DNA of 55,859 bases from IMG/VR virus record IMGVR_UViG_3300045988_036833, positions 1 through 55,859 of that record; one strand, written 5' to 3'. The notes below the pieces were generated by a model, which saw only the letters and a program-made list of their open reading frames with translations, did not search any database and was not told the origin of the DNA. The number at the start of each line of letters is the position of its first letter. Positions within the stretch are counted from its first letter, which is position 1. Origin of the DNA: a virus. The position numbers and the translations under genes were made by a program. Shown piece by piece: positions 1 through 55,859 of the stretch.

Positions 1-55
1 TTGTCCTATTTACAAGGGCAAAACTAGACTATGTACCGGAAACAAGGTCTTATGT
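1..55. repeat. Terminal overlap of a circular contig (identical to 55805..55859)
   Basis: The 55 nt ttgtcctatttacaagggc...ggtcttatgt occur at both ends of the window. The rep reading frame is continuous across the junction. Confidence 0.95.
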
Positions 56-791
56 TGTGGCAATCACTTGCAACCCTGACCTTCGCCCCATCTTTTTTGA
101 TATTGCCGAAAGCGGATATGTCCGGTATCGGCTGCGTTATACGTCACGGATGAAATCACAGTATAGCATCCTGCTTTATTCGATTCTTCGGGACTGGATG
201 AACATGGACAACAAGCCGCATGAAATCAGTCTGAAAAAACTGAGAGAACAGCTCGGTGCGATGGAAGCGAGCTACGATGTTTACAAGAACCTTCGAAAAA
301 GAGTGCTTGACGTTGCAGTAGATGAGATCAATGCTGTGTCTGACATTGTGGTGACCTACGAACCGGTTCTTGTGGCACGAAAGGCTGTGGCAGTCAAGTT
401 CAAGCCCAAAATTAAAGCGTCTGAGACGCTGATTGAAGCTCAGGCAAGCGAAGTATCAACCGAACCTCAAAAAACCGCCAGAAAGCCCCGCAGAAGCGGA
501 TACGAGGATTTTGACTGGTCTGTGTGTGACGAACTGGAAAAGCAAGACTGCATTGACGTGGCAAAAGTGGTTGAGAAGTGGATGAAGAAAGAACATCCTG
601 AAATCAAGTTGCCGAGACGCAGAGAAGCGGTTTACGACACGGTAAAGGCCGCGTATAAGGACATATTATCTTTGGACAGGTCTCCGTTCCCGGACAGACC
701 TGTTGGCTATCTCATTAGAAGCGTAGACAAAGCGGGTGTCGTAGACAAGTATATGCCAGCGTTCTATTCCATTGAAGTCTTGCAAGAGTAG
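1..791 (+). CDS. rep: Rep_3/RepB-type plasmid replication initiator, C-terminal part (gene wraps the circular junction; N-terminal part at 55519..55859)
   Basis: In frame with 55519..55859 through the 55-nt overlap, 358 codons in total. The tracked ORF 57..791 is an internal GTG. KSQYSILLYSILRDW...LREQLG...YKNLRKRVLDVAVDEIN fits iteron-binding Rep_3 initiators. Iterons lie just upstream of the start. TAG stop at 789-791. Confidence 0.85.
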   Translation, partial: VLFTRAKLDYVPETRSYVVAITCNPDLRPIFFDIAESGYVRYRLRYTSRMKSQYSILLYSILRDWMNMDNKPHEISLKKLREQLGAMEASYDVYKNLRKRVLDVAVDEINAVSDIVVTYEPVLVARKAVAVKFKPKIKASETLIEAQASEVSTEPQKTARKPRRSGYEDFDWSVCDELEKQDCIDVAKVVEKWMKKEHPEIKLPRRREAVYDTVKAAYKDILSLDRSPFPDRPVGYLIRSVDKAGVVDKYMPAFYSIEVLQE

Positions 792-835
792 CCAGATACA
801 GCACATTGAGCAGATGATGCAGAAAGGAGAAAACG

Positions 836-997
836 ATGAACAAGGTTTATGTGGTTCTTGCGGGATGTATGGGCGATTTATCTATAGAGGGTATATTTTC
901 TTCCGAAGAAAAAGCAAAAGCATATATTTCTGAAATGATGAAAGACGCATATCAAGCAAGCACGAAACCCTATTTTGAAGAATGGGATGTGCAATAA
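836..997 (+). CDS. Small hypothetical protein (53 aa)
   Basis: Not in the ORF track (<60 aa). ATG preceded by AAAGGAGAAAACG. Fills the rep-parA gap. MNKVYVVLAGCMGDLSIEG...EEWDVQ, TAA stop. Confidence 0.45.
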   Translation: MNKVYVVLAGCMGDLSIEGIFSSEEKAKAYISEMMKDAYQASTKPYFEEWDVQ

Positions 998-1012
998 AGA
1001 AAGAGTGATAAA

Positions 1013-1777
1013 ATGGCAAAAATCATAGCGGTTGCCAACCAGAAGGGCGGCACAGGAAAGACCACCACAAGCACCTGTCTGGCTGGTGCGTTGCAGTTGC
1101 TTGGCAAGAAAGTCTTGCTGGTGGACTGCGATGCCCAGTGTAACGCAACGGACACCTATGGCGCACAGACAGAGGACGTATGCACCCTGTTCGATGTGAT
1201 GACCCGGCAAGGAACAGCAGAGGAAGGAATCCAGCACTGTGAAGCCGGTGACATTCTTCCGTCAGACAGCGCATTGAAGGACATTGACGAGCAACTTGTC
1301 CGGGACATTGGCAAGAACTTTCGGCTGCGAGAAGCCCTTGAAAGCGTATCTGAGCAGTATGATTACATTGTGCTGGACACTCCCCCGCAGCTTGGTCTTG
1401 CGCTTGTAAACGCTCTGATCGCCGCCAACAGCATTATCGTACCTATCACAGCAGACCGATATGCACTGGCTGGTTTGAGCCAACTTTCGCAGACCATCGG
1501 AGATGTTCGCAGATACTTCAACCAGACTTTGAAGATTGAAGGTCTGCTTCTGAACCAGTACAAGAGCCGGGAGAACCTGTCTAAAGAGGTCGTAGAGCAG
1601 CTCCCTGTGATTGCACAAAGCATGGGAACAAAGCTGCTTGACGTGAAGATTAGACCGTCTATGGGCGTCCGTAAGGCGCAGGCAGAGCGGCACAGCCTGT
1701 TTAGCGGTGATACGGCAAAGAGTACCAGCGCAGAGGACTTCAAGGCGTTGGCGGAGATGATTGTGGAGGGAAAATAA
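1013..1777 (+). CDS. parA: ParA/Soj-family partition ATPase
   Basis: Deviant Walker A at the N-terminus (AVANQKGGTGKTTT), then VLLVDCDAQCN and IVLDTPP. About 254 aa, typical of plasmid type I ParA. Confidence 0.93.
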   Translation: MAKIIAVANQKGGTGKTTTSTCLAGALQLLGKKVLLVDCDAQCNATDTYGAQTEDVCTLFDVMTRQGTAEEGIQHCEAGDILPSDSALKDIDEQLVRDIGKNFRLREALESVSEQYDYIVLDTPPQLGLALVNALIAANSIIVPITADRYALAGLSQLSQTIGDVRRYFNQTLKIEGLLLNQYKSRENLSKEVVEQLPVIAQSMGTKLLDVKIRPSMGVRKAQAERHSLFSGDTAKSTSAEDFKALAEMIVEGK

Positions 1778-1779
1778 AA

Positions 1780-1992
1780 TTGGCTAAAAAGAAAACTGAA
1801 AATGTTGTACGTCCAATTGCACATTGGGAACAAGTAAATTACAGCTATGTGGACTTAGACAACGGCGGCGTTCAGGTAAAAGTGGCCGGTATTGGTTGTT
1901 CAAACTGCATGGCGAAGTTTAGGAAAAATTTTATGTGGGCAATCAATTTCTGCCCTAATTGCGGAGCACGAATGGAGGCTGTAGAAGAATGA
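1780..1992 (+). CDS. Small Zn-ribbon protein (CxxC...CxxC) within the par operon
   Basis: TTG start 3 nt after the parA stop, GGAGGG upstream. GCSNC...CPNCG motifs. Its stop overlaps the next start (ATGA at 1989-1992). Confidence 0.55.
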   Translation: MAKKKTENVVRPIAHWEQVNYSYVDLDNGGVQVKVAGIGCSNCMAKFRKNFMWAINFCPNCGARMEAVEE

Positions 1993-2561
1993 AATCAACC
2001 AGCAAAAAATCATCTGGCTTGCTTGGCGGGTTTGATTTCCAGCCTATTTTTTCAGAACAGACATTAAGCCGAAGTGAGCCAAAGGAAGAAGAAGTAAGCC
2101 AAACAAAGCCGAATAATGCCGAACAAGCACCGATTAAGCCTAGTGAAGCCACAGACGGCCATGCACAGCCGAGTGAAGCAGAATTAAGCGATATTAAGCC
2201 GAAGCAAGCCAAAGACAGCGAAACACAGCCGAGCAATGCCGTAGTAGGCGAAAGTAAGCCAAAGAAGCTGAAACAGGCGAAAGAAGTGCAGTGTTTGATT
2301 GAACAGGGCAATGTTCTAGGCGCACTGGCTGAAGCTGGTTTGACAAAGAAAAAAATCCCGATGCCGGAATCGCATCAGGGTATTGCAAGCGGTGACGGCA
2401 AGCGTTCTAAGCGCATTACCATCCTTATGAGCGAGGAAGAACGCAAGTACATCAATCGTGAAGCCAGACGGCACGGAATGACGATTGGACAGTTCGTGTA
2501 CGCTCTAGCGGCTGCGGCGGCAGAGGGGAAGATTGAACTGGAGGATTTCTTAGATGAATGA
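1989..2561 (+). CDS. Ribbon-helix-helix (RHH) protein with long low-complexity linker; candidate ParG/ParR-like centromere-binding adaptor
   Basis: ATG at 1989 with GGAGG upstream and an ATGA overlap with the previous gene (the tracked ORF starts at 1959). C-terminal KRITILMSEEERKYINREARRHGMTIGQFV looks like an RHH/CopG fold. Its position after parA supports the adaptor role. Confidence 0.6.
   Translation: MKSTSKKSSGLLGGFDFQPIFSEQTLSRSEPKEEEVSQTKPNNAEQAPIKPSEATDGHAQPSEAELSDIKPKQAKDSETQPSNAVVGESKPKKLKQAKEVQCLIEQGNVLGALAEAGLTKKKIPMPESHQGIASGDGKRSKRITILMSEEERKYINREARRHGMTIGQFVYALAAAAAEGKIELEDFLDE
2061..2280. repeat. 22 consecutive 10-bp-phased decamers (consensus RAANNNAGCC) inside the RHH gene
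   Basis: AGCC sits at decamer positions 7-10 exactly in 11 units (ending 2070, 2080, 2100, 2110, 2140, 2150, 2170, 2200, 2210, 2230, 2260). Six more units have one mismatch. The motif is read in all three codon phases. Confidence 0.85.
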
Positions 2562-3435
2562 TAGTGAACGACACCTTATTCGATTTGTTTGCGATGGTGA
2601 TATGCGAAACGCGCAAAAAGCTGTTAAAATCATTTTGAATTCCATATCATCCCAAAAAGATAAGCAGTTCAAAGAAAATATGTTTCGCAAGCTAGAAAGC
2701 AAAAGAGAATTTATTGAATTGCCATATAACTTACAGCATCTTTTGATTGCAGAGGATACAGAAGAATTTCCAGAAGCAAGATTCCTTCTTAGGAACGAAG
2801 AAAAAAATATAACGCAGAAAATTGTTGCCATTTATCGAGCCTCTGAAAAATTGAATGAAATGGGCATCCCTTATTTGCCTGCATTGATGCTTTATGGGCA
2901 AAGCGGATGCGGAAAAACCATGCTGGCTAGGTATATCGCGCATAAAGCAAAACTTCCGTTTTTGAGGATTCAATTTTCAAATCTAGTTGATTCGCACTTA
3001 GGACAAACACAATCTAACCTTGCAAGAATTTTTGATTATGTGAGAACCGTTCCTTGCGTTCTTTGTTTTGATGAAATAGATGCGGTCGGAATGGCTCGTG
3101 GGCAAAAAGATGACGTTGGGGAAATGAACCGTGTGGTTATTGCGATTATGCAGGAAATGGATAGATTGCCGAACAATGTCATCATTATCGGAACGACAAA
3201 CCGATTTGATAGGATTGACCCTGCGCTTACAAGAAGATTTCCGTTGCAATACGAATTAAAGCCGTTGTGCCGTGAGGATGCAGAAATGCTTTCTAAAAGG
3301 TTCTTTGAATATGCAGGAGCACAATATGAAAACATAGCTTATGAAGATCATGTCCCCGCATCTACCGTTATTAAAGAATGTACAGAGCGAATTGTAAATC
3401 AAGTTCTGAATCAAGAAGATTTCTTGGAGGATTGA
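2554..3435 (+). CDS. AAA+ ATPase (classic AAA clade) with about 110-aa helical N-domain
   Basis: Walker A GQSGCGKT, Walker B VLCFDEID, sensor-1 IIGTTN, Arg-finger region DPALTRRF. GGAGGA RBS. Start overlaps the RHH gene stop (ATGAATGA). Confidence 0.9.
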   Translation: MNDSERHLIRFVCDGDMRNAQKAVKIILNSISSQKDKQFKENMFRKLESKREFIELPYNLQHLLIAEDTEEFPEARFLLRNEEKNITQKIVAIYRASEKLNEMGIPYLPALMLYGQSGCGKTMLARYIAHKAKLPFLRIQFSNLVDSHLGQTQSNLARIFDYVRTVPCVLCFDEIDAVGMARGQKDDVGEMNRVVIAIMQEMDRLPNNVIIIGTTNRFDRIDPALTRRFPLQYELKPLCREDAEMLSKRFFEYAGAQYENIAYEDHVPASTVIKECTERIVNQVLNQEDFLED

Positions 3436-3438
3436 CGT

Positions 3439-4032
3439 ATGATTACTTACAGACCTCATCGTGGTTCTTTGGAAGATGCCATGAAAGAAGCAAAAACTTT
3501 TCTGAACGAATGGCAAATGAAACGGTATGTTGCAAATAACTGGAATCTTGCAATCGGAAGAAAAGTATTAGACCCCGAAGATATTATTATCGACAGCGAA
3601 TCAACAGACGATGACCGTGTCGGTTGGAAAAATGTTCACATGGTTTGCGCAAACAAGCTGAACGGAGAGGACTATGTAGAAAAATACGGATGCCCGCAGT
3701 GTATTGGCTATTGTGCATACAATAGTGAATGCAAAGAGGAACGGGAAGTAGAGGATTGGCAAATGATGAGATCGAAGGAATTTTACGAAGGAAGCATTAG
3801 CCGTTTACAGAAAATGGTTAAGCGTGGCATTTACGTTCTTTTGTTCGATGCCTTTGCTGTAGCAGTTCAGATTCCGTTTATCTTTGCTGGAAAATGGGTT
3901 GCAACGCACGTGATTTTGTCCATTGCAGTATCTTTTGCAGCGGGATTTAGTTTTAACACGCTTGTGGATAGCAAAAGACAACTTGATATGTACAAGGCAG
4001 ATATGGAATTGTACTATACCAAAGAAAAATAA
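3439..4032 (+). CDS. Membrane protein: soluble Cys-containing N-domain plus two C-terminal TM helices
   Basis: GGAGGA RBS, starts 3 nt after the AAA+ stop. CPQCIGYC motif. Hydrophobic stretches GIYVLLFDAFAVAVQIPFIF and VILSIAVSFAAGFSF. Confidence 0.75.
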   Translation: MITYRPHRGSLEDAMKEAKTFLNEWQMKRYVANNWNLAIGRKVLDPEDIIIDSESTDDDRVGWKNVHMVCANKLNGEDYVEKYGCPQCIGYCAYNSECKEEREVEDWQMMRSKEFYEGSISRLQKMVKRGIYVLLFDAFAVAVQIPFIFAGKWVATHVILSIAVSFAAGFSFNTLVDSKRQLDMYKADMELYYTKEK

Positions 4033-4051
4033 TTTATGCGAGGGGAGAAAA

Positions 4052-4312
4052 ATGCGCACATACAAGCCACACAGGTGCAGGAGCAAAGAGGAACAAGCCA
4101 AAATAAACGCAGAGGTAGCAAAACGTAAAGCAAAACTGGCTGAAAAGTACAATACTGACACTCAATATTACAAGGGCATTCCTGTTGAGCTGATTGTAAG
4201 AGAGGACTACGGTTGCTACAAAGCAAAGCGTTTCAAAATCAACGGTAGTAATCAAAACGTGTGGATTTCAAACTGCTACTTGAAGATGACGGAACAATCA
4301 AGACAAATATGA
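4052..4312 (+). CDS. Hypothetical protein (86 aa); possibly the 5' part of a frameshifted gene
   Basis: ATG at 4052 after GAGGGGAGAAAA (the tracked ORF 3923..4312 runs through the preceding gene). Basic N-terminus, then KRFKINGSNQNVWISNCYL. Confidence 0.55.
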   Translation: MRTYKPHRCRSKEEQAKINAEVAKRKAKLAEKYNTDTQYYKGIPVELIVREDYGCYKAKRFKINGSNQNVWISNCYLKMTEQSRQI

Positions 4313-4473
4313 ACATTGATTTTGTATTTCGTAAGTCTGTAAACCAGTTAAATAAAGCGGGAATCACGCAAGCGATTATTGGTATCAAACGTAAAATGCC
4401 GGAAGAAGATGTGCCAAATCTTAAAAGCACTATGCAGAAAATCGGAGATAAAGGAGGAATTACATGGGCGTAA
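4261..4473 (+). CDS. Hypothetical protein; alternative start ATG 4309 (ATGA overlap with previous stop) or 3' part of a frameshifted gene
   Basis: Overlaps 4052..4312 in the -1 frame. EDDGTIKTNMNIDFVFRKS continues naturally from ...NCYL of the upstream ORF. Confidence 0.45.
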   Translation: MDFKLLLEDDGTIKTNMNIDFVFRKSVNQLNKAGITQAIIGIKRKMPEEDVPNLKSTMQKIGDKGGITWA

Positions 4474-4895
4474 CCATCAAATGCAAAAAGACTAGGCGTG
4501 AAATGGATGTGGGCTATTTCGGCTTTTTCAAGTTGAGAGCGAAAGTTGCAGAACTTGTTGGTTCGGAAGTCGGAGAACACTATAAAAAACTTGATGACAT
4601 TTTCGATATGCCATCTCCCGAAAAAGAAAGCGCTCTTAAATCATACGATGACGAGACGGAGCGGATGATTGAAAGAAAGTCGCTTCCAATTAAAATCGCA
4701 GACTTTCTTTACCAGTCTGATTGCGATGGAAAAATCCGATATGGCGCTTGCAAGGAAATCTTAAAAGTCATAGGCGATTATGACGATAGCATTATTTACG
4801 GATATGCAGGTAGAGAAAATCCCGCAAAGTTCAAAGACTTCAAAGAAATCCTTCAAGATTGCGTAGACAATAAGTGCTTTATGATTTGGAGATAG
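4464..4895 (+). CDS. Hypothetical protein (143 aa)
   Basis: AAAGGAGGA RBS. Overlaps the previous stop. Last gene before a strong terminator. TAG stop. Confidence 0.7.
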   Translation: MGVTIKCKKTRREMDVGYFGFFKLRAKVAELVGSEVGEHYKKLDDIFDMPSPEKESALKSYDDETERMIERKSLPIKIADFLYQSDCDGKIRYGACKEILKVIGDYDDSIIYGYAGRENPAKFKDFKEILQDCVDNKCFMIWR

Positions 4896-4900
4896 CAACA

Positions 4901-4944
4901 AACCCCTGTGTAGCCGTTAAAAGCTACACAGGGGTTCTGTTTTT
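4901..4944. terminator. Bidirectional rho-independent terminator between convergent operons
   Basis: Perfect 14-bp stem aacccctgtgtagc / gctacacaggggtt with an 8-nt loop, followed by ctgttttt. An A-rich run lies on the other side. Confidence 0.85.
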
Positions 4945-5581
4945 ACTTATCAGCAATGCAATCCCAGTAGAGATATGCCTTGCCGTCTGCGGCATCTGCG
5001 TCCTCAAGGAACGCCTTTGCCATGTCAGCGTAGAAGCCCGGAGTGTCAACGGACTGGCGCTTTGCAACCTGACAATAATCCGAGTACATCATGTTCATCA
5101 CAGCCCAGAAATCGTTCGGGTCACAGGTGATATTGCGCTGTTTGGCAACGTCCTGTGTCTGCTCCAGCGTCCAGTGACATCCCTTCGTGCCGTCAGCATT
5201 CACCATGCTGTCGCACCATTCCTCCGCTTCATCGTGGGTGAGGTGCTTGCGTGGCATCTTGATAGAGCGGCTGTCCGCACCGCCATGCTCATACTGTCCA
5301 GACTGCTTGTCCCAGTCTCCGTGCTGCGAGAAGCCGATTTGCGGCATCTTGCGCCCATACTCTACGTCAGGGTAGCGGGGGATAGGGTAGGGGTCGATGT
5401 AGCGGTTCTCCTCCTGCGGATAGTAAGAATAGCGGTCATTGCCGTCTTCCAGCTTGCGCAGACGACGTTCCAGCTCACGCTCCCTGCGGTCACGCTCTTC
5501 CTCGAGGCGGTCACGTTCCGGCTCACGGTCTTTGTCGTGGTCGCGGAGCATCATCATGCGGCGAAAAGTGTTCTTGCCCAT
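4943..5581 (-). CDS. Hypothetical protein (212 aa), highly charged R/E/D N-terminus
   Basis: AAGGAGG RBS. N-terminal RDHDKDREPERDRLEEERDRRERELERRLRKLE. C-terminal globular part with HWTLEQT and MNMMYSDY. Last gene of the cargo operon. Confidence 0.75.
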   Translation of the reverse strand: MGKNTFRRMMMLRDHDKDREPERDRLEEERDRRERELERRLRKLEDGNDRYSYYPQEENRYIDPYPIPRYPDVEYGRKMPQIGFSQHGDWDKQSGQYEHGGADSRSIKMPRKHLTHDEAEEWCDSMVNADGTKGCHWTLEQTQDVAKQRNITCDPNDFWAVMNMMYSDYCQVAKRQSVDTPGFYADMAKAFLEDADAADGKAYLYWDCIADK

Positions 5582-5594
5582 AATCTATACCTCC

Positions 5595-5966
5595 TTAGGA
5601 AATGGACGCAGGCGCACCGGCGTGGGAGCGGCAGAAGCAGCCAAGATACTTAAACGTGCCGGTGCCGGTTGCAGACGTTGCCACACGGGTAGCGTAGCGG
5701 GTGCGGGTGTGGATGCTCTCGGCGGTCGCCTGAGCGCAGTTGCAGTCGGTCAGAGGGTATGCGGTCGTGCCTGCACCTATGGTAATGACCACAGGGGCGT
5801 TGATGGTGGTCGTGTCCGGGATGCTCTGGGCAACCACGATGCAATACTTCTCTCCGTTCTGGTATGCGCCAGCAGGAATGTTGATGGTCAGCGTGTCATT
5901 GGCGAACGTGACTGCCTGACTGATGACCAAGTGCGGGCAGAGTTTGCAGCTTGTTTTGCAAGCCAT
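5595..5966 (-). CDS. Cysteine-rich small protein (123 aa)
   Basis: TAGGAGGAAA RBS. MACKTSCKLCPH..., DCNC and GCFC. T/A/I-rich beta-type composition. Confidence 0.7.
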   Translation of the reverse strand: MACKTSCKLCPHLVISQAVTFANDTLTINIPAGAYQNGEKYCIVVAQSIPDTTTINAPVVITIGAGTTAYPLTDCNCAQATAESIHTRTRYATRVATSATGTGTFKYLGCFCRSHAGAPASIS

Positions 5967-5980
5967 AGTAGTTTCCTCCT

Positions 5981-6017
5981 AAAAAATCAGGGGCAGAGGT
6001 GTCTTACCCCTGCCCCG
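5981..6017 (-). terminator. Intrinsic terminator (partial) after the 290-aa gene
   Basis: On the - strand: GGGGCAG...CTGCCCC stem followed by TGATTTTTT. Confidence 0.55.
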
Positions 6018-6051
6018 ATGGTTCACCCGGCGTTATCGGGGAGTGTGTAGG

Positions 6052-6924
6052 TTAGCAGCAGCCGCAGCAGTTCACGCCCACGTTGGGGTTTGCCACCTGA
6101 TAAGCGGGAATCGGACGAGGATTGACCCGGTTCAGGATGGTATCAGTCTGCTGAGACATCACGGTGGTCAGAAGCGCATTCTGACGATCCTGAGAAGCCG
6201 CGAACTTCAAGCTCTGGTTCTCAGCGGTCAGAGTGGCAATCTTATCCTGTGTGAAGTAGTCCATCATGCTGCGGAAGTTGGCGTTGCAGTTGTCCACGAT
6301 GGCACGAGCGTTGTCTGCGATAGCCTGACGGGTAGCGCAGTCCTCCGTTGCGATGGTGTACTTCAGGTCGCCGATCAGCTGCTTGTTCTCGCAGCAGCAA
6401 GATGCCAGCTGCGTGGCAAGTGCGGTCTGACCCGCCTGACGTGCGTTGCCCTCCTGCATGATGGCAAGGCTGATGGCGTTGTCGCCGTTGGACACGCTGC
6501 GTTCCAGACCGTTCACCAGCTGCGCGTTCTGGTAGCCGAGCTGACAGATCGCCTGATTAGTACCAGCAAAGCCGCCCGCAACGGCAGCGTTGAGAGTGTT
6601 CATCTGTGCGAGCTGGTCATAGCCCAGAGAGCAGATACCGCTCTGGATGCCAGCCAGGGAACGGGAAGTGTCCTGCTGGTAGAATCCCTCCGACAAAGCC
6701 GCACGAGTATCTGCGCCGCCCTGACCGGTTGCACCGGTGCCCACCAGATAGGGGATGTAGCTGTTCATGCCGTTGTCACCACCGTTCCGGCCGTAGCCGT
6801 TTGTACCCCAGCCGAAGATGATGGCGAGGATAATAACCGCCCACAGACCTTCGTTGCCGAAGAATCCGCCGTTGTTATTGCCGCCGTCCTGCCCAGCCAG
6901 ATAGCCAGTTGCAAAATCGTCCAT
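6052..6924 (-). CDS. Membrane-anchored protein (290 aa) with G/N-rich N-terminus, one TM helix, CCC and terminal CCGCC motifs
   Basis: AAAGGAG RBS. LWAVIILAIIFGWG as the TM helix. Internal ASCCCENK. C-terminus NVGVNCCGCC. Confidence 0.75.
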   Translation of the reverse strand: MDDFATGYLAGQDGGNNNGGFFGNEGLWAVIILAIIFGWGTNGYGRNGGDNGMNSYIPYLVGTGATGQGGADTRAALSEGFYQQDTSRSLAGIQSGICSLGYDQLAQMNTLNAAVAGGFAGTNQAICQLGYQNAQLVNGLERSVSNGDNAISLAIMQEGNARQAGQTALATQLASCCCENKQLIGDLKYTIATEDCATRQAIADNARAIVDNCNANFRSMMDYFTQDKIATLTAENQSLKFAASQDRQNALLTTVMSQQTDTILNRVNPRPIPAYQVANPNVGVNCCGCC

Positions 6925-7046
6925 AACAAAACTCCTTTCAGTTTTGCGTTATGCTATCCCACCGCCGTGTGCGATGGGCGAAGCCAAACAAAAGCGGTTT
7001 TTATCAAGTCCGCAAAACTGAGAAGCGTTTCGCTTAGAGGGATGCT

Positions 7047-7298
7047 TTATCGGGGCAGCGTCAGGTTCAGGACGCTTGCCAGCTGGTTCAGGTCGATGCC
7101 CCGCTCTTTGGCAAGGTTCTGCGCCATCGTCCTAAGCTGCGTTTCGTTTTTTCCCTGAATCAGGTTCAAGCCCTGCATGATAGGGGCATTCTGCCCGCTC
7201 AACTGCTGGATAAGCCCCATCGGGTTCTGCCCGGCACGAGCCAGATTTGCAAGCTGCATGATGGGGCTGTGCGTAATCATGTCAAACGGAGAGGACAT
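7047..7298 (-). CDS. Hypothetical protein (83 aa)
   Basis: AGGAGAATAACA RBS, 3 nt after the upstream stop. Q/N/L-rich. Confidence 0.6.
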   Translation of the reverse strand: MSSPFDMITHSPIMQLANLARAGQNPMGLIQQLSGQNAPIMQGLNLIQGKNETQLRTMAQNLAKERGIDLNQLASVLNLTLPR

Positions 7299-7300
7299 TG

Positions 7301-7819
7301 TTATTCTCCTTTCTTCGCAGCGGCAGCGGGCTTAGAAAAGCTCTTCTGCCACTTTTCCAGTTCATCCAGCCTGTGGACGAGGGCGTTATACTCTTCAATG
7401 GGCACATACTGCTGTGTCGGTGCAGCGGTCTGCTGTGCCTGTTGCGCTTGCATCTGCCGCCACGCTTCCGGGCTGTAAAACTCCTGCACATAGGATTCGC
7501 AGGTGTCAGGGTTCAGCCGCTTGCAGTAGATCACGCCGCTCCGCAGGTCGGGACAGTAGGTCGGTCTGCCATACAGGTCAGACGGTATCGCCAAAAATTC
7601 CTCCCTGCTGGAAACAGGTCTACCAAGCAACCAGCCGCCTTCCTGCGCCGACTGCTGAACAGGCTGCTGCCCATTCATCGGCTGCGGACGCTGCGGTTGT
7701 GCCTGTTGCATCTGCGTGTTGGGCAGGGGAGTGGCAAGCCCTACCGTGCCCATACCGCCGTAAGGATTGACAGGCTGCTGCGGAACATAGGGCGTTCCGG
7801 GTGTCTGGTAATAGCTCAT
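7301..7819 (-). CDS. Q/P-rich hypothetical protein (172 aa)
   Basis: AAGGAGGGA RBS. N-terminal half is a low-complexity P/Q tract. First gene after a long leader. Confidence 0.7.
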   Translation of the reverse strand: MSYYQTPGTPYVPQQPVNPYGGMGTVGLATPLPNTQMQQAQPQRPQPMNGQQPVQQSAQEGGWLLGRPVSSREEFLAIPSDLYGRPTYCPDLRSGVIYCKRLNPDTCESYVQEFYSPEAWRQMQAQQAQQTAAPTQQYVPIEEYNALVHRLDELEKWQKSFSKPAAAAKKGE

Positions 7820-7938
7820 AAAACATCCCTCCTTGTGCTCCTAGTGTATCGCATCAGCAAAAAGCGAAAGACAACGAACGTCAAACGAAGGACAAAAAAA
7901 GAAAAGCGCCCACACGGAAAAATCCGCATGAACGCTTG

Positions 7939-7981
7939 AAAAAACAAAAGCCCCCGATGCTCCAAACGGAACACCGGGGGG
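7939..7981 (-). terminator. Intrinsic terminator inside the leader of the cargo operon (candidate attenuator)
   Basis: On the - strand: CCCCCGGTG...CATCGGGGG hairpin followed by CTTTTGTTTTTT, about 120 nt upstream of the ATG at 7819. Confidence 0.6.
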
Positions 7982-8203
7982 CTGCCAAAAAGGCGAAGTC
8001 TAAAATCAAGAGCGGAACCGCCCACAGGCAATGCCGCTCTCTACAAAGGCCGTAGCCTTTCAAGTCTAAAGGCGTCTCCCGCATAGTATACGCACTGCAA
8101 GTAGGCGGGCGGGAGACTAAATTTCTTGAGCTGTGCGCTTGTGCTGACAGAAATCTTTAGGCCAGACCACACCAGCAATTCATTAGGCGAATTGTCTGTA
8201 AAT

Positions 8204-8256
8204 ATTATACCACAATTCGTGCAAAAAGAAAAGCGGCAGACCCGAAAGCCTGCCGC
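8204..8256 (-). promoter_or_regulatory. Terminator + extended -10 promoter module 1
   Basis: On the - strand: hairpin GCGGCAGGCTTTCGGGTCTGCCGC (8233-8256), then TTTTCTTTTT, then TGTGGTATAAT (8204-8214). Confidence 0.6.
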
Positions 8257-8290
8257 TTCAATGCGTTTCGTGAGAAATCGCACCCAATTA
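8222..8290 (-). ncRNA. Candidate about 70-nt sRNA (from promoter module 2 to terminator of module 1)
   Basis: Bounded by an extended -10 (TGTAGTATAAT, 8296-8306) and an intrinsic terminator (8222-8256). No ORF or RBS inside. Confidence 0.35.
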
Positions 8291-8295
8291 AGATT

Positions 8296-8352
8296 ATTAT
8301 ACTACAATCCGTGCAAAAAGAAAAGCCAGCGGGTAAACGTTCTTCCGCTGGC
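8296..8352 (-). promoter_or_regulatory. Terminator + extended -10 promoter module 2 (duplicate of module 1)
   Basis: On the - strand: hairpin 8325-8352, then TTTTCTTTTT, then TGTAGTATAAT. The 31-nt core at 8296-8326 nearly matches 8204-8234. Confidence 0.6.
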
Positions 8353-8411
8353 TCTCTGTACACATTTCTCCGAAGTGTGTGTACTCTACTTCGGACGGTA
8401 TAAACAGTATA

Positions 8412-8696
8412 TCACACATTCAGCATTTTGTCAATGCCTTTCAGCCGGTAGCCTATCGCCGTCCGGCTGTAATGTGTCTGTGCTGCAATGTCCGGCAGCG
8501 GAAGTCGCTCAACGTACCGCAGTAAGGCTATCTTACGGTCTACCCTCCCAAGCGGTGCGCTTTTGATGGCGGCGGTGATCTGCTGTCGGTCAAGCCCTTG
8601 CAGGCACAGTGGCAGCACTACACGAGCCGCCGCCACAGGCAGCACCGAGCCAGAAAGGCTGCGGCAGCTGTCCGGCGTTGCGCACCATATTGCCAA
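8412..8696 (-). CDS. Sigma-70 region-4-like HTH regulator, C-terminal part (no credible own start)
   Basis: RKIALLRYVERLPLPDIAAQTHYSRTAIGYRLKGIDKML resembles region 4 of small phage sigma-like activators. The ORF opens only with TTG and has no RBS. Confidence 0.55.
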   Translation of the reverse strand: MAIWCATPDSCRSLSGSVLPVAAARVVLPLCLQGLDRQQITAAIKSAPLGRVDRKIALLRYVERLPLPDIAAQTHYSRTAIGYRLKGIDKMLNV

Positions 8697-8797
8697 GCGC
8701 GGCGAAACGGTGACAAAACGTCACCATTTCGTTGGCGTTGCCGAGATGGTATGTTTTCGTGAGGTCACGAAAACGTCCGTATGTAGTGCTTGCCATG
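8590..8797 (-). CDS. N-terminal part of the same regulator in another frame (68 aa ORF)
   Basis: ATG at 8797 with AAGGAGGATATC. Overlaps 8412..8696 by about 100 nt in a different frame. Confidence 0.5.
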
Positions 8798-8806
8798 ATA
8801 TCCTCC

Positions 8807-9148
8807 TTACTGCTTTTGCAGTGCTGCCCTTGCGCGGTCAAAGAAAAACTGAATGACCTTGCTCATGGTCTCTTCCGTGATAGCCCAGCTGATCAGCTTG
8901 CCCCACCGGCTGTTATTGAGATAAGTGCGCAGCATCTTGACGCACCAAGCTTTGCGCTCCGCGCCGCGCTTGGTGCCCTGAATCTCCTGCTCTGCCTGGT
9001 CAATGAGATTGAGCACCAGCGTCTTGACCGCTGCGCCGTAGCCCAGACGGATAAGCCCCAGTGCAAGTGACACAGCGCCCACAACAATGAGCACAAGCGC
9101 CAGCCACGCGGGCAACGGGGTGAGAATGGTGTTAAGAATGGTTTCCAT
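8807..9148 (-). CDS. Holin-type protein (N-terminal TM; LL-H-holin-like layout)
   Basis: LPAWLALVLIVVGAVSLALGLI as TM helix, then an amphipathic soluble tail. Lies directly downstream of the endolysin cassette. Good RBS. Confidence 0.6.
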   Translation of the reverse strand: METILNTILTPLPAWLALVLIVVGAVSLALGLIRLGYGAAVKTLVLNLIDQAEQEIQGTKRGAERKAWCVKMLRTYLNNSRWGKLISWAITEETMSKVIQFFFDRARAALQKQ

Positions 9149-9151
9149 GTG

Positions 9152-9409
9152 TTACTCTCCTCTCTCTTTTTCGAGATCTTCGATGCGGTGGTTTGCCACC
9201 TTGATTTGTTCTTCCAGCACTGGCACGCGCTTGGCAAAGTTGTTGTGCTCCCGGACTTCGCGGGTCAGTTCTTCCAGCTTGGTTTCGGTCACAGCCTGCT
9301 GCTTGTCCAGCTTGGCGTCCATGCTCTGGGCGGTGTGGTTGTTAGAGACGATCACGCCGATCAGGCTCAGACCGCCGGTGATGATCGCCACAATGATTGC
9401 TTCGCTCAT
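9152..9409 (-). CDS. Membrane-anchored coiled-coil protein of the lysis cassette
   Basis: N-terminal TM helix AIIVAIITGGLSLIGVIV plus a heptad-rich tail. ATGA overlap with the endolysin stop. Confidence 0.6.
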   Translation of the reverse strand: MSEAIIVAIITGGLSLIGVIVSNNHTAQSMDAKLDKQQAVTETKLEELTREVREHNNFAKRVPVLEEQIKVANHRIEDLEKERGE

Positions 9410-10245
9410 GCGCCCTCCCGGAGACGGGTCAGACCCTTCTTGCGGATGATTTTCGGGTAGTTGCGGGTGGTGGCGTTGAGGTCTACATTTCCCGTAATGC
9501 CCGGCACAGAGCCCTTGCTAGTGTGCTGGTGGGCGTGGTAGATGTAATCCACTTTGGGCGTCTTGCCCGTGTAGTCGGCAAGCCAGACGTCCCAGCGGCC
9601 TGCCAAGCGCTGCATGTCCAACTCATAGCTGTAACCCGTGTAGGTGTACAGCTGGGCGTAAAAGCCCATTTTCTCCACCTGCTCCAGCGCATAGGCGGTG
9701 AGGTTGGTGAGGTCGAGGGTGCTCATGGGCTTGAGCTTGTTTTCCTCTACGTCCACCGCGAGGGGCATGGTAAGCTCCTTGCCGTAGACCGCCTGCCGCA
9801 CAAGGGCAAGCTCTGCATCGGCCATCGCCTCGCTGGTGGCGTAGGTGTAGTAGTAGACACCCACGTCCAGCCCGGCAGCCCGTGCGTTGCGGTAATTGGT
9901 CTCAAATGTCGGGTCGACGTACAGCCCGTCCTTGCGTTTGCTCAGCTTGCTGTTGGTGGATACCGTCTTGAGCATGGCCCCCTTGTAGCCCGCCGCCTTA
10001 ATTTTGCGCCAGCCGTCGAGGGTGATTTTGCCCTGATACCGGCTCACGTCAATGTATCGGTAGGGTGGTGCGCCCTCCCAGCCGGGAGGAGCAGCACTCT
10101 GGGTGTCCACGGTGGACACGTCATAAATGCTTTTCTTGTCGTTGTAAATGCGGTACTCGCCATCCGGTGCGCCGGAGACGTCTGCCGCTTCCTTTGCGTG
10201 GGCAAGGGCGGCGAAGAGACGGGAGAAGAAAGTCAGGAGGTTCAT
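9406..10245 (-). CDS. Endolysin, GH25 muramidase family, with hydrophobic N-terminal signal/anchor
   Basis: IDVSRYQGKI, GAMLKT, GLDVGVYYYTYA and a later WLADY block fit the GH25 lysozyme pattern. N-terminal LLTFFSRLFAALAHA. Confidence 0.85.
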   Translation of the reverse strand: MNLLTFFSRLFAALAHAKEAADVSGAPDGEYRIYNDKKSIYDVSTVDTQSAAPPGWEGAPPYRYIDVSRYQGKITLDGWRKIKAAGYKGAMLKTVSTNSKLSKRKDGLYVDPTFETNYRNARAAGLDVGVYYYTYATSEAMADAELALVRQAVYGKELTMPLAVDVEENKLKPMSTLDLTNLTAYALEQVEKMGFYAQLYTYTGYSYELDMQRLAGRWDVWLADYTGKTPKVDYIYHAHQHTSKGSVPGITGNVDLNATTRNYPKIIRKKGLTRLREGA

Positions 10246-10294
10246 GTGGTCACGTCCTTTCGGTTTTTGGTAAGATAAAGCCCTCTTTAGTTAA

Positions 10295-11902
10295 TTAACC
10301 TGTATATTTTGATGGATATTCTGTATCGCTTGTTATGATCCCCCCTCGAATGACTGCTGTATCATATTTGCTTCCATAACTTTCGCAATTATACAAATAC
10401 ATTTCGGAATTACTTGTCCAATAATTTGACATTCTGTCTGGGTAATTAGCGTCTGTAATAGTAGAGATGCCGCTCGAACATCCATAATTAGCAGATTTAC
10501 AATCCTTATCTGCAACAACTCCACCGTGGCAAGCATAATATTTCCCATTGAGCCGAACAATGTAAGAACCATCATGTGATGTGGTAGCGTTAGAAGATTG
10601 CCCGGCATCTGATGTTAGGTATGAAGAACCATTATTATACGATTCGCAATTTACTTCAAGAGTATGATTTACAATATTGTTGTTGGCATGATAATTTAGT
10701 CCATCAAACGCATTATTATATGCCTTACAACCAATTACATAGGAAGTTCCGCCCAAAATACTTAGCCCATTTGAATTTTCTGCCATGTCAGAACCAGAAA
10801 ATATACATTTAAAAAGCGCAATTACTTTGTTTTCGGAAAGTACCGCTTTCAAAGTATTATATCCATGTAAAAACTGAAGAGATTCAATATAGCAAGAGTT
10901 TTTTATGCAAATCGGAGCATTCTTTTCGCCTATTCCATTGTCAATTACAACATTCCCAAGTCCAATTATGTTAATACTTTTTTCAATTTCTTCACCAGCT
11001 ATAAAATTCTCACCGGATTTATAGACACCCTCAGCCATCAATAGTGTTTGAATGTTTTTAACAGACAAAGCCCCTGCTATAGTTTTTTTAGGCGTCCTTA
11101 TACTTAATCCATCATTTTCATCATCTCCATCGGGAGACAAAAACACATTTATTCCGTCTTTCTTGTTTATGAAGCAATTTTTTACATTAAAATCCGTATA
11201 ATATCCATTGTTATCCTTGTAAATAGTTGCTTTAATTTTATCTTCATCAAACGGAAGAGCAATTGTTTCTCGTTTATTAGCCACGTTTAATTGCTCACCA
11301 ATATTGTCGTATTGTATCAATGATACATTGCTCATTTCAGAAACGTTCATATCCGATTCATCTATTTTTTTTAGCATAAATGCTGCATAAACGTCCCTGT
11401 CGTATTCAATCTTATAGTCATCACTTCTATATTTAAAGTCGAGCAATGCCACTCCACCGATTGAGTCAAAAAGCTGCAAAGCATACACGTATCCATCCTT
11501 AACGGTTACAAGGTATTTTTTACCAGCTTTAAGCAGAAAAGCTTCTGCATAAGAAGTAATTTTATTGATTGTTCTCAATCTGTTTTTAACATCTATATAT
11601 TCTATTGCCGCGACATAAGATCCTTTATTTACGGCAATTCCTCCCATATATGCCGGCAGATCTTCTTTCTTATATATTCCTATGTCTTCTAAATCTTCCT
11701 TTAGCGCACCAACCGCATCACCAGTAGCTTTTGCATCCGCAGCCTTGCCGGAGAGGGAGAGGGTGGGGTCGATGATATTATCGACAACGGCTTTCGTTTC
11801 GTTGGCGGCAGATTCGACCTCCACAATGCCGTTCTCGATGTGGTTCAGCTGCGGAGCGGTAAGTACTTCGCCGTTTGCAAAGTTTTGCTTTTGATAGCTC
11901 AT
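10295..11902 (-). CDS. Tail fibre / receptor-binding protein with beta-helix (pectate-lyase-like) C-terminal region
   Basis: N-terminal FANGEVLTAPQLNHIENGI is typical of fibre anchors. The C-terminal part has repeated N/G-rich rungs (NAFDGLNYHANNNIVNH..., GGVVADKDC). Sharp drop in GC below about 11690. Confidence 0.75.
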   Translation of the reverse strand: MSYQKQNFANGEVLTAPQLNHIENGIVEVESAANETKAVVDNIIDPTLSLSGKAADAKATGDAVGALKEDLEDIGIYKKEDLPAYMGGIAVNKGSYVAAIEYIDVKNRLRTINKITSYAEAFLLKAGKKYLVTVKDGYVYALQLFDSIGGVALLDFKYRSDDYKIEYDRDVYAAFMLKKIDESDMNVSEMSNVSLIQYDNIGEQLNVANKRETIALPFDEDKIKATIYKDNNGYYTDFNVKNCFINKKDGINVFLSPDGDDENDGLSIRTPKKTIAGALSVKNIQTLLMAEGVYKSGENFIAGEEIEKSINIIGLGNVVIDNGIGEKNAPICIKNSCYIESLQFLHGYNTLKAVLSENKVIALFKCIFSGSDMAENSNGLSILGGTSYVIGCKAYNNAFDGLNYHANNNIVNHTLEVNCESYNNGSSYLTSDAGQSSNATTSHDGSYIVRLNGKYYACHGGVVADKDCKSANYGCSSGISTITDANYPDRMSNYWTSNSEMYLYNCESYGSKYDTAVIRGGIITSDTEYPSKYTG

Positions 11903-12177
11903 TGATAAGTTACCTCCTCTTCATTTTCATTGGTTTGCGTAAAAACCGTTTCTGTTTCGGTATCAACAGGCTCATCGACTTTTGGTACGGGGCTGTATAT
12001 CAAGTTGATTCCATCCCACAAATAGTCTGTATAAAACCCTTCTGTCATTCCTGACAGGTCATCAAACAAAACTTCATCGGATGGCAGCGGGTTTGGGATA
12101 ACGCTTTCATGACACCAGCCGCCGCCATACAATCGACCATCCGATGCAACTTTGCACTTGAATTTGAAATGCTCCAT
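11899..12177 (-). CDS. Small tail-tip associated protein (92 aa)
   Basis: GAGGAG RBS. Overlaps the start of the fibre gene. Assignment by position only. Confidence 0.55.
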   Translation of the reverse strand: MEHFKFKCKVASDGRLYGGGWCHESVIPNPLPSDEVLFDDLSGMTEGFYTDYLWDGINLIYSPVPKVDEPVDTETETVFTQTNENEEEVTYQ

Positions 12178-12186
12178 AATATCTCC

Positions 12187-14010
12187 TCACATAAAACCGT
12201 ACAGTTCCAGCGGGCGGCATACGCTGTTGTTTTTGGTTGCGCCATCAGTAATGGGAGTTTCCAAATGTATCAAACCTGTTATAACGTTGTTTTTATAATC
12301 TGACGTTCGTTCTTTTCCGTAACCGAATGTGATTCCAGTGGTTTCAACTTTTACTTCTCTCCAATGAACGGTATTCCACGGATAAGCGTAAGAATATGTT
12401 TGTCCATTAACTGGAAGAACGACGGTAAGCCTGCCAGCGCCACCACCGGAAGCAAGCCAAGTTCCTTCTTTCTGTGTGTCGTAAACTAATATAACTGATG
12501 AGTAAGAGGAAAGGTCAATTTTTGTTGTTTGTGCATCAAATCCACCTGTAGGGTTTCCATAAGAATCCTTCTTATAAGGCCATTCAAAAATTTTACTGTT
12601 GCGAATGCCGTGAAAAGATATGCCACCGCTATATATAGAAACACTTCCATAGCCATCCGTTATGTCTATGCCATTGTCGTTTATAACAACTTTATTGTTT
12701 CCACGAACGACCTGTACGTTTTGACCGGTGATTTGAACTTTGCCTTCCCAGTTGCTGCGAGTGATGACCAACCCATTTTCAGGAGTAAACGTCATCATGC
12801 TATAAAGCTCTTCTTTTGCGTTTTGCTCTGCTTGGTTTATTTTTACTAGGTTTGCCCTGTCCGTTGCCGCCTGTTGGCTTGTAACGCCGCTTGTAGACTG
12901 CGTGTAGGAAGAGCTTGTGACGGTCTCGCCAGCGCCTGAAATCGCTGTGTTGCAGTTCAAAGCAAGCGTGACGTTGGTAACAATGGTATCATGTACAACG
13001 CCGTCTTTGTCCTTGTAGCGTATCATGTCCAGCGGGAACAAATACGGCGCAGACTTGATAGTGGCGCTGTATGGGCGGTAGGCAAACCCACCGCGTGCAG
13101 CTTGCAGTTCCTTCAAAACGCCCTCGTAAGCGTTTGTCAGGAACCCGCAGTCACTTAGATCAAGCGTGTAATCTGCTGTGCCGGACAGGTATGTGTTGCC
13201 CTTGCCATCGTCACAGGTGAAGCCGGTAATGGTGATGTCGTTCTCCAGCATATCACTGGAATAGCGCTCACTTGCGGTAATGGTCACGCCTGTCTGCTCA
13301 TACCATTTCAGCACAAGCCGTCCGCTGCCATCCATGAATGCGCAAGTGCCGGTAAGTTGTGCACACCATTGCAAAAGCTGTCGGTAGGTCAGCTTCTGGT
13401 TCGTGTCCGGCAGACCGCCGATGCTGAAATAGTGGTTCGGGAGCACCGAAACATCTGTTGCAAGCGTTACATTGCAGATGGAGCAGATTTTCTGGATAAG
13501 CGCGTCAACATGGACAGGGAAGGAGAGAGCGGAAGCGTTCACTTCACGGTCGAACAAGACCATGTAGTCCAGTGCGGAGATGCTTATAGTGCTCAGCTTG
13601 CGGGGCGGCGTGTCCACGATGAACAGACCGCAGGGAACGTATGCAACGTCTTGATCGGAGGATGCAGAGCCAAGAATCATACGCCCAAGAATGCCCTTGC
13701 CGAGCGTTGCGCCCTCAAGGACGCTGGCAAGCTTGATGCCGATTTTAACGTTCAGGACAGCGCCCTCGAAGGAAACATCGTTGAACTTGCCATCGTAGTT
13801 CCGCAGCTTCAAGGACAGTTCAGACGCGACCGCAGAGCCGACCTCGATTTTACTGTTGGTCACGCAGTACCGGTCAATCTTCAAACCACCCTGAATGATA
13901 TCTGCATCGGTGATGGTGAACGTCTTGCTGCCAGCGGTGACCTCAATAAGAGCAGTCTGTTTGTTGCCCTCGTTGAAGGATTTTATGATATCTTGCGATA
14001 CATTGACCAT
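12187..14010 (-). CDS. Tail-tip / baseplate hub protein (Tal-like, prophage tail endopeptidase-type N-domain)
   Basis: 607 aa. Lies directly after the Dit-position gene and the tape measure. N-terminal region is typical of siphovirus Tal proteins. Start overlaps the upstream stop. Confidence 0.7.
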   Translation of the reverse strand: MVNVSQDIIKSFNEGNKQTALIEVTAGSKTFTITDADIIQGGLKIDRYCVTNSKIEVGSAVASELSLKLRNYDGKFNDVSFEGAVLNVKIGIKLASVLEGATLGKGILGRMILGSASSDQDVAYVPCGLFIVDTPPRKLSTISISALDYMVLFDREVNASALSFPVHVDALIQKICSICNVTLATDVSVLPNHYFSIGGLPDTNQKLTYRQLLQWCAQLTGTCAFMDGSGRLVLKWYEQTGVTITASERYSSDMLENDITITGFTCDDGKGNTYLSGTADYTLDLSDCGFLTNAYEGVLKELQAARGGFAYRPYSATIKSAPYLFPLDMIRYKDKDGVVHDTIVTNVTLALNCNTAISGAGETVTSSSYTQSTSGVTSQQAATDRANLVKINQAEQNAKEELYSMMTFTPENGLVITRSNWEGKVQITGQNVQVVRGNNKVVINDNGIDITDGYGSVSIYSGGISFHGIRNSKIFEWPYKKDSYGNPTGGFDAQTTKIDLSSYSSVILVYDTQKEGTWLASGGGAGRLTVVLPVNGQTYSYAYPWNTVHWREVKVETTGITFGYGKERTSDYKNNVITGLIHLETPITDGATKNNSVCRPLELYGFM

Positions 14011-14387
14011 CAGTGTGCAGCCCTTTCGATGATGTTAAAGGATATCCCTTCCCAGCGATTCATCCGCGAATTGTACATCGGTACAGCGCGGTCGCCAACG
14101 TAGAACTCGCTGGTTTTCCAATCGCCAGCCATTGCGTCAAGATAGGTAACGTTGATGTATTCCGGGTTGAACGCTTTCAAGATAGCAGCGGCTTCTTTTA
14201 TCGTGGTGTACTTCCATTCCAGTTCCAGCTTGACGCACTGTCCAAGACGTTTCTTGTCCATCTTGTTATCCTCTGTGCGTCCGGCATCGGATGCCGAAAT
14301 GTCCTGTAACCGCCACTGATAAGAAGAGGGGCATTTAAGATACTGCCCATCCACGCTCCGAATCGGATTGTACTGGTCAAGTTCCAT
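14010..14387 (-). CDS. Distal-tail-position protein (125 aa)
   Basis: AAGGAGGGG RBS. Sits between the tape measure and the Tal-like gene. Positional call. Confidence 0.55.
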   Translation of the reverse strand: MELDQYNPIRSVDGQYLKCPSSYQWRLQDISASDAGRTEDNKMDKKRLGQCVKLELEWKYTTIKEAAAILKAFNPEYINVTYLDAMAGDWKTSEFYVGDRAVPMYNSRMNRWEGISFNIIERAAH

Positions 14388-14400
14388 AAATGCCCCTCCT

Positions 14401-17400
14401 TTAAGTACCTACCGGGATAATTGTTTTGCCGTTGCGCTGATTGGTTCTATTCACCGCCTGATAGAAGCTGGAAACGTTGACCTCTGCGCTCCCTTCCTTT
14501 TCAAGCAGAGCCTGCAACAGCTCGTTCTGACGGCGCAGAAGCTGGTTCTGACGTTCCATTGCAGCTTCAACACCTTCGCGGATGCCCTCAACGATTTGGT
14601 CATTGTTTGCAACTGCTGTGTGACCACCGAGAGAGCCGACCATTTCTGCACCGGCTTCTCGGGCAACGAACAGCTGACCGGCATCGGGGAAGCCGCCGCT
14701 TGCAAAGCCGAAAATCTTTTTGCCAAGATTTACAAGCGCTCCGATTGGTGACAAATCCCAAAGGGTGTGCTTTATGGATTCAAGAACTTTCGTGCCAGCG
14801 GACTTGTCAGAATCCTTCCAAGTCCCTATCATGTCCTTCCACCATTGGATGCCACCAGAAAGACCAAGCCCCACACCAGCGCCAATACCGAGAGTACCCG
14901 TTCCGACAGGAAGCTTTGTAGCTCCAAGTGCGCCAACGCCCGGCAAAGAGTTCGCCTTATTTCCAGAAGAACCAGAACCGGAAAATTTGTTTTTTATCCA
15001 AGAGATAACGCCATCTGCCTGCGTTTTGATAAAGTCAAATCCATCAGAAACGATTTTTCCGATGCCGCCGTCTTTGCTGAACAGCGTAGAGAAGAAGGAT
15101 TTCAGACTTCCGTATGCGTCTTTCAGCAGCGGAACTTGGTCAATGACTTCGCCGACCTTTGTTTTCAGATTGTTGAAGGTGGTAATGACGTTCTTCACGC
15201 TGTCAATGGTATCAGAAACGTTCTTGATAGCAGTAGAAACCTTGTTAAAAACAAGGTACACGCCCTCAAACACCTTTTGGATAGCAAGACCAGCAGCGCT
15301 AAAGAAGCCGTTGTACTGGTACTCGTTTTCAATCTCTGCAACGCTCTTTTTCACAAAAGACCGGATGTCAGAGACCGCGCTCACAAAACCATCATGCGTG
15401 TTCAAAATGGACTTCGATGCAGCGGTAAGGGCGTCAACAGAAGATTTGAAGCCATTGGAGATATCCTTGCCCGCCTTAGTAACAGCGTTGATGCCCTCTG
15501 TGAAGTCGCCCAAGTCGGTTTTCATCTTCTTGAACCAGCCACCAAAACTATCATTGGTGGTGCGCATCGTGCGTTTTAGCGCGTTTGCGGTTTCCATCAT
15601 GGACTTGCCGCTTGCGTCAACGGAAAGGCTGATAGAGCCATTACCTAATCCGTAGTTGTCGTCTGCCAGCTGAGAGCCGATGGTCTTTACCGCGTCAGAC
15701 ACGGACTGGATGGCGTTCACTGCAAGGTCTTTGGCAGCGGAGATGCCGTTGGCAAGACCTTCTACAATGTAACCACCGTAGCCCTTAAAGACTTTGGAAG
15801 GAGAGTGGATTTCAAGTTCAGTCTGTGCTTTTTCTTTGATTCCGTCCGTTACAGCCTTGACGGCATCATCTGCAACGTTCTTTTTGCCAACGATGCCTTT
15901 TATGATGCCATCTATGATGTTTTTGCCAACGCTAACAGGATTGAACTTCGAGATTTTATCGATTAGCTTTCCAAACCACGTTACAGCGTCCTTGATTCCG
16001 TTTATAACGTCAGCAATCAGAAGAATAAACTTTTCTGCAAAATTTCCGTTCGCTGCAATTGCCAACCGGTCAGCTTCATCAACGCCGCTTGTGATCCAAC
16101 CAACAAAAACGCCTATATTGTGGATTGTTTGGGCAATGCCCATCACAAAGTTTTCAATGAAGTTGCCGTTCATCTGCAAATCCAGACGGTCTGTCTCGGA
16201 AACTCCGTTTTTAATCCAACCAACAAAGATTGCAATATCGTTAATGATGTTCCCAATCGCGGTAACGGCAGCAGCCGCAAAGTTTGCAACGCTTTCGCCA
16301 ATAGACTTGAAGGAATTGAACCAGTCGGTTTCCATTCCAAAGGCAGTTTTTTGATTTTCACTTCCAAGCCCGCGAACGGCTACGGAAATAGCTTCAAAGC
16401 CAATAACCGCAAGACCCGCAACAGGATGACCGGATACGATAAGTCCGATACCAGCAAGCGTTGTAACTAAATCCCAAACGTCAAGGTCGAGTTTCTTCAC
16501 AACTTTTGAAATGGAATCAAACGCGGAAGTGATTCCTTCCTGCCAGCTTTCAGGGAGCAAATTCAGAATAGATTGTCCAAGATTGGAAAGAGATTCTTTC
16601 AGGTATTCAATGGATTCTCCAAGCTTTCCATCGGTAAGAGATATATTCCAACCCTGTTTGAACCCTTCCGCTGCAAGGTAGACAAGCGACCTTACACGCT
16701 CAAGACCTTTTCGGAATTTCTCACTATTCTGATAAAGGCTTACAAATCTTGCAACGATAATGCCAACAGCAACCGCAGCTGCCATTATCGGGTTTTTCCA
16801 AAGCTTCAAGACTGCTTCAATCAAAGAACCTTCACCTTTGATTTTCTCAAGAGCAGTAAGGACGGCATTGCTAATTGCCCATGTTGCAAAACCGGCTGCA
16901 ATTCCAGAGACAAGCGGAAGCAGCTTTTCAAGTTTTGCCTTGATTTCATCAACGGAAGAACCAACGTAGTTCTTGAACATATCATAACCGGACAAGTCTA
17001 CATCGCCCAAGAGGTTGCCAGCTGCGCCAGAACCGGAGCCGGAACCACCGGAAGAGCCATTGTCCTTCTGGATAACGTTCAATTCATCAAAGCCCATGAT
17101 GTAGTTCTTAAATGCCTTTGCAGCCTTGCCGGTCGCTTTGGTGGTATTGTCCATCGCATCCGTGACACCACCAACAGCATCGCTTGCACTGCTAAAATCC
17201 GGGAACTCCACCTTCACGCCCATCATGGATGCAATGCCAGTGACTAGTTCTTTGACTAGCTCAACGGCTGCGATCAGCGGGGGAAGGATAGATTTCAGGG
17301 CAGGGTAGAGCAAAGAACCAACGGCGCGAGCCAGACTGTTCAGCTGTGCCTGCAAAATGCGAATCATATTGGCAGGGCTGGACAGAGTGCGGGCAAAGTC

Positions 17401-18612
17401 TCCCTGTGCATCGGTGGTCTGCTTCATGATGGCAATGTACCGCAGAACAGCCTTATCAGCCTGAGACAGGGTAGAAACGCTCTGCGAATAGCCAAGATTG
17501 AGCAGTTCCTGCTGCAACCGCGCGTTAGAAATATCGACACCCAGACGGCGAATCGGTTCAAGTTCGCCGGAGATAGCTGCCTGAATCTTCGTAAAGGATT
17601 CCGCAACAGGAATATTCTTCAAAGAAGCGAGGTCGTAGCCAAGCTGCGTCAGGTTTTTCGATAGCACATACGCCTTATCGCTTGCCATACCAAACGAGGT
17701 GGTCAGACCTTGAATCGTTGCCATGTTGTTCATGGCTTCGGTGGGGTCGATGCCAAGCAGGGTCTCCATCTTGTTGATGAACGTGCTTGCTTCGCCAGTC
17801 AGCCCTTTCATGGACACGCCAAACAGGTTTGCAGCTTCATAGTAGCTGTTGAACTTCTCCGCTGCGTTGCCAAGATAGGTTGCAATGGCTTTCAGCGAAA
17901 CCAGCTTTGCGGCAGACCGTATGAAACCGTTCAGCTGGCTGGAAAGGCTCATGTAGCTTTTTTTCTGCCGTTCGTTGGCAGCAGTCACACGGTTTGCCTG
18001 TGTCACGACCTTGCTCAACTGCGGCGGCAGCTTTGCAAAGGCGTTGCCCACCGTTTCAAGCTGGGATGCAAGGGGAGTAAGACCAGTAGATATCTTCTGG
18101 CAAGAACTTGCAAAAGAATCAAGGTCTGCCGCTTTTAGCTTGTCGGTCAGGTCGGGAACAGTACCAATCGCCTTGAACGCGCTGCCAAGCGATTTCAAGC
18201 CGGAAATGTCCAAAATGGACAGGGGTGCAAGAGCATTTGTCAACTGTGTGATGCTGCCGGACATGGAATAGAAGTCCACGCCGTTCAGAGCAGATACCGC
18301 GTTAGGAATCTTCTTGATAGCATTTACAACAGAGTTAACGCCCTTTACGCCAGCGGTCGTGTTGACAGAAGAAATGCCGCTCAGGAAGTTCGTGACCTTA
18401 TCCAAGCTGGATAATCCAGAAGATGCCTGTTTCAACGCCGCAATAGAGCCGGACAATTTATCAAGGCTTGTGCAGACCTTGCCAACACTGCCCTTTGTCC
18501 GCAAATTAGAAATGGCGGTAGCAAGCTTGTCAATGTTAAGCTCTGCACCCTGCGATTCCGCAGAGATTTCTACGGATAAGCTTGTAATATCAACATCAGC
18601 CATTGCTACCAC
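14401..18612 (-). CDS. Tail tape measure protein (1403 aa)
   Basis: Size, A/S/G/L-rich helical composition, central TM-like segments, and its position after the frameshifted chaperone pair. Confidence 0.93.
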   Translation of the reverse strand: MVAMADVDITSLSVEISAESQGAELNIDKLATAISNLRTKGSVGKVCTSLDKLSGSIAALKQASSGLSSLDKVTNFLSGISSVNTTAGVKGVNSVVNAIKKIPNAVSALNGVDFYSMSGSITQLTNALAPLSILDISGLKSLGSAFKAIGTVPDLTDKLKAADLDSFASSCQKISTGLTPLASQLETVGNAFAKLPPQLSKVVTQANRVTAANERQKKSYMSLSSQLNGFIRSAAKLVSLKAIATYLGNAAEKFNSYYEAANLFGVSMKGLTGEASTFINKMETLLGIDPTEAMNNMATIQGLTTSFGMASDKAYVLSKNLTQLGYDLASLKNIPVAESFTKIQAAISGELEPIRRLGVDISNARLQQELLNLGYSQSVSTLSQADKAVLRYIAIMKQTTDAQGDFARTLSSPANMIRILQAQLNSLARAVGSLLYPALKSILPPLIAAVELVKELVTGIASMMGVKVEFPDFSSASDAVGGVTDAMDNTTKATGKAAKAFKNYIMGFDELNVIQKDNGSSGGSGSGSGAAGNLLGDVDLSGYDMFKNYVGSSVDEIKAKLEKLLPLVSGIAAGFATWAISNAVLTALEKIKGEGSLIEAVLKLWKNPIMAAAVAVGIIVARFVSLYQNSEKFRKGLERVRSLVYLAAEGFKQGWNISLTDGKLGESIEYLKESLSNLGQSILNLLPESWQEGITSAFDSISKVVKKLDLDVWDLVTTLAGIGLIVSGHPVAGLAVIGFEAISVAVRGLGSENQKTAFGMETDWFNSFKSIGESVANFAAAAVTAIGNIINDIAIFVGWIKNGVSETDRLDLQMNGNFIENFVMGIAQTIHNIGVFVGWITSGVDEADRLAIAANGNFAEKFILLIADVINGIKDAVTWFGKLIDKISKFNPVSVGKNIIDGIIKGIVGKKNVADDAVKAVTDGIKEKAQTELEIHSPSKVFKGYGGYIVEGLANGISAAKDLAVNAIQSVSDAVKTIGSQLADDNYGLGNGSISLSVDASGKSMMETANALKRTMRTTNDSFGGWFKKMKTDLGDFTEGINAVTKAGKDISNGFKSSVDALTAASKSILNTHDGFVSAVSDIRSFVKKSVAEIENEYQYNGFFSAAGLAIQKVFEGVYLVFNKVSTAIKNVSDTIDSVKNVITTFNNLKTKVGEVIDQVPLLKDAYGSLKSFFSTLFSKDGGIGKIVSDGFDFIKTQADGVISWIKNKFSGSGSSGNKANSLPGVGALGATKLPVGTGTLGIGAGVGLGLSGGIQWWKDMIGTWKDSDKSAGTKVLESIKHTLWDLSPIGALVNLGKKIFGFASGGFPDAGQLFVAREAGAEMVGSLGGHTAVANNDQIVEGIREGVEAAMERQNQLLRRQNELLQALLEKEGSAEVNVSSFYQAVNRTNQRNGKTIIPVGT

Positions 18613-19035
18613 CGTCCTTCTGATTCATCATAGAGAACATCGCCCTCTTGATGCGTTCCTGCGCTTCCAGTGCGCGTTGGTATTCGTACTCGTCCTGCTC
18701 TTTCTGGGTAAGAGGAATCGGTCTATTCATATACTTGATGGGGCTAGACCCTTTCTTGCGGAACATATTGCCAACCGTAGAGGAAAGTGCAGATGCCGTG
18801 TAAAAGCCGTTTCTCCATGCTTCAACATTGGCTCTGCGGGCGCGTAGTTCTTCTGCGTCACGATAGACTTTTGCAAGCCAAACATCGTCACGCCAGAACT
18901 GGTCATAGGTCATGCCAATGGAAATGTAATAGGCTTCTACATCGTGGAACAGCTTAGATACAGAGAATGGCTCTGTGTCGCTGTCCGATTCTTGAGACTG
19001 TGCGGTTACACAATCTCCCACGTTGCGTTTTTTGC
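18596..19035 (-). CDS. Tail assembly chaperone, -1 frameshift extension (gpT-like part)
   Basis: The -1 frame is open from the slippery site at 19027-19033. The tracked ORF 18596..19021 begins at an internal GTG. Confidence 0.7.
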
Positions 19036-19353
19036 GGTCTTGTCCTCTTCATCGGTAGCAACCAGCGCCTTGACGGAATCAGCGTACATCTCCATCAGGG
19101 CAGCCATCAATCCTTCCTTGTCCTCGATGTGCGCAAGCATATCATCGACCATCTTGCGCTTGATGCTCTTGTTGCGGGCAATGAATGCACCGTAGAACAG
19201 AGCCTTAGTGTTTTTGACAGGGTTGATGCCGTTAGAGAACTCGTAAATCTGGAAGCCGTTGCGCTCCGTAGCTTCTGCGCTTTCTCGGGTAAAAGTCAGC
19301 TCATAAGTGTTCTTGCCATCGGGGGAATGAAAGTTGATAACCTTAGCAGCCAT
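19006..19353 (-). CDS. Tail assembly chaperone (gpG-like)
   Basis: 115 aa between the major tail gene and the tape measure. Carries the slippery site near its 3' end. Confidence 0.75.
   Translation of the reverse strand: MAAKVINFHSPDGKNTYELTFTRESAEATERNGFQIYEFSNGINPVKNTKALFYGAFIARNKSIKRKMVDDMLAHIEDKEGLMAALMEMYADSVKALVATDEEDKTAKNATWEIV
19027..19033 (-). promoter_or_regulatory. Programmed -1 ribosomal frameshift slippery heptamer A_AAA_AAC
   Basis: Zero-frame codons GCA AAA AAC lie 7 codons before the chaperone stop. The -1 frame continues CGC AAC GTG GGA... into 18596..19021. Confidence 0.75.
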
Positions 19354-19437
19354 AATAAATGCTCTCCTTTATAAATAGGAGCAGAACCAAATCCGTTGTT
19401 CAGTTCTGCTCGTTTTGATTGATTCGATTTGTGCGGA

Positions 19438-19875
19438 TTAGCCGCCATTAATGGTCAGGCTCTCACTGAACTTCGGGGTAGAGTGGAAGATGCAATTGAT
19501 GGTCATTTCCACGACCTCATCCACGCCAAAGCCGGACAGACCGACCTGATGCATACCCTGCCAAGTGAAGCCGGAGCCGTCCTGCATCTTCAGGGCGTAG
19601 TACTTGTCCACGTTGCTCTCAGAGGTATCGTCATAACCAGCAGCCTTGACGGCGGCGTAGTCGGTCTTGTTGTAGTTGGCGGTAAAGGCTTTGGTGTCAG
19701 CCTGAACGATGCCAAAAATCTGCTTCTGCATACCATCAGACAGGGTGGTTGCATCCAGAAGGTTCGGGTCGGAGATCAGGTCAGGCACATCCTTGATGTC
19801 GCACAGCTTCGTCAGAGCGGTTGCGCTGTCGCCACAATAAAGGGTGGTATTCAGACCGGAGATAGCAGTACTCAT
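19438..19875 (-). CDS. Major tail protein
   Basis: AAGGAGG RBS. 145 aa, beta-rich. Position upstream of the chaperones. Confidence 0.75.
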   Translation of the reverse strand: MSTAISGLNTTLYCGDSATALTKLCDIKDVPDLISDPNLLDATTLSDGMQKQIFGIVQADTKAFTANYNKTDYAAVKAAGYDDTSESNVDKYYALKMQDGSGFTWQGMHQVGLSGFGVDEVVEMTINCIFHSTPKFSESLTINGG

Positions 19876-19890
19876 AGAATGTTTACCTCC

Positions 19891-20292
19891 TTAATTTCGG
19901 TAAATCATTCCGTCCTCTCCGATTGTTGCCCCATAGCTGCAATCAATCCGATAGACGGAATTGTTGTACAGCCCATTCAACGGGGCAAACGATTTGCGAT
20001 AAAAATTGAGCGGTTCCAATACAGAATCCACGATGTCCACAATGGAGCGAGCTTCTGCAATGCGTCCGCTGGTTTTGTTGGAATAGACACGCACACGCAG
20101 GGAAACAGCAGCGTACTTGCTGTGACTGGCAGAATCCCGATGAACCGGGAGGTTGCTGTTTTCCTCTATCTGCACACACGGAAGCTTTTTGACGTTGCCG
20201 TCATTGATTTCACCGGTGACAAAGATACCGGGGACTTGCTTTCGCAGTTCCGTCGCAACAGCCGTGAAGATGGAATTGAAATAATCGATCAA
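19891..20292 (-). CDS. Tail completion / tail terminator-position protein
   Basis: Positional call within the connector block. Overlapping start and stop with its neighbour. Confidence 0.5.
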   Translation of the reverse strand: MIDYFNSIFTAVATELRKQVPGIFVTGEINDGNVKKLPCVQIEENSNLPVHRDSASHSKYAAVSLRVRVYSNKTSGRIAEARSIVDIVDSVLEPLNFYRKSFAPLNGLYNNSVYRIDCSYGATIGEDGMIYRN

Positions 20293-20816
20293 CTATTCCA
20301 AACCTCCCTCCACGTTGCTTCAACTTGAGAAGCCATTTCCTCAACAGCCCCCCACATAGCCATAGCTGCATCGTTGCCGCTGGTGTAGTTCAACTGACCT
20401 TTGCCATCGACCTGCTTAACAGGCGTGCCAGCATTGCCAGATTCGCCATAGTAATACCAACGCTTGTGCTGTCCGTTCCCTTTGCCGTATGTTCCGTGTT
20501 CGCCAACACCAGCAGGGAGTTCGCCGCCATAAGCGGAATGAGATACGCCAGTACCAAACTCAATGAACGCAACCGCTTTCCCGTGAGCTACAATTGCAAA
20601 GCCATTAGATGTCTGCACAGGGTCGCGCTCAACCGTCACATCGTTGTCACCGGCGTACTGCGCGTTAGCAAACCTAATCGTTGCAACGTCAATGCCTTTT
20701 TGAGCTAACGCCCGTGCAAACTCCTGCGCTTTTTGATTCAGGGTGGTCTTGTACTCCTGTATCTGACGTTCCGCATCACGAAGTCCGGCATCACTCAACC
20801 TCACTTTAATTTTCAC
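20289..20816 (-). CDS. Neck protein (HK97 gp10-like position)
   Basis: Positional call. 175 aa. Overlaps both neighbours. Confidence 0.5.
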   Translation of the reverse strand: MKIKVRLSDAGLRDAERQIQEYKTTLNQKAQEFARALAQKGIDVATIRFANAQYAGDNDVTVERDPVQTSNGFAIVAHGKAVAFIEFGTGVSHSAYGGELPAGVGEHGTYGKGNGQHKRWYYYGESGNAGTPVKQVDGKGQLNYTSGNDAAMAMWGAVEEMASQVEATWREVWNS

Positions 20817-21252
20817 TTGCAGCCACCTCTTTCAGCGCATACTTCGTGTCTGTAATATGCTCTGCGACCTTGACCACGATGTAGTTGTAAGGCGAATCTG
20901 GCTTTATCCCGAACCAGACATGGCTGCCCTCGCAAAGTGAATTATTGTTAAGCTTGCTGGAAGAGCCTAAAATGTCCCTTGACGCCAGCTTTGAATATCC
21001 AATAAGAAACCAATTTCTCCGTTTCTTTCTTGGCGTACTGACTATGTAGCTGTAATCCGTGAACGCTCCAAAAGGGTTTGCTTCCGCAGAACCAGTAGGC
21101 GGGCTAACGTTCAGCATCAGCTTTGCGGGGTCACTCCACGTTTGCGATGTCTCGCCGGTTTCGTTGCCCCACTCGTCCACGACAGGCGTTTTTTCGCCAA
21201 CCGGGTTTGAATACCACAGCGGGCGTTTGTCAAGCGGGCTTCCATTGAACAT
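20806..21252 (-). CDS. Head closure / head-tail adaptor-position protein
   Basis: Positional call. 148 aa. Confidence 0.5.
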   Translation of the reverse strand: MFNGSPLDKRPLWYSNPVGEKTPVVDEWGNETGETSQTWSDPAKLMLNVSPPTGSAEANPFGAFTDYSYIVSTPRKKRRNWFLIGYSKLASRDILGSSSKLNNNSLCEGSHVWFGIKPDSPYNYIVVKVAEHITDTKYALKEVAASEN

Positions 21253-21596
21253 CAGCCGATAACACCTACTCTCGGAACCACTTCATTCAGCAGGGACTGC
21301 GCCACATCGGACGATTCCCACACACGAGTGATACCGTTATTGGTATAGCTCGTCTGTCCGTTTGCGCCGATGTGGTTGTACAGTTCCGCTGCAATGCGTA
21401 TCTGCAACGACTGATACTGCAAGGGCAGCTCGTCCGGTCTGTTGCCGAAGGGGTAGCCCTGTGCAAATATCTTGTCTTTGGCGAAATCAAGCAGCAGGTC
21501 GAAGAGTGGGTAGTCCTCGTCCGTGATTTCACGGTCAAGTGCAGGGGCGATGTACTGCCCAAGCTTGACTGCCGCTTCAGAATACTGGTCTCCCAT
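21252..21596 (-). CDS. Head-tail connector protein (gp6/SPP1 gp15-like)
   Basis: 114 aa, directly after the major capsid gene. Acidic helical N-half is typical of this family. Confidence 0.6.
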   Translation of the reverse strand: MGDQYSEAAVKLGQYIAPALDREITDEDYPLFDLLLDFAKDKIFAQGYPFGNRPDELPLQYQSLQIRIAAELYNHIGANGQTSYTNNGITRVWESSDVAQSLLNEVVPRVGVIG

Positions 21597-21616
21597 GCTG
21601 CTTTCCTCCTTTCGCC

Positions 21617-22693
21617 TTAGTAAGCCTTGATGCAGTACACAGCGTCCATGCGCTCAAAGGACGGCAGGACGATTTCAGAAGCATAGATGTTAGTGTTGAC
21701 AGGATGCACGGTCAACTCGGTGGTAATGGCAACGCCGGTGTTCACAATGGACACGGATGCGCCGGACTGGCCGGACATCAGATCGGCTTCCTCAGGGGTA
21801 GTGCCATACCAAGTCGTACCGAGTTTGCCATCAGGAGCCAGAACAACATAACCGTCAGGAAGATATTTTGCGGTGTCACCACCGCCTTCAGGACGATACT
21901 TCTTGTTGTAGGTGAAAATCTCAAGGCCAGTTGCCTGACGAACAACTTCCTTTGCTTCATTCGCGGTGAGAACGGAAGTGGTTCGATTATTGATGGTAAG
22001 GAATCGGTTCTTTACTTCATCAGCAGCAATCATCTTCGCGAGCGTAGCCTTGTTCATAAAGACACGAGTGACTTCTTCACCAGTTGCATCATTGACAGCA
22101 TCGGCCGCAGCAATCAGGTCAGCAATAGGCGTAGCAGAAGCGGGAGTGTCCCACTTTGCGGAAGCTGTCAGTGCCTTGTAATTGCTCTTTTTCCACGTTC
22201 CATCAGGGTCGTAATTGTAAGTGTAGTTCACACCGTTTGCCTTGATGGTGATGCCGGGAGTGCCATTTGCAGGAGCCAGCAACTGCCAAATCATACGTTC
22301 AGGCACGATGCGTGCGCCGGTGACGAGATCGCTTACATCGTCATAAATGCGCTTCACAACGTCACGGGCATAGGGGTCGTTGCTGTCGAGAACACGCAAG
22401 ATTTCCTGACGGTCTTTCTCGCCCAGATGGTAGCCCTCACGGAAGAACGGCATCTCGGTCTCATCGAACTTGAAGCCCTCACGGGTGCGGAACGTAGCCT
22501 TTGCGTCAAATGCGCTGGGCATCAGAGACACGCCAACGCCCTTGTGGCCGCGAATCCACTTCAGGTCAAGACCAGCCTTTTTCTGAGCGGGGAACAGTGC
22601 GTCAGATGCAAAGGGCATCGCATTGGTGGGGTCATTCGTCCAATAGGCGGCAATCGCAGCCGGGGCAAAGACTTCCTTAAGATTCAGTGCCAT
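21617..22693 (-). CDS. Major capsid protein (lambda gpE-like family)
   Basis: 358 aa. AGGAGG RBS. N-terminal ALFPAQKKAGLDLKWIRG... and the gene order scaffold, decoration, capsid. Confidence 0.88.
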   Translation of the reverse strand: MALNLKEVFAPAAIAAYWTNDPTNAMPFASDALFPAQKKAGLDLKWIRGHKGVGVSLMPSAFDAKATFRTREGFKFDETEMPFFREGYHLGEKDRQEILRVLDSNDPYARDVVKRIYDDVSDLVTGARIVPERMIWQLLAPANGTPGITIKANGVNYTYNYDPDGTWKKSNYKALTASAKWDTPASATPIADLIAAADAVNDATGEEVTRVFMNKATLAKMIAADEVKNRFLTINNRTTSVLTANEAKEVVRQATGLEIFTYNKKYRPEGGGDTAKYLPDGYVVLAPDGKLGTTWYGTTPEEADLMSGQSGASVSIVNTGVAITTELTVHPVNTNIYASEIVLPSFERMDAVYCIKAY

Positions 22694-22709
22694 GTTGTTT
22701 TACCTCCTA

Positions 22710-23078
22710 TTAAGCGTTCACGCTGATGTTGTCACGGCAGAAGATGCCGGGAACGGCAGTCTTGAGTGCCTTGATTGCGTCAGCGTCAAAGGTAAAGCTG
22801 GAACTTGCCGCTGCCTTCTTGGTGTCGATAACGCCACGAATCAGCAGGGCGGCGTTGGGGTTCTCTGCCGGATCAACGTCATACAGCAGGATGCCGTCAG
22901 CGTTAATCGTCTTAGAACCAGTCTCGCCAGTAGCAACAGCTTTCTTGCCAGCCAGCGTCATGGGATAGCCAGCCTTAACCGCAGCAGTTTCGGTCACGGT
23001 AAAGGGAATGGCGGTGTAGTCATTGGAAGCAAGGATGGTATCGTTGATTCCGTTGACCGTGTTTCGGGTAAACTTCAT
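22710..23078 (-). CDS. Head decoration protein (gpD-like)
   Basis: ATG at 23078 after AAGGAGGAAAAC (the tracked ORF starts 27 nt earlier). 122 aa, upstream of the capsid gene. GILLYDVD...LIRGVI pattern. Confidence 0.55.
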   Translation of the reverse strand: MKFTRNTVNGINDTILASNDYTAIPFTVTETAAVKAGYPMTLAGKKAVATGETGSKTINADGILLYDVDPAENPNAALLIRGVIDTKKAAASSSFTFDADAIKALKTAVPGIFCRDNISVNA

Positions 23079-23091
23079 GTTTTCCTCCTTG

Positions 23092-23673
23092 TTAATGGAA
23101 AGCACTCATTGCGTCACTCGATGCCTTAGAAGTATTTGCGTTCTGCTGTGCAAGGCTCTTAGCAAACGCCACGCCTTCGCTGTCAGAACCGCCCTTGCCA
23201 TCCGCACCAGGAGGTGTGGGCATATCCTTCAGCAGGGAAGCCTTGTATGCGGTGTCATGGGCGGTCATAAACTCCGACTGGAACTTAAACACCTTGTCCA
23301 TGTCACCGTCAGCCAGTGCAGATGCAGCCTTGCCAGCCAGTTCAGCGTCATAACCCTGTGCAACGAACTTCTCACGGTAAGATGCAAGGGTCTTTTCCTT
23401 GACGAGGTTCTCTTTGTCGGCAGTCAGGGCTTCAATCTGCTTCTGCATCTCTGCCAGCTTATCAGCCTGTTCCTGTGCGGCGTTCTCGTCATCGGTACGC
23501 TTTGCTTTGAGCTGCTTCTTGTACTCGGCAGCTTCGCCGTTGGCTTTCGTCACGGCGTTGCGCAGCTTCTCGACCTCTGCGTTAGGGTCTGCAACCTTTT
23601 CCAGCGCAGAAATGATTTCATCGGCGGTCATGCCCTCTTTGTAGGCATCACCAAGCAACACATTGAGTTTCAT
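23092..23673 (-). CDS. Scaffolding protein
   Basis: ATG at 23673 after AGGAGGAAATTAACGAT. Long charged coiled-coil (KQLKAKRTDDENAAQEQADKLAEMQKQIEALTADKENL). Lies between portal and capsid. Confidence 0.75.
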   Translation of the reverse strand: MKLNVLLGDAYKEGMTADEIISALEKVADPNAEVEKLRNAVTKANGEAAEYKKQLKAKRTDDENAAQEQADKLAEMQKQIEALTADKENLVKEKTLASYREKFVAQGYDAELAGKAASALADGDMDKVFKFQSEFMTAHDTAYKASLLKDMPTPPGADGKGGSDSEGVAFAKSLAQQNANTSKASSDAMSAFH

Positions 23674-23784
23674 ATCGTTAATTTCCTCCTGCGTTTTTTT
23701 ACCGTTGCTTCCCTGCAACGCTGCGAAATTTGTATCCCGGCTTCCCTGCCGGAATATGCAAAGGGTTACTCACCCTCTGTTTCT

Positions 23785-25230
23785 TTATTGGTATCGGTAG
23801 ACTACTTGTCTCGGTTTCGGCGCTTTCCCGTCCTCGCCCAGCTTTCCAGCGGCAATCAGGAAAGGCTTGCTCATTTCATAAGCAGCCTGCGGGTCAGGGA
23901 ACAGGCCGGGCGTAGTGAACGCCAACTGCGGGTCAATGGGCTGGCCGAGCATCTGCGCAAAAATCTGAACCTTGCTTTGCTGGTTATCGTACTGGCGGCG
24001 TGGCAGTTTGATGTTGATGTCGCTTGCCATCAGCTTAGAACCAGCCGTATCACGCAGGATTTTCAACATCACAGACAGGCTTTGGCGTTCCGAGAACTTG
24101 AACATATTTTCGTACTGCTGCGCCCTCGCTTCTGTGTGATTCCAGCCGTTTCGGACGATAACTGCGCCCACGTTGTCAGACGTTGCGTTCTCGCTGCCAG
24201 TAGCACTAGGCATAGCAGTCAGACTGCGGTACACATTCAACATGGAATCAAGCAGGGTCTGGCTCTGCTGCTGGTCAAGCTCGTTTGCAATCTGTGAGAC
24301 AGAAGCAGGCAGACCAGCGGTAGACTTCAGACACATTGCGCCAAGTTCCTTAACCTTGTTGAGCGCATCCTCGTCCACAAGGCAGTTGGTGAACACCATA
24401 ATGGACTGGATGAACTGCGCCACACCGTCCAGACGGTTGCTTTCTAGGTCGTTGATGGCATCCAGAACAGGGATAGCCGGTTCAAACAGGCCCATGCGCT
24501 CCGGGTTGAGCTTGTACTCGACCATCGGCAGCATTCCAAGAGAATGATTCTCCGATTTTGTAACCTTGCCGTTGTCGATTTCAAAGTACTGGTTTGGCGT
24601 ATACACGCAAATCAGGTCGTTCAGGTCATTCTGATAATTGCGCGGGATATGCAGCACGTTGGCGATGGGCTTGTGTCCGATGCCGGAGTTGTAAATTACA
24701 TACGCCATATCCGGGTCGGGAACATCCACCAACAAGGGCGTTTCGTCCGGGTAATTGCCGCCATACCCCTTGTCGGGGAGGACAATGCGGTATCCCTGTC
24801 CGCACTCCAACATCCACTGCCAGAGCCGCCGATCAAGCGCGTCCTTGCCCTCATACTGCAAGGCGTTGGACAGCCGAGCGATTTCCTCACCGTCACCAGT
24901 TGCCGTTTCAGACCTCACATAAGAGCAGGGAGTGCCGCTCATGTAGCCTGTGTAGAAGCCCACGCACTCGTTGGCGTGGTTTTCCACAATGCGGTTAGTG
25001 ATTTCAGCGTGGTATTCCTTCGTACGGTGGAGGACAGGCTGGCTACCCAAGTAGTAGTTGTGCAGAAAGCGAATCTCGTTCTTATTCAGCAGATGAATAG
25101 GCTCTGCCTTGCCCATGACCACTTTCAGCACGTTTGCTTGATTGATTTCCGTCTCCGGCGTTTCAATCGGTCTACGTCCAGTCAGCGGTTCATTCAAAAA
25201 GCCGTCAACAACTATCTGATACTCAGCCAT
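23785..25230 (-). CDS. Portal protein (SPP1 gp6-like)
   Basis: 481 aa. AAAGGAGGAA RBS. NYYLGSQPVL...ITNRIVENHA... core. Lies downstream of terL. Confidence 0.92.
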   Translation of the reverse strand: MAEYQIVVDGFLNEPLTGRRPIETPETEINQANVLKVVMGKAEPIHLLNKNEIRFLHNYYLGSQPVLHRTKEYHAEITNRIVENHANECVGFYTGYMSGTPCSYVRSETATGDGEEIARLSNALQYEGKDALDRRLWQWMLECGQGYRIVLPDKGYGGNYPDETPLLVDVPDPDMAYVIYNSGIGHKPIANVLHIPRNYQNDLNDLICVYTPNQYFEIDNGKVTKSENHSLGMLPMVEYKLNPERMGLFEPAIPVLDAINDLESNRLDGVAQFIQSIMVFTNCLVDEDALNKVKELGAMCLKSTAGLPASVSQIANELDQQQSQTLLDSMLNVYRSLTAMPSATGSENATSDNVGAVIVRNGWNHTEARAQQYENMFKFSERQSLSVMLKILRDTAGSKLMASDINIKLPRRQYDNQQSKVQIFAQMLGQPIDPQLAFTTPGLFPDPQAAYEMSKPFLIAAGKLGEDGKAPKPRQVVYRYQ

Positions 25231-25246
25231 GCGTTCCTCCTTTCCG

Positions 25247-26161
25247 TTAAAATCTTCCCATCATCTGTTTGTACTGTTCTGCAAACCGTTTTTGCACAAA
25301 CAGCTTTTCAATTTCAGAACCGCCTTTATTGCCAGTTCCCATAGAGGATTGCTTTTTTATGCTTGCAACCTCTACGCACCCATTTGGTGCTTCGTATTCG
25401 CTAACAAACACCATGAACGGAACTTCTGAAAGCCACTTTTCAAATGATTCATGGTCAAAATCGCATTTGTAACCCGTACAATTCGTCCGTTTATAAGGGG
25501 GGTCTGCGTACACAACTGCATTTGACGGAATTTGTACGTCCCTGTAATCTATTTGCAGACCTTCAAGCCTTTGCAGACCTTCAAAATTTTGTAGGCGTTC
25601 AAGGTTCTGCAAGCGTTCAAGGTTCTTTATCCTTTCGAGGTGTCCTAAATCATGGAGCCTTTTATGTTTTGTTTGACATCCAAGCCACTGAGAATAAAGC
25701 CTTTTGTACTCCTCGCTGTTTGTCTTGATGTCCTTTGAGCTACCATCTGAATTGATTCCAAACTCACGCAAAAACGATGTGTCTCCAAATACTCGTGCAT
25801 AGTGCAGAGCTTTTTTCCATGGCTCAATCTCCTTGGAATAGAGATAATCCCTGCGATTGTTGCAAAAGCTCCAACAAAGCGAAACATAAGGGTCAGAATC
25901 CTTCAGCCTATGAAAATCTTCACGGCTAATCCAACGCTTTTCGTTGGCATACTTGCCGTGAACAGCGTCCATGAACAATTGCGACGCATCACCGATGTCA
26001 TTTGCAACGATGTGATTCCATTTGCCTGACAGCAATGCAGCGTGTGTGATTGCACAACCGCCAGCAAATAAGTCAATCAGCGTATCGCCAGCAGGGAGAT
26101 TAGAGATAACCCACTGTGCGATTTTGTTTTTACTGCCACGATACGGCACACCATATCTCAC
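25247..26161 (-). CDS. N6-adenine DNA methyltransferase (Dam/D12-class-like)
   Basis: GTG start at 26161 after AAAGGAGAAGCCTACC. YRGSKNK near the N-terminus, FAGGCA (SAM-binding motif), DPPY catalytic motif. AT-richer than its neighbours. Confidence 0.88.
   Translation of the reverse strand: MRYGVPYRGSKNKIAQWVISNLPAGDTLIDLFAGGCAITHAALLSGKWNHIVANDIGDASQLFMDAVHGKYANEKRWISREDFHRLKDSDPYVSLCWSFCNNRRDYLYSKEIEPWKKALHYARVFGDTSFLREFGINSDGSSKDIKTNSEEYKRLYSQWLGCQTKHKRLHDLGHLERIKNLERLQNLERLQNFEGLQRLEGLQIDYRDVQIPSNAVVYADPPYKRTNCTGYKCDFDHESFEKWLSEVPFMVFVSEYEAPNGCVEVASIKKQSSMGTGNKGGSEIEKLFVQKRFAEQYKQMMGRF
25553..25642. repeat. Five tandem 18-bp repeats inside the methyltransferase gene
   Basis: Units ttgcagaccttcaagcct / ttgcagaccttcaaaatt / ttgtaggcgttcaaggtt / ctgcaagcgttcaaggtt / ctttatcctttcgaggtg. 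They encode LERIKN-LERLQN-LERLQN-FEGLQR-LEGLQ. Confidence 0.85.
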
Positions 26162-26182
26162 GGTAGGCTTCTCCTTTCTTGC

Positions 26183-26233
26183 AAAATAAAAAGCGCAGCA
26201 AGACAAACCTGTTAAGGTTTATCTCACTGCGCT
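26183..26233 (-). terminator. Intrinsic terminator upstream of the methyltransferase gene
   Basis: On the - strand: long imperfect hairpin AGCGCAG...CTGCGCT followed by TTTTTATTTT. Confidence 0.55.
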
Positions 26234-26256
26234 TACAACTGCGCTTCAAAAGCTAT

Positions 26257-26445
26257 TCAGTTTTTAAACTTTGGCACGGAGACCCATGTATCTTTTGGAA
26301 GGTTAGAATCTCCAATTGTAATCCAATGGCAAAGAGGACACAGAAGGGAGAACTTGCCTTCCACTTCGCCAAGATAACGTCCGCAATCACACGGATTGCC
26401 GTTTGCGTCTTTTCGAGGACGCTTGCATCTGACTTTTGCTACCAT
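26257..26445 (-). CDS. Small Zn-ribbon protein (62 aa)
   Basis: AAAGGAGCACAG RBS. CDC...CPLC motifs. Confidence 0.6.
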   Translation of the reverse strand: MVAKVRCKRPRKDANGNPCDCGRYLGEVEGKFSLLCPLCHWITIGDSNLPKDTWVSVPKFKN

Positions 26446-26613
26446 CTGTGCTCCTTTCGTTGGATTTCTGGAAACAGGCTGTTGAGCACAGACCTGTCAG
26501 AAGCTACTGGGAAACTGTTCGCACTTCCAGCCGTGCTATTCTTCGCCCGAAGAAAACCATTGCAGCCTTTACATTCAGTTGTTGGACAGACGTAAACGGG
26601 TAAGCTGCAATTT

Positions 26614-26691
26614 TGGTGCTGCATAATGGATTTGAACCAATGTATGTCCGGTTATGAGCCGGATGCTCTAGCCTAACTGAGCTAATGCAAC
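26614..26691 (-). tRNA. tRNA with CAT anticodon (Met, or Ile2 if lysidine-modified), CCA encoded
   Basis: Hand-folded cloverleaf GTTGCAT-TA-GCTC-AGTTAGGCTA-GAGC-A-TCCGG-CTCATAA-CCGGA-CATAC-ATTGG-TTCAAAT-CCATT-ATGCAGC-ACCA. U33 and A37 present. One T.T mismatch in the T stem. Confidence 0.85.
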
Positions 26692-26819
26692 ATAGAAACC
26701 CGGCTTGATTGGTTAACCACTGCTCTTTGCAATGTCATGCCTAACCATTGCATCGAGAGCCGGGAATAGCGGTGGAGGTTTTGGAGAATAAAGCCATGCA
26801 AAGCTAGGTGGTTGGTTGT

Positions 26820-26900
26820 GCTGCGTAACGGAATCGAACCGTTGCTTGCCAGCCATGGGGGAGACAGGCTGGCATTCCCCTAACAATTGGAAACGCAACA
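26820..26900 (-). ncRNA. tRNA-like element, paralogous acceptor/T-arm, aberrant D-arm and expanded anticodon arm
   Basis: Acceptor GTTGCGT / ACGCAGC-A and T-arm AACGG-TTCGATT-CCGTT are canonical. The anticodon arm is 26 nt (7-9 bp stem GCCAGCC / GGCTGGC), and no CCA follows directly. Confidence 0.4.
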
Positions 26901-27045
26901 TATAAAGCCCGGTGAAGGTGAAAGAGTGAGAAAACCTCCACCGGTGAAAGGAGGAATATGCTTGTTGACACGCACGCGAGTAAAATGACAAAACCCCGCG
27001 TGCAAGCTATTCCTTTAAGGGAAGCTGCAAAACTTCCTGCGTACA

Positions 27046-27075
27046 TTATAAGACTTGTCAAGTGGTGAAATCAAA
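27046..27075 (-). promoter_or_regulatory. Candidate promoter for the tRNA region
   Basis: On the - strand: TTGATT, 18 nt, TATAAT, just downstream of the terL stop. Confidence 0.4.
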
Positions 27076-27113
27076 TAAATAGACCCAGCGAACACAATAT
27101 ATTGTGTTTTTAA

Positions 27114-28781
27114 TCAAAATGGCCTCTTGACAGGCTCAATTTTACTGATTCCGTTATACAATTCATCGGCAAGCTGTGCCAAACTGTCCGGTGCATCATC
27201 GTGCGGAACTTTGCCAAGCTGCGTGAACATCGTCACCTGTTCCATGAATGCCTTGTACTCTTTCGACTGGTGCTTTTCATCAAGGAAGTAGAACCGTTTG
27301 ATATCCGGCGCATACTGGATGATTCTTGACAGCTTGCTTTGACCACTGGGCGCACGTTGGCTGCGGACAGAGCAGTGATAACCCTGCTGCCGAAGCTGGC
27401 TGTCTACCACGTCACAGTATTCATCACCGCCGTTGTTGGCTTCGCCACGCACCACGTTGATTTTGTGCTGAATGATTTTGCCCACGACTTCCGGTCTTGT
27501 CACGGTCTTATCGCCATTATTGAACACAAGGTCTGGGATGAACACAGCATCGCCGTACACATAGGCGATAGGACAGGCTGTGAAGTCGCCGCCGCCCCAT
27601 GCAATATCCATGACCATGAGCTTGCGATCAGGCTCGCCGTCAGGCAAAACGCCATTGAAATACCGCAGTTCATCGGCAGGAAAAAGCAGACCTTCACGCA
27701 CATAGGGCTTGCCCATGTACTTTGCCCACCATGTTGCATCGTCAATACTGGCTTTCATGTCAGCATAGTAGGCATCGTCAAACCCAACGCCATAGTCATA
27801 ATTGAAGTTGCTGTGTCCGTTCTCGTCCACCGCAGGAATCACCCGGAATCTGTACTTCGGGTTGTCTGCATACTGGTTCTGGATGCGCCCCAGAGGGTCA
27901 AGAACGTTCCAGCGTGTACCGACCATCAGCTCTAATGCGCCTTGCTTTTTACGGTCTTTCAGCTGGTTCAAATAGGCATCGTACTTGTTGTTCAAACGCT
28001 CAACGTTCAGGCTTTCCTCCAAATCCTCGATCAAGTCATCGCTGTACAGAACGCCGCCCTCGCCAATTTCAACAGCACCAGTCAGCGTACCGCCGATGGA
28101 ACGACAAGTCAGGGTAGGGAAACGCTTCTTTCGGTTCAGGTCAACGCTTTCGTCCTTTGCGCTTTTGTCCACAAGCTGAACGTCAGGGAAGATTTTGCCC
28201 CAGTTGTAAGTCACAGAGTCAGTGATGATGGACAGCACTTCGCCGTAGAAGCCGTTGGTCAGCTTGTCGGAGTGTCCGCTCATAACCGATGCAACGTCAG
28301 GGCGGTTGCCCATCAGCCATGTGATAAAAAATATACAGAGCGTACTCTTTCCAGTACGCGGGGGCTGACTGACCCCAAGAAATTCTACACGATGGAAAAA
28401 CAAGTCCTCTAGGTCACGAACCAACGTCAAAAGCACCTTTCTTCGTGGCTGATAGAACTTCTTCTCCGGCGCACGGTTCCATTCGAGGTAGATGCAATAA
28501 CTATCGAACACATCCTTTGCTTCAAACAGGTACGTCCGACCGATAATGTCATATACCTTCGCCACGTCCTCGCCTGTTTTCATCTTGCCCATCATGGCTG
28601 CACAGACAGAGCGCAGCTCACCAGAGTATTTGTAGGCATCGAACCGCTTGTCTTGCGGCATGGCGTCTCTCAGGTTCACCACCGCCTGAAACCAGTCCTC
28701 GTAGACCTGCGCTTCGGTCGGATTCCGCTTTGCATACGCTTTGATGCTGTCAATGATGGCAATGCACTGTTTTGGCTGCAT
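27114..28781 (-). CDS. terL: Terminase large subunit
   Basis: Walker A PPRTGKST, Walker B-like VLYSDDLIED, and a C-terminal nuclease part with WGGGD and HDDAPDSLA. ATG at 28781 is preferred over the tracked TTG at 28835. Confidence 0.92.
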   Translation of the reverse strand: MQPKQCIAIIDSIKAYAKRNPTEAQVYEDWFQAVVNLRDAMPQDKRFDAYKYSGELRSVCAAMMGKMKTGEDVAKVYDIIGRTYLFEAKDVFDSYCIYLEWNRAPEKKFYQPRRKVLLTLVRDLEDLFFHRVEFLGVSQPPRTGKSTLCIFFITWLMGNRPDVASVMSGHSDKLTNGFYGEVLSIITDSVTYNWGKIFPDVQLVDKSAKDESVDLNRKKRFPTLTCRSIGGTLTGAVEIGEGGVLYSDDLIEDLEESLNVERLNNKYDAYLNQLKDRKKQGALELMVGTRWNVLDPLGRIQNQYADNPKYRFRVIPAVDENGHSNFNYDYGVGFDDAYYADMKASIDDATWWAKYMGKPYVREGLLFPADELRYFNGVLPDGEPDRKLMVMDIAWGGGDFTACPIAYVYGDAVFIPDLVFNNGDKTVTRPEVVGKIIQHKINVVRGEANNGGDEYCDVVDSQLRQQGYHCSVRSQRAPSGQSKLSRIIQYAPDIKRFYFLDEKHQSKEYKAFMEQVTMFTQLGKVPHDDAPDSLAQLADELYNGISKIEPVKRPF

Positions 28782-28914
28782 AAAAAAATAGGCACCCCCT
28801 ACCTCAAAATGTAAAGAGTGCCTACAACTGCACAAAAATCAAATATTCGGTTTTATAATGCTGTTTTCGGAAAATTATTTGCTAAAACTCGTTTTAACGG
28901 ATGGAAGGTGCGAT

Positions 28915-29076
28915 TTATTTGACCTCTTCCGCAAGCTGGTTTAGCCTGCGCTTCAACTCGTTTGCATCATAGTACAAGGCGTCTGCGACAGCGTTAAGAA
29001 TATCAGGCTTGTTGGTGTAATCGCACAGCGTTTCAATGAGTTTCAAACTCTGATCTGACAATTTTGCGGTTTTCAT
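28915..29076 (-). CDS. Small helical protein (53 aa) immediately upstream of terL
   Basis: Not in the track. AAAGGGGAAATAGC RBS. MKTAKLSDQSLKLIETLCDY...LAEEVK. Confidence 0.45.
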   Translation of the reverse strand: MKTAKLSDQSLKLIETLCDYTNKPDILNAVADALYYDANELKRRLNQLAEEVK

Positions 29077-29164
29077 GCTATTTCCCCTTTCTAATTTGGT
29101 TTTATTCTAGGTTGCGAACAATGTCACCTGTTCTGTTCAGCAATCCGATACCATGTCTGGCGGG

Positions 29165-29353
29165 TCAGATAAATCCGTGTTCCTTTGAGTAAGATTCAAG
29201 ATGAGGAAAACAATGAACAATTTCACTATCTTTAACGCAATCTTCAACAGCTTTATCAATTCCAACTTCAAGAACATACTCAAGAATTACAGCAGTTGCG
29301 TTCTTCATAAACGCATTGCAAGCAGTTGAATCTTCAACTTTCTTTTCAATCAT
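29165..29353 (-). CDS. Hypothetical protein (62 aa)
   Basis: ATG at 29353 with GGAGAA upstream (the tracked ORF starts earlier). AT-rich island. Confidence 0.45.
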   Translation of the reverse strand: MIEKKVEDSTACNAFMKNATAVILEYVLEVGIDKAVEDCVKDSEIVHCFPHLESYSKEHGFI

Positions 29354-29373
29354 AAAAATATTCTCCATATTTT

Positions 29374-30120
29374 TTATAAAATAGGTTCTTGCTTTCCTTT
29401 CACCCATTCATCACTTTTACCGTAACGGTAATAGCCCTCATAGGTCTTTCTGTTTCCAAGAATGGATTGAATTGTGCTAGATGTAAACGGCTTTCCATTT
29501 CTGCCGCAGTAACCTTCTTCATTCAATTTGTCCGCTACGCCACGAATTGTATTGCCAGCATCACGCAATTCAAAAGCACGACGAACAATTATCGCTTCAT
29601 CTTCTTTGATTGAAAGTTCACCATCCTTAACCTCGTACCCCATAGGAGCCTTGCCGCCGCTATAGCCGCCGCTTGCAGCCTTAATGGCTCTGCCACTAGA
29701 AGTCCTTTTCGTGATGTTCTCACGCTCCATTTGAGCGCAGCAAAGGGTAAACGCTTCAAGCATTGTAGAAAAAACTCCCATTTTCCCAAAATCTTCCGCA
29801 ACGCTAATGAGAGAAATCTCTTTTTTGAGCAGAAGCATTTTGTAATAATAATAAACGTTGATGTCTCTTGCAACTCGATCACTTTTTGCAACAACAACCG
29901 CTTCATATGGAGGATTAGAAACATCGCCATACACAATACTGTCAAATCCCGGCCTTTCCTTTGCGCCAGATTCGCCAGCATCAGTAAACCACTTGATGAT
30001 ATTCATATCATTCTTGCGGCAGTATTCTTCGATTTGCTCTTTCTGGGCTTCCATTCCGAATTTATCTTCGCCACATTGCCCATCCGTGGAAACTCTGACA
30101 TACGCAGCCACATTCTTCAT
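29374..30120 (-). CDS. Serine recombinase, short form (resolvase catalytic domain + partial recombinase domain, no Zn-ribbon/coiled-coil)
   Basis: AAYVRVSTDGQ catalytic-serine motif and VVVAKSDRVARD. C-terminal GKAPMGYEV...EDEAIIVRRAFEL...IADKLNEEG-type recombinase domain. Only 248 aa. Confidence 0.9.
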   Translation of the reverse strand: MKNVAAYVRVSTDGQCGEDKFGMEAQKEQIEEYCRKNDMNIIKWFTDAGESGAKERPGFDSIVYGDVSNPPYEAVVVAKSDRVARDINVYYYYKMLLLKKEISLISVAEDFGKMGVFSTMLEAFTLCCAQMERENITKRTSSGRAIKAASGGYSGGKAPMGYEVKDGELSIKEDEAIIVRRAFELRDAGNTIRGVADKLNEEGYCGRNGKPFTSSTIQSILGNRKTYEGYYRYGKSDEWVKGKQEPIL

Positions 30121-30146
30121 TTTTACCAGCTCTCTTTCTTGACCCT

Positions 30147-30175
30147 ATTATACACTATGTACGTTTAATCGTCAA
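30147..30175 (-). promoter_or_regulatory. Promoter of the recombinase gene with a 15-mer candidate operator in the spacer
   Basis: On the - strand: TTGACG, 17 nt, TATAAT. The spacer contains the complement of TGTACGTTTAATCGT (30158-30172). Confidence 0.6.
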
Positions 30176-30419
30176 GAGAAAGTTTGCGTATTTTTAGCTT
30201 TTTACTATCAATAGGGTGGTCAAAGGGCTGTAAACTTTTTCGTTGCTTTACAAACTGTATACTTGAATAGTAGCCTTACGAATTATCGAAAAATAATTTT
30301 CAAGTTACTATAACTATGGTAAACTAATCCGTTTACGAAAGTACTATCAAATAACGTAAATTTACGTTAGAATGAGTAAAAATCAGAAATATCTGATGCA
30401 AATTATACAAATTGGGCTG

Positions 30420-30448
30420 TTGACAACTATATACCAAGCGTCTATAAT
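30420..30448 (+). promoter_or_regulatory. Perfect consensus sigma-70/sigA-type promoter
   Basis: TTGACA (30420-30425), a 17-nt spacer, then TATAAT (30443-30448). Confidence 0.7.
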
Positions 30449-30661
30449 CTAAGACAGCAGAACACACGATGAATCAGCCAACAACGGTAGATTTATCCTT
30501 TGTGGCATAAAAAAATAGGCCATCAGCACCACCGACCAAAGTTGCACTGATGACCTATTCCACCACAAAACAGAAGCTGCGCAACCAAGGGCGCAGTCTC
30601 GGTTTCTGTCAATTATTATAGCAGAAGCAGACCGCTTCTGCAATAGAAAGGAGCAAAAAAC

Positions 30662-30820
30662 ATGAATTTTCCCACGACAACCGAAGAATTTCTGAAAACT
30701 CTCGCCCACGGCAAAGAGCCGACCAGCGAGGACAGGGAGTACGCAGAAGCGCTGGGTAAGCTGTCCGAACTGAACTACCGGGCAGGGTACGAAGCCGGAG
30801 CGGCCAAAAATAATGGCTAA
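30662..30820 (+). CDS. Small hypothetical protein (52 aa)
   Basis: Not in the track. AAAGGAGCAAAAAAC RBS. MNFPTTTEEFLKTLAHGKEP... Confidence 0.5.
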   Translation: MNFPTTTEEFLKTLAHGKEPTSEDREYAEALGKLSELNYRAGYEAGAAKNNG

Positions 30821-30956
30821 GTTTTGTGCAAAACGTAGAAAGTAGTTTGTCAAGATGAACGAACACTAAATGTTGTGTTTCGTTGGTCTATTTCCGCTTG
30901 ACTTTACCACATTTTGCGATTACACTTAATGCACTTCAAAGAAAGGAGATAAAAAT

Positions 30957-31130
30957 ATGGCAAGAAGTCCCTACATCGAAGCATACCGTCATCAGGTAGC
31001 CGTTGGCTTCACTGATCGTCAGTACGAGCTTCTGGTGGAGCACTGCAAGAAGTGCCGCGTGTCACTGTCACAGGCCGTCCGCGATGCCTACCTTGAGAAG
31101 TATCCCATGCCCGATGAAAACGAAAAATGA
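30957..31130 (+). CDS. Small RHH/Arc-like DNA-binding protein (57 aa)
   Basis: Not in the track. AAAGGAGATAAAAAT RBS. VAVGFTDRQYELLVEHCKKCRVSLSQAVRDAYLEKY has a strand-helix-helix layout. Confidence 0.55.
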   Translation: MARSPYIEAYRHQVAVGFTDRQYELLVEHCKKCRVSLSQAVRDAYLEKYPMPDENEK

Positions 31131-31249
31131 TACGTCCGCTGAAGTTTGGCGACAGAAGCGAACGTATCATGTAAACCCTGAGAGAAGCATTCTCTCGCCG
31201 TTATTATAGCAGAAAATTGCTTCTCTCACAAGTGAAAAGGAGCTTTTTA

Positions 31250-32044
31250 ATGCAACTTTCTTTGTCTGAGAACATCAAAATCTTCAACAACGCCGAGTTT
31301 GGCGAAATCCGTGTCATGCTCATTGACGATGACCCTTGGTTTGTTGGCAAGGACATTGCCGCAGCACTTGGGTACGTCAACACGAAAGACGCTCTTGCAA
31401 AGCACGTTGACGAGCAAGATAAGCGTCAGGGAGATGGGGTAGCGTTTTGCGACCCCATGGGCAGAGAACAGCATCCGACCATCATCAACGAATCAGGTTT
31501 GTACAGTCTTATTTTCAGCAGCAAGCTGGAAAGCGCACAGCGGTTCAAGCATTGGGTCACTCACGAAGTTCTGCCCTCCATCCGCAAGCATGGAATGTAC
31601 ATGACCGATAACCTGTTGGAGACGGCTATTGCCAACCCGGACTTCGTGATCGGTCTGATTCAGAACATGAAGGCCGAAAAGGAAAAGAGTGCAGCATTAC
31701 AGATGCAGAACCAGCAGCTCTGTGAGAAGAACGAGGAGATGCAGCCTAAGGCAGACTACTTTGACGACCTTGTGGCATGGAACGTGTCTACAAACTTCCG
31801 CTCTACCGCAAAGGAACTGCGTATTCCTGAACGCCTGTTCATTAAGATGCTTATTTCTGACGGATACATCTACCGTGACAAGAACAAGGGCATCCTGCCG
31901 AAAGCGGGCAAGGGTGACGGTCTGTTTGCGGTCAAGGAGTACTGCAACCAGAAGAACAAGCACGGTGGCGTACAGACCAGAGTAACGCCGAAAGGCCGTG
32001 AGACGTTCCGTCTGCTTTATGCAAGCATCCGTAGAAGCGTATAA
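31250..32044 (+). CDS. Phage antirepressor (Bro-N domain + KilA-C/ANT domain)
   Basis: ATG at 31250 after AAAAGGAGC. IKIFNNAEFGEIRVMLIDDDPWFVGKDIAAALGY... is Bro-N-like. C-terminal ...NFRSTAKELRIPERLFIKMLISDGYIYR is KilAC-like. Confidence 0.85.
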   Translation: MQLSLSENIKIFNNAEFGEIRVMLIDDDPWFVGKDIAAALGYVNTKDALAKHVDEQDKRQGDGVAFCDPMGREQHPTIINESGLYSLIFSSKLESAQRFKHWVTHEVLPSIRKHGMYMTDNLLETAIANPDFVIGLIQNMKAEKEKSAALQMQNQQLCEKNEEMQPKADYFDDLVAWNVSTNFRSTAKELRIPERLFIKMLISDGYIYRDKNKGILPKAGKGDGLFAVKEYCNQKNKHGGVQTRVTPKGRETFRLLYASIRRSV

Positions 32045-32056
32045 CAGCCAATAAGA

Positions 32057-32096
32057 AAAGCCAGTGGTTAGAGAACATCTAGCCGCTGGCTTTTTT
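32057..32096. terminator. Bidirectional intrinsic terminator
   Basis: aaaaGCCAGTGG...CCGCTGGCtttttt between convergent genes. Confidence 0.75.
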
Positions 32097-32104
32097 CGTT
32101 TAGA

Positions 32105-32308
32105 TCAACCCGCTGCGAACGAAGCGGAAAGCATAAATTCAAGGTAAGCAAAGATAATAAGCATGACAACTATAAGCACAACTTTGCCAGCACTTACATA
32201 TTTTCTGTTTTTGCCACCACATTCAGGACAGGTCTTGGCTGTTTTAGAAATCATGTGACCGCAGTGTTCGCAAGGAATCAAATCGCTCTTAGGCGTTTTG
32301 TTTTCCAT
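32105..32308 (-). CDS. Zn-ribbon + single-TM membrane protein (67 aa)
   Basis: ATG at 32308 after AAGGAGAACATA. CEHCGH...CPECGG, then VVLIVVMLIIFAYLEFML. Confidence 0.6.
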   Translation of the reverse strand: MENKTPKSDLIPCEHCGHMISKTAKTCPECGGKNRKYVSAGKVVLIVVMLIIFAYLEFMLSASFAAG

Positions 32309-32318
32309 TATGTTCTCC

Positions 32319-32948
32319 TTATTCATCCACAAGGTCTGCGTACTTGACTTCAATGCGAGGAAGTTCATCGGTGGTACTGGTCAATGCTCTGGTGATTTTT
32401 TCAAGCCCGGTGAACTCGCCATAGACGTTGATAATATCATCTTCCAGAATCTTCACGGCATCGCCACCGCGCTTATCCAGCATATAATACTCGTCATCAG
32501 CATAGAAGCCATACCCGCTGTTGTCCGTGTAGGTTCTCCATGCCTTTTCGCTGCCGGAGAAGTTTGCGTCAATAATCTGCGAGACTTTTACCTTGACTAC
32601 AATCTTAGTTCCTTCATACTTTTCAGGATAACGGCACAGCTCCTTATAGTCCACAGTCTGGCACTCTGCCTTGTAATCGTCCTCGCTGATTTCAGGCGCA
32701 ACGGATGCAACGGAAGAAGCAGTGGATGCACTTGCCTTAGATGTTGCTTTGCTGCTACTTGCAGAGCTGTCAGAGCTACTACCAGAGCCGCCAATAGCAG
32801 ACAATACAATCAGAACAATGATGGCAATGAACCACCAGCGCTTGTAGATGGGCGGCTTGTTCTTACCGCCACACTGAGGGCAGACCTTTGCGCTTGCGGC
32901 AATCTCTGCTCCACAGTGCTTGCACGTTGTCATTTTACTTTTAGCCAT
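32319..32948 (-). CDS. Zn-ribbon + TM + S-rich linker + extracytoplasmic domain protein (209 aa)
   Basis: GGGAGGAATC RBS. CKHCG...CPQCGG, WWFIAIIVLIVLSAI, then a Ser-rich linker and a beta-rich domain. Confidence 0.8.
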   Translation of the reverse strand: MAKSKMTTCKHCGAEIAASAKVCPQCGGKNKPPIYKRWWFIAIIVLIVLSAIGGSGSSSDSSASSSKATSKASASTASSVASVAPEISEDDYKAECQTVDYKELCRYPEKYEGTKIVVKVKVSQIIDANFSGSEKAWRTYTDNSGYGFYADDEYYMLDKRGGDAVKILEDDIINVYGEFTGLEKITRALTSTTDELPRIEVKYADLVDE

Positions 32949-33315
32949 TGTAGATTCCTCCCTTTCAAGGCTTGTAAGGCAAGTATAGCACAGAAGCCAG
33001 ACCCTTTGTAGGGGTCTTTTTGTTTTTGCGGCTGAATTTTTGAAATTGGCAAGGGGGGTGGGGTGTTTTGCGCAGAAAAGAGGGGGCGGGTAGGCGAGGA
33101 AAACGCCTTTTTTGAATTTTTTCTACTCGAGGTGTCGACCGCCCCACCCCCGGCTCTCCCCATATACCCCAGAGGTGGAGACCCCAGCCCCAGCGCACCC
33201 GGACAGACTGCACAGAACAGGCAGCAGCGTAGGCCGTGCCGGACAGATCAGGACGGCGGCGGGTGCTGGAGGGCGCAACGCTTGTATGTTGCGTGTGCAA
33301 CGTTTTTATGTGCTT

Positions 33316-33367
33316 GTACGTTTAATCTTGAATATACTATTGACTTGTACGTTTAATCGTGTATAAT
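33316..33367 (+). promoter_or_regulatory. Promoter of the 33425..34922 operon with two copies of the TGTACGTTTAATC motif
   Basis: TTGACT (33340-45), a 16-nt spacer, then TATAAT (33362-67). The spacer carries TGTACGTTTAATCGT (33346-60). A second copy of the motif lies at 33316-28. Confidence 0.6.
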
Positions 33368-33424
33368 AGTAAATGTACAGAGGATGTACACCACCACACC
33401 ACCACAAAACAGGAGGACAAAACA

Positions 33425-33874
33425 ATGAAAAAGGCCTATAAATGTAGTGACCTTTATACCGCCACATTTGAGGACGGCGCGTTAATGACCGGCACTCTTG
33501 AGCAAATCTATACAGCCCAGAACAACCGCAGAATGACCATCAAGCCCGTTGTGTGGCTCTGGTGCAGTGACAACGGTTTGTATATGGTAGACTACATCTT
33601 GGAGGGTGCGGGCTGGACACTGGGTGCATTTGACACGCTGGCAGACGCAGAAAAGGCAGTGACAGCGTTTAACGCACAGCCTGCCGCAGATGTTGCCGCA
33701 ATGCTCACGGCGGACGCTCTTAAACTCTTTACCTGTGAAGTAGAATGCAAGGCACTTTGCGACGATGGTAAACAATATAATGCTATTTGGTGCCCAGATT
33801 GTGGGCAGATTTATTACACCATCCCGGCAAAAGTTAAGGTACTGGGCTATATCCCGCAGTATAAGGAGGACTAA
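33425..33874 (+). CDS. Hypothetical protein (149 aa)
   Basis: ATG at 33425 after ACAGGAGGACAAAACA. C-terminal CxxxC...CPDCG. Confidence 0.7.
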   Translation: MKKAYKCSDLYTATFEDGALMTGTLEQIYTAQNNRRMTIKPVVWLWCSDNGLYMVDYILEGAGWTLGAFDTLADAEKAVTAFNAQPAADVAAMLTADALKLFTCEVECKALCDDGKQYNAIWCPDCGQIYYTIPAKVKVLGYIPQYKED

Positions 33875-33877
33875 ACG

Positions 33878-34075
33878 ATGACCAGATCAGACGAATTAAA
33901 CGCAGAAATCAGAAATCAGGCGGTGCGCCTTTATCCCAAGTGTGCCGGGCTGTTTGAGCTGCCGTTGATGGTATACACTCAAATTGTAGCGGACAACCTG
34001 ACCCGCTCCAAGCCGTACCGCTTGAGCGTTGAGCGGTGCAAAAAAATCATTCTGGCTATGCCGGAATTTGACTAA
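33878..34075 (+). CDS. Hypothetical protein (65 aa)
   Basis: AAGGAGGAC RBS, 3 nt after the previous stop. Confidence 0.6.
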   Translation: MTRSDELNAEIRNQAVRLYPKCAGLFELPLMVYTQIVADNLTRSKPYRLSVERCKKIILAMPEFD

Positions 34076-34090
34076 AAAGGGGTGTAAACA

Positions 34091-34186
34091 ATGATTACTC
34101 TTGACTTTTCCCAGTGGGCTGCCCTCTGGTATGTGGGCGGCATGATCAGCGGGGCGTTGGTTATGCTGGTATTTCTTAATAGCTAA
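34091..34186 (+). CDS. Small hydrophobic peptide (31 aa)
   Basis: Not in the track. AAAAGGGGTG RBS. WAALWYVGGMISGALVMLVFL is a single TM helix. Confidence 0.4.
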   Translation: MITLDFSQWAALWYVGGMISGALVMLVFLNS

Positions 34187-34201
34187 TAAGGAGGGGCAGA
34201 A

Positions 34202-34444
34202 ATGAAAAATAAAAAATATCTTGATTCACTCGATTCAGAGAGAAAATATTGTTTGCTTGACCGTATGCGCATTGATTGCGAGTATTTTTTGGGATTCGGA
34301 GCCCGCCACGAAAAATATTTGTGGGCTGGTAATGTGGCCGACCATATCGCCAATATGCTGTATTTATATGATAGCATCGGAGAAAAGCCGGAATGGCTGA
34401 CCCGTGAAGACATTTTGAAATATAAAAAAGAAATGGAGGGCTAA
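34202..34444 (+). CDS. Hypothetical protein (80 aa)
   Basis: AAGGAGGGG RBS. Confidence 0.65.
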   Translation: MKNKKYLDSLDSERKYCLLDRMRIDCEYFLGFGARHEKYLWAGNVADHIANMLYLYDSIGEKPEWLTREDILKYKKEMEG

Positions 34445-34447
34445 AAA

Positions 34448-34711
34448 ATGACGTTGTTTGAAGAAAAGGTGAACGAGTACCGCGAAAACAAGCGGCTTTT
34501 GGAAGAGCTGGAAGCGATGAACGAAAGCATTAAGGCAGATATTATCTGCATGATGCAGGGCGCGCCGGAGATGGCGCAAGGCACCGCAAAAGCCATTTAC
34601 AAGGATGTGCAAAGCGTCCGGCTAGATAACAAGCTACTCAAGACGCTGCACCCGGATATATATGCAGAATGCAGTAGCAAGACCACCTACAAGCGGTTCA
34701 GCGTGGTATAA
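34448..34711 (+). CDS. Hypothetical protein (87 aa)
   Basis: GGAGGG RBS, 3 nt after the previous stop. Confidence 0.65.
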   Translation: MTLFEEKVNEYRENKRLLEELEAMNESIKADIICMMQGAPEMAQGTAKAIYKDVQSVRLDNKLLKTLHPDIYAECSSKTTYKRFSVV

Positions 34712-34724
34712 TGGAGGTCAAAAA

Positions 34725-34922
34725 ATGAAAATTGATGAATTGAGCGAAAAACAGGTCAGCTTGCTTCTTGATCTTGAAAACCAGCGCAAAAAGAACGAAG
34801 CGGACGGCGGCAAATATTCAGATTTTTATCTCCGTGTCTGTTTTGCGGCTGTTGCAAAATATTTTGATCTTGAGGGCGGGCGGTTTGAGTGGTTCGAAGG
34901 GTTAAAGGAGATGCAAAAATGA
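34725..34922 (+). CDS. Hypothetical protein (65 aa)
   Basis: ATG at 34725 after AATGGAGGTCAAAAA (the tracked ORF starts at 34662). Confidence 0.6.
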   Translation: MKIDELSEKQVSLLLDLENQRKKNEADGGKYSDFYLRVCFAAVAKYFDLEGGRFEWFEGLKEMQK

Positions 34923-34995
34923 TTTTATCCGCGCTTCTGTTTTTCTTCTGGTTTTTTTCTGCGCTGTTTAAGGCGTCCAAATAAAAAGCATTCCA

Positions 34996-35062
34996 CCCGG
35001 TCAGAAATGGCCGGGCTTTTCTTTTGCCTTGCATCTGCCGAGGGTGCAGGGCTTTTATTTTT
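34996..35062 (+). terminator. Two tandem intrinsic terminators ending the + strand operon
   Basis: CCCGG..CCGGG followed by CTTTTCTTTT, then GCCTTGCA..TGCAGGGC followed by TTTTATTTTT. Confidence 0.65.
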
Positions 35063-35580
35063 GCCCTGATACAACGTGGCCACACACAAGCATTTACAGC
35101 GGCCTTTCTGCCGTCCATGCAAATTTATACCGCCCGAACACCAAAACCGTTTACATGGCTTTGCAAGGGCATTCCCGTAGATTTGCCCTATTCCGGCACA
35201 CACAACACAGCAGCCACACAAGCCGCCTATACACAGCCTGCGCCACACCAGAGAGCATACCGCCAAGCGCAGCACCTCCGCCAATACCAGATACCACCGC
35301 CACGCCGGACGCTGTACAATGCTGCGCAGCCGCCTATTATAATAATGTATATAAGGGCGCAGCGGTGCGTACCCGTTATAGATCCATATCAGGCGGTGCA
35401 GCACATCGCAGACCGTGCCAGCCCGGCGGCTTACGATCTGGCACCGGTCAGCAGTCAGGGCGCACCCTCCACCCGGCGGGGCAGTCCAGCAGCAGGGGCG
35501 CGGCGGGCGGCGCGGAACAATTGACGGCTTGTCGCCGCATCTCTTTTCGGGCTATCGCCCGATAGCTAATAGAGGTCAGC

Positions 35581-36137
35581 AATAGTCGCAGCGTTCCGGC
35601 TAGAATAGTCGTAACCAATAGTCGTAGTTTTTCCAATAAAATAGTCGCAAAGTCGTCAGATGACCTCTGTTTGAAAGTCCTATATATAGTATAGTAACGA
35701 GTTGTCCGCTGATAGTCGCAAAGTAATAGTCGTAGCGTTTTCTTGCGAGTTATCGTTAATTAGTCGTGTTTTTTGTGTGAAATAGTCGTTTGCCTTTTAG
35801 GAAAAGAGAGGTGCGATAGTCGCTAAGCCATCAGACCTCCCCAAAACCAAGATATGTCAAGACACCTGTCAATTTTATTCTCGTCTAGCCATACCAAATT
35901 CGTATACCAACCGTACTTATTATAGTATACGCTTATATATCCTAGTAACTATCTAGGGATTATTCTGCAGGAATAGTCGTATCATCCGATTCGGTCTGTT
36001 CCTACTCGATTTAATTCCCAGTAATACACTATGGTATTATATTCAATTCATAGCATTTTACTAGGAATAATCAATGCAACATTTATACATATCCAACCGA
36101 CTACAAAATGAAGTCAATTCTCCATGTGAAATAGTCG
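35581..36137 (+). repeat. Co-oriented iteron array, core (A)ATAGTCG
   Basis: Exact AATAGTCG at 35581, 35604, 35617, 35640, 35725, 35781, 35972 and 36130, plus an outlier at 36515. GATAGTCG at 35711 and 35815. ATTAGTCG at 35759. All on the + strand, in a gene-free region. Confidence 0.85.
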
Positions 36138-36307
36138 TAGCCCATCCACCAGCCCGAACCTCACGCCAGCTCTCGCCTACGGTTTTCTCTGCTGGCTTTG
36201 CAATTTCGCATAACTGTTATTTATTCACTTTTGAACTATTGTGGCACACCCGGCTCCGTCAACGCGCGCGCTTGCGCATATAACGCCCGCGGACGCGCTA
36301 AATACAC

Positions 36308-36419
36308 GGGGAGGGAAAGGGGGAGCACGGAAGATGTTGGGGGGATTATAGGGGGTAATAGGGGTTGTAGGGGAAAGAGGGGGGCAAAAGGGGGAAAGAG
36401 GAAACAAGGGGGAAAGGGG
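36308..36419 (+). repeat. Purine tract with ten runs of four or more G
   Basis: ggggagggaaagggggagc...ttggggggatt..agggggtaataggggttgtaggggaaagaggggggcaaaagggggaaag...caagggggaaagggga. ORFs across it are low-complexity artefacts. Confidence 0.8.
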
Positions 36420-36801
36420 ACAAAAATTTGAAAGCCATTTTCGAAAGTGACACTCGAAGCGTTTTTTCGTCTCACACATCTTGCTTTCGTCTCAATCAAC
36501 CATGCGATTGGACAAATAGTCGTTGGCATCCGCCCATCTGGCTGCTATCATCGCGGGAAAGGCGTGTAGGAGCCCGTCTGCCGCGTTTTTCTGATTGACC
36601 CGATAACTTTCACGCCTGACCTCGAAAAGCAGTTCTCCACGCTTCTGCATCGGTCTGATTGCATAGCTCAGTCTGCTATATGCCATCAGCATCAACGGAG
36701 AGCCGCCTACGAGCGTCTGTGGAGCGTTTTCGTGATGAAGTCGATAAAGTTATCGTCTAGCATATGAAACGCCTTAAAACAGGCTCTCTCGTTGAGTTAA
36801 G

Positions 36802-36827
36802 AAAAAAGGCTGCCATTGCTGACAGCC
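36802..36827 (-). terminator. Intrinsic terminator after dnaB
   Basis: On the - strand: GGCTGTCAGCAATGGCAGCC followed by TTTTTT, 8 nt after the dnaB stop. Confidence 0.75.
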
Positions 36828-36834
36828 CATGTGC

Positions 36835-38040
36835 TTAATCCATCCAAGTGTACTCTTGGAACCGTTGAATCTGCTTGTTAAACGTGATGGGAAGGTCTCC
36901 TATCTCGCCTTCCTTGTTCTTGCTCAGCCGGAACAGGTACTTGTCGGGGTTATCGCCGGACAGAAGGATGATTGCATCTGCGTCCTGTTCAATCTGTCCG
37001 CTCTCTCGCAAGTCGGAGTTAGTAGGCGTTGCTCCGGGCTTGGATGGGTTTCGATTAAGCTGCGCCAGTGCCACCACGACAATGCCTGTGGTCTGTGCCA
37101 GTTCGTGCAGGGCAATGGATATAGCTGTAATGGCGGCATATCTGTCCTTTGCGCCTGTTTCGTGGATGAGTTGAAGATAGTCTACGAAGATGACCTGAGC
37201 CTTTTTACGGAGAGCCTGAGCCTTCATCCACGCCACGTTCTTTCCTGCAGCAGAGCGGATATATAAGGGCATCTTCATGTTCTTTGCCTGTCCGTCAATC
37301 TCATTCAAGCTGACCGCCTTATTTTTCACCGTGTCCAGAGGGCAGTATATCTGATTAGCCATCAGACGTGCGCCCAGCTTGCGTTTGCTGGTTTCCAAGC
37401 TGAAATAGTACACGGTGTAGTTTTGCTTTGCCATGCTTGCTGCTATTTGCAAGGACAGGGCTGTCTTGCCCGCAGACGGTCTGCCGCCGATGATAATAAA
37501 ATCACCCGGTGAAATGTGCAGCGCTTCATCCAGACGCTCTAGGCCTGTCTTGATGTACACAGGCTTATCGTCCATGTGAAGCACATAGTCGTTCAGCACA
37601 TCCTCGTATGTCCACGCATCTTCTTCCTCAGCTTTCAGGCTCATCGCCTCGCCCATCTGCTGGTAAATGTCTGATAGATCAGAATAGTCGGTAAGCTCGC
37701 TGGCCATCTGGAATGCCAGGCCTTGCACGCGAGCGAGTGCAGCTTGTTCTCTGATAAGCTGTACCCAACGCTGCATCTGCTCCCCGTCAATTCGTACACA
37801 CTCTGATTCACAGGTTTGTACACACCCCAAGAGCGTCTGCGCTACGTCTGGATGCTGCGTGTTTATCTCGACTATATCTATCTTACCCCTAGCCGTCCAA
37901 TAGCCCTGAACAGCCGCGAAAGCGTCTCTCAGCTCAGGTCTGAACAAGTCAAGTTCAAGGTCTGGTATGATTTCATCCACAACGCCCGGCTTGCAGAGCA
38001 TCAGCGCGCCGATAAATACCGTTTGAACGTCCATTGTCAT
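36835..38040 (-). CDS. dnaB: Replicative DNA helicase (DnaB family)
   Basis: GDFIIIGGRPSAGKTALSL (Walker A), VIFVDYLQLI (Walker B), later SGQIEQDADAII. 401 aa. Confidence 0.92.
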   Translation of the reverse strand: MTMDVQTVFIGALMLCKPGVVDEIIPDLELDLFRPELRDAFAAVQGYWTARGKIDIVEINTQHPDVAQTLLGCVQTCESECVRIDGEQMQRWVQLIREQAALARVQGLAFQMASELTDYSDLSDIYQQMGEAMSLKAEEEDAWTYEDVLNDYVLHMDDKPVYIKTGLERLDEALHISPGDFIIIGGRPSAGKTALSLQIAASMAKQNYTVYYFSLETSKRKLGARLMANQIYCPLDTVKNKAVSLNEIDGQAKNMKMPLYIRSAAGKNVAWMKAQALRKKAQVIFVDYLQLIHETGAKDRYAAITAISIALHELAQTTGIVVVALAQLNRNPSKPGATPTNSDLRESGQIEQDADAIILLSGDNPDKYLFRLSKNKEGEIGDLPITFNKQIQRFQEYTWMD

Positions 38041-38675
38041 AGTCTAGGAAACTCCATCTCCGTACTTTGCTCGTACTGGTCATCCTGTTTCAATACGTAA
38101 ATGTCCTGCCATCCGGCATATATGCTCTGGTCGAGAATGGCTTTCCAGTCATGCCGATCAAACTTTTCCAGCTTGTTGCAGAGCATCTGTTTTGCCCGGT
38201 CTGTCATAGGCTTCTTGATTCTTGTACGCATCTGTGCGAACTCTCGCAGGGATTCCAGAAGGGCTTTATCGCCATGAGCAAAGTCGGAGAAGATGTCAGG
38301 TTTCTTTTTGACTGCACTCTCCGGCAGGGTCTTGACGTTCATCTGACTGTCAGTTGATACAATGGGCTCATTGTCATCTGACTTTGAACTCATAGATGAG
38401 TTGACTTTCATCTCATTTATGACATGAGGATGAGCCGACTTTCGTGTAGACCATCCTTTTGACGCAATATCGCTTCTTTTCTGCTCTTTATCGAGCAGAT
38501 GTTTAATCAAAATGAAACAAGATTCTGCCTTTTTTGAGTTCAAAGTTGCGTCTTTTTCTTCAAAAACGTATGCACAGATTGCATCGTAGAGTTCCAACTT
38601 CTCTTTACTTTTGAGTGTGGAGATGGCTTCAAAGTAGTATCGTTGGAATGTAAAGCTGTCTCGTTTTTTGTCCAT
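38037..38675 (-). CDS. Replisome organiser / replication initiation-type protein
   Basis: ATG at 38675 after AGAGGATTGAGC. ATGA overlap with the dnaB start. N-terminal FTFQRYYFEAI...LELYDAICAYVF and C-terminal ...AGWQDIY resemble phage replisome organisers. Partly positional. Confidence 0.6.
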   Translation of the reverse strand: MDKKRDSFTFQRYYFEAISTLKSKEKLELYDAICAYVFEEKDATLNSKKAESCFILIKHLLDKEQKRSDIASKGWSTRKSAHPHVINEMKVNSSMSSKSDDNEPIVSTDSQMNVKTLPESAVKKKPDIFSDFAHGDKALLESLREFAQMRTRIKKPMTDRAKQMLCNKLEKFDRHDWKAILDQSIYAGWQDIYVLKQDDQYEQSTEMEFPRL

Positions 38676-38677
38676 GC

Positions 38678-38908
38678 TCAATCCTCTTTGTAGCGTTTGT
38701 TCCATGCTTCGATAAGGTCTTTTTTAATCTTTTCTTTATCGGCTTCGGAGTAATCAGAGTTGTATAGCTTACTTTCCATGAATACCCGGCACTTGCATCC
38801 ATTCTTGCCGTTTCCTCTTGTTATAGACATCCATCTTGTCAAATAGTCGCCTGTTTCGGCAATGGCAACTTTTCCGCCGCAGAACGGGCATCTCTTAAGT
38901 TCTTCCAT
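38678..38908 (-). CDS. Lar-family restriction-alleviation-like Zn-ribbon protein
   Basis: CPFCGGK near the N-terminus, a second Cys pair CKC, and C-terminal EAWNKR, as in Lar-type proteins. Confidence 0.6.
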   Translation of the reverse strand: MEELKRCPFCGGKVAIAETGDYLTRWMSITRGNGKNGCKCRVFMESKLYNSDYSEADKEKIKKDLIEAWNKRYKED

Positions 38909-38920
38909 CCTTAATCCTCC

Positions 38921-39202
38921 TTACACCGGGCACTCAGCGTCAGATTCACGCAGCCAACCTTCGCCCGGAATGTTGACTATCTCATAATACTGCCGTGCAA
39001 CATAGATTGTTTTTTGTCCATCCTCAGCAATCAGACCGACAATCAGATAGTTGCCAGCAGCCATAAAGAACCAAGGGTTGCTCTTGTAGGTCTCACCCTT
39101 CATCCAGTTCTTCATCCTGTTCACGGCTTTTTCAATATCCTTATCGGGGCAGTCCGGGTTGTCGTACGCAAAGAAATCTTCAGGAAATTTAAGTTTTTTC
39201 AC
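38921..39202 (-). CDS. Hypothetical protein (93 aa)
   Basis: GTG start with a GTGA overlap onto the upstream stop. GAGAGGGA upstream. Confidence 0.55.
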   Translation of the reverse strand: MKKLKFPEDFFAYDNPDCPDKDIEKAVNRMKNWMKGETYKSNPWFFMAAGNYLIVGLIAEDGQKTIYVARQYYEIVNIPGEGWLRESDAECPV

Positions 39203-39399
39203 TTTCTAAATCCCTCTCTCGTTCTCATAATTCGTTTGCATCCTTCAGATAGCTTTGCGCCTTTACGGTATACAGGCCGATTGTGCTTCTGCTTGATGTA
39301 ACCGCACTGCGTTTCGGACTGTCTGATAGCATTTGCAAGCTGTTCAAGTGATGCAGCGCATCGGTTCATCGCTTCTGTTAATGCTTCAAATCCATCCAT
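39199..39399 (-). CDS. Hypothetical protein (66 aa)
   Basis: GGAGGAC RBS. Confidence 0.55.
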   Translation of the reverse strand: MDGFEALTEAMNRCAASLEQLANAIRQSETQCGYIKQKHNRPVYRKGAKLSEGCKRIMRTREGFRK

Positions 39400-39401
39400 A
39401 T

Positions 39402-39617
39402 TTAGTCCTCCGTAGGCGGTTCAGGCATAGGCATCCAATGTGTAACATTTTTGAATGGGATGCACTCTCTTGCTTCACACCAACCACCGTTTGCATCATA
39501 ATAGGCTACCCAGTCACCAGCTTTTTTGTCGTGAACCAGAACATAATCGCTGGCAAAATCGTTTTTTGGAACATCGGGCAATCTATCCTTGACACTAATC
39601 CAATTGTTCATACTCAT
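39402..39617 (-). CDS. DUF551-like protein
   Basis: NNWISVKDRLP...THWMPMPEPP signature. Start is ambiguous (GTG 39620, ATG 39617 or ATG 39611). Confidence 0.65.
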   Translation of the reverse strand: MSMNNWISVKDRLPDVPKNDFASDYVLVHDKKAGDWVAYYDANGGWCEARECIPFKNVTHWMPMPEPPTED

Positions 39618-39621
39618 CACC

Positions 39622-39855
39622 TCACACCATCGGGAACGTCATCCAATGCGTCACCGTCACATCTTCCGGCAGTCTCTCGCCTATCTCATCCCAGAACTGA
39701 CCGTCTGCGTAACAGCCAAGAAAGTACGCTGTCGGCGAGATTCCTTGCAACATTTTTCCATCTTTATCACGCCACGTTGTCTTGGTCGCAAGCAACAAAG
39801 GCTGCGTTCGCTCTCGTGGCGGTTCGCTTGCTGGATGCCAAAGTGTGTTAGCCAT
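39622..39855 (-). CDS. DUF551-like protein (divergent paralog)
   Basis: ATG at 39855 (MANTLWHPASEPP...VTHWMTFP). Confidence 0.55.
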   Translation of the reverse strand: MANTLWHPASEPPRERTQPLLLATKTTWRDKDGKMLQGISPTAYFLGCYADGQFWDEIGERLPEDVTVTHWMTFPMV

Positions 39856-40072
39856 TTTTATACCCCGCAGTAGCAAGAACGACTACATATCCAATTAAGA
39901 AAATAGCAACATTGATAACCGCACAAGTAACAACCTTGATAACAGTGCTGTCAATATATTCATCCAAAGTGTCCCAAAGGATATATCGTTCAAACAGATA
40001 AATGGGAGATACAAACAATATCCCCACCATCGTTGTCAAAACGATGCCTAAAGCAACTTCATATATCGGCAT
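39848..40072 (-). CDS. Small membrane protein (two TM helices)
   Basis: ATG at 40072 after GAAGGGAGAAAGGGCA. Confidence 0.55.
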   Translation of the reverse strand: MPIYEVALGIVLTTMVGILFVSPIYLFERYILWDTLDEYIDSTVIKVVTCAVINVAIFLIGYVVVLATAGYKNG

Positions 40073-40086
40073 TGCCCTTTCTCCCT

Positions 40087-40452
40087 TCAATCTCCGTCCC
40101 ACACACCATCAGGCCACATCTTTGCAAATGCCAGCAGTCCGTACAGCGCACGCTTTGCATTGCCTTCTGTGGCGTTCCAGTAGTTGCTGTCGTCTACATC
40201 GTCACCTAATGCGGAGATGGCCTTTTCAAGCATCGGAATGCTTTCTGCGCCTGTTTTGCCATAGATGGAGCGGATGCCGTTCTCACCAAACACTTCCGGT
40301 TGATAATAGAAGTGACCGTAATTATAGGTGACGTTGAGCCACAGTTCTTTCGTTCCGCCCATAGCGCGCATACCACCAGCGATAAAATGCGTACTATCTG
40401 CTTTGAGCGGTTTATGCGTTACTGGGTCGCACAGTGAAATATCATAGCTCAT
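40087..40452 (-). CDS. Hypothetical protein (121 aa)
   Basis: ATG at 40452 (MSYDISLCDP...). Overlaps the upstream stop. Confidence 0.6.
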   Translation of the reverse strand: MSYDISLCDPVTHKPLKADSTHFIAGGMRAMGGTKELWLNVTYNYGHFYYQPEVFGENGIRSIYGKTGAESIPMLEKAISALGDDVDDSNYWNATEGNAKRALYGLLAFAKMWPDGVWDGD

Positions 40453-40678
40453 CTTTCTTCTCCCATTCTTTGCAGCCACGTTCGTCCCACACGAAGTCTG
40501 CAACGTGTTCTGACTGGTCGTTTACGCACACGTCCTCCGGCTCTGCGTACCATTTGCAAGAGACACAGGACGGCTCAGATTTGTTCTTGCAGGATTCTAC
40601 TGTGCATCGGATAGCCTTGCCAGAAGAAAACTGTTTGATGCCCATGCAAGAGCAATGTTCGGTGGTGCAGTAAATCAT
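40442..40678 (-). CDS. Cys-rich small protein
   Basis: ATG at 40678 after GGAGGAAGCAAGA. ATGA overlap with the upstream stop. Confidence 0.55.
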   Translation of the reverse strand: MIYCTTEHCSCMGIKQFSSGKAIRCTVESCKNKSEPSCVSCKWYAEPEDVCVNDQSEHVADFVWDERGCKEWEKKDEL

Positions 40679-40896
40679 TCTTGCTTCCTCCAACCGATAA
40701 ACTCACACAATCCAATTGTTTGAGAGTCACAACGATGCGTATATTTAACGGTTGGCAAATCGAACCCTGTAAGGTTGTTGCAAACAGTATTCGAACTAAA
40801 AAGTTCGTCAAAGGTATTATCATAGATTTTTGCGCTCTCTGCGTTGTAGATAACCATACCACATTGCTTGCAACGCCAAACGGAACATCTTTTCAT
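40675..40896 (-). CDS. Zn-finger small protein, paralog of 40893..41099
   Basis: ATG at 40896 after GGGAGGCGAAAGA. RCKQCG...HRC...IGLCEFIGW. Confidence 0.6.
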   Translation of the reverse strand: MKRCSVWRCKQCGMVIYNAESAKIYDNTFDELFSSNTVCNNLTGFDLPTVKYTHRCDSQTIGLCEFIGWRKQE

Positions 40897-41099
40897 TCTT
40901 TCGCCTCCCATCCTATCAGCTCACAAACGCCAATGCTGTTATTCTGGCAGTGGTGAATCCAAAAGCTTTCAAATGCAAACAGCATAATGCTTTCTGCTGA
41001 CAAAACGCGCTTAAGTTGTCCAGTTCTAAGCACTTCAATGTCCTTTGCAATGATTTCTTGACCGCACCGCTTGCATCGGTAGATTCTGTAATCCCTCAT
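40893..41099 (-). CDS. Zn-finger small protein, paralog of 40675..40896
   Basis: RCKRCG...HHC...IGVCELIGW. ATGA overlaps on both sides. Confidence 0.6.
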   Translation of the reverse strand: MRDYRIYRCKRCGQEIIAKDIEVLRTGQLKRVLSAESIMLFAFESFWIHHCQNNSIGVCELIGWEAKE

Positions 41100-41299
41100 C
41101 TTCTTTGTCCTCTTTCTCCCCTGTTGAACCGCCCGATCACTCGCTTATACTCTGCATAGCACTCCGGGCACAGGTCGCCTGTGTCCCTACGCCACGCCCA
41201 GTCCTTGAAGTATTCGTCAGAGTTCATCATCCTGCCGCCCAGAACTGCTCCGCAGCGGTCACATACTCGCTTGTGGTAGATTCCTCTGTCAGTTTGCAT
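41096..41299 (-). CDS. Zn-ribbon small protein (67 aa)
   Basis: CDRCG...CPEC motifs. Confidence 0.6.
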   Translation of the reverse strand: MQTDRGIYHKRVCDRCGAVLGGRMMNSDEYFKDWAWRRDTGDLCPECYAEYKRVIGRFNRGERGQRR

Positions 41300-41517
41300 T
41301 AGTCGTCCTCCTCAAAACCCGGCGCCACCCTTGCAATATATTCAGTCTCGGAGCCTTCTGGAAATGCAAGTTTAAGGCTTCCACCAATCGGCTGGTTATG
41401 CAAAGGGTATATGTCGAGACCATTCATTGCGACTTTCGCTGCTTCTTTTTGAGTAGAAGCGTGAACAAGTAAATATCCACGTTCTCTCCATTCAACAGGC
41501 ACTTTGTACAGTCCCAT
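41299..41517 (-). CDS. Hypothetical protein (72 aa)
   Basis: ATG at 41517, 9 nt after GAGGAGG (the tracked ORF starts at 41538). Confidence 0.55.
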   Translation of the reverse strand: MGLYKVPVEWRERGYLLVHASTQKEAAKVAMNGLDIYPLHNQPIGGSLKLAFPEGSETEYIARVAPGFEEDD

Positions 41518-41518
41518 G

Positions 41519-42301
41519 TTAGTCATCCTCCTCAACATCCTTAAACAGGATTTCTTTGTAGGCTTTCCAGTCTTTGATTTTGCACGGAATGTTCGTGCCG
41601 GGCACGGTCTTTTTCAACCTATCCATCTGCCAGACGTTCCATGAGATGATGTCTGCGATACAGTCAAGGAACATAGGCATACAGCCGATTCCCAACCTTT
41701 TAGCATCAAACCGATACCTGAAATTCTCAACCAGCGTTAGGAACAAGTTGCACCGTGCCAGCAAGAGATTGTCTCCCTGCCACTCATAGCCGTATGTCGA
41801 TGCGTAGGCGTTAATTGCCCAGCACATCCACATATCGTAGTCATGGAACTGCTCGGTTAGCACATTTAGCTTCCTATCCAGCAGACCGATTCTGTCAGGA
41901 ACGGCGATCATCTGCCCTGTGGTGGTGTCGTATCGACTTGTGAGAAATGGTGCTTCTCCACATGTGACTTCAAGACAAGTCTTGTTGATGTACTCCTTCC
42001 AGCCCTCGCCTTTTAGGTCGTTTTCTGCAACGTCTGTCATCTTCTTACAAACCCAAGTCGGCGTAAACACCTCTGCTTTTTTGCTGGTGCGCTTCTTCTG
42101 GTCTGCAAGCCGTTTCTGCACACGAGGGCCAAGCTGAACTTTGTCCAACTGTTCCAGTGTGATTTCATCTGCAAAGCCAACGCCCAGTTCAGGCGGCGGG
42201 TCTGTCGCCCAGATGATGTTCTTTCCTGTCGTGTGGTCTTGCAAGAGAACAGGCAGGAACGTGCGTAGGCACGGGTCGGAGAAGTCAATCAATTTTCCCA
42301 T
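41519..42301 (-). CDS. Methyltransferase-like protein (N6-MTase-type N-terminal motifs, no recognisable (D/N)PPY)
   Basis: EVFTPTWVCKKM and CLEVTCGEAPFL resemble motifs X and I of gamma-class N6-adenine MTases. No catalytic tetrapeptide was seen. Confidence 0.45.
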   Translation of the reverse strand: MGKLIDFSDPCLRTFLPVLLQDHTTGKNIIWATDPPPELGVGFADEITLEQLDKVQLGPRVQKRLADQKKRTSKKAEVFTPTWVCKKMTDVAENDLKGEGWKEYINKTCLEVTCGEAPFLTSRYDTTTGQMIAVPDRIGLLDRKLNVLTEQFHDYDMWMCWAINAYASTYGYEWQGDNLLLARCNLFLTLVENFRYRFDAKRLGIGCMPMFLDCIADIISWNVWQMDRLKKTVPGTNIPCKIKDWKAYKEILFKDVEEDD

Positions 42302-42483
42302 TGGTCAGCCCTCACCATGATTTTGTTTTCCTCTTTCAGCCAGTCCTTGACGCAATGAAAGCAATGCTCTCGGTTTTGGCAACGCTCTGGGTCACGATAC
42401 TTGATAAGCTCGCAGATGCCCGGCGTAAAGTTTTCTGTAATATCTTCGTCCGTCATGGAACGGATAAAATCGCCGTTAGTCAT
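42289..42483 (-). CDS. Hypothetical protein (64 aa)
   Basis: Overlaps both neighbours. Contains CQNREHCFHC. Confidence 0.5.
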   Translation of the reverse strand: MTNGDFIRSMTDEDITENFTPGICELIKYRDPERCQNREHCFHCVKDWLKEENKIMVRADQWEN

Positions 42484-43231
42484 CCTCGATCACCTCTTTG
42501 TATTCCACGTCAATCCCTTTCGGTAGCGCCGTCTGGTACTTCTGAGCCAGCTGTTCTGCGCTCTGGGCATCGCCCAACGGTTGTTCAGGCGGTGCAACGG
42601 TAACTTCCACGTTGTCACGCATACCAAAGTAGTTCTTGGCTCGGAAAATCCACTCTGCCGGGTTTTCCTGACCGTACATACCGTTGTACGCCCACATGGA
42701 CTGCATTTGCAGAATCAGCTTCAAGATATATTTCTGCTGCAAGCTGTCGTCACGGCGTTTACCTGTCATAATCTGTCTCAGGCTAGGCCATTCGATGCCC
42801 AGCACCAGTGCAATCCATTCCACCACAGGGGAGATTCTGGCTTCGATGCAAGCGTCAAAGAAGAAATCAAGGCGTTGCTGTACTTCAATGGGGTTGTTCA
42901 TGTCCACGCTCGGAAGGTCACCAAAATACTTTGCCGCAATCATGCCGACAACTTTCTTGTCCTCTTCATTGCCGATTCTTGACTGCAAATCGCCTGTGTT
43001 CATCATCTTCGATTTCTCGATAGCTAACTCTTGCTGTTCTTTCACCTTTTTACTCACCTGTGAACGGATAGATTTCCGTTTGTTAAGCATCTGTTGTTTC
43101 TTCTTTTCACGTTCTTTCTCACGCTTCGCAGCGGCTTCTTCTTTCGCCTTTTGCGCCCGCTTCTCACGCTTTTTCTTTTCAGCTTCGGTCAGCGGCGGTC
43201 TGCCACGACCGCGCTTCGGGGGTGTTGCCAT
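42476..43231 (-). CDS. terS: Terminase small subunit-like protein
   Basis: Basic K/R/E N-terminus. Core RLDFFFDACIE...PVVEWIALVLGI...LRQI and NPAEWIFRAKNYFGMRD match the Terminase_2-type pattern (..PT..GLA..LGI.....IF.LKN.FGW.D). Confidence 0.55.
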   Translation of the reverse strand: MATPPKRGRGRPPLTEAEKKKREKRAQKAKEEAAAKREKEREKKKQQMLNKRKSIRSQVSKKVKEQQELAIEKSKMMNTGDLQSRIGNEEDKKVVGMIAAKYFGDLPSVDMNNPIEVQQRLDFFFDACIEARISPVVEWIALVLGIEWPSLRQIMTGKRRDDSLQQKYILKLILQMQSMWAYNGMYGQENPAEWIFRAKNYFGMRDNVEVTVAPPEQPLGDAQSAEQLAQKYQTALPKGIDVEYKEVIEDD

Positions 43232-43234
43232 GTA

Positions 43235-43426
43235 TCAGACCTCCTTTGGCAGTTTTGGAATCGGCATCCAGAACCTAACCTCTTCATGTCCAACCTCTTC
43301 TATCCACTTACCGTCTCTAAATTCTCTTGTTGAAACGCAATCGTTCAAATCCAAAAACTTATATACAACAAAGTAGATTCCATCTTTTTTTGGTTGCGAA
43401 TCGTTTACGCTAATCCACTCGTTCAT
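43235..43426 (-). CDS. DUF551-like protein
   Basis: NEWISVNDSQP...RFWMPIPKLP signature. Confidence 0.65.
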   Translation of the reverse strand: MNEWISVNDSQPKKDGIYFVVYKFLDLNDCVSTREFRDGKWIEEVGHEEVRFWMPIPKLPKEV

Positions 43427-43430
43427 ACTC

Positions 43431-43598
43431 TCACTTCTTCATCTTCGTTTCGATGTTTCTCAGTTCCCGTGCAATCCACCAGACGGAACAGCAGTTGTCC
43501 AACTATCGCCACCAAGCGCACTTTTCTTTCTCGCATACGCACCGACCAAGCGGATTGCTGGTTAACTTCATCGGGCAGTAAAGTTCGTTGTCCATCAT
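43431..43598 (-). pseudogene. Small Cys-rich ORF interrupted by an in-frame TAG (codon 32 of 55)
   Basis: ATGA-coupled start at 43598. MMDNELYCPMKLTSNPLGRCVCEKEKCAWWR, then TAG at 43505-43503, then LDNCCSVWWIARELRNIETKMKK. The frame ends 5 nt before the next gene. Confidence 0.4.
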
Positions 43599-43777
43599 TT
43601 CCACCCCATCACAACTGCCGTACAAACGGCCAGACACACGTTGACGAACAGCCAGACGAGCATTGCCTGCTGTTTTTCAAATAGGTTGTCTGCCATGTCC
43701 TTGATTGTCCGTTCGGACTGAACTACTACCGCCAGCAGGACTAGGCAGACCAGCCAGCGAGTTGCAAATTCAAACAT
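43595..43777 (-). CDS. Small membrane protein (two TM helices)
   Basis: GAGGGATTAGT RBS. WLVCLVLLAVVV and WLFVNVCLAVCTAVVM. Confidence 0.55.
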   Translation of the reverse strand: MFEFATRWLVCLVLLAVVVQSERTIKDMADNLFEKQQAMLVWLFVNVCLAVCTAVVMGWK

Positions 43778-43778
43778 A

Positions 43779-44033
43779 CTAATCCCTCACTGTTACATCG
43801 CAACTTATGCATCTCATTGTTTCGCCACAAATCGGGCATTTTGGACTTTCTGGATTCTTTTTCATCACTTCCGTTGCGAATCGAGGGTCTGTAATCTGCG
43901 TTTCAGTCCAACACGAATCGCACTTAAACTTTACACTTGTCACGCACCGTTTCTGCGGTCGCATCCAGAAAGCGTCTTGAATTTCCTTTTGTGTCAAAAA
44001 CGCAATCGTTTCTTCATGGTTCAACAATGCCAT
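43779..44033 (-). CDS. Zn-ribbon protein (84 aa)
   Basis: GGAGGATAACA RBS. CDSC...CPICG. Confidence 0.6.
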   Translation of the reverse strand: MALLNHEETIAFLTQKEIQDAFWMRPQKRCVTSVKFKCDSCWTETQITDPRFATEVMKKNPESPKCPICGETMRCISCDVTVRD

Positions 44034-44094
44034 TGTTATCCTCCATCAAATCGTCCATGCTCAACTGACCGCTGATGTTGTCATCTTTCATCCA

Positions 44095-44418
44095 TTAGCT
44101 CCACCTTTCTTTCAGCTCTTTTTCGACCTGCTCCGACTTTGCAGTGATATAATCTGCAAACTCGTCAGGGGTCATGTCCTCTTCTTTGAACTTGCCGACC
44201 ATATCCCAGTATCTGTCACCAATGCGGATAAGCTTCTGCACCTGTTCATCGGTCAGGTCTGCATCGCACCGAAGGTTCTGAATCAGTGCGCCCCATGTGG
44301 CGGCAACGCCATCCAGAGCCATGCGGAAGCCGTACAACTGGTTCTGCCGTGCGATTTTGCGGAGGTTGGCTGACATCGCCTGTTTGCCAGACGATGGGCG
44401 GTTTCCATGCTTATTCAT
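44095..44418 (-). CDS. Hypothetical protein (107 aa)
   Basis: ATG at 44418 overlapping the upstream stop (ATGAATAA). Confidence 0.55.
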   Translation of the reverse strand: MNKHGNRPSSGKQAMSANLRKIARQNQLYGFRMALDGVAATWGALIQNLRCDADLTDEQVQKLIRIGDRYWDMVGKFKEEDMTPDEFADYITAKSEQVEKELKERWS

Positions 44419-44674
44419 CTGGCTGCTCCTTGTCGGTGGAAAGTTCAAACGTGACTTTCAGCGTTTTGCCACCACGGACTTCCCATGCCTTTTGAATTTC
44501 GGTCTTGTTGTTACGCATCATTTCCGTGATAAAATGCCCCATGACCGCCGTAATCGCTTCATCGGTCACATCTGACTTGTTGCGCCACATCTTCAAGCCA
44601 TCTTTTCGAGGCGGTGCCATCGTTCCTGCATAGATGTTTCCAAACATCCCACACCCAACATGATATTCAGCCAT
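44411..44674 (-). CDS. Hypothetical protein (87 aa)
   Basis: ATG at 44674 after AAAGGAGAATAAAA (the tracked ORF starts at 44827). Confidence 0.6.
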   Translation of the reverse strand: MAEYHVGCGMFGNIYAGTMAPPRKDGLKMWRNKSDVTDEAITAVMGHFITEMMRNNKTEIQKAWEVRGGKTLKVTFELSTDKEQPDE

Positions 44675-44996
44675 TTTTATTCTCCTTTGCTTCAAGGCGA
44701 GAGAGCCAGCGTTTGTATTTAGTGGCTTCAATTTCATACTTTGCGTTCCAAAATTCGCATTCGGAATCGAGGTCATCTCCAAACCAAGCATCGCATAAAG
44801 CATCGATTGCGTTACTTGTGTCCGCAAATTCTTCCATCAAATTTCCTTCGCACTCCGCAACACTCTTCGGTGTCGGGTTCGTGCTATCCAGCGCCCGGCG
44901 CAGCTTCAATGCAGCCTGTGCCAGTTCGGATGCTTCTTCTGCCAACTGCGCCAAGATTTCGGTCTTGGGCAGGATGTCTGAAACTTTCTTACTCAC
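44667..44996 (-). CDS. MazG-like nucleotide pyrophosphohydrolase
   Basis: GTG at 44996 after GGAGAG, GTGA overlap with the upstream stop. LAEEASELAQA and LMEEFADTSNAIDAL match the paired EExxE/D helices of MazG-type proteins. Confidence 0.6.
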   Translation of the reverse strand: MSKKVSDILPKTEILAQLAEEASELAQAALKLRRALDSTNPTPKSVAECEGNLMEEFADTSNAIDALCDAWFGDDLDSECEFWNAKYEIEATKYKRWLSRLEAKENKNG

Positions 44997-45178
44997 TTCT
45001 GCTCTCCTTTCAGCCAGTCGTTGAGTGCAGCCATGCAAGAGGGGCAAAGAACGAACGACCTATCTGGCGAACATTCATAGCCGCGTTCTTTGATTTTTAC
45101 TTTTCGGATTCCGTTTGCTTCACCATGCCACGAAAAGCACTCGCCGCATCGGTCGCAAATTGCAACTTCAATTTCCAT
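44993..45178 (-). CDS. Zn-ribbon protein (61 aa)
   Basis: CDRCG...CPSC. Confidence 0.55.
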   Translation of the reverse strand: MEIEVAICDRCGECFSWHGEANGIRKVKIKERGYECSPDRSFVLCPSCMAALNDWLKGEQK

Positions 45179-45182
45179 GTTT

Positions 45183-45683
45183 TCAACCTCCCATTAGCGG
45201 GTCTTCGCATTCCCAACGGTAATCATCAAATCGAATTTCACGGTTGATGGTTGTTTTACCTTCAATGACTTCCATCTCCTGATTTACGCATCCACTGCTT
45301 TCAAATCCATAGAATCTGAAATCCAACCTATACTTTTTAGACATTTCTTCGTATGGCTCAGGCTCCATCGACCATGCAGCCATTACAGGAAGAACAAGAA
45401 TTGCGTTGTCGCCATCAGCAATCTGTTCAGTGCAGAACTTTTCGACGAAGTTCTTCATAGTACCCTCGATGTAAGCGGTGTCTTTCACGTTGATGTAGAA
45501 TGTCTCATCATCGTAAGAAAGCAATGCTCCATCATGGATTTTGTTGTAGACCCACTCTCCATTCGGAAACTTGTTTTTGTCGAAATAGGGGCGGTCATAA
45601 ACAGTCACGCAATCCGTAAACCAGCGCACGATGTTTTCTGGATTCCCACGGACTTTGAGTTTTCCTTCACACCAATTTGGCAT
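45183..45683 (-). CDS. DUF1281/Api92-like protein
   Basis: The N-terminal MPNWCEGKLKVRG signature is typical of that family. Confidence 0.55.
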   Translation of the reverse strand: MPNWCEGKLKVRGNPENIVRWFTDCVTVYDRPYFDKNKFPNGEWVYNKIHDGALLSYDDETFYINVKDTAYIEGTMKNFVEKFCTEQIADGDNAILVLPVMAAWSMEPEPYEEMSKKYRLDFRFYGFESSGCVNQEMEVIEGKTTINREIRFDDYRWECEDPLMGG

Positions 45684-46200
45684 TCTTTTCCTCCAATCTC
45701 TTTAGCAACCCGTCCACGTCATACCGCCAATGGACACGCAGCCTTTTTGCTTTGACCTCTATCCCCTCTTGCTCTGCCCATTGCCAAGGGATGCTCTTGC
45801 GGCTCTCATTGTATCGGAACGCCAGAACCTTGTTGGCAGGGATTGCAAAGGTGCGGCTGACCGCCCGGTAATTGACTATCAAATGGGCGGTCTGACCGCC
45901 GTACCTCATTGCTTCCACCATGTCAGTGATGTGCTTTTCCTTGCGGTATTTGCATTTTGCCTTGTCGTACTTACCGAAAACCTTTTCCAGAGGGATAGAG
46001 GGCGTTTCGATGGTTTTCAGTTCAAACAGGTGGTTCATCGGGTATCGGTACACAAGGAAATCGCAGATGTTGTCGATGGAAAAGGACAGGTTCTCGTTGC
46101 CACCGTAGTAGGTGGCAGCACTGTCTTTCAGGCGGTAGCACCACGCATCCTTTGGCACGGACGCTTTGAAGTCCGCTTCAAACTGCTTGCCGGTGTTCAT
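45667..46200 (-). CDS. RecU-like Holliday junction resolvase
   Basis: ATG at 46200 (MNTGKQFEADF...). GKQFE, DFLVY and LFELKT blocks fit the RecU layout. Confidence 0.65.
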   Translation of the reverse strand: MNTGKQFEADFKASVPKDAWCYRLKDSAATYYGGNENLSFSIDNICDFLVYRYPMNHLFELKTIETPSIPLEKVFGKYDKAKCKYRKEKHITDMVEAMRYGGQTAHLIVNYRAVSRTFAIPANKVLAFRYNESRKSIPWQWAEQEGIEVKAKRLRVHWRYDVDGLLKRLEEKNAKLV

Positions 46201-46883
46201 TCGCAAAAATCCTCGACATAGCACCAGCTTTGAGGCGGGCGGCAAACCGAACATCCGTTAATTTTGCAAGTCGGTGGTATCATATAACTGTCGGACGGTC
46301 CGTAATTTTCGCAACCATAATTTCCGCAAACTCCGGTTCCGTTCATTCCCCAAAAACCAAATCTCGAAAACTCGTCAAGGCTTCTGGGTCTGTCATAAAT
46401 TTTCAAATCTGAAATATGCCAGCCATAGCCATCACTGCCTTTGAGATACTTTTCTGCCTCCGCTTTGGTCATGCAAGCCGCTTGAAGTAATTCATCAGCG
46501 TATTCATACTCCAAATCAGGGGATTCAACGTACAACTCGTAAGATTTTCCACCACTCATTGTTCCAATGTGGGTCATCCGGTCGATTTTATTACAGACGA
46601 ATTCGCCAATAACCATCTGCATAGCACTGTCTATATCATCTGGTACACCAATGCCATCCCATGTGATAAACTTGGTCTTTCCATGATAGATTTCTCCGTC
46701 ATACGATTCTTCGCCGTCTCTAAAAATCGTGATTAGTTTTTTCGGTGCTTTGGTGCAGTAAATGTAACATTTGAAAGGAACTTCTATTTTCGGAGCAGTT
46801 TTGCGAATTTCTACGGTTTTACGCAAGTTTGCTATTTTCTTACACCATTTTGGATTGATGCTAATAAGCACTGCCTTGCTCAT
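46197..46883 (-). CDS. ASCH domain protein with Cys-rich C-terminal extension
   Basis: N-terminal AVLISINPKWCKKIANLRKTVEIRKT is ASCH-type. The C-terminus has several CxxC-like pairs. Confidence 0.7.
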   Translation of the reverse strand: MSKAVLISINPKWCKKIANLRKTVEIRKTAPKIEVPFKCYIYCTKAPKKLITIFRDGEESYDGEIYHGKTKFITWDGIGVPDDIDSAMQMVIGEFVCNKIDRMTHIGTMSGGKSYELYVESPDLEYEYADELLQAACMTKAEAEKYLKGSDGYGWHISDLKIYDRPRSLDEFSRFGFWGMNGTGVCGNYGCENYGPSDSYMIPPTCKINGCSVCRPPQSWCYVEDFCE

Positions 46884-47956
46884 CCTCGTTCACCTCTAAA
46901 TTCACTTCCGAGAAACCGCTTCTTGCCACGTTCCCGGTGCTTGTCCTCGTAATTTCTGCGGTACACGCTCTGGCGGTGGTTCAGCTCATGCACGAACGCC
47001 TTGCGCTCCTCAAAGTCTTTCTTCTCTGCCTTGTACTTCTCGCAGGTGTCGTGACAGGCTTGGTGGCGTGATGTGCAGTTGAGACAACAGGTAATCATTC
47101 TTCGCCGAATCTCCTTTTTGTAACGGCAATGGGAAACTCTTCGATTTCGGAAGCCCATCGTGCCGTACCGTTTCCATAGGTCTTTTGCCAGACAAGTGGG
47201 AAGCCGCCTATGCCATCGAACAGACTGCCCAACATGGCATTTGTACTTAAATAGGGCTTCATCTTCTGTGCAATCCAGAACCACTGCGGTAGAGCAATGC
47301 TGTTTCCGAGTGCCTTGTATGGTTGGACAAGTTCTGCCATCGCCGTTTCCTCTTGCGTCATAGATGGCTTTCTCGATTGCTCGATCACATCCAGAATGGC
47401 TTGCCTGAGAATGTCCGGGAGTGGCTTCCCACGTCTTGATGCTCTCGTCAGGATTCCCTGACAGGCTCGTGCGCTCAAATAGTATTTCTGCGGCACGTTG
47501 TCCTCTAAAATCTGCGACAAGAGCGATTCTCTTTCGGCGTTGGGGCACTCCCCAATATTGATCGTCGAGCTGTCTCCAAGCCAAACTCCATCCGTTTCCG
47601 GCGATTGCTCCGGCTTTGCTCCATCTGCCCCTACCCGAAGGTCGAGGAATTGAAACGTCTGGCTGTTCAATGCGGGCAAGTTCTTCCAGCACGGCTCTGA
47701 AATCTTCTCCTCCGTTGGAACTGAATGCTCCTGGTACGTTTTCCCAAACAGCGAAAGTTGGATACAGTCCATTTGTGCTTGACCTCATTTCTTTTATGAT
47801 TCGAACCGCTTCTATGAATAGCCCGGAGCGTTCTCCGGCAAGTCCAGCCCTGCGTCCAGCAATGGACAAGTCCTGACATGGGCTACCGAACGTGATGCAA
47901 TCCACAGGCTCTATCTTGTCGCCGTGAATCTTTGTGATGTCGCCCAAGTGCTTCAT
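46880..47956 (-). CDS. DNA cytosine-5 methyltransferase catalytic core (motifs IV, VI, VIII); frame stays open to 46880, 3' limit uncertain; a separate 72-aa Cys-rich ORF may start at ATG 47098 in the same frame
   Basis: GSPCQDLS (47887-47864), ENVPG (47743-47729), QRRKR (47542-47528). Motif I is absent from this frame. ATG 47098 forms an ATGA overlap with the stop of 47095..47772. Confidence 0.75.
   Translation of the reverse strand: MKHLGDITKIHGDKIEPVDCITFGSPCQDLSIAGRRAGLAGERSGLFIEAVRIIKEMRSSTNGLYPTFAVWENVPGAFSSNGGEDFRAVLEELARIEQPDVSIPRPSGRGRWSKAGAIAGNGWSLAWRQLDDQYWGVPQRRKRIALVADFRGQRAAEILFERTSLSGNPDESIKTWEATPGHSQASHSGCDRAIEKAIYDARGNGDGRTCPTIQGTRKQHCSTAVVLDCTEDEALFKYKCHVGQSVRWHRRLPTCLAKDLWKRYGTMGFRNRRVSHCRYKKEIRRRMITCCLNCTSRHQACHDTCEKYKAEKKDFEERKAFVHELNHRQSVYRRNYEDKHRERGKKRFLGSEFRGERG
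47095..47772 (-). CDS. Overlapping-frame ORF carrying C5-methyltransferase motif X followed by motifs I and II
   Basis: YKALGNSIALP (47319-47287), then LGSLFDGIGG (FDGIGG at 47220-47203), then WASEIEEFPIAV. Lies entirely inside 46880..47956 in another frame. Confidence 0.65.
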   Translation of the reverse strand: MDCIQLSLFGKTYQEHSVPTEEKISEPCWKNLPALNSQTFQFLDLRVGADGAKPEQSPETDGVWLGDSSTINIGECPNAERESLLSQILEDNVPQKYYLSARACQGILTRASRRGKPLPDILRQAILDVIEQSRKPSMTQEETAMAELVQPYKALGNSIALPQWFWIAQKMKPYLSTNAMLGSLFDGIGGFPLVWQKTYGNGTARWASEIEEFPIAVTKRRFGEE

Positions 47957-48023
47957 ATTTCCAAACGCCCGTCCAGCCAGATAGCACAGCTCTTATATAA
48001 GGTAGGTGGTCAGGGTTTATGTT

Positions 48024-48440
48024 CTAAAAGGGCAAATCCGATGAATCGTCAATCACAGAGAAGTCATCTGCGTTTCCCTGCGAATAGTTCTGTGGTGCAT
48101 CCTGCGCCCGATCGGCGGGTTTGCTGTCAGACTTGCCACCGCAGAAGTCAACCTTGTTCGCCATGATTTCCGTTGCGGTGCGGTTGCTTCCCTGCTTGTC
48201 GGTATACTTCCGGGTCTGGATGCTGCCAGTCACCAGAATTAGGCTACCCTTCTGGAACCACTTGGAAACAAACAGCGCCGTATTGCCAAATGCGGTGCAG
48301 TTAAAGAAATCGGTTTCCTTCTGGCCGCCACTCTGACGGTCGCAGGCAATGCTGAACGTGCAAACATCCTTTCCAGACTTCGTGACCTTAGCTTCAGGCG
48401 TGTGAACCAGACGCCCCTGAATTGCGATAGAGTTGAGCAT
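48024..48440 (-). CDS. ssb: Single-stranded DNA-binding protein
   Basis: OB-fold N-terminus (IQGRLVHTPEAK...TDFFNCTAFG), G/Q/S-rich linker, acidic tip DDSSDLPF. Confidence 0.92.
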   Translation of the reverse strand: MLNSIAIQGRLVHTPEAKVTKSGKDVCTFSIACDRQSGGQKETDFFNCTAFGNTALFVSKWFQKGSLILVTGSIQTRKYTDKQGSNRTATEIMANKVDFCGGKSDSKPADRAQDAPQNYSQGNADDFSVIDDSSDLPF

Positions 48441-48443
48441 TGT

Positions 48444-49046
48444 TTAGCCCTCCTTCGGCTGTTTCTGAGCACAGTCCCAACACAGGACGCGCCCAAAGCG
48501 TTTCTTCGTGCTTCTTGCAGTTTCCAGCGGAGTGACTGTGCGGTTGTTGTACTGAATAGGCTGCAACTGCTTTCCGCAGCAAGCGCATGGGGGGATGGTT
48601 TCCGCTTCCATTTGCTTCTGCGCAGGCTTGTTTGACCTGCTTGTGGTCTGTTTCTGGTACTCGTCCGTGTCAGCGTCCTTTGTATCGTCAATGCAAAACA
48701 AACCGTTCAGAGCGTACTTTCTGGCGTAGCTGCTTGCAGTGCCGGTAAGTTGGGAATCTGACATACCAGATTGCTGCTTTGGCTCTCTGGCGTATGCCGT
48801 GTTAGATATTTTGTCTCCGGTCTCCGAATCGTAGATTGTTGCAGTCGCTTTGATATAGTGGTACTCGCCACTCTGTACAGGCTCGTCTTCAAGAACAAGA
48901 CAGGCTCCGTATTTCGCAAGGAGGGGTTTTACTGCTTCCAGAATGTCTTCGCAACTGCGGTAATTGTACTTACCAAAAGAATTGCGCTGGCTTTTTGGGG
49001 CTTTCAGCTCGCCTTGAATTTTGGAAAGCTTCACAAGTGTTTCCAT
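48444..49046 (-). CDS. erf: Erf-family single-strand annealing protein
   Basis: ATG at 49046 after AAGGAGAAAT. NYRSCEDILEAVKPLL and TGTASSYARKYALNGLFCIDD blocks. C-terminal Zn-ribbon. Confidence 0.85.
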   Translation of the reverse strand: METLVKLSKIQGELKAPKSQRNSFGKYNYRSCEDILEAVKPLLAKYGACLVLEDEPVQSGEYHYIKATATIYDSETGDKISNTAYAREPKQQSGMSDSQLTGTASSYARKYALNGLFCIDDTKDADTDEYQKQTTSRSNKPAQKQMEAETIPPCACCGKQLQPIQYNNRTVTPLETARSTKKRFGRVLCWDCAQKQPKEG

Positions 49047-49494
49047 ATTTCTCCTTCCATAAAGCATCTTTTGCTTTCTTAGCTTCTTCTATGGTCTTGA
49101 ATCGGTATGTTTTTCCGCTAAAGTGGAACGAATATCTGCGTTTCAAACCTTTCGTTGAACGGTCTTCGTAGATTCCGTACTCGCCAGTTAAAGCGTTTCT
49201 GGCCTGAACAGTATTTGCAACATTATCAGCTTGGGTTACGCAGCGAAGATTCTCAATCCTGTTGTCTGTCCTGATTCCATTGATATGATCGATTACTCCA
49301 ATAGGCATTAGCCCATAATGAAGTGCGTACACAAGGCGGTGTGCTTTGTATTGTTTTCCTTTGATTTTTACAATCAAATAACCGTCTTTATCGTAGCTTC
49401 CTGCACTGTTTTTCCTGTCTTTTCTGTGTAGCGTACCGCCAGAATCAACATAAAACCATTTGCAAAGATACTCGACAAGTTCCTTATCGGTCAT
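48970..49494 (-). CDS. HNH homing-type endonuclease
   Basis: HRLVYALHYG...IDHINGIRTDNRIENLRCVTQADN (HNH_3-type). AT-rich. Its 3' end overlaps the erf start by about 75 nt. Confidence 0.85.
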   Translation of the reverse strand: MTDKELVEYLCKWFYVDSGGTLHRKDRKNSAGSYDKDGYLIVKIKGKQYKAHRLVYALHYGLMPIGVIDHINGIRTDNRIENLRCVTQADNVANTVQARNALTGEYGIYEDRSTKGLKRRYSFHFSGKTYRFKTIEEAKKAKDALWKEKYGNTCEAFQNSRRAESPKKPAQFFW

Positions 49495-49566
49495 GGAATC
49501 GTCCTCCTTTCTTCGGCTTCATTAGGCTTCATTATTAATACTTTGGCTTAATATGGCTGTAAAAAA

Positions 49567-49761
49567 TCAACTAGCCATCAGTTTTGCCAGTTGTGCACGG
49601 AGATCTTTCAGCTCCGCTTCCCTGTCCTCAATTTCAGACTGCAAGTCCTCAATCTCAGCCAGCCGGTCAGCTTCTTTTGCTTCTGCCATCTGTTCGTTGG
49701 TCATAAAGTACACGCCGTCCTCCGGCTCGGTTACACCACCGAATCTATCAAGGTTAATCAT
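49567..49761 (-). CDS. Small acidic coiled-coil protein (64 aa)
   Basis: ATG at 49761 after AGAGGGAG (the tracked ORF starts at 49926). Confidence 0.5.
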   Translation of the reverse strand: MINLDRFGGVTEPEDGVYFMTNEQMAEAKEADRLAEIEDLQSEIEDREAELKDLRAQLAKLMAS

Positions 49762-49948
49762 CTTTTGGTCTCCCTCTCTTGCGTTCCTCTTTGATTTGCA
49801 GCGCGCTGTACCACTGGTCTTTGTCAATTTCGATGGTAGACCACCGATGGTTACAGGCAATGCACTTCTTGCGGCGAACGATGCTATCGTGGTCAGACCG
49901 GCTATCAACCGTTGTAATGTTGCCACTGCCGCACATTGGGCATTTCAT
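49754..49948 (-). CDS. NrdR-like Zn-ribbon protein (64 aa)
   Basis: ATG at 49948. MKCPMCGSGNITTVDSRSDHDSIVRRKKCIACNHRWSTIE mirrors the NrdR N-terminal Zn-ribbon. No ATP-cone domain. Confidence 0.6.
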   Translation of the reverse strand: MKCPMCGSGNITTVDSRSDHDSIVRRKKCIACNHRWSTIEIDKDQWYSALQIKEERKRGRPKDD

Positions 49949-50208
49949 CGTGCATCCCTCCACTCGTTGGTGTGGTGAGCAACACGCTTGATTTTGCGGC
50001 ATTCTTGCTCGCTGCGTTCGTCCATCTCCTCGCTGACTGCCAACGCCCACAGCAAGATAGCCGTTGCGAGAAACCCGCAGGACACGATCACCCAGCCAAG
50101 CATCTGCGCTGTGGTCTGGCAGCCTTGAATTGCATCGCCGCAGCCAACTGCTGCGATAGCTGCGACCAGACCGAGCATGGACAGCGCCATCCCTTTCAAA
50201 GTTTTCAT
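49945..50208 (-). CDS. Membrane protein (87 aa)
   Basis: AAGGAGAACCA RBS. Two hydrophobic helices. Confidence 0.6.
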   Translation of the reverse strand: MKTLKGMALSMLGLVAAIAAVGCGDAIQGCQTTAQMLGWVIVSCGFLATAILLWALAVSEEMDERSEQECRKIKRVAHHTNEWRDAR

Positions 50209-50217
50209 TGGTTCTCC

Positions 50218-50442
50218 TTAGTTTAAAATGATGTCAAACATAAACGGTTTGCTTTCGTTTATCACGATTGTTGCGTTCAGAACCTGTGCTATCTTTGCAA
50301 GCGTTTCAGTTTTAACGCCAGTCTTGTACGGTTCTTTGTTCGGACTAGTGATGTTGTAAACTGTTTGCTCGGACAACCCGCTCCTGTGAATAAGCTCAAG
50401 AGCGCTCATGTTTCGTTTTTTAAGCGCTGCTTTCAGTGTCAT
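50218..50442 (-). CDS. HTH (XRE-like) small DNA-binding protein
   Basis: AAGGAGAAAACAG RBS. MSALELIHRSGLSEQTVYNI...LAKIAQVLNATI. Confidence 0.6.
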   Translation of the reverse strand: MTLKAALKKRNMSALELIHRSGLSEQTVYNITSPNKEPYKTGVKTETLAKIAQVLNATIVINESKPFMFDIILN

Positions 50443-50453
50443 CTGTTTTCTCC

Positions 50454-50645
50454 TTAGCTTTTCATTGAATGCCCGAAAATCCAGATGGTTGCCATCAGAG
50501 CGCCAATGCCAATGATTGCACGCGTTGCGTTTACGCCAACCAGAAGGTCAATCCTGTGAATCAACCAGAAGTTCAGCAGAAACGCTGCGAGAACCAGTGC
50601 TAAGACGATTCCCCAGATCAGGACGATTTCTACAAGTGCTTTCAT
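50454..50645 (-). CDS. Small membrane protein
   Basis: ATG at 50645 after AAAGGACAAAG. Two TM helices. Confidence 0.5.
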   Translation of the reverse strand: MKALVEIVLIWGIVLALVLAAFLLNFWLIHRIDLLVGVNATRAIIGIGALMATIWIFGHSMKS

Positions 50646-50725
50646 CTTTGTCCTTTCTATTATGTATGTGTTCCAGCCGGTCTTTCTCACGGCTGTGCCA
50701 CCGGATTTCCCGCTTACCGTAATAT

Positions 50726-51160
50726 TTACCGTTCATCTGGAGGGTCTACCTTTCCTTGTAAAAGCAAGTCGCTGTAATGCCCATAACTCATTCCAAGTTC
50801 TTTCGCCTTGTCATTTACCTGTTTAAGGCTGTACTTCGGCTTTTCTTTCGTTGTATTTCCTTCCTGTCTAGATTCATCGGAAGAAGCTCTAATGTAGTCT
50901 GGGTGTTCCTTCCACCAGTCTGCGGTCTTTTTTCGCTTAGCGGCGTTTGCACATTTCTTATGATATTTTTGATACTTATACGCTTTGCGCATCGGCCTTT
51001 TGCACCATTCGCACGGAACAACACCATACGGAGAGCGACGTTCAGCCTGCTTTTCTTTTTGAACCAATATTGCACATTCTTTGCAATATCGTCTTGTCGG
51101 CCTGACCATGCCAAGATACAGGCCGCAGCACTCACAGTATTTAATCTCCATCCAGCTCAC
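50726..51160 (-). CDS. Zn-finger protein (144 aa)
   Basis: CECCG...CKEC and CEWC...KKC pairs. Start is GTG 51160 or ATG 51151. Confidence 0.6.
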   Translation of the reverse strand: MSWMEIKYCECCGLYLGMVRPTRRYCKECAILVQKEKQAERRSPYGVVPCEWCKRPMRKAYKYQKYHKKCANAAKRKKTADWWKEHPDYIRASSDESRQEGNTTKEKPKYSLKQVNDKAKELGMSYGHYSDLLLQGKVDPPDER

Positions 51161-51392
51161 TTGCCTTTCTTAAGGCTCTTTCATTGTGTTCAGAAAAACA
51201 CTGGTCAAGAAACTGGATGAACTTTGCGATTTTCTCTGCATCTTCCGGCGTACAGCCATTTTCAACGAAGCGCCTTGCCGATTGTTCACGCTTGAAATCC
51301 GAGTAGGCCTTGGCCGCAGCGTCGATGGCAAACTTGGCTTCTTCCGGGTATTCAAGATCTACCTTTAAGGTGATAATCTGTTCCATGTTCAT
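51141..51392 (-). CDS. Hypothetical protein (83 aa)
   Basis: Overlaps both neighbours. Acidic and helical. Confidence 0.55.
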   Translation of the reverse strand: MNMEQIITLKVDLEYPEEAKFAIDAAAKAYSDFKREQSARRFVENGCTPEDAEKIAKFIQFLDQCFSEHNERALRKASELDGD

Positions 51393-52141
51393 CCCTCCGC
51401 TTTCTGGTTCTTCTCCGTCTTTAAGAAGAGATTAACGAAATAGACCTGACCGATACCCGTAACCTTAGGGGTCTTATTGATAGAAGTGTGCCCATCGGAA
51501 TGCGCAATGGATGTTTCCTTGATTTCAAACAAGCGAAGTTCCATAGACTTCTGGGTCGGCATATTGTAGTCTGTCCGCTTCTTGTCTTTAATCAGGTATC
51601 CGTTCTCACGCATCCACTGGAACAGGCGGTTCTGCCCCATCTGGATGCCGTTCTGCGACAGCAGCTTTGCCATCTCACCAACAAGAATGCTTTGGTTGCT
51701 TGCGCTCACAGCGTCAGCGAAAAGCGCTTTCGGCTTCATGGTTTCAATCTGCTTGTCCTTCTCTTCCAGCTCTTCGTGCGCTGCGATCAGCGCAGTTGCA
51801 AGGAGCTGCGAGCGGGTAATCTTCGGCTGTTCAGCCAGCTTCTTCTCCATTTCGTTGAACGCTGCAATGTACTTGAGCTTCCACTCAAGAGCAGCCTTTC
51901 CGGTAAACCCCATAGCCAGCAGGGTAAAACCATCACGGTTCATCAGGTAAGCCCTCTGTTCCCTGCCGTAGCTGTCCGGCACGGTGGTTTCAAAGAACAT
52001 CTCCCCAAAATTGGGGACATCTTTTTTGATTGCATCGATGTCACGCATCACATGATCGTGACGCTTTTCAAAGTTCTCGGCAATCTGGCGGCTAGATGCT
52101 ACCGGTTCGCCGCTTTGCATGGATAGCACGATTTCTCTCAT
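51389..52141 (-). CDS. Rha-family phage regulatory protein with KilA-C/ANT C-terminal domain (antirepressor)
   Basis: VASSRQIAENFEKRHDHVMRDI...YLMNRDGFTLLAMGFTG is Rha-type. C-terminal VGEMAKLLSQNGIQMGQNRLFQWMRENGYL is KilAC-type. Confidence 0.85.
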   Translation of the reverse strand: MREIVLSMQSGEPVASSRQIAENFEKRHDHVMRDIDAIKKDVPNFGEMFFETTVPDSYGREQRAYLMNRDGFTLLAMGFTGKAALEWKLKYIAAFNEMEKKLAEQPKITRSQLLATALIAAHEELEEKDKQIETMKPKALFADAVSASNQSILVGEMAKLLSQNGIQMGQNRLFQWMRENGYLIKDKKRTDYNMPTQKSMELRLFEIKETSIAHSDGHTSINKTPKVTGIGQVYFVNLFLKTEKNQKAEG

Positions 52142-52335
52142 TTTTGCTCTCTTTCCTTTACAAGCTCATTCAGAGCTTCTTTCACCTTAGCTTCCGCATT
52201 TTTAGGCTCACGCTTACCGTTCAGGATTTTTCCCAAGTATTCCGGTGCGCATCCCATTTTTGCAGCAAGCTCTCTGATTTCGATATTGTGAACATGAAGC
52301 GTTCCTACAACATCGCCTGTCCACTTAGGAAGCAA
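52138..52335 (-). CDS. Cro-like small HTH regulator
   Basis: TTG start 7 nt after AAGGAG. IRELAAKMGCAPEYLGKILNG. Divergent from an XRE-type regulator gene. Confidence 0.6.
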   Translation of the reverse strand: MLPKWTGDVVGTLHVHNIEIRELAAKMGCAPEYLGKILNGKREPKNAEAKVKEALNELVKEREQK

Positions 52336-52429
52336 ATTTTTTCTCCTTTCTTGTTCTAATACTTGAACTTTTTGAAAGAATGTGATAATATTATGGTGTC
52401 AAGCAAAAACATTATCGAACGTTCTTCTA

Positions 52430-52533
52430 TTTGTTCAAAGCTTTTAATTTGTTCTACCGATTGAACTCGGTATCTTTATTAAAGCACAAGTAGTAGAACT
52501 TTTCAAGTGTTTTTGTTCAAGTGGTAGAACTTT
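52430..52533. promoter_or_regulatory. Operator-type repeats in the divergent control region
   Basis: TTTGTTC at 52430, 52448 and 52512. GTAGAACTTT at 52494 and 52524, with an inverted GTTCTAC at 52451. Confidence 0.5.
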
Positions 52534-52565
52534 GTCATCTTGTACAAGCACTGGAGGTAAGTTTT

Positions 52566-52901
52566 GTGTTTTTTGACAATTTCGTAAAACTATGCGAAGA
52601 AAAGGGAGTAAAGCCGTCTCGTGCTTTAACCGATGCAGGCGTTCCAAGATCTGCTTATAGCTATTGGAGAAGGGAAGCTGGCATCGGGAACGATGCAAAG
52701 CCGACAAACCAAAACGCCGTAAAGCTTGCTCAGTACTTTGACGTTACTGTGGATTACCTTCTCACTGGCGAACAAAAAGAAAACCCGCCCCAGCAGCCGC
52801 AAAGTGAAGTCGATGCAGCATTGGAGCGGATTAGAAAAAAGCTTGAATCTATGCCAAAGGAACAGCGTGAAGCGCTGATGAACCTGATCGAGAAGATGTG
52901 A
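52566..52901 (+). CDS. XRE-family HTH transcriptional regulator (repressor candidate)
   Basis: GTG at 52566, 8 nt after GGAGG (the tracked ORF starts at 52521). FDNFVKLCEEKGVKPSRALTDAGVPRSAYSYW...LAQYFDVTVDYLLTGE. Confidence 0.8.
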   Translation: MFFDNFVKLCEEKGVKPSRALTDAGVPRSAYSYWRREAGIGNDAKPTNQNAVKLAQYFDVTVDYLLTGEQKENPPQQPQSEVDAALERIRKKLESMPKEQREALMNLIEKM

Positions 52902-53054
52902 GGTAAGATTTTGTATTACCTATTGTGTGGATGTGCCTTTTGCTTCTGGTTCATGCAGGCCTTGTTAAAAGGCAATGACCGTGCGCTATATGGCAACGGC
53001 AGAAAATATCGTTACCGTAAAAGAAAGAATCGCTGGTTTTAATCGAGGTGGAAG

Positions 53055-53528
53055 ATGAAAAAACACAGCAAAGAAGAGCTTCTTAACGATAAGAGCAGCC
53101 ACATGGGTGCAAGGTTTATGTACTCGTTCGGAATGGCTTTCATTGTGTTTTCCTTTCTTCTCCTGATGTATTCAACCACTGCCTTTATCATTTGTATGGC
53201 GGTTGGTCTGTTTTTGTTCTTTAAGGGCAAAAAGGAATACAATCTTTTTATGGAGAAAAATAAGCTAAAGCAGAAAATGTACAAAACGCCTGTAAAAGCA
53301 AAGATTGTCGCTTCTGGGATTAGTAAGAAAGCAGGAAGCGCTGCTGTTCGCACAGCGGTCGGCGGTGCTGTTGGTGGGCTTCCCGGAGCCATTTATGGCT
53401 CTGCTACTGCAAAATCTAAAGCCGACGTGACGTTCTATGTCACCTACGAGGACGGGCACAAGGCATCCGAAACCGTAAGCGTAAATTCTTCTAGGTTCAA
53501 TGAGCTGATGAAAGTCTGTGAAGATTGA
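53055..53528 (+). CDS. Membrane protein (157 aa, two N-proximal TM helices)
   Basis: GAGGTGGAAG RBS. FGMAFIVFSFLLLMY and FIICMAVGLFLFF. Followed by a terminator. Confidence 0.7.
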   Translation: MKKHSKEELLNDKSSHMGARFMYSFGMAFIVFSFLLLMYSTTAFIICMAVGLFLFFKGKKEYNLFMEKNKLKQKMYKTPVKAKIVASGISKKAGSAAVRTAVGGAVGGLPGAIYGSATAKSKADVTFYVTYEDGHKASETVSVNSSRFNELMKVCED

Positions 53529-53542
53529 CCCGGTAAAATAAA

Positions 53543-53590
53543 AACCCCTTGTGCCGGGCTGGTGTAGCTCTGTGCAAGGGGTTTTCTGTT
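53543..53590. terminator. Bidirectional intrinsic terminator
   Basis: AACCCCTTG...CAAGGGGTT followed by TTCTGTT. An A-run lies on the other flank. Confidence 0.7.
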
Positions 53591-53690
53591 ATTCTAGGCC
53601 TAAGGCTTGCTCCGCTGCCGGAATCTTTTCAGGATGTTCCAGCAGCCATGCGATAAACCTGTCAATCTTAGCTCTTTCTTGTTCGCTCAT
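53589..53690 (-). CDS. Small ORF (33 aa)
   Basis: Not in the track. GGGAGGA 10 nt upstream. TTGACT, 16 nt, TATAAT promoter about 60 nt upstream. MSEQERAKIDRFIAWLLEHPEK... Confidence 0.35.
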   Translation of the reverse strand: MSEQERAKIDRFIAWLLEHPEKIPAAEQALGLE

Positions 53691-53881
53691 TGTAGCATAT
53701 CCTCCCGATCGGTAAGTGCAGATGTTCATTTGATACGATTATACATCTTTCAGTTGTGTAGTCAATACGATTTAAACAACTTCGCAAAAATCGAATGTTT
53801 TCTTCACATCCGTTACTTTTCATCGGGAAAGCCACGAGCGTTCAAGTCAAAAGGGACAACGCCTATCCATCTTTCCTCCAA

Positions 53882-54088
53882 TCACAGCTCTACGAGCTGT
53901 CCGTCAATGCGTTCGATGTTATCTGCCGGGTCGCGCCCATCGTCTAAAGCGGCTACGGCGCGTTCCAGGATGCCTTTTGCTTCGAGGTAAGCATCTTTAT
54001 CAGCTTCGTACCCAGAAAGGCTCAGGACAAGCTCCAGCGTCCGTCTGCGAGCGTATGGAATAATCAGAGCATCTACGGTTCGGTTCAT
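53882..54088 (-). CDS. Hypothetical protein (68 aa)
   Basis: ATG at 54088 after GGGAGGAAAGTTA. Confidence 0.55.
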   Translation of the reverse strand: MNRTVDALIIPYARRRTLELVLSLSGYEADKDAYLEAKGILERAVAALDDGRDPADNIERIDGQLVEL

Positions 54089-54198
54089 TAACTTTCCTCC
54101 CACGGTTCAGGTGTGTGTGGTTGCCCATCGGGAACGCTGGCAGGCATTCCATCGATGATCGGCATACGTTCATGGTTCCAGATTACAGTTTCTTTCAT
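54088..54198 (-). CDS. Small ORF (36 aa)
   Basis: Not in the track. AAAGGAAACACAAA RBS. Its stop overlaps the next start (TAATG). Confidence 0.35.
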   Translation of the reverse strand: MKETVIWNHERMPIIDGMPASVPDGQPHTPEPWEES

Positions 54199-54251
54199 TT
54201 TGTGTTTCCTTTCTATTTGGAATTTTTTGACAATACAGTTATAACACATCT

Positions 54252-54272
54252 CGCTGTTTCAATGAAACAGCG
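54252..54272. promoter_or_regulatory. Perfect inverted repeat (candidate operator) in the divergent region upstream of the 54361 regulator
   Basis: CGCTGTTTC-AAT-GAAACAGCG. A related TTGTTTCACGTTTTGAACAA lies about 25 nt downstream. Confidence 0.55.
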
Positions 54273-54360
54273 AATTTTTTCAATTATTGTTTCACGTTTT
54301 GAACAATATATCAGTTGAATTTCTTTGCTTTTGTATCGTTTTGTCGAAAGAGGGGTATTT

Positions 54361-54954
54361 ATGGATGATTATAGGGTACGAGTGGCAAAAGCGTTAGAGA
54401 TGGCAAGAGCAGAATCCGGGCTTAGCCAACAGAAGCTTGCGGACAAAATGGGTATAGGCCGGACATCCATTTTTCGTTATGAGCAAGGAACAATGACCCC
54501 AGATGCTTCTACTATCATAAAATGGTTTGTGTGCTGCGGTGTTGCGGCCAAGCCGTACATAGACACTTGTTTGCATCCCGGATTATTGGAAAGTCTGGCT
54601 GGCGATGCCAGCACCGAGAGAAAGAGGGCTGCACTGATAGAGCATATCAAAGAAACCCATCCGCAAGAAATTGACCTACTGTGCTATCTGGTCTATGGCA
54701 ATCACGGCTCAGATTACCTTGCCGTTCTATGCGAAATGGTAGCCAACCTTCACACGACTTTGCGTGATCGTGTATCCGTCTGCCGCACCGTCACAGGTCA
54801 TTATGAAATGGCACAGGCCACCAAAACCGACCCAGACCCAGACGGAACACAACCCAATATGCAGATTTTGTATCAGGCACAGGACTGTGGGGAAGCCGCG
54901 GCGATGAAGCGAAACGATTCTTATACCATCAACGAAGAAAACATTTTGCGCTGA
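54361..54954 (+). CDS. XRE-family HTH regulator with about 130-aa C-terminal domain (CI-like repressor candidate)
   Basis: ATG at 54361 after AGAGGGGTATTT. GLSQQKLADKMGIGRTSIFRYEQG is the HTH. Confidence 0.8.
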   Translation: MDDYRVRVAKALEMARAESGLSQQKLADKMGIGRTSIFRYEQGTMTPDASTIIKWFVCCGVAAKPYIDTCLHPGLLESLAGDASTERKRAALIEHIKETHPQEIDLLCYLVYGNHGSDYLAVLCEMVANLHTTLRDRVSVCRTVTGHYEMAQATKTDPDPDGTQPNMQILYQAQDCGEAAAMKRNDSYTINEENILR

Positions 54955-55043
54955 TTGTCGAATTATCGCAGTTTTTGAAGAACATTTTGTCCACGTTCAT
55001 CCACTTTTTGTACACCTATCGGGCAAATTTGCCTTGTCATTCC

Positions 55044-55145
55044 GTCCCCCATAGGCTGTAAATCGACAGCATTCGCGCGAAATAAATAACGAGTTATCGT
55101 AAATCTATTGTTTGCAATTGAGTAGCTCGTCAATCCGTCCCCCAT
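55044..55145 (-). repeat. Two distal inverted copies of the rep iteron core
   Basis: TCCGTCCCCCATA occurs at 55041-55053 and 55134-55146. It is the complement of ATGGGGGAC. Confidence 0.7.
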
Positions 55146-55354
55146 AACACCGGCTCAAAAGTTTTTCATTCACTTTTTGTACACGTTAGATAATACTAAT
55201 TGCTTCCGGTTTGTCATTATTCAGCAAATGGAAGGTTGAGTTATCCACAAGCTGGAATGGAAAAACAAAGAAATTGTTGAAAATTATCGTCATCGCCTAT
55301 TTAACGATGATATTTAACCTCTTGTTTATTTCTTGTTTAATATATAATATGTAT

Positions 55355-55465
55355 ATGGGGGACGAAATGACAAAGCATGGGGGACGTTTTGACAAGTCAC
55401 GGGGGACAAAATGACGAGGACATGGGGGACAAAAAGACAAGTCATGGGGGACAAAAATTGTTGAC
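55355..55465 (+). repeat. oriV iterons: five direct about 22-bp repeats (ATGGGGGACnnnnTGACAAG)
   Basis: Cores start at 55355, 55377, 55399 (ACGGGGGAC), 55422 and 55444, spaced 22-23 bp. An AT-rich stretch lies at 55290-55350 immediately upstream. Confidence 0.88.
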
Positions 55466-55489
55466 ACGTCCCCCTACTTGTGATATACT
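55461..55489 (+). promoter_or_regulatory. rep promoter with an inverted iteron core in the spacer
   Basis: TTGACA (55461-66), a 17-nt spacer containing GTCCCCC (55468-74), then TATACT (55484-89). The rep ATG is at 55519 after AAAGGAAGTGAGCAG. Confidence 0.65.
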
Positions 55490-55518
55490 GTTTTCAGACC
55501 ATTAAAGGAAGTGAGCAG

Positions 55519-55859
55519 ATGCCAAAAATATCAGACAATAACCTTGTTGAGAAAAGTAAATCCCTTGTTTGGGCGAAGTTCAGGGACTATACGGCAGGCG
55601 AACTTCGGTTGCTAGAGGTTTACTTGTCAAGAATAAATCCGAGAGACCCAAGCAGCAGCCGTGTGGAGTTCACTTTGGCGGAATACAGGGAGCTTCTTGG
55701 ACTGAAAAGCCTTGATGCACGAAGGATTGAGCCGCAGATCAAGCACTTTTTGGGCAATACGGTGTCGATTCCCATTGATAAAGAGAAGGGCACGTTTGAA
55801 AGCTTTGTCCTATTTACAAGGGCAAAACTAGACTATGTACCGGAAACAAGGTCTTATGT
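55519..55859 (+). CDS. rep: Rep_3/RepB-type replication initiator, N-terminal part (continues at 1..791 across the circular junction)
   Basis: MPKISDNNLVEKSKSLVWAKFRDYTAGELRLLEVYLSRINPRD...EFTLAEYRELLGL is the typical N-terminus of iteron-dependent Rep_3 initiators. The frame runs off the window end. Confidence 0.85.
   Translation, partial: MPKISDNNLVEKSKSLVWAKFRDYTAGELRLLEVYLSRINPRDPSSSRVEFTLAEYRELLGLKSLDARRIEPQIKHFLGNTVSIPIDKEKGTFESFVLFTRAKLDYVPETRSY

Follow-up and report, generated by a model that had tools for sequence, protein, structure and literature searches.

A helically phased decamer array within the gene of a predicted RHH adaptor, a candidate centromere and/or operator of a gut phage

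Introduction

Downstream of parA in this viral genome lies a small gene in which 220 bp consist of decamers in unbroken succession. What is a repeat with a period of one helical turn doing inside a protein-coding sequence? To our knowledge, the centromeres of ParA/RHH systems have so far been described as non-coding arrays beside the par operon. We analysed the locus within its whole stretch of 55,859 nt (the window) and among related viral contigs. Our main reading, to which we give a probability of roughly 55%, is that the 220 bp are a type Ib-like centromere and/or operator, consisting of tandem candidate sites for the RHH adaptor placed in the codons of the adaptor's own linker. This reading draws on sequence comparison and on structure models.

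Results

Genomic context of the adaptor gene

The features of the rep and parA region are the following.

57..791, + strand: 3' part of a Rep3-family replication initiator gene (Rep3_N, Rep3_C), cut by the window start
1013..1777, + strand: parA, Walker-type partition ATPase of 254 aa with no N-terminal DNA-binding extension
1989..2561, + strand: adaptor gene, 190 aa, with an N-terminal conserved peptide, a repeat linker, a short helical segment and a predicted C-terminal RHH domain
1989..2045 (coding), + strand: conserved N-terminal peptide MKSTSKKSSGLLGGFDFQP, in which M1, K2, S5 and G10 are invariant across eight lineages
2061..2280, + strand: in-gene array of 22 contiguous decamers, consensus RAANNAAGCC, with AGCC at positions 7-10
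2403..2558 (coding), + strand: predicted RHH domain, approximately residues 139-190, with the strand KRITILM and helices at 149-161 and 166-178

The Rep3 initiator has full-length homologues in L001 and L002. The parA product matches AAA_31 (E=7e-54), also CbiA, ParA and MipZ, and the PHROG family of ParA-like partition proteins (E=4e-58). Between parA and the adaptor gene the window has a 70-aa zinc-ribbon ORF on the same strand with overlapping stop and start codons; the start codon of the adaptor overlaps the stop of this upstream ORF (ATGA). The position downstream of parA, pointed out in an earlier note on this DNA, is the same in all lineages in which the contig extends far enough upstream. 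The adaptor gene directly follows parA in L083, L158, L159, L160, L162, L165, L166 and L167, and one small ORF lies between them in L154.

Sequence and structure prediction support the gene product as a candidate centromere-binding adaptor of type Ib. The locus has a small Walker ParA, its length within the range of about 200-260 aa of this type, an adaptor gene downstream of it and a predicted RHH fold. A candidate array upstream of parA, where type Ib systems typically have their centromere or operator, is missing for the AAGCC motif in the window, while the sister lineages L154 and L159 have one of their own motif.

The adaptor was found on more than 500 viral contigs, mostly of about 56-60 kb. 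Its homologues number 815 (protein clusters), and nearly all of the 120 listed are 190 aa long. A plasmid database search with positions 800-3500 gave no match, and the phage database matches were unannotated faecal contigs only. The source is a gut phage that probably persists as a plasmid.

Predicted structure of the adaptor

In the AlphaFold2 monomer model, residues 1-90 have no secondary structure and a pLDDT from below 50 to about 50, so this part is predicted to be disordered. The linker contains a 10-residue repeat, xxSxxKPxxA, rich in Ser, Lys-Pro and Ala. Linkers vary freely in length and sequence between the eight adaptor lineages, which share only the RHH domain and the N-terminal peptide MKxTSKKxSGLL. 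This peptide is presumed to be the tail that contacts ParA, by analogy with the tails of ParG and ParB (PMC5393062).

The helix pair 149-161 and 166-178 is modelled with a pLDDT of 80-92. The best Foldseek matches are all RHH proteins, namely CopG-DNA (1ea4, TM 0.83-0.85, probability 0.97), TacA, Arc, AmrZ and NikA, with E-values that are weak (0.6 and above) because the RHH domain is small. The RHH-like C-terminus that had been read from the letters alone is thus also what the model and the structure search predict. At sequence level, the Pfam NikA-like RHH family (PF21983) matches with E=2e-5 and 24.9 bits, under the cut-off of 27 bits, and a search against solved structures gave a marginal CopG-family match only (E=0.45). 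A NikA-like relaxosome accessory protein was considered as well and does not fit; the Pfam match is under threshold, and the adjoining genes code for Rep3, ParA and an AAA ATPase, no relaxase being seen close by.

An antisense ORF over the array (1955-2311) is not conserved, as L002 has no ORF of at least 60 aa there, and we treat it as a by-product of the purine-rich sequence.

The decamer array and its statistics

The array codes for residues 25-97 of the adaptor, within the disordered linker. AGCC is found exactly at decamer positions 7-10 in 11 of the 22 units (starting at 2067, 2077, 2097, 2107, 2137, 2147, 2167, 2197, 2207, 2227 and 2257, all congruent modulo 10), and six further units have it with one mismatch (2111 TGCC, 2151 GGCC, 2171 AGCA, 2181 AGCG, 2211 AGCG and 2231 TGCC). 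Our recount therefore agrees with the earlier note in the number of decamers and of exact and near-exact motifs. The motif is read in turn as AGC-C (Ser), xAG-CCx (Lys/Glu/Gln-Pro) and xxA-GCC (Ala); the claim that all three codon phases are used holds in the frame of ORF 1989-2561.

On average the window has 5.5 copies of AGCC per kb. Stretches of 220 bp with at least six copies are very rare (about 240 of the 55,640 possible starts), and the in-gene array has the most, 12. The pair AGCCN6AGCC has eight matches in the window against 1.8 expected, a number reached by none of 100 shuffles; four of these matches are in the in-gene array and two in a second small array described below. A PWM scan for arrays of five units gives the in-gene array a score of 50, compared with a shuffle maximum of 9. 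In the Fourier spectrum, a check that the earlier note had proposed, the power at period 10 peaks at the array with 5.86, the highest value of the whole window (median 0.72). The power at period 5 is higher still (10.6), because each decamer resembles two xAAGx halves.

The units are about 60-70% alike, which does not agree with a recent 30-bp duplication of near-identical units, the origin that would have spoken against a DNA signal. TRF also reports a 60-bp period. We looked for the near-identical units and the copy-number variation of a hypervariable coding tandem repeat (slippage or contingency locus) and found neither: all 83 homologous genes are 573 nt long, share the decamer phase and have 10-14 in-phase AGCC each. 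With its 10-bp period and its position 1.3 kb downstream of rep, the array is not affiliated with the iterons of the Rep3 origin.

Constraint on the DNA beyond protein coding

When the same peptide was recoded by synonymous-codon resampling (5000 resamplings), in-phase AGCC was found 4.9 times on average and at most 10 times, compared with 11 observed. The period-10 power of the resampled sequences had a mean of 2.0 and a maximum of 4.4, compared with 5.86 observed.

Population data lead to the same result. Among 78 unique homologous genes, 88-100% identical, diversity in the array follows the place within the decamer more closely than the place within the codon. For synonymous sites, decamer position 1 excluded, it is 0.079 in the array versus 0.199 outside, which is 2.5-fold lower (Mann-Whitney p=3e-6). 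Decamer position 1 alone varies freely, with a fourfold-site diversity of 0.315; as a control, parA has 0.149 at twofold and 0.259 at fourfold sites. The synonymous sites, proposed beforehand as a place to look, are hence under a constraint that differs with decamer position, and a DNA-level constraint acts on the in-gene array. In the RHH-coding segment, the diversity by codon position is 0.018, 0.001 and 0.218, the mark of a strongly constrained protein segment.

Other arrays and repeats in the window

The earlier note had seen no other repeat array near parA, which does not hold: a CAGA array and 22-bp iterons are both present. A second AAGCC array, farther away, was absent from that note.

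49505..49560, - strand: non-coding mini-array of the same decamers, acAGCC ATATTAAGCC AAAGTATTAA TAATGAAGCC TAATGAAGCC GAAGAAAGGA
793..828, + strand: CAGA array of four 9-bp-phased units, CAGATACAG CACATTGAG CAGATGATG CAGAAAGGA
55354..55456, + strand: 22-bp iterons, 4.6 copies, with inverted copies at 55030-55053 and 55126-55146

The mini-array is flanked by the stop codon of ORF 49567-49926 on one side and by the ribosome-binding site for the HNH/Erf genes on the other; it has four AGCC units over six decamers. Its PWM score of 33 (at 49554, - strand; shuffle maximum 9) makes it the only other high-scoring place in 55.9 kb. Of 69 relatives whose sequence reaches far enough upstream, 65 keep it, at 6.5-10 kb from the in-gene array (about 8.4 kb here) and on the far side of the origin/rep/par region relative to it. 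Its diversity is 0.09, compared with 0.24-0.44 in the flanks. The per-position diversities of the two arrays show a weak correlation that is not significant (rho 0.30).

The CAGA array is situated after the rep stop codon, ahead of the DUF7336-parA run, and matches the in-gene 9-mer array of an alternative (P0127-type) adaptor allele. Among relatives it has 2-5 copies and is missing in some, including some that keep the window-type gene, and it was rejected as the sole centromere of the window-type adaptor. The 22-bp iterons are the probable Rep3 origin; in the phage L083, a different Rep comes with different 21/43-bp repeats. Another peak at period 10, at about 52360-52600, is due to a different motif (GTTCTAC / GTAGAAC) unrelated to the decamers, in the regulatory region from which an antirepressor-like gene and an HTH gene diverge.

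The in-gene array is thus not the sole candidate site. The same PWM scan of 55.9 kb found no AAGCC array upstream of parA, and its absence from the canonical type Ib position in the window lineage is an observation that counts against an in-gene centromere.

Motifs of the diverged adaptor lineages

Phasing of the linker-coding DNA at 10/20 bp was found in six of eight lineage representatives. The best autocorrelation lags are 10/20/30/40 bp in the window, P0132, P0137, P0136, P0142 and P0143, and for these six the autocorrelation was judged beyond the synonymous-resampling null. P0158 and P0153 have the same lags by autocorrelation alone, without the resampling null. Different lineages share spacings that are multiples of 10 bp and fall in all three codon phases.

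Every well-sampled lineage uses a motif of its own and has a second array of it, located upstream of parA in two lineages and in the low-complexity region of another gene in one group. In L154, which has the P0132 adaptor, seven decamers of the type AGNGGWAGTC fill the rep-parA intergenic region; in L159, CACTTTG occurs three times with 10-bp spacing upstream of parA; and in L165, which has the P0158 adaptor, and L167, YACAGCRGAA decamers are found inside the other gene's low-complexity region. When the motifs were cross-scanned between lineages, cognate scores were 23-33 and non-cognate scores 7-18. The motifs of in-gene and external arrays thus covary across lineages. For P0132, a search for relatives in viral contigs found none.

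A simple rule linking RHH strand residues to the motif was tried and rejected: the strand RITIIM of the P0137 group is nearly that of the window, RITILM, and the two go with unlike motifs.

The alternative P0127-type allele is found in L083 and L149-L153 on the same phage backbone, in L083 adjoining a near-identical ParA. It carries 9-bp units, which form an in-frame repeat, so that this period can be explained by a protein repeat too. The AGCC gene array is missing from this sister allele, with a 5-unit remnant in two of four phages, and its absence on a shared backbone is likewise a point against a centromere kept within the gene. The P0127-type phages retain the AAGCC mini-array despite their different adaptor allele. 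Since both phage types keep both external arrays, these arrays do not discriminate between the alleles.

The resampling, the synonymous constraint, the conserved non-coding copy and the recurrence in diverged lineages all bear out the original suggestion that the period is a DNA-level signal.

Discussion

Proposed mechanism

Linkage and covariation point to the RHH protein as the likely binder of the array. The array would offer about 22 sites, one per helical turn and each with an AAGCC core, to the presumably dimeric RHH domain for which the last part of the same gene codes. RHH dimers may load side by side on successive decamers, as pCXC100 ParB does on nine unspaced 9-bp repeats or the omega protein of pSM19035 on 7-bp heptads. 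We infer that such binding would be cooperative and would serve partition, with the long disordered linker and the conserved N-terminal peptide of each bound dimer offered to ParA on the nucleoid. The in-gene array would then be the main centromere (parS) of a plasmid-like prophage and the 5-6-unit non-coding copy about 8.4 kb away a second site, and array binding may regulate transcription too. The sites could be accommodated in the gene because the DNA codes for an unstructured, sequence-tolerant linker, and the protein repeat xxSxxKPxxA would simply result from translation of the DNA motif in three frames. That a family of gut phage-plasmid adaptors carries its centromere in its own gene, with the linker repeat as by-product and smaller satellite arrays in intergenic DNA or in low-complexity codons of a different gene, is a wider claim, which we make tentatively and hold to be quite possible.

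Alternative explanations

In type Ib systems, the RHH proteins that bind the centromere also act as repressors, as known for ParG and omega. The array might therefore bind the RHH protein as an operator or silencer and not as a centromere, with segregation through another site or none. We consider this unlikely, though worth serious attention. It could take the form of roadblock autoregulation within the adaptor's own operon, or of control of the early recombination/replication operon (HNH, Erf, SSB) by the mini-array. The external arrays always occupy the gap from a stop codon to the ribosome-binding site of the genes that follow, and in related phages a Bro-N protein with the same RHH domain suggests a regulatory use of the sites. 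However, no sigma-70-like promoter overlaps the in-gene array or the mini-array, 22 units are far above the needs of an operator, and the conserved position next to ParA together with the N-terminal tail points to partition. Operator and centromere are also not exclusive roles.

It is improbable that the decamers are read by another DNA-binding protein of phage or host, by an RNA-binding factor or as a translation signal. Strict 10-bp helical phasing is a property of duplex DNA, and it recurs across lineages in three codon phases. The motif also changes with the adaptor lineage in L154, L159 and L165/L167. An Rfam scan of the window found one tRNA elsewhere and nothing at the array, and the RNA fold there is no better than that of shuffles (z=-0.26). 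Such a reader would agree with the sense orientation of both arrays to local transcription in the window lineage, with external arrays that abut ribosome-binding sites, and with the AAGCC mini-array kept in P0127-type phages beside another adaptor allele.

A low-complexity linker shaped at the protein level only, grown from old 30-bp duplications of a unit with three similar decamers, is very improbable and is contradicted by the synonymous and non-coding-copy results. The predicted disorder of the encoded region, the free variation of length and sequence among lineages, the 60-bp period and the in-frame 9-bp repeat of the P0127 allele are all what such a linker would give. Yet resampling fails to reproduce the signal, synonymous sites are constrained, the same decamers form a conserved non-coding array, and diverged lineages have 10-bp phasing with different motifs that match their external arrays. 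The units are also far from near-identical and hence not recently duplicated.

Finally, it is very improbable too that the arrays are recombination or boundary sequences, or passive gene-conversion copies, at the module junctions of a mosaic phage genome, with no dedicated protein to bind them. Such a role would suit the variable gene content beside the external arrays (HNH in some genomes and not in others; small genes of various kinds after rep) and the swap of the adaptor gene within or beside the array in L083 and L149. However, boundary sequences need neither helical phasing nor 22 units, the array length is invariant and purifying selection inside the units is position-specific.

Comparison with known systems

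The candidate centromere and/or operator can be compared with several partition systems. In pCXC100, unspaced 9-bp direct repeats are bound cooperatively by an RHH ParB (PMC3074162). As predicted here, a small Walker ParA is followed by an RHH centromere-binding protein with a C-terminal binding domain and a flexible N-terminal part, and, as here, short non-palindromic units run head to tail without interruption (9 bp there, 10 bp here and 9 bp in the P0127 allele). Beyond the RHH fold there is no detectable sequence similarity, and the sites here are candidates from sequence. The pCXC100 centromere is non-coding, whereas here a 22-unit array is inside the adaptor coding sequence and a small second one about 8.4 kb off.

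In the delta/omega system of pSM19035, three promoter regions carry parS in the form of 7-10 contiguous 7-bp heptads (PMC9499535, PMC3074150), and at least four contiguous repeats are required (PMC9499535). The mini-array has four AGCC in six decamers and the gene array runs of two to three exact AGCC. Both replicons combine a Firmicute-type small ParA and an RHH protein, predicted as such here, with several arrays, and the pSM19035 protein doubles as a regulator. Its heptads are in mixed orientation and in promoters, while here the 10-bp repeats are direct, no promoter was found and the largest array is coding DNA.

The parH site of TP228 ParF/ParG has degenerate 4-bp boxes with 4-bp AT-rich spacers over about 100 bp (PMC3130281). 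It shares with the present array a conserved core of 4-5 bp, variable spacer bases and a long degenerate layout. Disordered N-terminal tails of centromere-binding proteins activate ParA, and the TP228 RHH protein has such a tail, which activates the ATPase (PMC5393062); the N-terminal part of the adaptor is predicted to be disordered as well. The TP228 site differs in its 8-bp period and in its position upstream of parF. ParG has 76 aa, and the linker here is about 100 residues longer, with codons that carry the array.

In the type II ParR-parC systems of R1 and pSK41, the RHH protein ParR binds 11-bp or 20-bp tandem iterons in a superhelical complex. These iterons are also near one helical turn, and the binding of RHH dimers there is a plausible model for the geometry here; the motor is, however, the actin-like ParM and parC is non-coding, whereas the neighbour here is a Walker ParA. 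A centromere element within the gene of its binding protein is known from Bacillus subtilis, where the parS within spo0J is a single 16-bp palindrome bound by a spreading HTH ParB. It differs in that no tandem, helically phased array shapes the amino acids of a linker.

Implications

The literature searched offered no example of a binding protein whose own coding sequence contains its tandem-repeat centromere. If the siting of an RHH-type centromere array inside the gene is confirmed, it would mean that compact mobile genomes can conceal an extended cis-acting site among the codons for a disordered linker. The same bases would then have a dual use, as segregation site and as protein linker, and adaptor and site would travel as one cassette that recombination does not separate. 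Each adaptor lineage is predicted to bind its own decamer. Some low-complexity repeats in proteins would mirror signals in the DNA, which matters for genome annotation and for the interpretation of synonymous-site constraint. Given its presence on more than 500 viral contigs and in 815 protein clusters, the adaptor probably has a part in how common phage-plasmids of the human gut are carried.

The adaptor gene and its setting

A run of 22 back-to-back decamers (the gene array) spans 2061-2280, within the ORF 1989-2561 (+) that encodes a 190-aa candidate ParA partner, here called the adaptor. The adaptor ATG overlaps the stop codon of a 70-aa zinc-ribbon ORF, itself downstream of parA. The window also holds tailed-phage genes (large terminase, portal, major head protein, tape measure and tail proteins) which, together with the following features, make a phage-plasmid most likely:

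57-791, Rep3 initiator, cut by the window start
1013-1777, small ParA
55354-55456 (+), direct repeats of 22 bp in four to five copies (ATGGGGGACAAAATGACAAGTC), shortly before the end of the window
55030-55053 and 55126-55146, inverted copies of the 22-bp repeat, ~200-300 bp upstream of the direct repeats

On the circular map the 22-bp repeats presumably lie upstream of the Rep3 gene and are probably origin iterons. L083, a related locus with a different Rep, has different 21/43-bp repeats at the corresponding place. A tRNA gene (26617-26691, -; Rfam, 59.7 bits) was found inside the structural/packaging region. An AAA+ ATPase gene (2554-3435, +) overlaps the adaptor stop codon; many relatives keep it behind the adaptor, while it is split in the related locus L001 and missing from others.

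Three parts of the adaptor are conserved: an N-terminal peptide (MKSTSKKSSGLLGGFDFQP), a predicted disordered region reaching residue 90, and a pair of short helices leading into a C-terminal strand-helix-helix. For this last domain, the top structural matches are without exception ribbon-helix-helix (RHH) proteins, led by CopG on DNA (TM 0.83-0.85) and followed by TacA, Arc, AmrZ and NikA. Sequence matches are weak, with a NikA-like Pfam hit under the Pfam threshold and a CopG-family hit in the PDB (E=0.45). Human-gut viromes contain the family in abundance, with 513 viral contigs and 815 protein clusters, and scans of genome contigs found no isolate genome carrying it. Some window-type phages additionally encode a 309-aa Bro-N + RHH fusion (6001-6930 in both L163 and L164) whose RHH strand is that of the adaptor (KRSKRITILMS), and which could target the same decamers.

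Periodicity of the gene array

Exact AGCC occupies decamer positions 7-10 in 11 of the 22 units and six more carry it with one mismatch, which reproduces the tally in an earlier note made from the sequence alone.

Exact in-phase AGCC, starts: 2067, 2077, 2097, 2107, 2137, 2147, 2167, 2197, 2207, 2227, 2257
One-mismatch AGCC units, same phase: 2111, 2151, 2171, 2181, 2211, 2231

The mean AGCC density of the window is 5.5 per kb; six or more AGCC per 220 bp are very rare, and the top value, 12, falls on the gene array. AGCCN6AGCC was observed 8 times against 1.8 expected, a count attained in 0 of 100 shuffles. The Fourier comparison suggested in the earlier note places the period-10 maximum of the 55.9-kb window on the gene array (5.86; median 0.72). 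Period-5 power is higher there (10.6), because every decamer looks like two xAAGx halves.

The second-highest period-10 signal of the window lies at 52340-52560, an AT-rich divergent regulatory region with repeated motifs of the GTTCTAC / GTAGAAC type, flanked by an antirepressor-like gene (51389-52141, -) and an HTH gene (52521-52901, +). These are probably immunity switch operators.

Codon choice and synonymous constraint

Four independent lines, namely codon choice, population constraint, a non-coding copy and recurrence with covariation, point to DNA as the origin of the period, as the earlier note had proposed. The same four contradict a purely protein-level repeat: the linker does repeat as xxSxxKPxxA, but this arises because AGCC is read in three frames.

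With the peptide fixed and codons redrawn by the window's codon usage (5000 trials), in-phase AGCC averaged 4.9 with a maximum of 10, compared with 11 observed, and period-10 power averaged 2.0 with a maximum of 4.4, compared with 5.86.

Constraint was measured in 83 homologous genes from viral contigs; every one is 573 nt long, 78 are unique, and identity ranges from 88 to 100%. Diversity at the three codon positions, in order, is 0.018 / 0.001 / 0.218 across the RHH part, the pattern expected of a constrained protein, and 0.076 / 0.056 / 0.121 in the gene array. Diversity in the array instead goes by decamer position, with 0.22 at position 1, 0.14 at position 3 and ~0.04 at positions 2, 6, 8 and 9. 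Synonymous positions in the homologues are indeed conserved: at strictly synonymous sites the array without decamer position 1 has a diversity of 0.079, compared with 0.199 elsewhere in the gene (Mann-Whitney p=3e-6). At decamer position 1 the fourfold sites, which are third bases of Pro codons, vary no less freely than sites elsewhere (0.315). In parA of the same genomes, twofold sites have a diversity of 0.149 and fourfold sites 0.259. Neither the phase of the array nor the gene length varies among homologues, which rules out a slipping tandem repeat.

Decamers 1-5 (2061-2110) are near-invariant across the 78 unique genes, including fourfold-degenerate sites (CGA, CCA, GTA), and are more constrained than the remaining array. 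This stretch may be a nucleation site.

A non-coding mini-array

Scanning both strands for 5-unit arrays with a PWM derived from the 22 decamers gave just two high-scoring places, the gene array (50) and 49554 (-) (33); the next natural site scored 15 and the best shuffle 9. The second place is a mini-array of AAGCC decamers:

49505-49560 (-), acAGCC ATATTAAGCC AAAGTATTAA TAATGAAGCC TAATGAAGCC GAAGAAAGGA, with a ribosome-binding site at its end

It takes up the 72 bp that separate ORF 49567-49926 from an HNH gene, which is followed by Erf and SSB genes, and lies on the strand opposite to the gene array, ~8.4 kb off across the immunity/origin/rep/par region. Among 69 relatives whose upstream sequence extends for 9 kb or more, 65 have it, 6.5-10 kb from the gene array, and the scan detected no further high-scoring arrays in these loci. 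Relatives keep it despite different flanking genes; its diversity is 0.09 versus 0.24-0.44 in the flanks, and changes cluster in bases 1-3 of each unit.

The HNH-endonuclease-like gene just downstream (48970-49494, -) is present in only ~60 viral contigs, and relatives lacking it have Erf-like or other small genes directly after the mini-array, which thus borders a variable gene slot.

Recurrence in diverged lineages

Distant adaptor homologues are few, and what they have in common is limited to the N-terminal peptide and the RHH; the gene comes after ParA wherever the contig covers the upstream region. Autocorrelation of linker-coding DNA was tested against a synonymous-resampling null, and best lags of 10/20/30/40 bp exceeded it in the six lineages tabulated. 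Two further homologues, P0158 and P0153, likewise have top lags of 10-40 bp in raw autocorrelation.

Best autocorrelation lag of linker-coding DNA (adaptor or homologue, lag in bp, z)
window, 10, 5.8
P0132, 10, 5.5
P0137, 10, 4.1
P0136, 20, 3.3
P0142, 10, 2.5
P0143, 20, 2.3

Linker motifs of related loci
L154: AGNGGWAGTC, 12 units
L158, L165, L167: YACAGCRGAA
L159: CACTTTG...GCAGAA
L160: CAGGAAG

In all well-sampled lineages the lineage's own motif recurs in a second array. In L154 the whole stretch between rep and parA, where type Ib sites canonically lie, is taken up by seven decamers, which are also the top repeat family of an independent repeat finder. L159 has 3x CACTTTG at 10-bp spacing upstream of parA. 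In L165 and L167, 5-6 decamers (xACAGCxxxx) lie on the other strand, among the codons for the Gln/Pro-rich N-terminus of a 171-174-aa product of a conserved gene:

L165 5320-5380 (-), external decamers
L167 5600-5660 (-), external decamers

The window homologue of this gene (7301-7819, -) has no such array. In these P0137-group phages the external decamers encode QPNTAQYSAG, which is also found in the adaptor linker of the same phage. In a PWM cross-scan, the PWM of each lineage picked out an external array in its own locus (23-33) but none in non-cognate loci (7-18), the exceptions being related pairs.

Upstream of parA in L166, a gene for an HTH_36 initiator-like protein contains perfect 15-bp tandem repeats (CCGGGAAGCGGAAAA; 2846-2965) that encode (REAEN) ~8 times. 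Their GGAAG core also occurs in CAGGAAG, the adaptor-linker motif of this lineage.

The P0127 allele and the CAGA array

A rare sister allele, P0127 (43% identical), is found at the equivalent position of the same phage backbone in L083-L087 and L149-L153, and in L083 adjoins a near-identical ParA. Its linker consists of ~twelve 9-bp units (CAGANNNNN); 9 bp being a multiple of three, this period cannot separate a DNA-level from a protein-level cause. In two of four P0127-type phages this allele is followed by a remnant of the window-type gene, which has lost its 5' part and retains only the last five decamers:

L083 4898-5218 = L149 ~10859-11215, C-terminal 106-119 residues, RHH included

The remnant is evidence of an apparent recent allele replacement, in which the cut would have passed through the array.

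P0127-type phages retain the AAGCC mini-array and also have, directly behind the rep stop codon, a non-coding array of CAGA units with 9-bp phasing, whose 9-mers are the same as the units of their adaptor linker. It is present in most window-type phages too (2-5 units among relatives) and missing from some, where parA comes straight after rep. Its copy in the window contradicts the earlier note's statement that no other repeat array is near parA:

793-828 (+), CAGA array, between the rep stop and the ribosome-binding site of the next gene

Since both allele types have both external arrays, these give no indication of which site is read by which of the two adaptors.

Proposed role and comparison with known systems

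The best-supported reading is that the gene array comprises tandem candidate sites, spaced by one helical turn, to which the RHH dimer encoded by the same gene would bind. It is possible that RHH binding serves regulation only; adaptor binding to the decamers could also regulate transcription, and this role is not exclusive of partition. A binder other than the adaptor, or a role at the RNA level, is less likely because the phasing is helical, the motif follows the adaptor lineage, and the array gave no RNA structure or RNA family match. Recombination boundary sequences would leave the phasing, unit number and position-specific selection unexplained.

By comparison of features, most of which it shares, the window system would work like type Ib ParA/RHH systems. 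It differs in the type Ib position of the centromere, upstream of parA, where no AAGCC array was found in the window lineage. What is new is the location: the candidate array lies within the coding sequence of its own presumed binder and would shape the disordered linker of this protein. One lineage has a satellite array within the low-complexity codons of another gene. The searchable literature yielded no description of an array embedded in the codons of the protein that binds it; the parS site within spo0J consists of one palindrome, read by an HTH ParB.

ParA activation by pSM19035 omega takes at least 4 contiguous heptads (PMC9499535), and the array recognised by TP228 ParG, ~100 bp long, contains degenerate 4-bp boxes (PMC3130281). 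In centromere-binding proteins of this kind the disordered N-terminal region touches ParA and raises ATP hydrolysis (PMC5393062). If the decamers are adaptor sites, adaptors would form a filament along the gene array, with the mini-array adding to partition as well. The filament would display many N-terminal tails to nucleoid-bound ParA, so that the plasmid prophage would be partitioned.

Follow-up and report, generated by a model that had tools for sequence, protein, structure and literature searches.

What does the AT-rich block at the end of a phage-plasmid's replication and partition operon encode, and do its genes work together? The window, meaning the whole stretch of DNA that was analysed (55,859 nucleotides), is a phage-plasmid with a complete, circular genome of ~56 kb, abundant in viromes of the human gut. 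Its operon runs rep-DUF7336-parA-Zn-RHH and continues at its 3' end into an accessory slot (2554-4895). A sequence-only reading of this slot had proposed that an AAA+ ATPase and the membrane protein encoded behind it form a defence-like pair. We favour, at a probability of about 0.55, a swappable accessory slot with an orphan IetA-like ATPase that would act alone, perhaps in an antitoxin-like or counter-defence role. The features on which the argument draws are as follows.

1989..2561, + strand: RHH (NikA/CopG-like) gene, matching PF21983 with E = 2.6e-5
2541..2561, + strand: left 21-nt imperfect direct repeat, GAGGATTTCTTAGATGAATGA, a modified RHH 3' end that holds the AAA+ ATG at 2554
2554..3435, + strand: predicted orphan IetA-like classic-clade AAA+ ATPase of 293 aa, with PADLOC, PHROG and Pfam matches
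3415..3435, + strand: right 21-nt direct repeat, GAAGATTTCTTGGAGGATTGA, the last AAA+ codons (..EDFLED and the stop), derived from the RHH 3' end
3439..4032, + strand: chimeric 197-aa ORF (ORF2), the two halves of which match separately in relatives
4052..4473, + strand: frameshifted PHROG 7070 cassette, its profile split over ORF3 and ORF4 (~137 aa if intact)
4464..4895, + strand: intact 143-aa cassette (cluster v7), with a weak match to PHROG 19831 (E = 7e-6)
4901..4936, + strand: intrinsic terminator with a 14-bp perfect stem, 8 GC pairs and the T-tail CTGTTTTT
4943-5581, - strand: DUF7841 gene (family match), convergent with the rep-par-accessory operon

The slot has fixed borders. On its left lies the RHH gene, with which the conserved part of the rep-parA operon ends and which was found in every family locus examined; on its right lie the terminator and the convergent late-region gene. 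The genes are chained on one strand as had been described, with the RHH stop overlapping the AAA+ start as ATGAATGA at 2554-2561 and a 3-nt gap between the AAA+ stop at 3435 and the next ATG at 3439. No terminator was predicted on the + strand from 57 to 4900, and that at 4901-4936 closes the rep-par-accessory operon and separates it from the DUF7841 gene. It had been called strong and bidirectional; a strong terminator was recovered, while its bidirectionality is plausible at best, since the T-tract on the - strand (4 T in 8) falls under the scan criterion. A consensus-only scan of the slot for internal + strand promoters gave nothing convincing before 4669, and the nearest strong promoter found by such a scan lies upstream of rep at 55461-55489. 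The low GC content, originally judged by eye, was confirmed by calculation: 0.393 for the block versus 0.480 for the whole element (rep 0.476, parA 0.529, late genes 0.564), which places the block within the lowest 0.7% of equal-size windows. Its deviating composition shows that the block was acquired horizontally, as had been suggested, and the stretch as a whole, ATPase included, is present or absent among relatives with ParA at least 97% identical.

Comparison of 234 loci showed that the slot is hypervariable, with 166 unique versions of 312-3213 nt between flanks that differ on average by 7.7% of nucleotides. Its content falls into 58 cassette clusters, at least 41 cassettes recur, and besides those present here there are Lar restriction alleviation, GmrSD_N/DUF262 and Bro-N cassettes. 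To judge how often the ATPase occurs we used 76 relatives picked solely by their near-identical ParA, a sample that is unbiased for the ATPase: the gene was intact in 19, fragmentary in 4 and missing from 53, so that ~70% of relatives sharing essentially the same rep-par genes lack it. On a tree of the flanks (74 loci), its presence changed at least 15 times, versus 19.8 +/- 1.5 changes with shuffled tips; the ATPase is thus gained and lost almost at random. A second sample of 80 loci, selected by AAA+, displayed many different downstream layouts.

The junctions show where such exchange takes place. The two 21-nt copies at 2541-2561 and 3415-3435 agree in 17 of their 21 nucleotides. Where relatives lack the AAA+ gene, their RHH gene ends GAGGATTTCTTGGAGGATTGA-CGT-ATG, just as the AAA+ gene does here, and the EDFLED tail is missing from more distant AAA+ homologues. 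The overlap between the RHH and AAA+ genes is therefore an insertion scar, marked by the 21-nt repeat. Relatives also contain a 22-nt linker with a ribosome-binding site, which occurs 54 times and ahead of 18 different cassettes. Short common junction sequences of this kind serve as exchange points for cassettes.

Half of what lies in this particular slot is damaged. The sequence-only reading had described ORF2 as a soluble domain joined to two C-terminal transmembrane helices. The hydrophobic pair is there (two 19-residue windows starting at about residues 130 and 153), but the ORF is chimeric. Its N-terminal half is a portion of a YRPHRGSL/DUF551-type cassette (3425-3723), its C-terminal part is a complete 89-aa two-transmembrane (2-TM) cassette (3763-4032, alternatively delimited as 3751-4025), and the two meet at a 27-nt joint (3724-3750). 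Relative to three other loci (L102, L130 and L220), a deletion of ~530 nt created the fusion, in frame. The 197-aa form is a singleton, absent from the 165 other region versions; homologues of its transmembrane part are 86-99 aa long in all of the at least 120 matches listed, and no Pfam, PADLOC or NCBIfam family matched the 197-aa ORF. The membrane protein of this genome is thus a one-off fusion of two separate cassettes. Further downstream, ORF3 (4052-4312) and ORF4 (4261-4473) are the halves of one PHROG 7070 gene; as judged against four relatives, the loss of 1 nt between 4278 and 4279 separates them (relatives TGCTATCTTGAA; here TGCTA-CTTGAA), and intact versions in relatives encode 135-144 aa. 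Since these two ORFs are one gene, the chain contains four genes and not the five first counted. The last ORFs had been thought to lack a recognisable family; they match PHROG 7070 and PHROG 19831, both families of unknown function. The 143-aa cassette, present in 25 of the region versions whether or not AAA+ accompanies it, has a dN/dS of 0.079. Across five cassettes dN/dS is 0.08-0.19, which indicates that they are real genes. The lesions affect two of this genome's four cassettes and may mean that selection on the slot is relaxed here; they could also be assembly errors.

The ATPase is an intact cassette at the head of the slot. Its assignment to the classic AAA+ clade held up (PF00004, E = 1.5e-31, 110 bits versus a cut-off of 21.2), and so did the claim of intact motifs: Walker A (G115-x-S-G-x-G-K121-T122), Walker B (D173-E174), sensor-1 (T214-T-N216) and the arginine fingers Arg227/Arg228 are present, with G115, K121, T122, D173, E174, T214, N216, R227 and R228 invariant in the family. 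The protein also carries a pore-loop-like (H/Y/F)-L-G. In an AlphaFold2 model (pLDDT 83), a bundle of three helices forms the N-domain (residues 3-49) and is followed by a linker, the AAA+ alpha/beta domain and the lid domain. The model resembles FtsH, p97 and Rpt in fold (E ~1e-12), and the best solved relatives are Rix7, p97 and FtsH. No solved structure related to the N-domain was recognisable in whole-chain structure matches, because the ATPase core dominates them. The N-domain had been regarded as unassigned, but IetA models cover it from residue 22-23 on. The ATPase further matches PHROG 3757 over nearly its full length (residues 4-262, E = 1.7e-61). Together with other proteins of ~300 aa from Clostridia phages and further mobile elements it forms a distinct, tight family, with 49-70% identity across diverse Clostridia elements, and its dN/dS is 0.084.

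The PADLOC search that had been proposed as a check matched the ATPase to IetA and returned no match for the ORF2 product. Four IetA models hit the ATPase (E = 7.6e-55, 4.5e-45, 5.4e-45 and 5e-31), the best of them over residues 22-289. IetAS was reportedly described by Yamamoto in 2009 as a stability and incompatibility toxin-antitoxin pair of pTi-SAKURA, and Gao is said to have reported it in 2020 as an anti-phage system. IetA is the antitoxin and IetS, an S8 protease, the toxin (PMC13069673), and in Bacillus the pair is an abortive-infection system (bioRxiv 10.1101/2022.08.27.505566). A link to a known defence system, which had been no more than a suspicion, was therefore found: the ATPase's family is the one known in IetAS, both a plasmid-stabilising toxin-antitoxin pair and an abortive-infection system. 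In NCBIfam the top match was IteA (NF042959) at 177.4 bits, with the next family at 90 bits and an equivalog cut-off of 510. These matches suggest that the ATPase is IetA-like, not an IteA equivalog; because it is shorter and scores far below that cut-off, it may be a sister family with an unrelated substrate. Against a Rhizobium homologue encoded beside an S8 peptidase it is 31.7% identical over residues 8-264. We searched for the missing partner. A tblastn search of the whole circle with two IetS sequences returned nothing below E = 3, no S8 protease was found within ~6 kb of ~30 distant loci and ~240 family loci, and the Pfam annotation of distant homologues' neighbours contained no Peptidase_S8. 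The positive controls behaved as expected, with canonical IetA and IetS pairs found on Acidovorax and Rhizobium plasmids.

About 27 distant homologues (49-67% identity) lie in early regions of Clostridia prophages, with neighbours that include Sak4-like AAA_24, AAA_23, SSB, YopX, GIY-YIG, methyltransferases and DnaB; homologues also occur in a serine-recombinase island and in an ICE-like element, where Rep3 and ParA are absent. No conserved neighbour was detected for the ~27, their neighbours having no detectable homology to each other. This survey bears directly on the proposed two-gene abortive-infection or exclusion system, in which the ATPase would be the sensor and the membrane protein the effector. 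In its favour, a gap of 3 nt separates the two genes, the family of the ATPase occurs in a known defence system, and among AAA+-selected relatives no gene follows the ATPase directly more often than the stand-alone 2-TM gene does (31 of 79 unique versions). In the ParA-chosen sample, however, the 2-TM protein was present in 6 of 23 loci with the ATPase versus 12 of 53 without it (odds ratio 1.2, Fisher p = 0.77), and the two genes thus assort independently. The 2-TM cassette also occurs without the ATPase, even directly after the RHH gene, and has no PADLOC match, only one of the ~27 distant homologues has a small transmembrane protein immediately downstream, and the 197-aa protein is itself a unique deletion product. 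Homologues of the ATPase are not syntenic with the membrane protein, an outcome that the sequence-only reading had itself named as contradicting a pair, and we consider such a system very improbable. A looser arrangement would be modular lysogen defence, with the ATPase as the constant sensor or regulator, swappable cassettes such as the 2-TM protein and the YRPHRGSL/DUF551 proteins as alternative effectors, and expression with rep-par in the plasmid state. The AAA+ gene, when present, is always the first (61 versions) or second (17 versions) cassette after RHH with variable genes behind it, the slot is predicted to share its transcript with genes that have to be expressed while the plasmid is maintained, and gain and loss of modules is documented for IetAS variants (PMC13069673). 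Yet the same downstream cassettes are equally frequent without the ATPase, the common ones match no known effector family, and distant homologues sit in lytic early regions with unrelated neighbours (SSB, recombinases, methyltransferases), which makes this arrangement improbable. The slot cassettes are independent genes and form no joint system.

Two further possibilities concern the ATPase itself. ClpA/ClpX or DnaK activate iteron-plasmid initiators, and the ATPase could likewise remodel the Rep3 initiator or partition complex, or be the antitoxin of a post-segregational-killing system. In favour of this, the ATPase gene overlaps the RHH gene at the end of the rep-parA-RHH operon, proteins of the classic AAA+ clade are unfoldases, and the first description of IetAS was as a determinant of plasmid stability and incompatibility (PMC13069673). 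Such a maintenance role, which had been offered as an alternative to defence, is nevertheless quite improbable given that ~70% of relatives with the same rep-par genes do without the ATPase, that the overlap is an insertion scar, that homologues occur in integrated prophages and in the island and ICE-like element lacking Rep3 and ParA, and that neither a toxin nor a protease partner was found in the element, ~30 distant loci or ~240 family loci. The ATPase might also be an ordinary phage early gene that remodels a protein for replication, recombination or host takeover, its likeness to IetA reflecting ancestry. This would explain the company of DnaB, SSB, Sak4-like AAA_24, AAA_23, YopX and GIY-YIG, the tight conservation and strong purifying selection, the membership in a phage family of unknown function and the score under the IteA cut-off. 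We regard it as unlikely, if worth serious attention: most members of this phage-plasmid family can do without the ATPase, no partner gene accompanies it consistently and its composition is AT-rich and foreign, and for these reasons we take it to be an accessory and not a core replication gene.

We return to the swappable slot with its orphan ATPase. Across the population, the slot is filled by varying combinations of the at least 41 small AT-rich cassettes, the four of this genome being the intact ATPase, the deletion fusion, the frameshifted PHROG 7070 gene and the intact 143-aa gene. The ATPase would act alone as a hexameric classic-clade unfoldase or remodeller, its three-helix N-domain presumably selecting the target, and might neutralise or remodel a protein of the host or of a rival element, for example an IetS-type protease, soon after cell entry. 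We favour an antitoxin-like or counter-defence role, at low confidence, because of its kinship to IetA, the lack of an IetS partner and its relatives among phage early genes. The high conservation within the family (49-70%) would be just as expected if the target were a conserved phage protein or a housekeeping one. More speculatively, and we think this distinctly unlikely, the ~300-aa orphan IetA-like ATPases could form a widespread counter-defence or "anti-addiction" family of stand-alone antitoxin mimics. If so, its members, among them PHROG 3757 and hundreds of variants from Clostridia phages, ICE-like elements and the gut phage-plasmid, would let mobile elements keep IetS-type protease toxins or a comparable host abortive-infection effector off during entry, and would be exchanged as cassettes where the par operon ends, by way of short junction repeats.

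Among known systems, the ATPase shares its fold and all nucleotide-site motifs with FtsH, p97/Cdc48, Rix7, proteasomal Rpt/PAN and Vps4. Like these unfoldases it has a pore-loop-like (H/Y/F)-L-G and a small helical N-domain before a single AAA module; what sets it apart from them is the lack of a protease, of a second ATPase ring and of a membrane anchor. It is a member of PHROG 3757, a family of phage proteins with no assigned function. With IetA it shares the AAA+ subfamily, most of the N-terminal region included, and with IetAS carriage on mobile elements next to plasmid maintenance genes. It is 32-35% identical to ATPases encoded beside S8 peptidases on Acidovorax and Rhizobium plasmids, but at 293 aa it is shorter than two such partnered ATPases (352 and 387 aa), whose C-terminal 70-90 residues it lacks, and neither in the element nor near the homologues examined does it have the IetS partner.

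Temperate phages have hot spots for morons and other accessory genes, such as those of P2/P4 and the lambdoid mosaic junctions with short conserved boundaries. Unlike these, the slot lies inside the rep-par operon of a phage-plasmid with no promoter of its own detected, and the majority of its cassettes have no known family, any defence roles being putative. Like them, it combines fixed flanks with hypervariable content among near-identical genomes, AT-rich foreign composition, short common junction sequences at cassette borders, and content that is partly of the restriction or anti-restriction type (Lar, GmrSD_N and the IetA-like ATPase). With its content polymorphism between conserved flanks and its deviant composition, the slot fits an accessory hot spot.

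The window covers a whole circular element in permuted form, with the cut inside its rep gene, and since it encodes a GH25 endolysin and a large terminase together with Rep3 and ParA, it is a phage-plasmid. From rep onwards, closely packed ORFs follow one another up to a terminator, and the block at 2554-4895 lies at the 3' end of this chain.

Features of the element and of its rep-par operon
55461-55489: near-consensus promoter (TTGACA, 17 nt, TATACT, extended TG), just upstream of the rep start
55519-55857: first 113 codons of rep (Rep3 N-terminus), joined to 3-791
57-791, +: rep (Rep3), start of the ORF chain
836-997, +: DUF7336 gene, between rep and parA
1013-1777, +: parA
1780-1992, +: zinc-ribbon gene, between parA and the RHH gene
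about 1989-2561, +: RHH gene, followed by the block
2554-3435, +: gene 1, classic-clade AAA+ ATPase, 293 aa
3439-4032, +: gene 2 (ORF2), 197 aa, two C-terminal hydrophobic helices
split between 4278 and 4279: ORF3 and ORF4, one PHROG 7070 gene interrupted by a single missing T
4464-4895: ORF5, intact, weak PHROG 19831 match
4901-4936, +: terminator, 14-bp hairpin with T-tail
9406-10245: GH25 endolysin

No + strand terminator was predicted in the chain before 4901. The sequence-only reading had placed a strong bidirectional terminator at its end; this holds for the + strand, while the T-tract that follows the hairpin on the - strand is weak. The same reading had judged the block AT-rich by eye, and the computed composition bears this out: its GC content is 0.393, below that of rep (0.476), parA (0.529), the late genes (0.564) and the element as a whole (0.480), which puts it in the bottom 0.7% of equally sized windows. 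A second, strongly AT-rich patch (10295-11902, - strand, GC about 0.35) contains a 535-aa ORF adjoining the endolysin gene; it has no Pfam match and may be another acquired or fast-evolving gene, for example one for a receptor-binding protein. Two more small variable slots lie in the same operon, at 836-997 and 1780-1992 (5004-5506 and 6289-6876 in the relative MT836731). The gap between rep and parA holds the DUF7336 gene in the window and other genes in MT836731, and the zinc-ribbon gene in the gap between parA and the RHH gene is carried by only a minority of relatives.

The region 2554-4895 is a hypervariable accessory slot that ends the rep-par operon, and in the window each of the genes filling it stands independently of the rest. 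Human-gut viromes contain a very large contig family that includes this element, with hundreds of related IMG/VR contigs of 55-61 kb; MT836731 is 93% identical to it in nucleotide sequence. Selection by the ATPase (95-98% identity) gave 80 loci in which the interval from the ATPase stop to the convergent DUF7841 gene ranged from about 280 to 2130 nt and occurred in 69 versions with shuffled content. A fairer sample was selected through ParA (80 loci, at least 97% identity), and 76 of these loci span the region. The ATPase was intact in 19, fragmentary in 4 and absent from 53 of the 76, so that it, too, counts as an optional cassette. When its presence was mapped on a tree built from the conserved flanks (74 loci), at least 15 changes were required, compared with 19.8 ± 1.5 when tips were shuffled. 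Pooling 234 loci gave 166 distinct versions, 312-3213 nt in length, whose cassettes fall into 58 clusters; 41 of these clusters recur.

The sequence-only reading had proposed that the ATPase and a membrane protein form a defence pair. The 89-aa cassette encoding the two TM helices (the 2-TM gene) was present in 6 of the 23 loci with ATPase sequence and 12 of the 53 without (odds ratio 1.2, p = 0.77), a co-occurrence no greater than chance. The fused form of this cassette was seen in the window only (1 of 166 region versions), and a hydropathy screen of the genes beside about 27 distant ATPase homologues found a small TM protein immediately downstream at a single locus. The pair is thus not conserved.

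Of the slot contents in the window, two genes are intact, the orphan IetA-like ATPase and one further small gene; a third cassette is fused and a fourth frameshifted. The cassettes of the slot are real genes, with dN/dS values of 0.084 (ATPase) and 0.08-0.19 (four other cassettes). Some relatives (e.g. L208, L241 and L248) fill the slot in another way, never with the ATPase: they carry a small cassette (RHH_1 or TM) together with a 306-aa Bro-N protein whose C-terminus shares 42% identity with the C-terminal RHH region of the protein that the operon's RHH gene encodes. When 38 cassette representatives were scanned, there was one match each to GmrSD_N/DUF262, PADLOC NsnA (E = 1.8e-17) and Lar restriction alleviation. 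Judging from the sequences, cassette cluster v37 (L219, L211) is GmrSD_N and probably also NsnA, and cluster v39 (L249, L237) is Lar. There are hints, then, that the slot trades genes of restriction or anti-restriction type.

Gene 1 has the intact AAA+ motifs described for it from sequence, and profile searches now place this previously unassigned protein as IetA-like. It matched PF00004 (E = 1.5e-31), PADLOC IetA (E = 7.6e-55, residues 22-289) and PHROG 3757 (E = 1.7e-61). Its top NCBIfam match was "anti-phage ATPase IteA" at 177 bits, below the curated cut-off of 510 bits, with the next family, PAN, at 90 bits. Across 32 homologues the Walker A (G115..K121-T122), Walker B (D173-E174) and sensor-1 (T214, N216) residues and R227/R228 are invariant, and a pore-loop-like x-L149-G150 is likewise conserved. 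The AlphaFold (AF2) model (pLDDT 83) predicts a three-helix bundle (3-49) that a linker connects to a standard AAA+ module. Among solved structures the best relatives are Rix7, p97/Cdc48 and FtsH, and none of the listed matches, by sequence or by fold, carries the name IetA. Foldseek of the model against PDB and BFVD returned generic AAA+ proteins only and did not inform on the N-domain or the relation to IetA. Because hhalign with a Rhizobium homologue encoded beside an S8 peptidase covered the ATPase core only (41% identity, 160 columns), the case for N-domain homology to IetA comes instead from HMM and tblastn alignments. Several relatives carry damaged copies of the ATPase gene, so the cassette decays as well as being cleanly lost: in MT836731 (7851-8628) an internal deletion removed the Walker A region, and L213, L258, L265 and L267 retain fragments only.

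Gene 2 does end in two hydrophobic helices, as had been noted; its reading as a single effector-like protein gives way to that of a deletion fusion found in one genome. Its halves match separate genes in relatives: by nucleotide comparison, 3425-3723 corresponds to the 5' half of a YRPHRGSL/DUF551-type cassette and 3751-4025 to the complete 2-TM gene. The two were joined by the deletion of about 530 nt that are present in arrays such as those of L102, L130 and L220. All 120 listed matches to the TM part are 86-99 aa long and come from contigs of the same element family. ORF3 and ORF4, earlier taken for two genes, are halves of one, and four relatives read through where the window lacks a T. 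Searches of ORF2, ORF3 and ORF5 against PADLOC, Pfam and NCBIfam, and of ORF4 against Pfam and PADLOC, gave nothing usable.

The junctions between cassettes suggest how the slot is remodelled. Where a relative lacks the ATPase, its RHH gene terminates in ...GAGGATTTCTTGGAGGATTGA, after which come CGT and the ATG of the following cassette. In the window, that RHH ending supplies the final codons of the ATPase gene (3415-3435), and the window's own RHH gene ends in a slightly different copy (2541-2561, 17/21 identical) that contains the ATPase start codon. A 21-nt direct repeat therefore flanks the ATPase cassette, whose C-terminal EDFLED tail, absent from more distant homologues, is borrowed from the RHH gene. 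The junctions had been described correctly (ATGAATGA is present at 2554, and the 3-nt gap is 3436-3438), but given the repeat, the overlap read as translational coupling to the rep-par operon is an insertion scar. In relatives, a 22-nt linker, GATAAAAGTTAAGATTTAGGAG, counted with up to 4 mismatches, turns up at 54 places across 39 versions, in front of 18 different cassette families. Several unrelated cassettes also have their first few codons in common, which places recombination breakpoints just inside gene 5' ends; the peptides are MRTYKPH(K/R)HRSKEEQ and M-I-x-YRPHRGSL (window 4052-4066 and 3439-3462; clusters v5, v31 and v1). An integron-like system was rejected, as 3300-5000 of the window contains no repeated recombination sites above chance; the junction repeats emerged only from comparison of relatives. 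Exchange at short common junctions, together with deletions like that in ORF2, explains the diversity.

A large protein database contained 537 relatives of the ATPase at E <= 1e-10; the best 120 of them are almost all 293-321 aa long and 57-95% identical. Homologues at 23 genome loci, from Oscillospiraceae, Christensenella, Butyricicoccus, Caproiciproducens and other Clostridia, lie in prophage early regions, a serine-recombinase island and an ICE-like element. Their neighbours include DnaB, SSB, Sak4-like AAA_24, AAA_23, YopX, GIY-YIG, methyltransferases, a metallophosphatase and DUF551, and all-against-all BLAST of the flanks of six distant homologues and the cassette representatives found no common neighbour family. 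At two distant loci a 9-TM transporter lies 344 nt away, probably outside the element. Canonical IetA-IetS pairs are present on Acidovorax and Rhizobium plasmids; no S8 protease was found in the window, near the distant homologues or in the family loci.

IetAS was originally reported as a toxin-antitoxin pair that stabilises plasmids, with the protease as toxin and the ATPase as antitoxin, and its anti-phage mechanism is still unknown (PMC13069673). In Bacillus cereus it acts by abortive infection, with SPbeta YosG as the trigger (bioRxiv 10.1101/2022.08.27.505566). The orphan ATPase would be a self-sufficient hexameric remodeller. We tentatively favour an antitoxin-like or counter-defence role, because the protein is specifically IetA-like, because it is never accompanied by IetS, and because its gene moves as an accessory in the company of early genes, in a slot that other genomes fill with Lar-like, DUF262 and Bro-N cassettes. 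The chief alternative is an early function unrelated to immunity. The pairing of ATPase and membrane protein, a modular-effector arrangement and a role in plasmid maintenance all fit less well. A Rep-chaperone or partition role was rejected as the main explanation since most relatives lack the ATPase gene.

The pairing is an accident of one genome and so unsuited to follow-up as a two-gene defence system. Of modest interest are the orphan IetA-like ATPases, a large conserved mobile-element family without the IetS protease, and the well-sampled slot. This natural "ATPase-only" form offers a way to probe how IetA acts on IetS and whether phages exploit such action. With at least 166 versions of a recombination-driven cassette slot, this very abundant human-gut phage-plasmid could serve as a model for accessory-gene exchange at short junctions, and the slot provides a shortlist of small genes, Lar-like, DUF262 and Bro-N included, that may affect phage-host or element-element competition.

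Mosaic accessory regions are already known from temperate phages; the slot is one of these and not a new defence system. Its ATPase belongs to a family already in PHROGs as PHROG 3757, without a function, and compared with the IetA of IetAS it is a protease-less variant of the IetA family.
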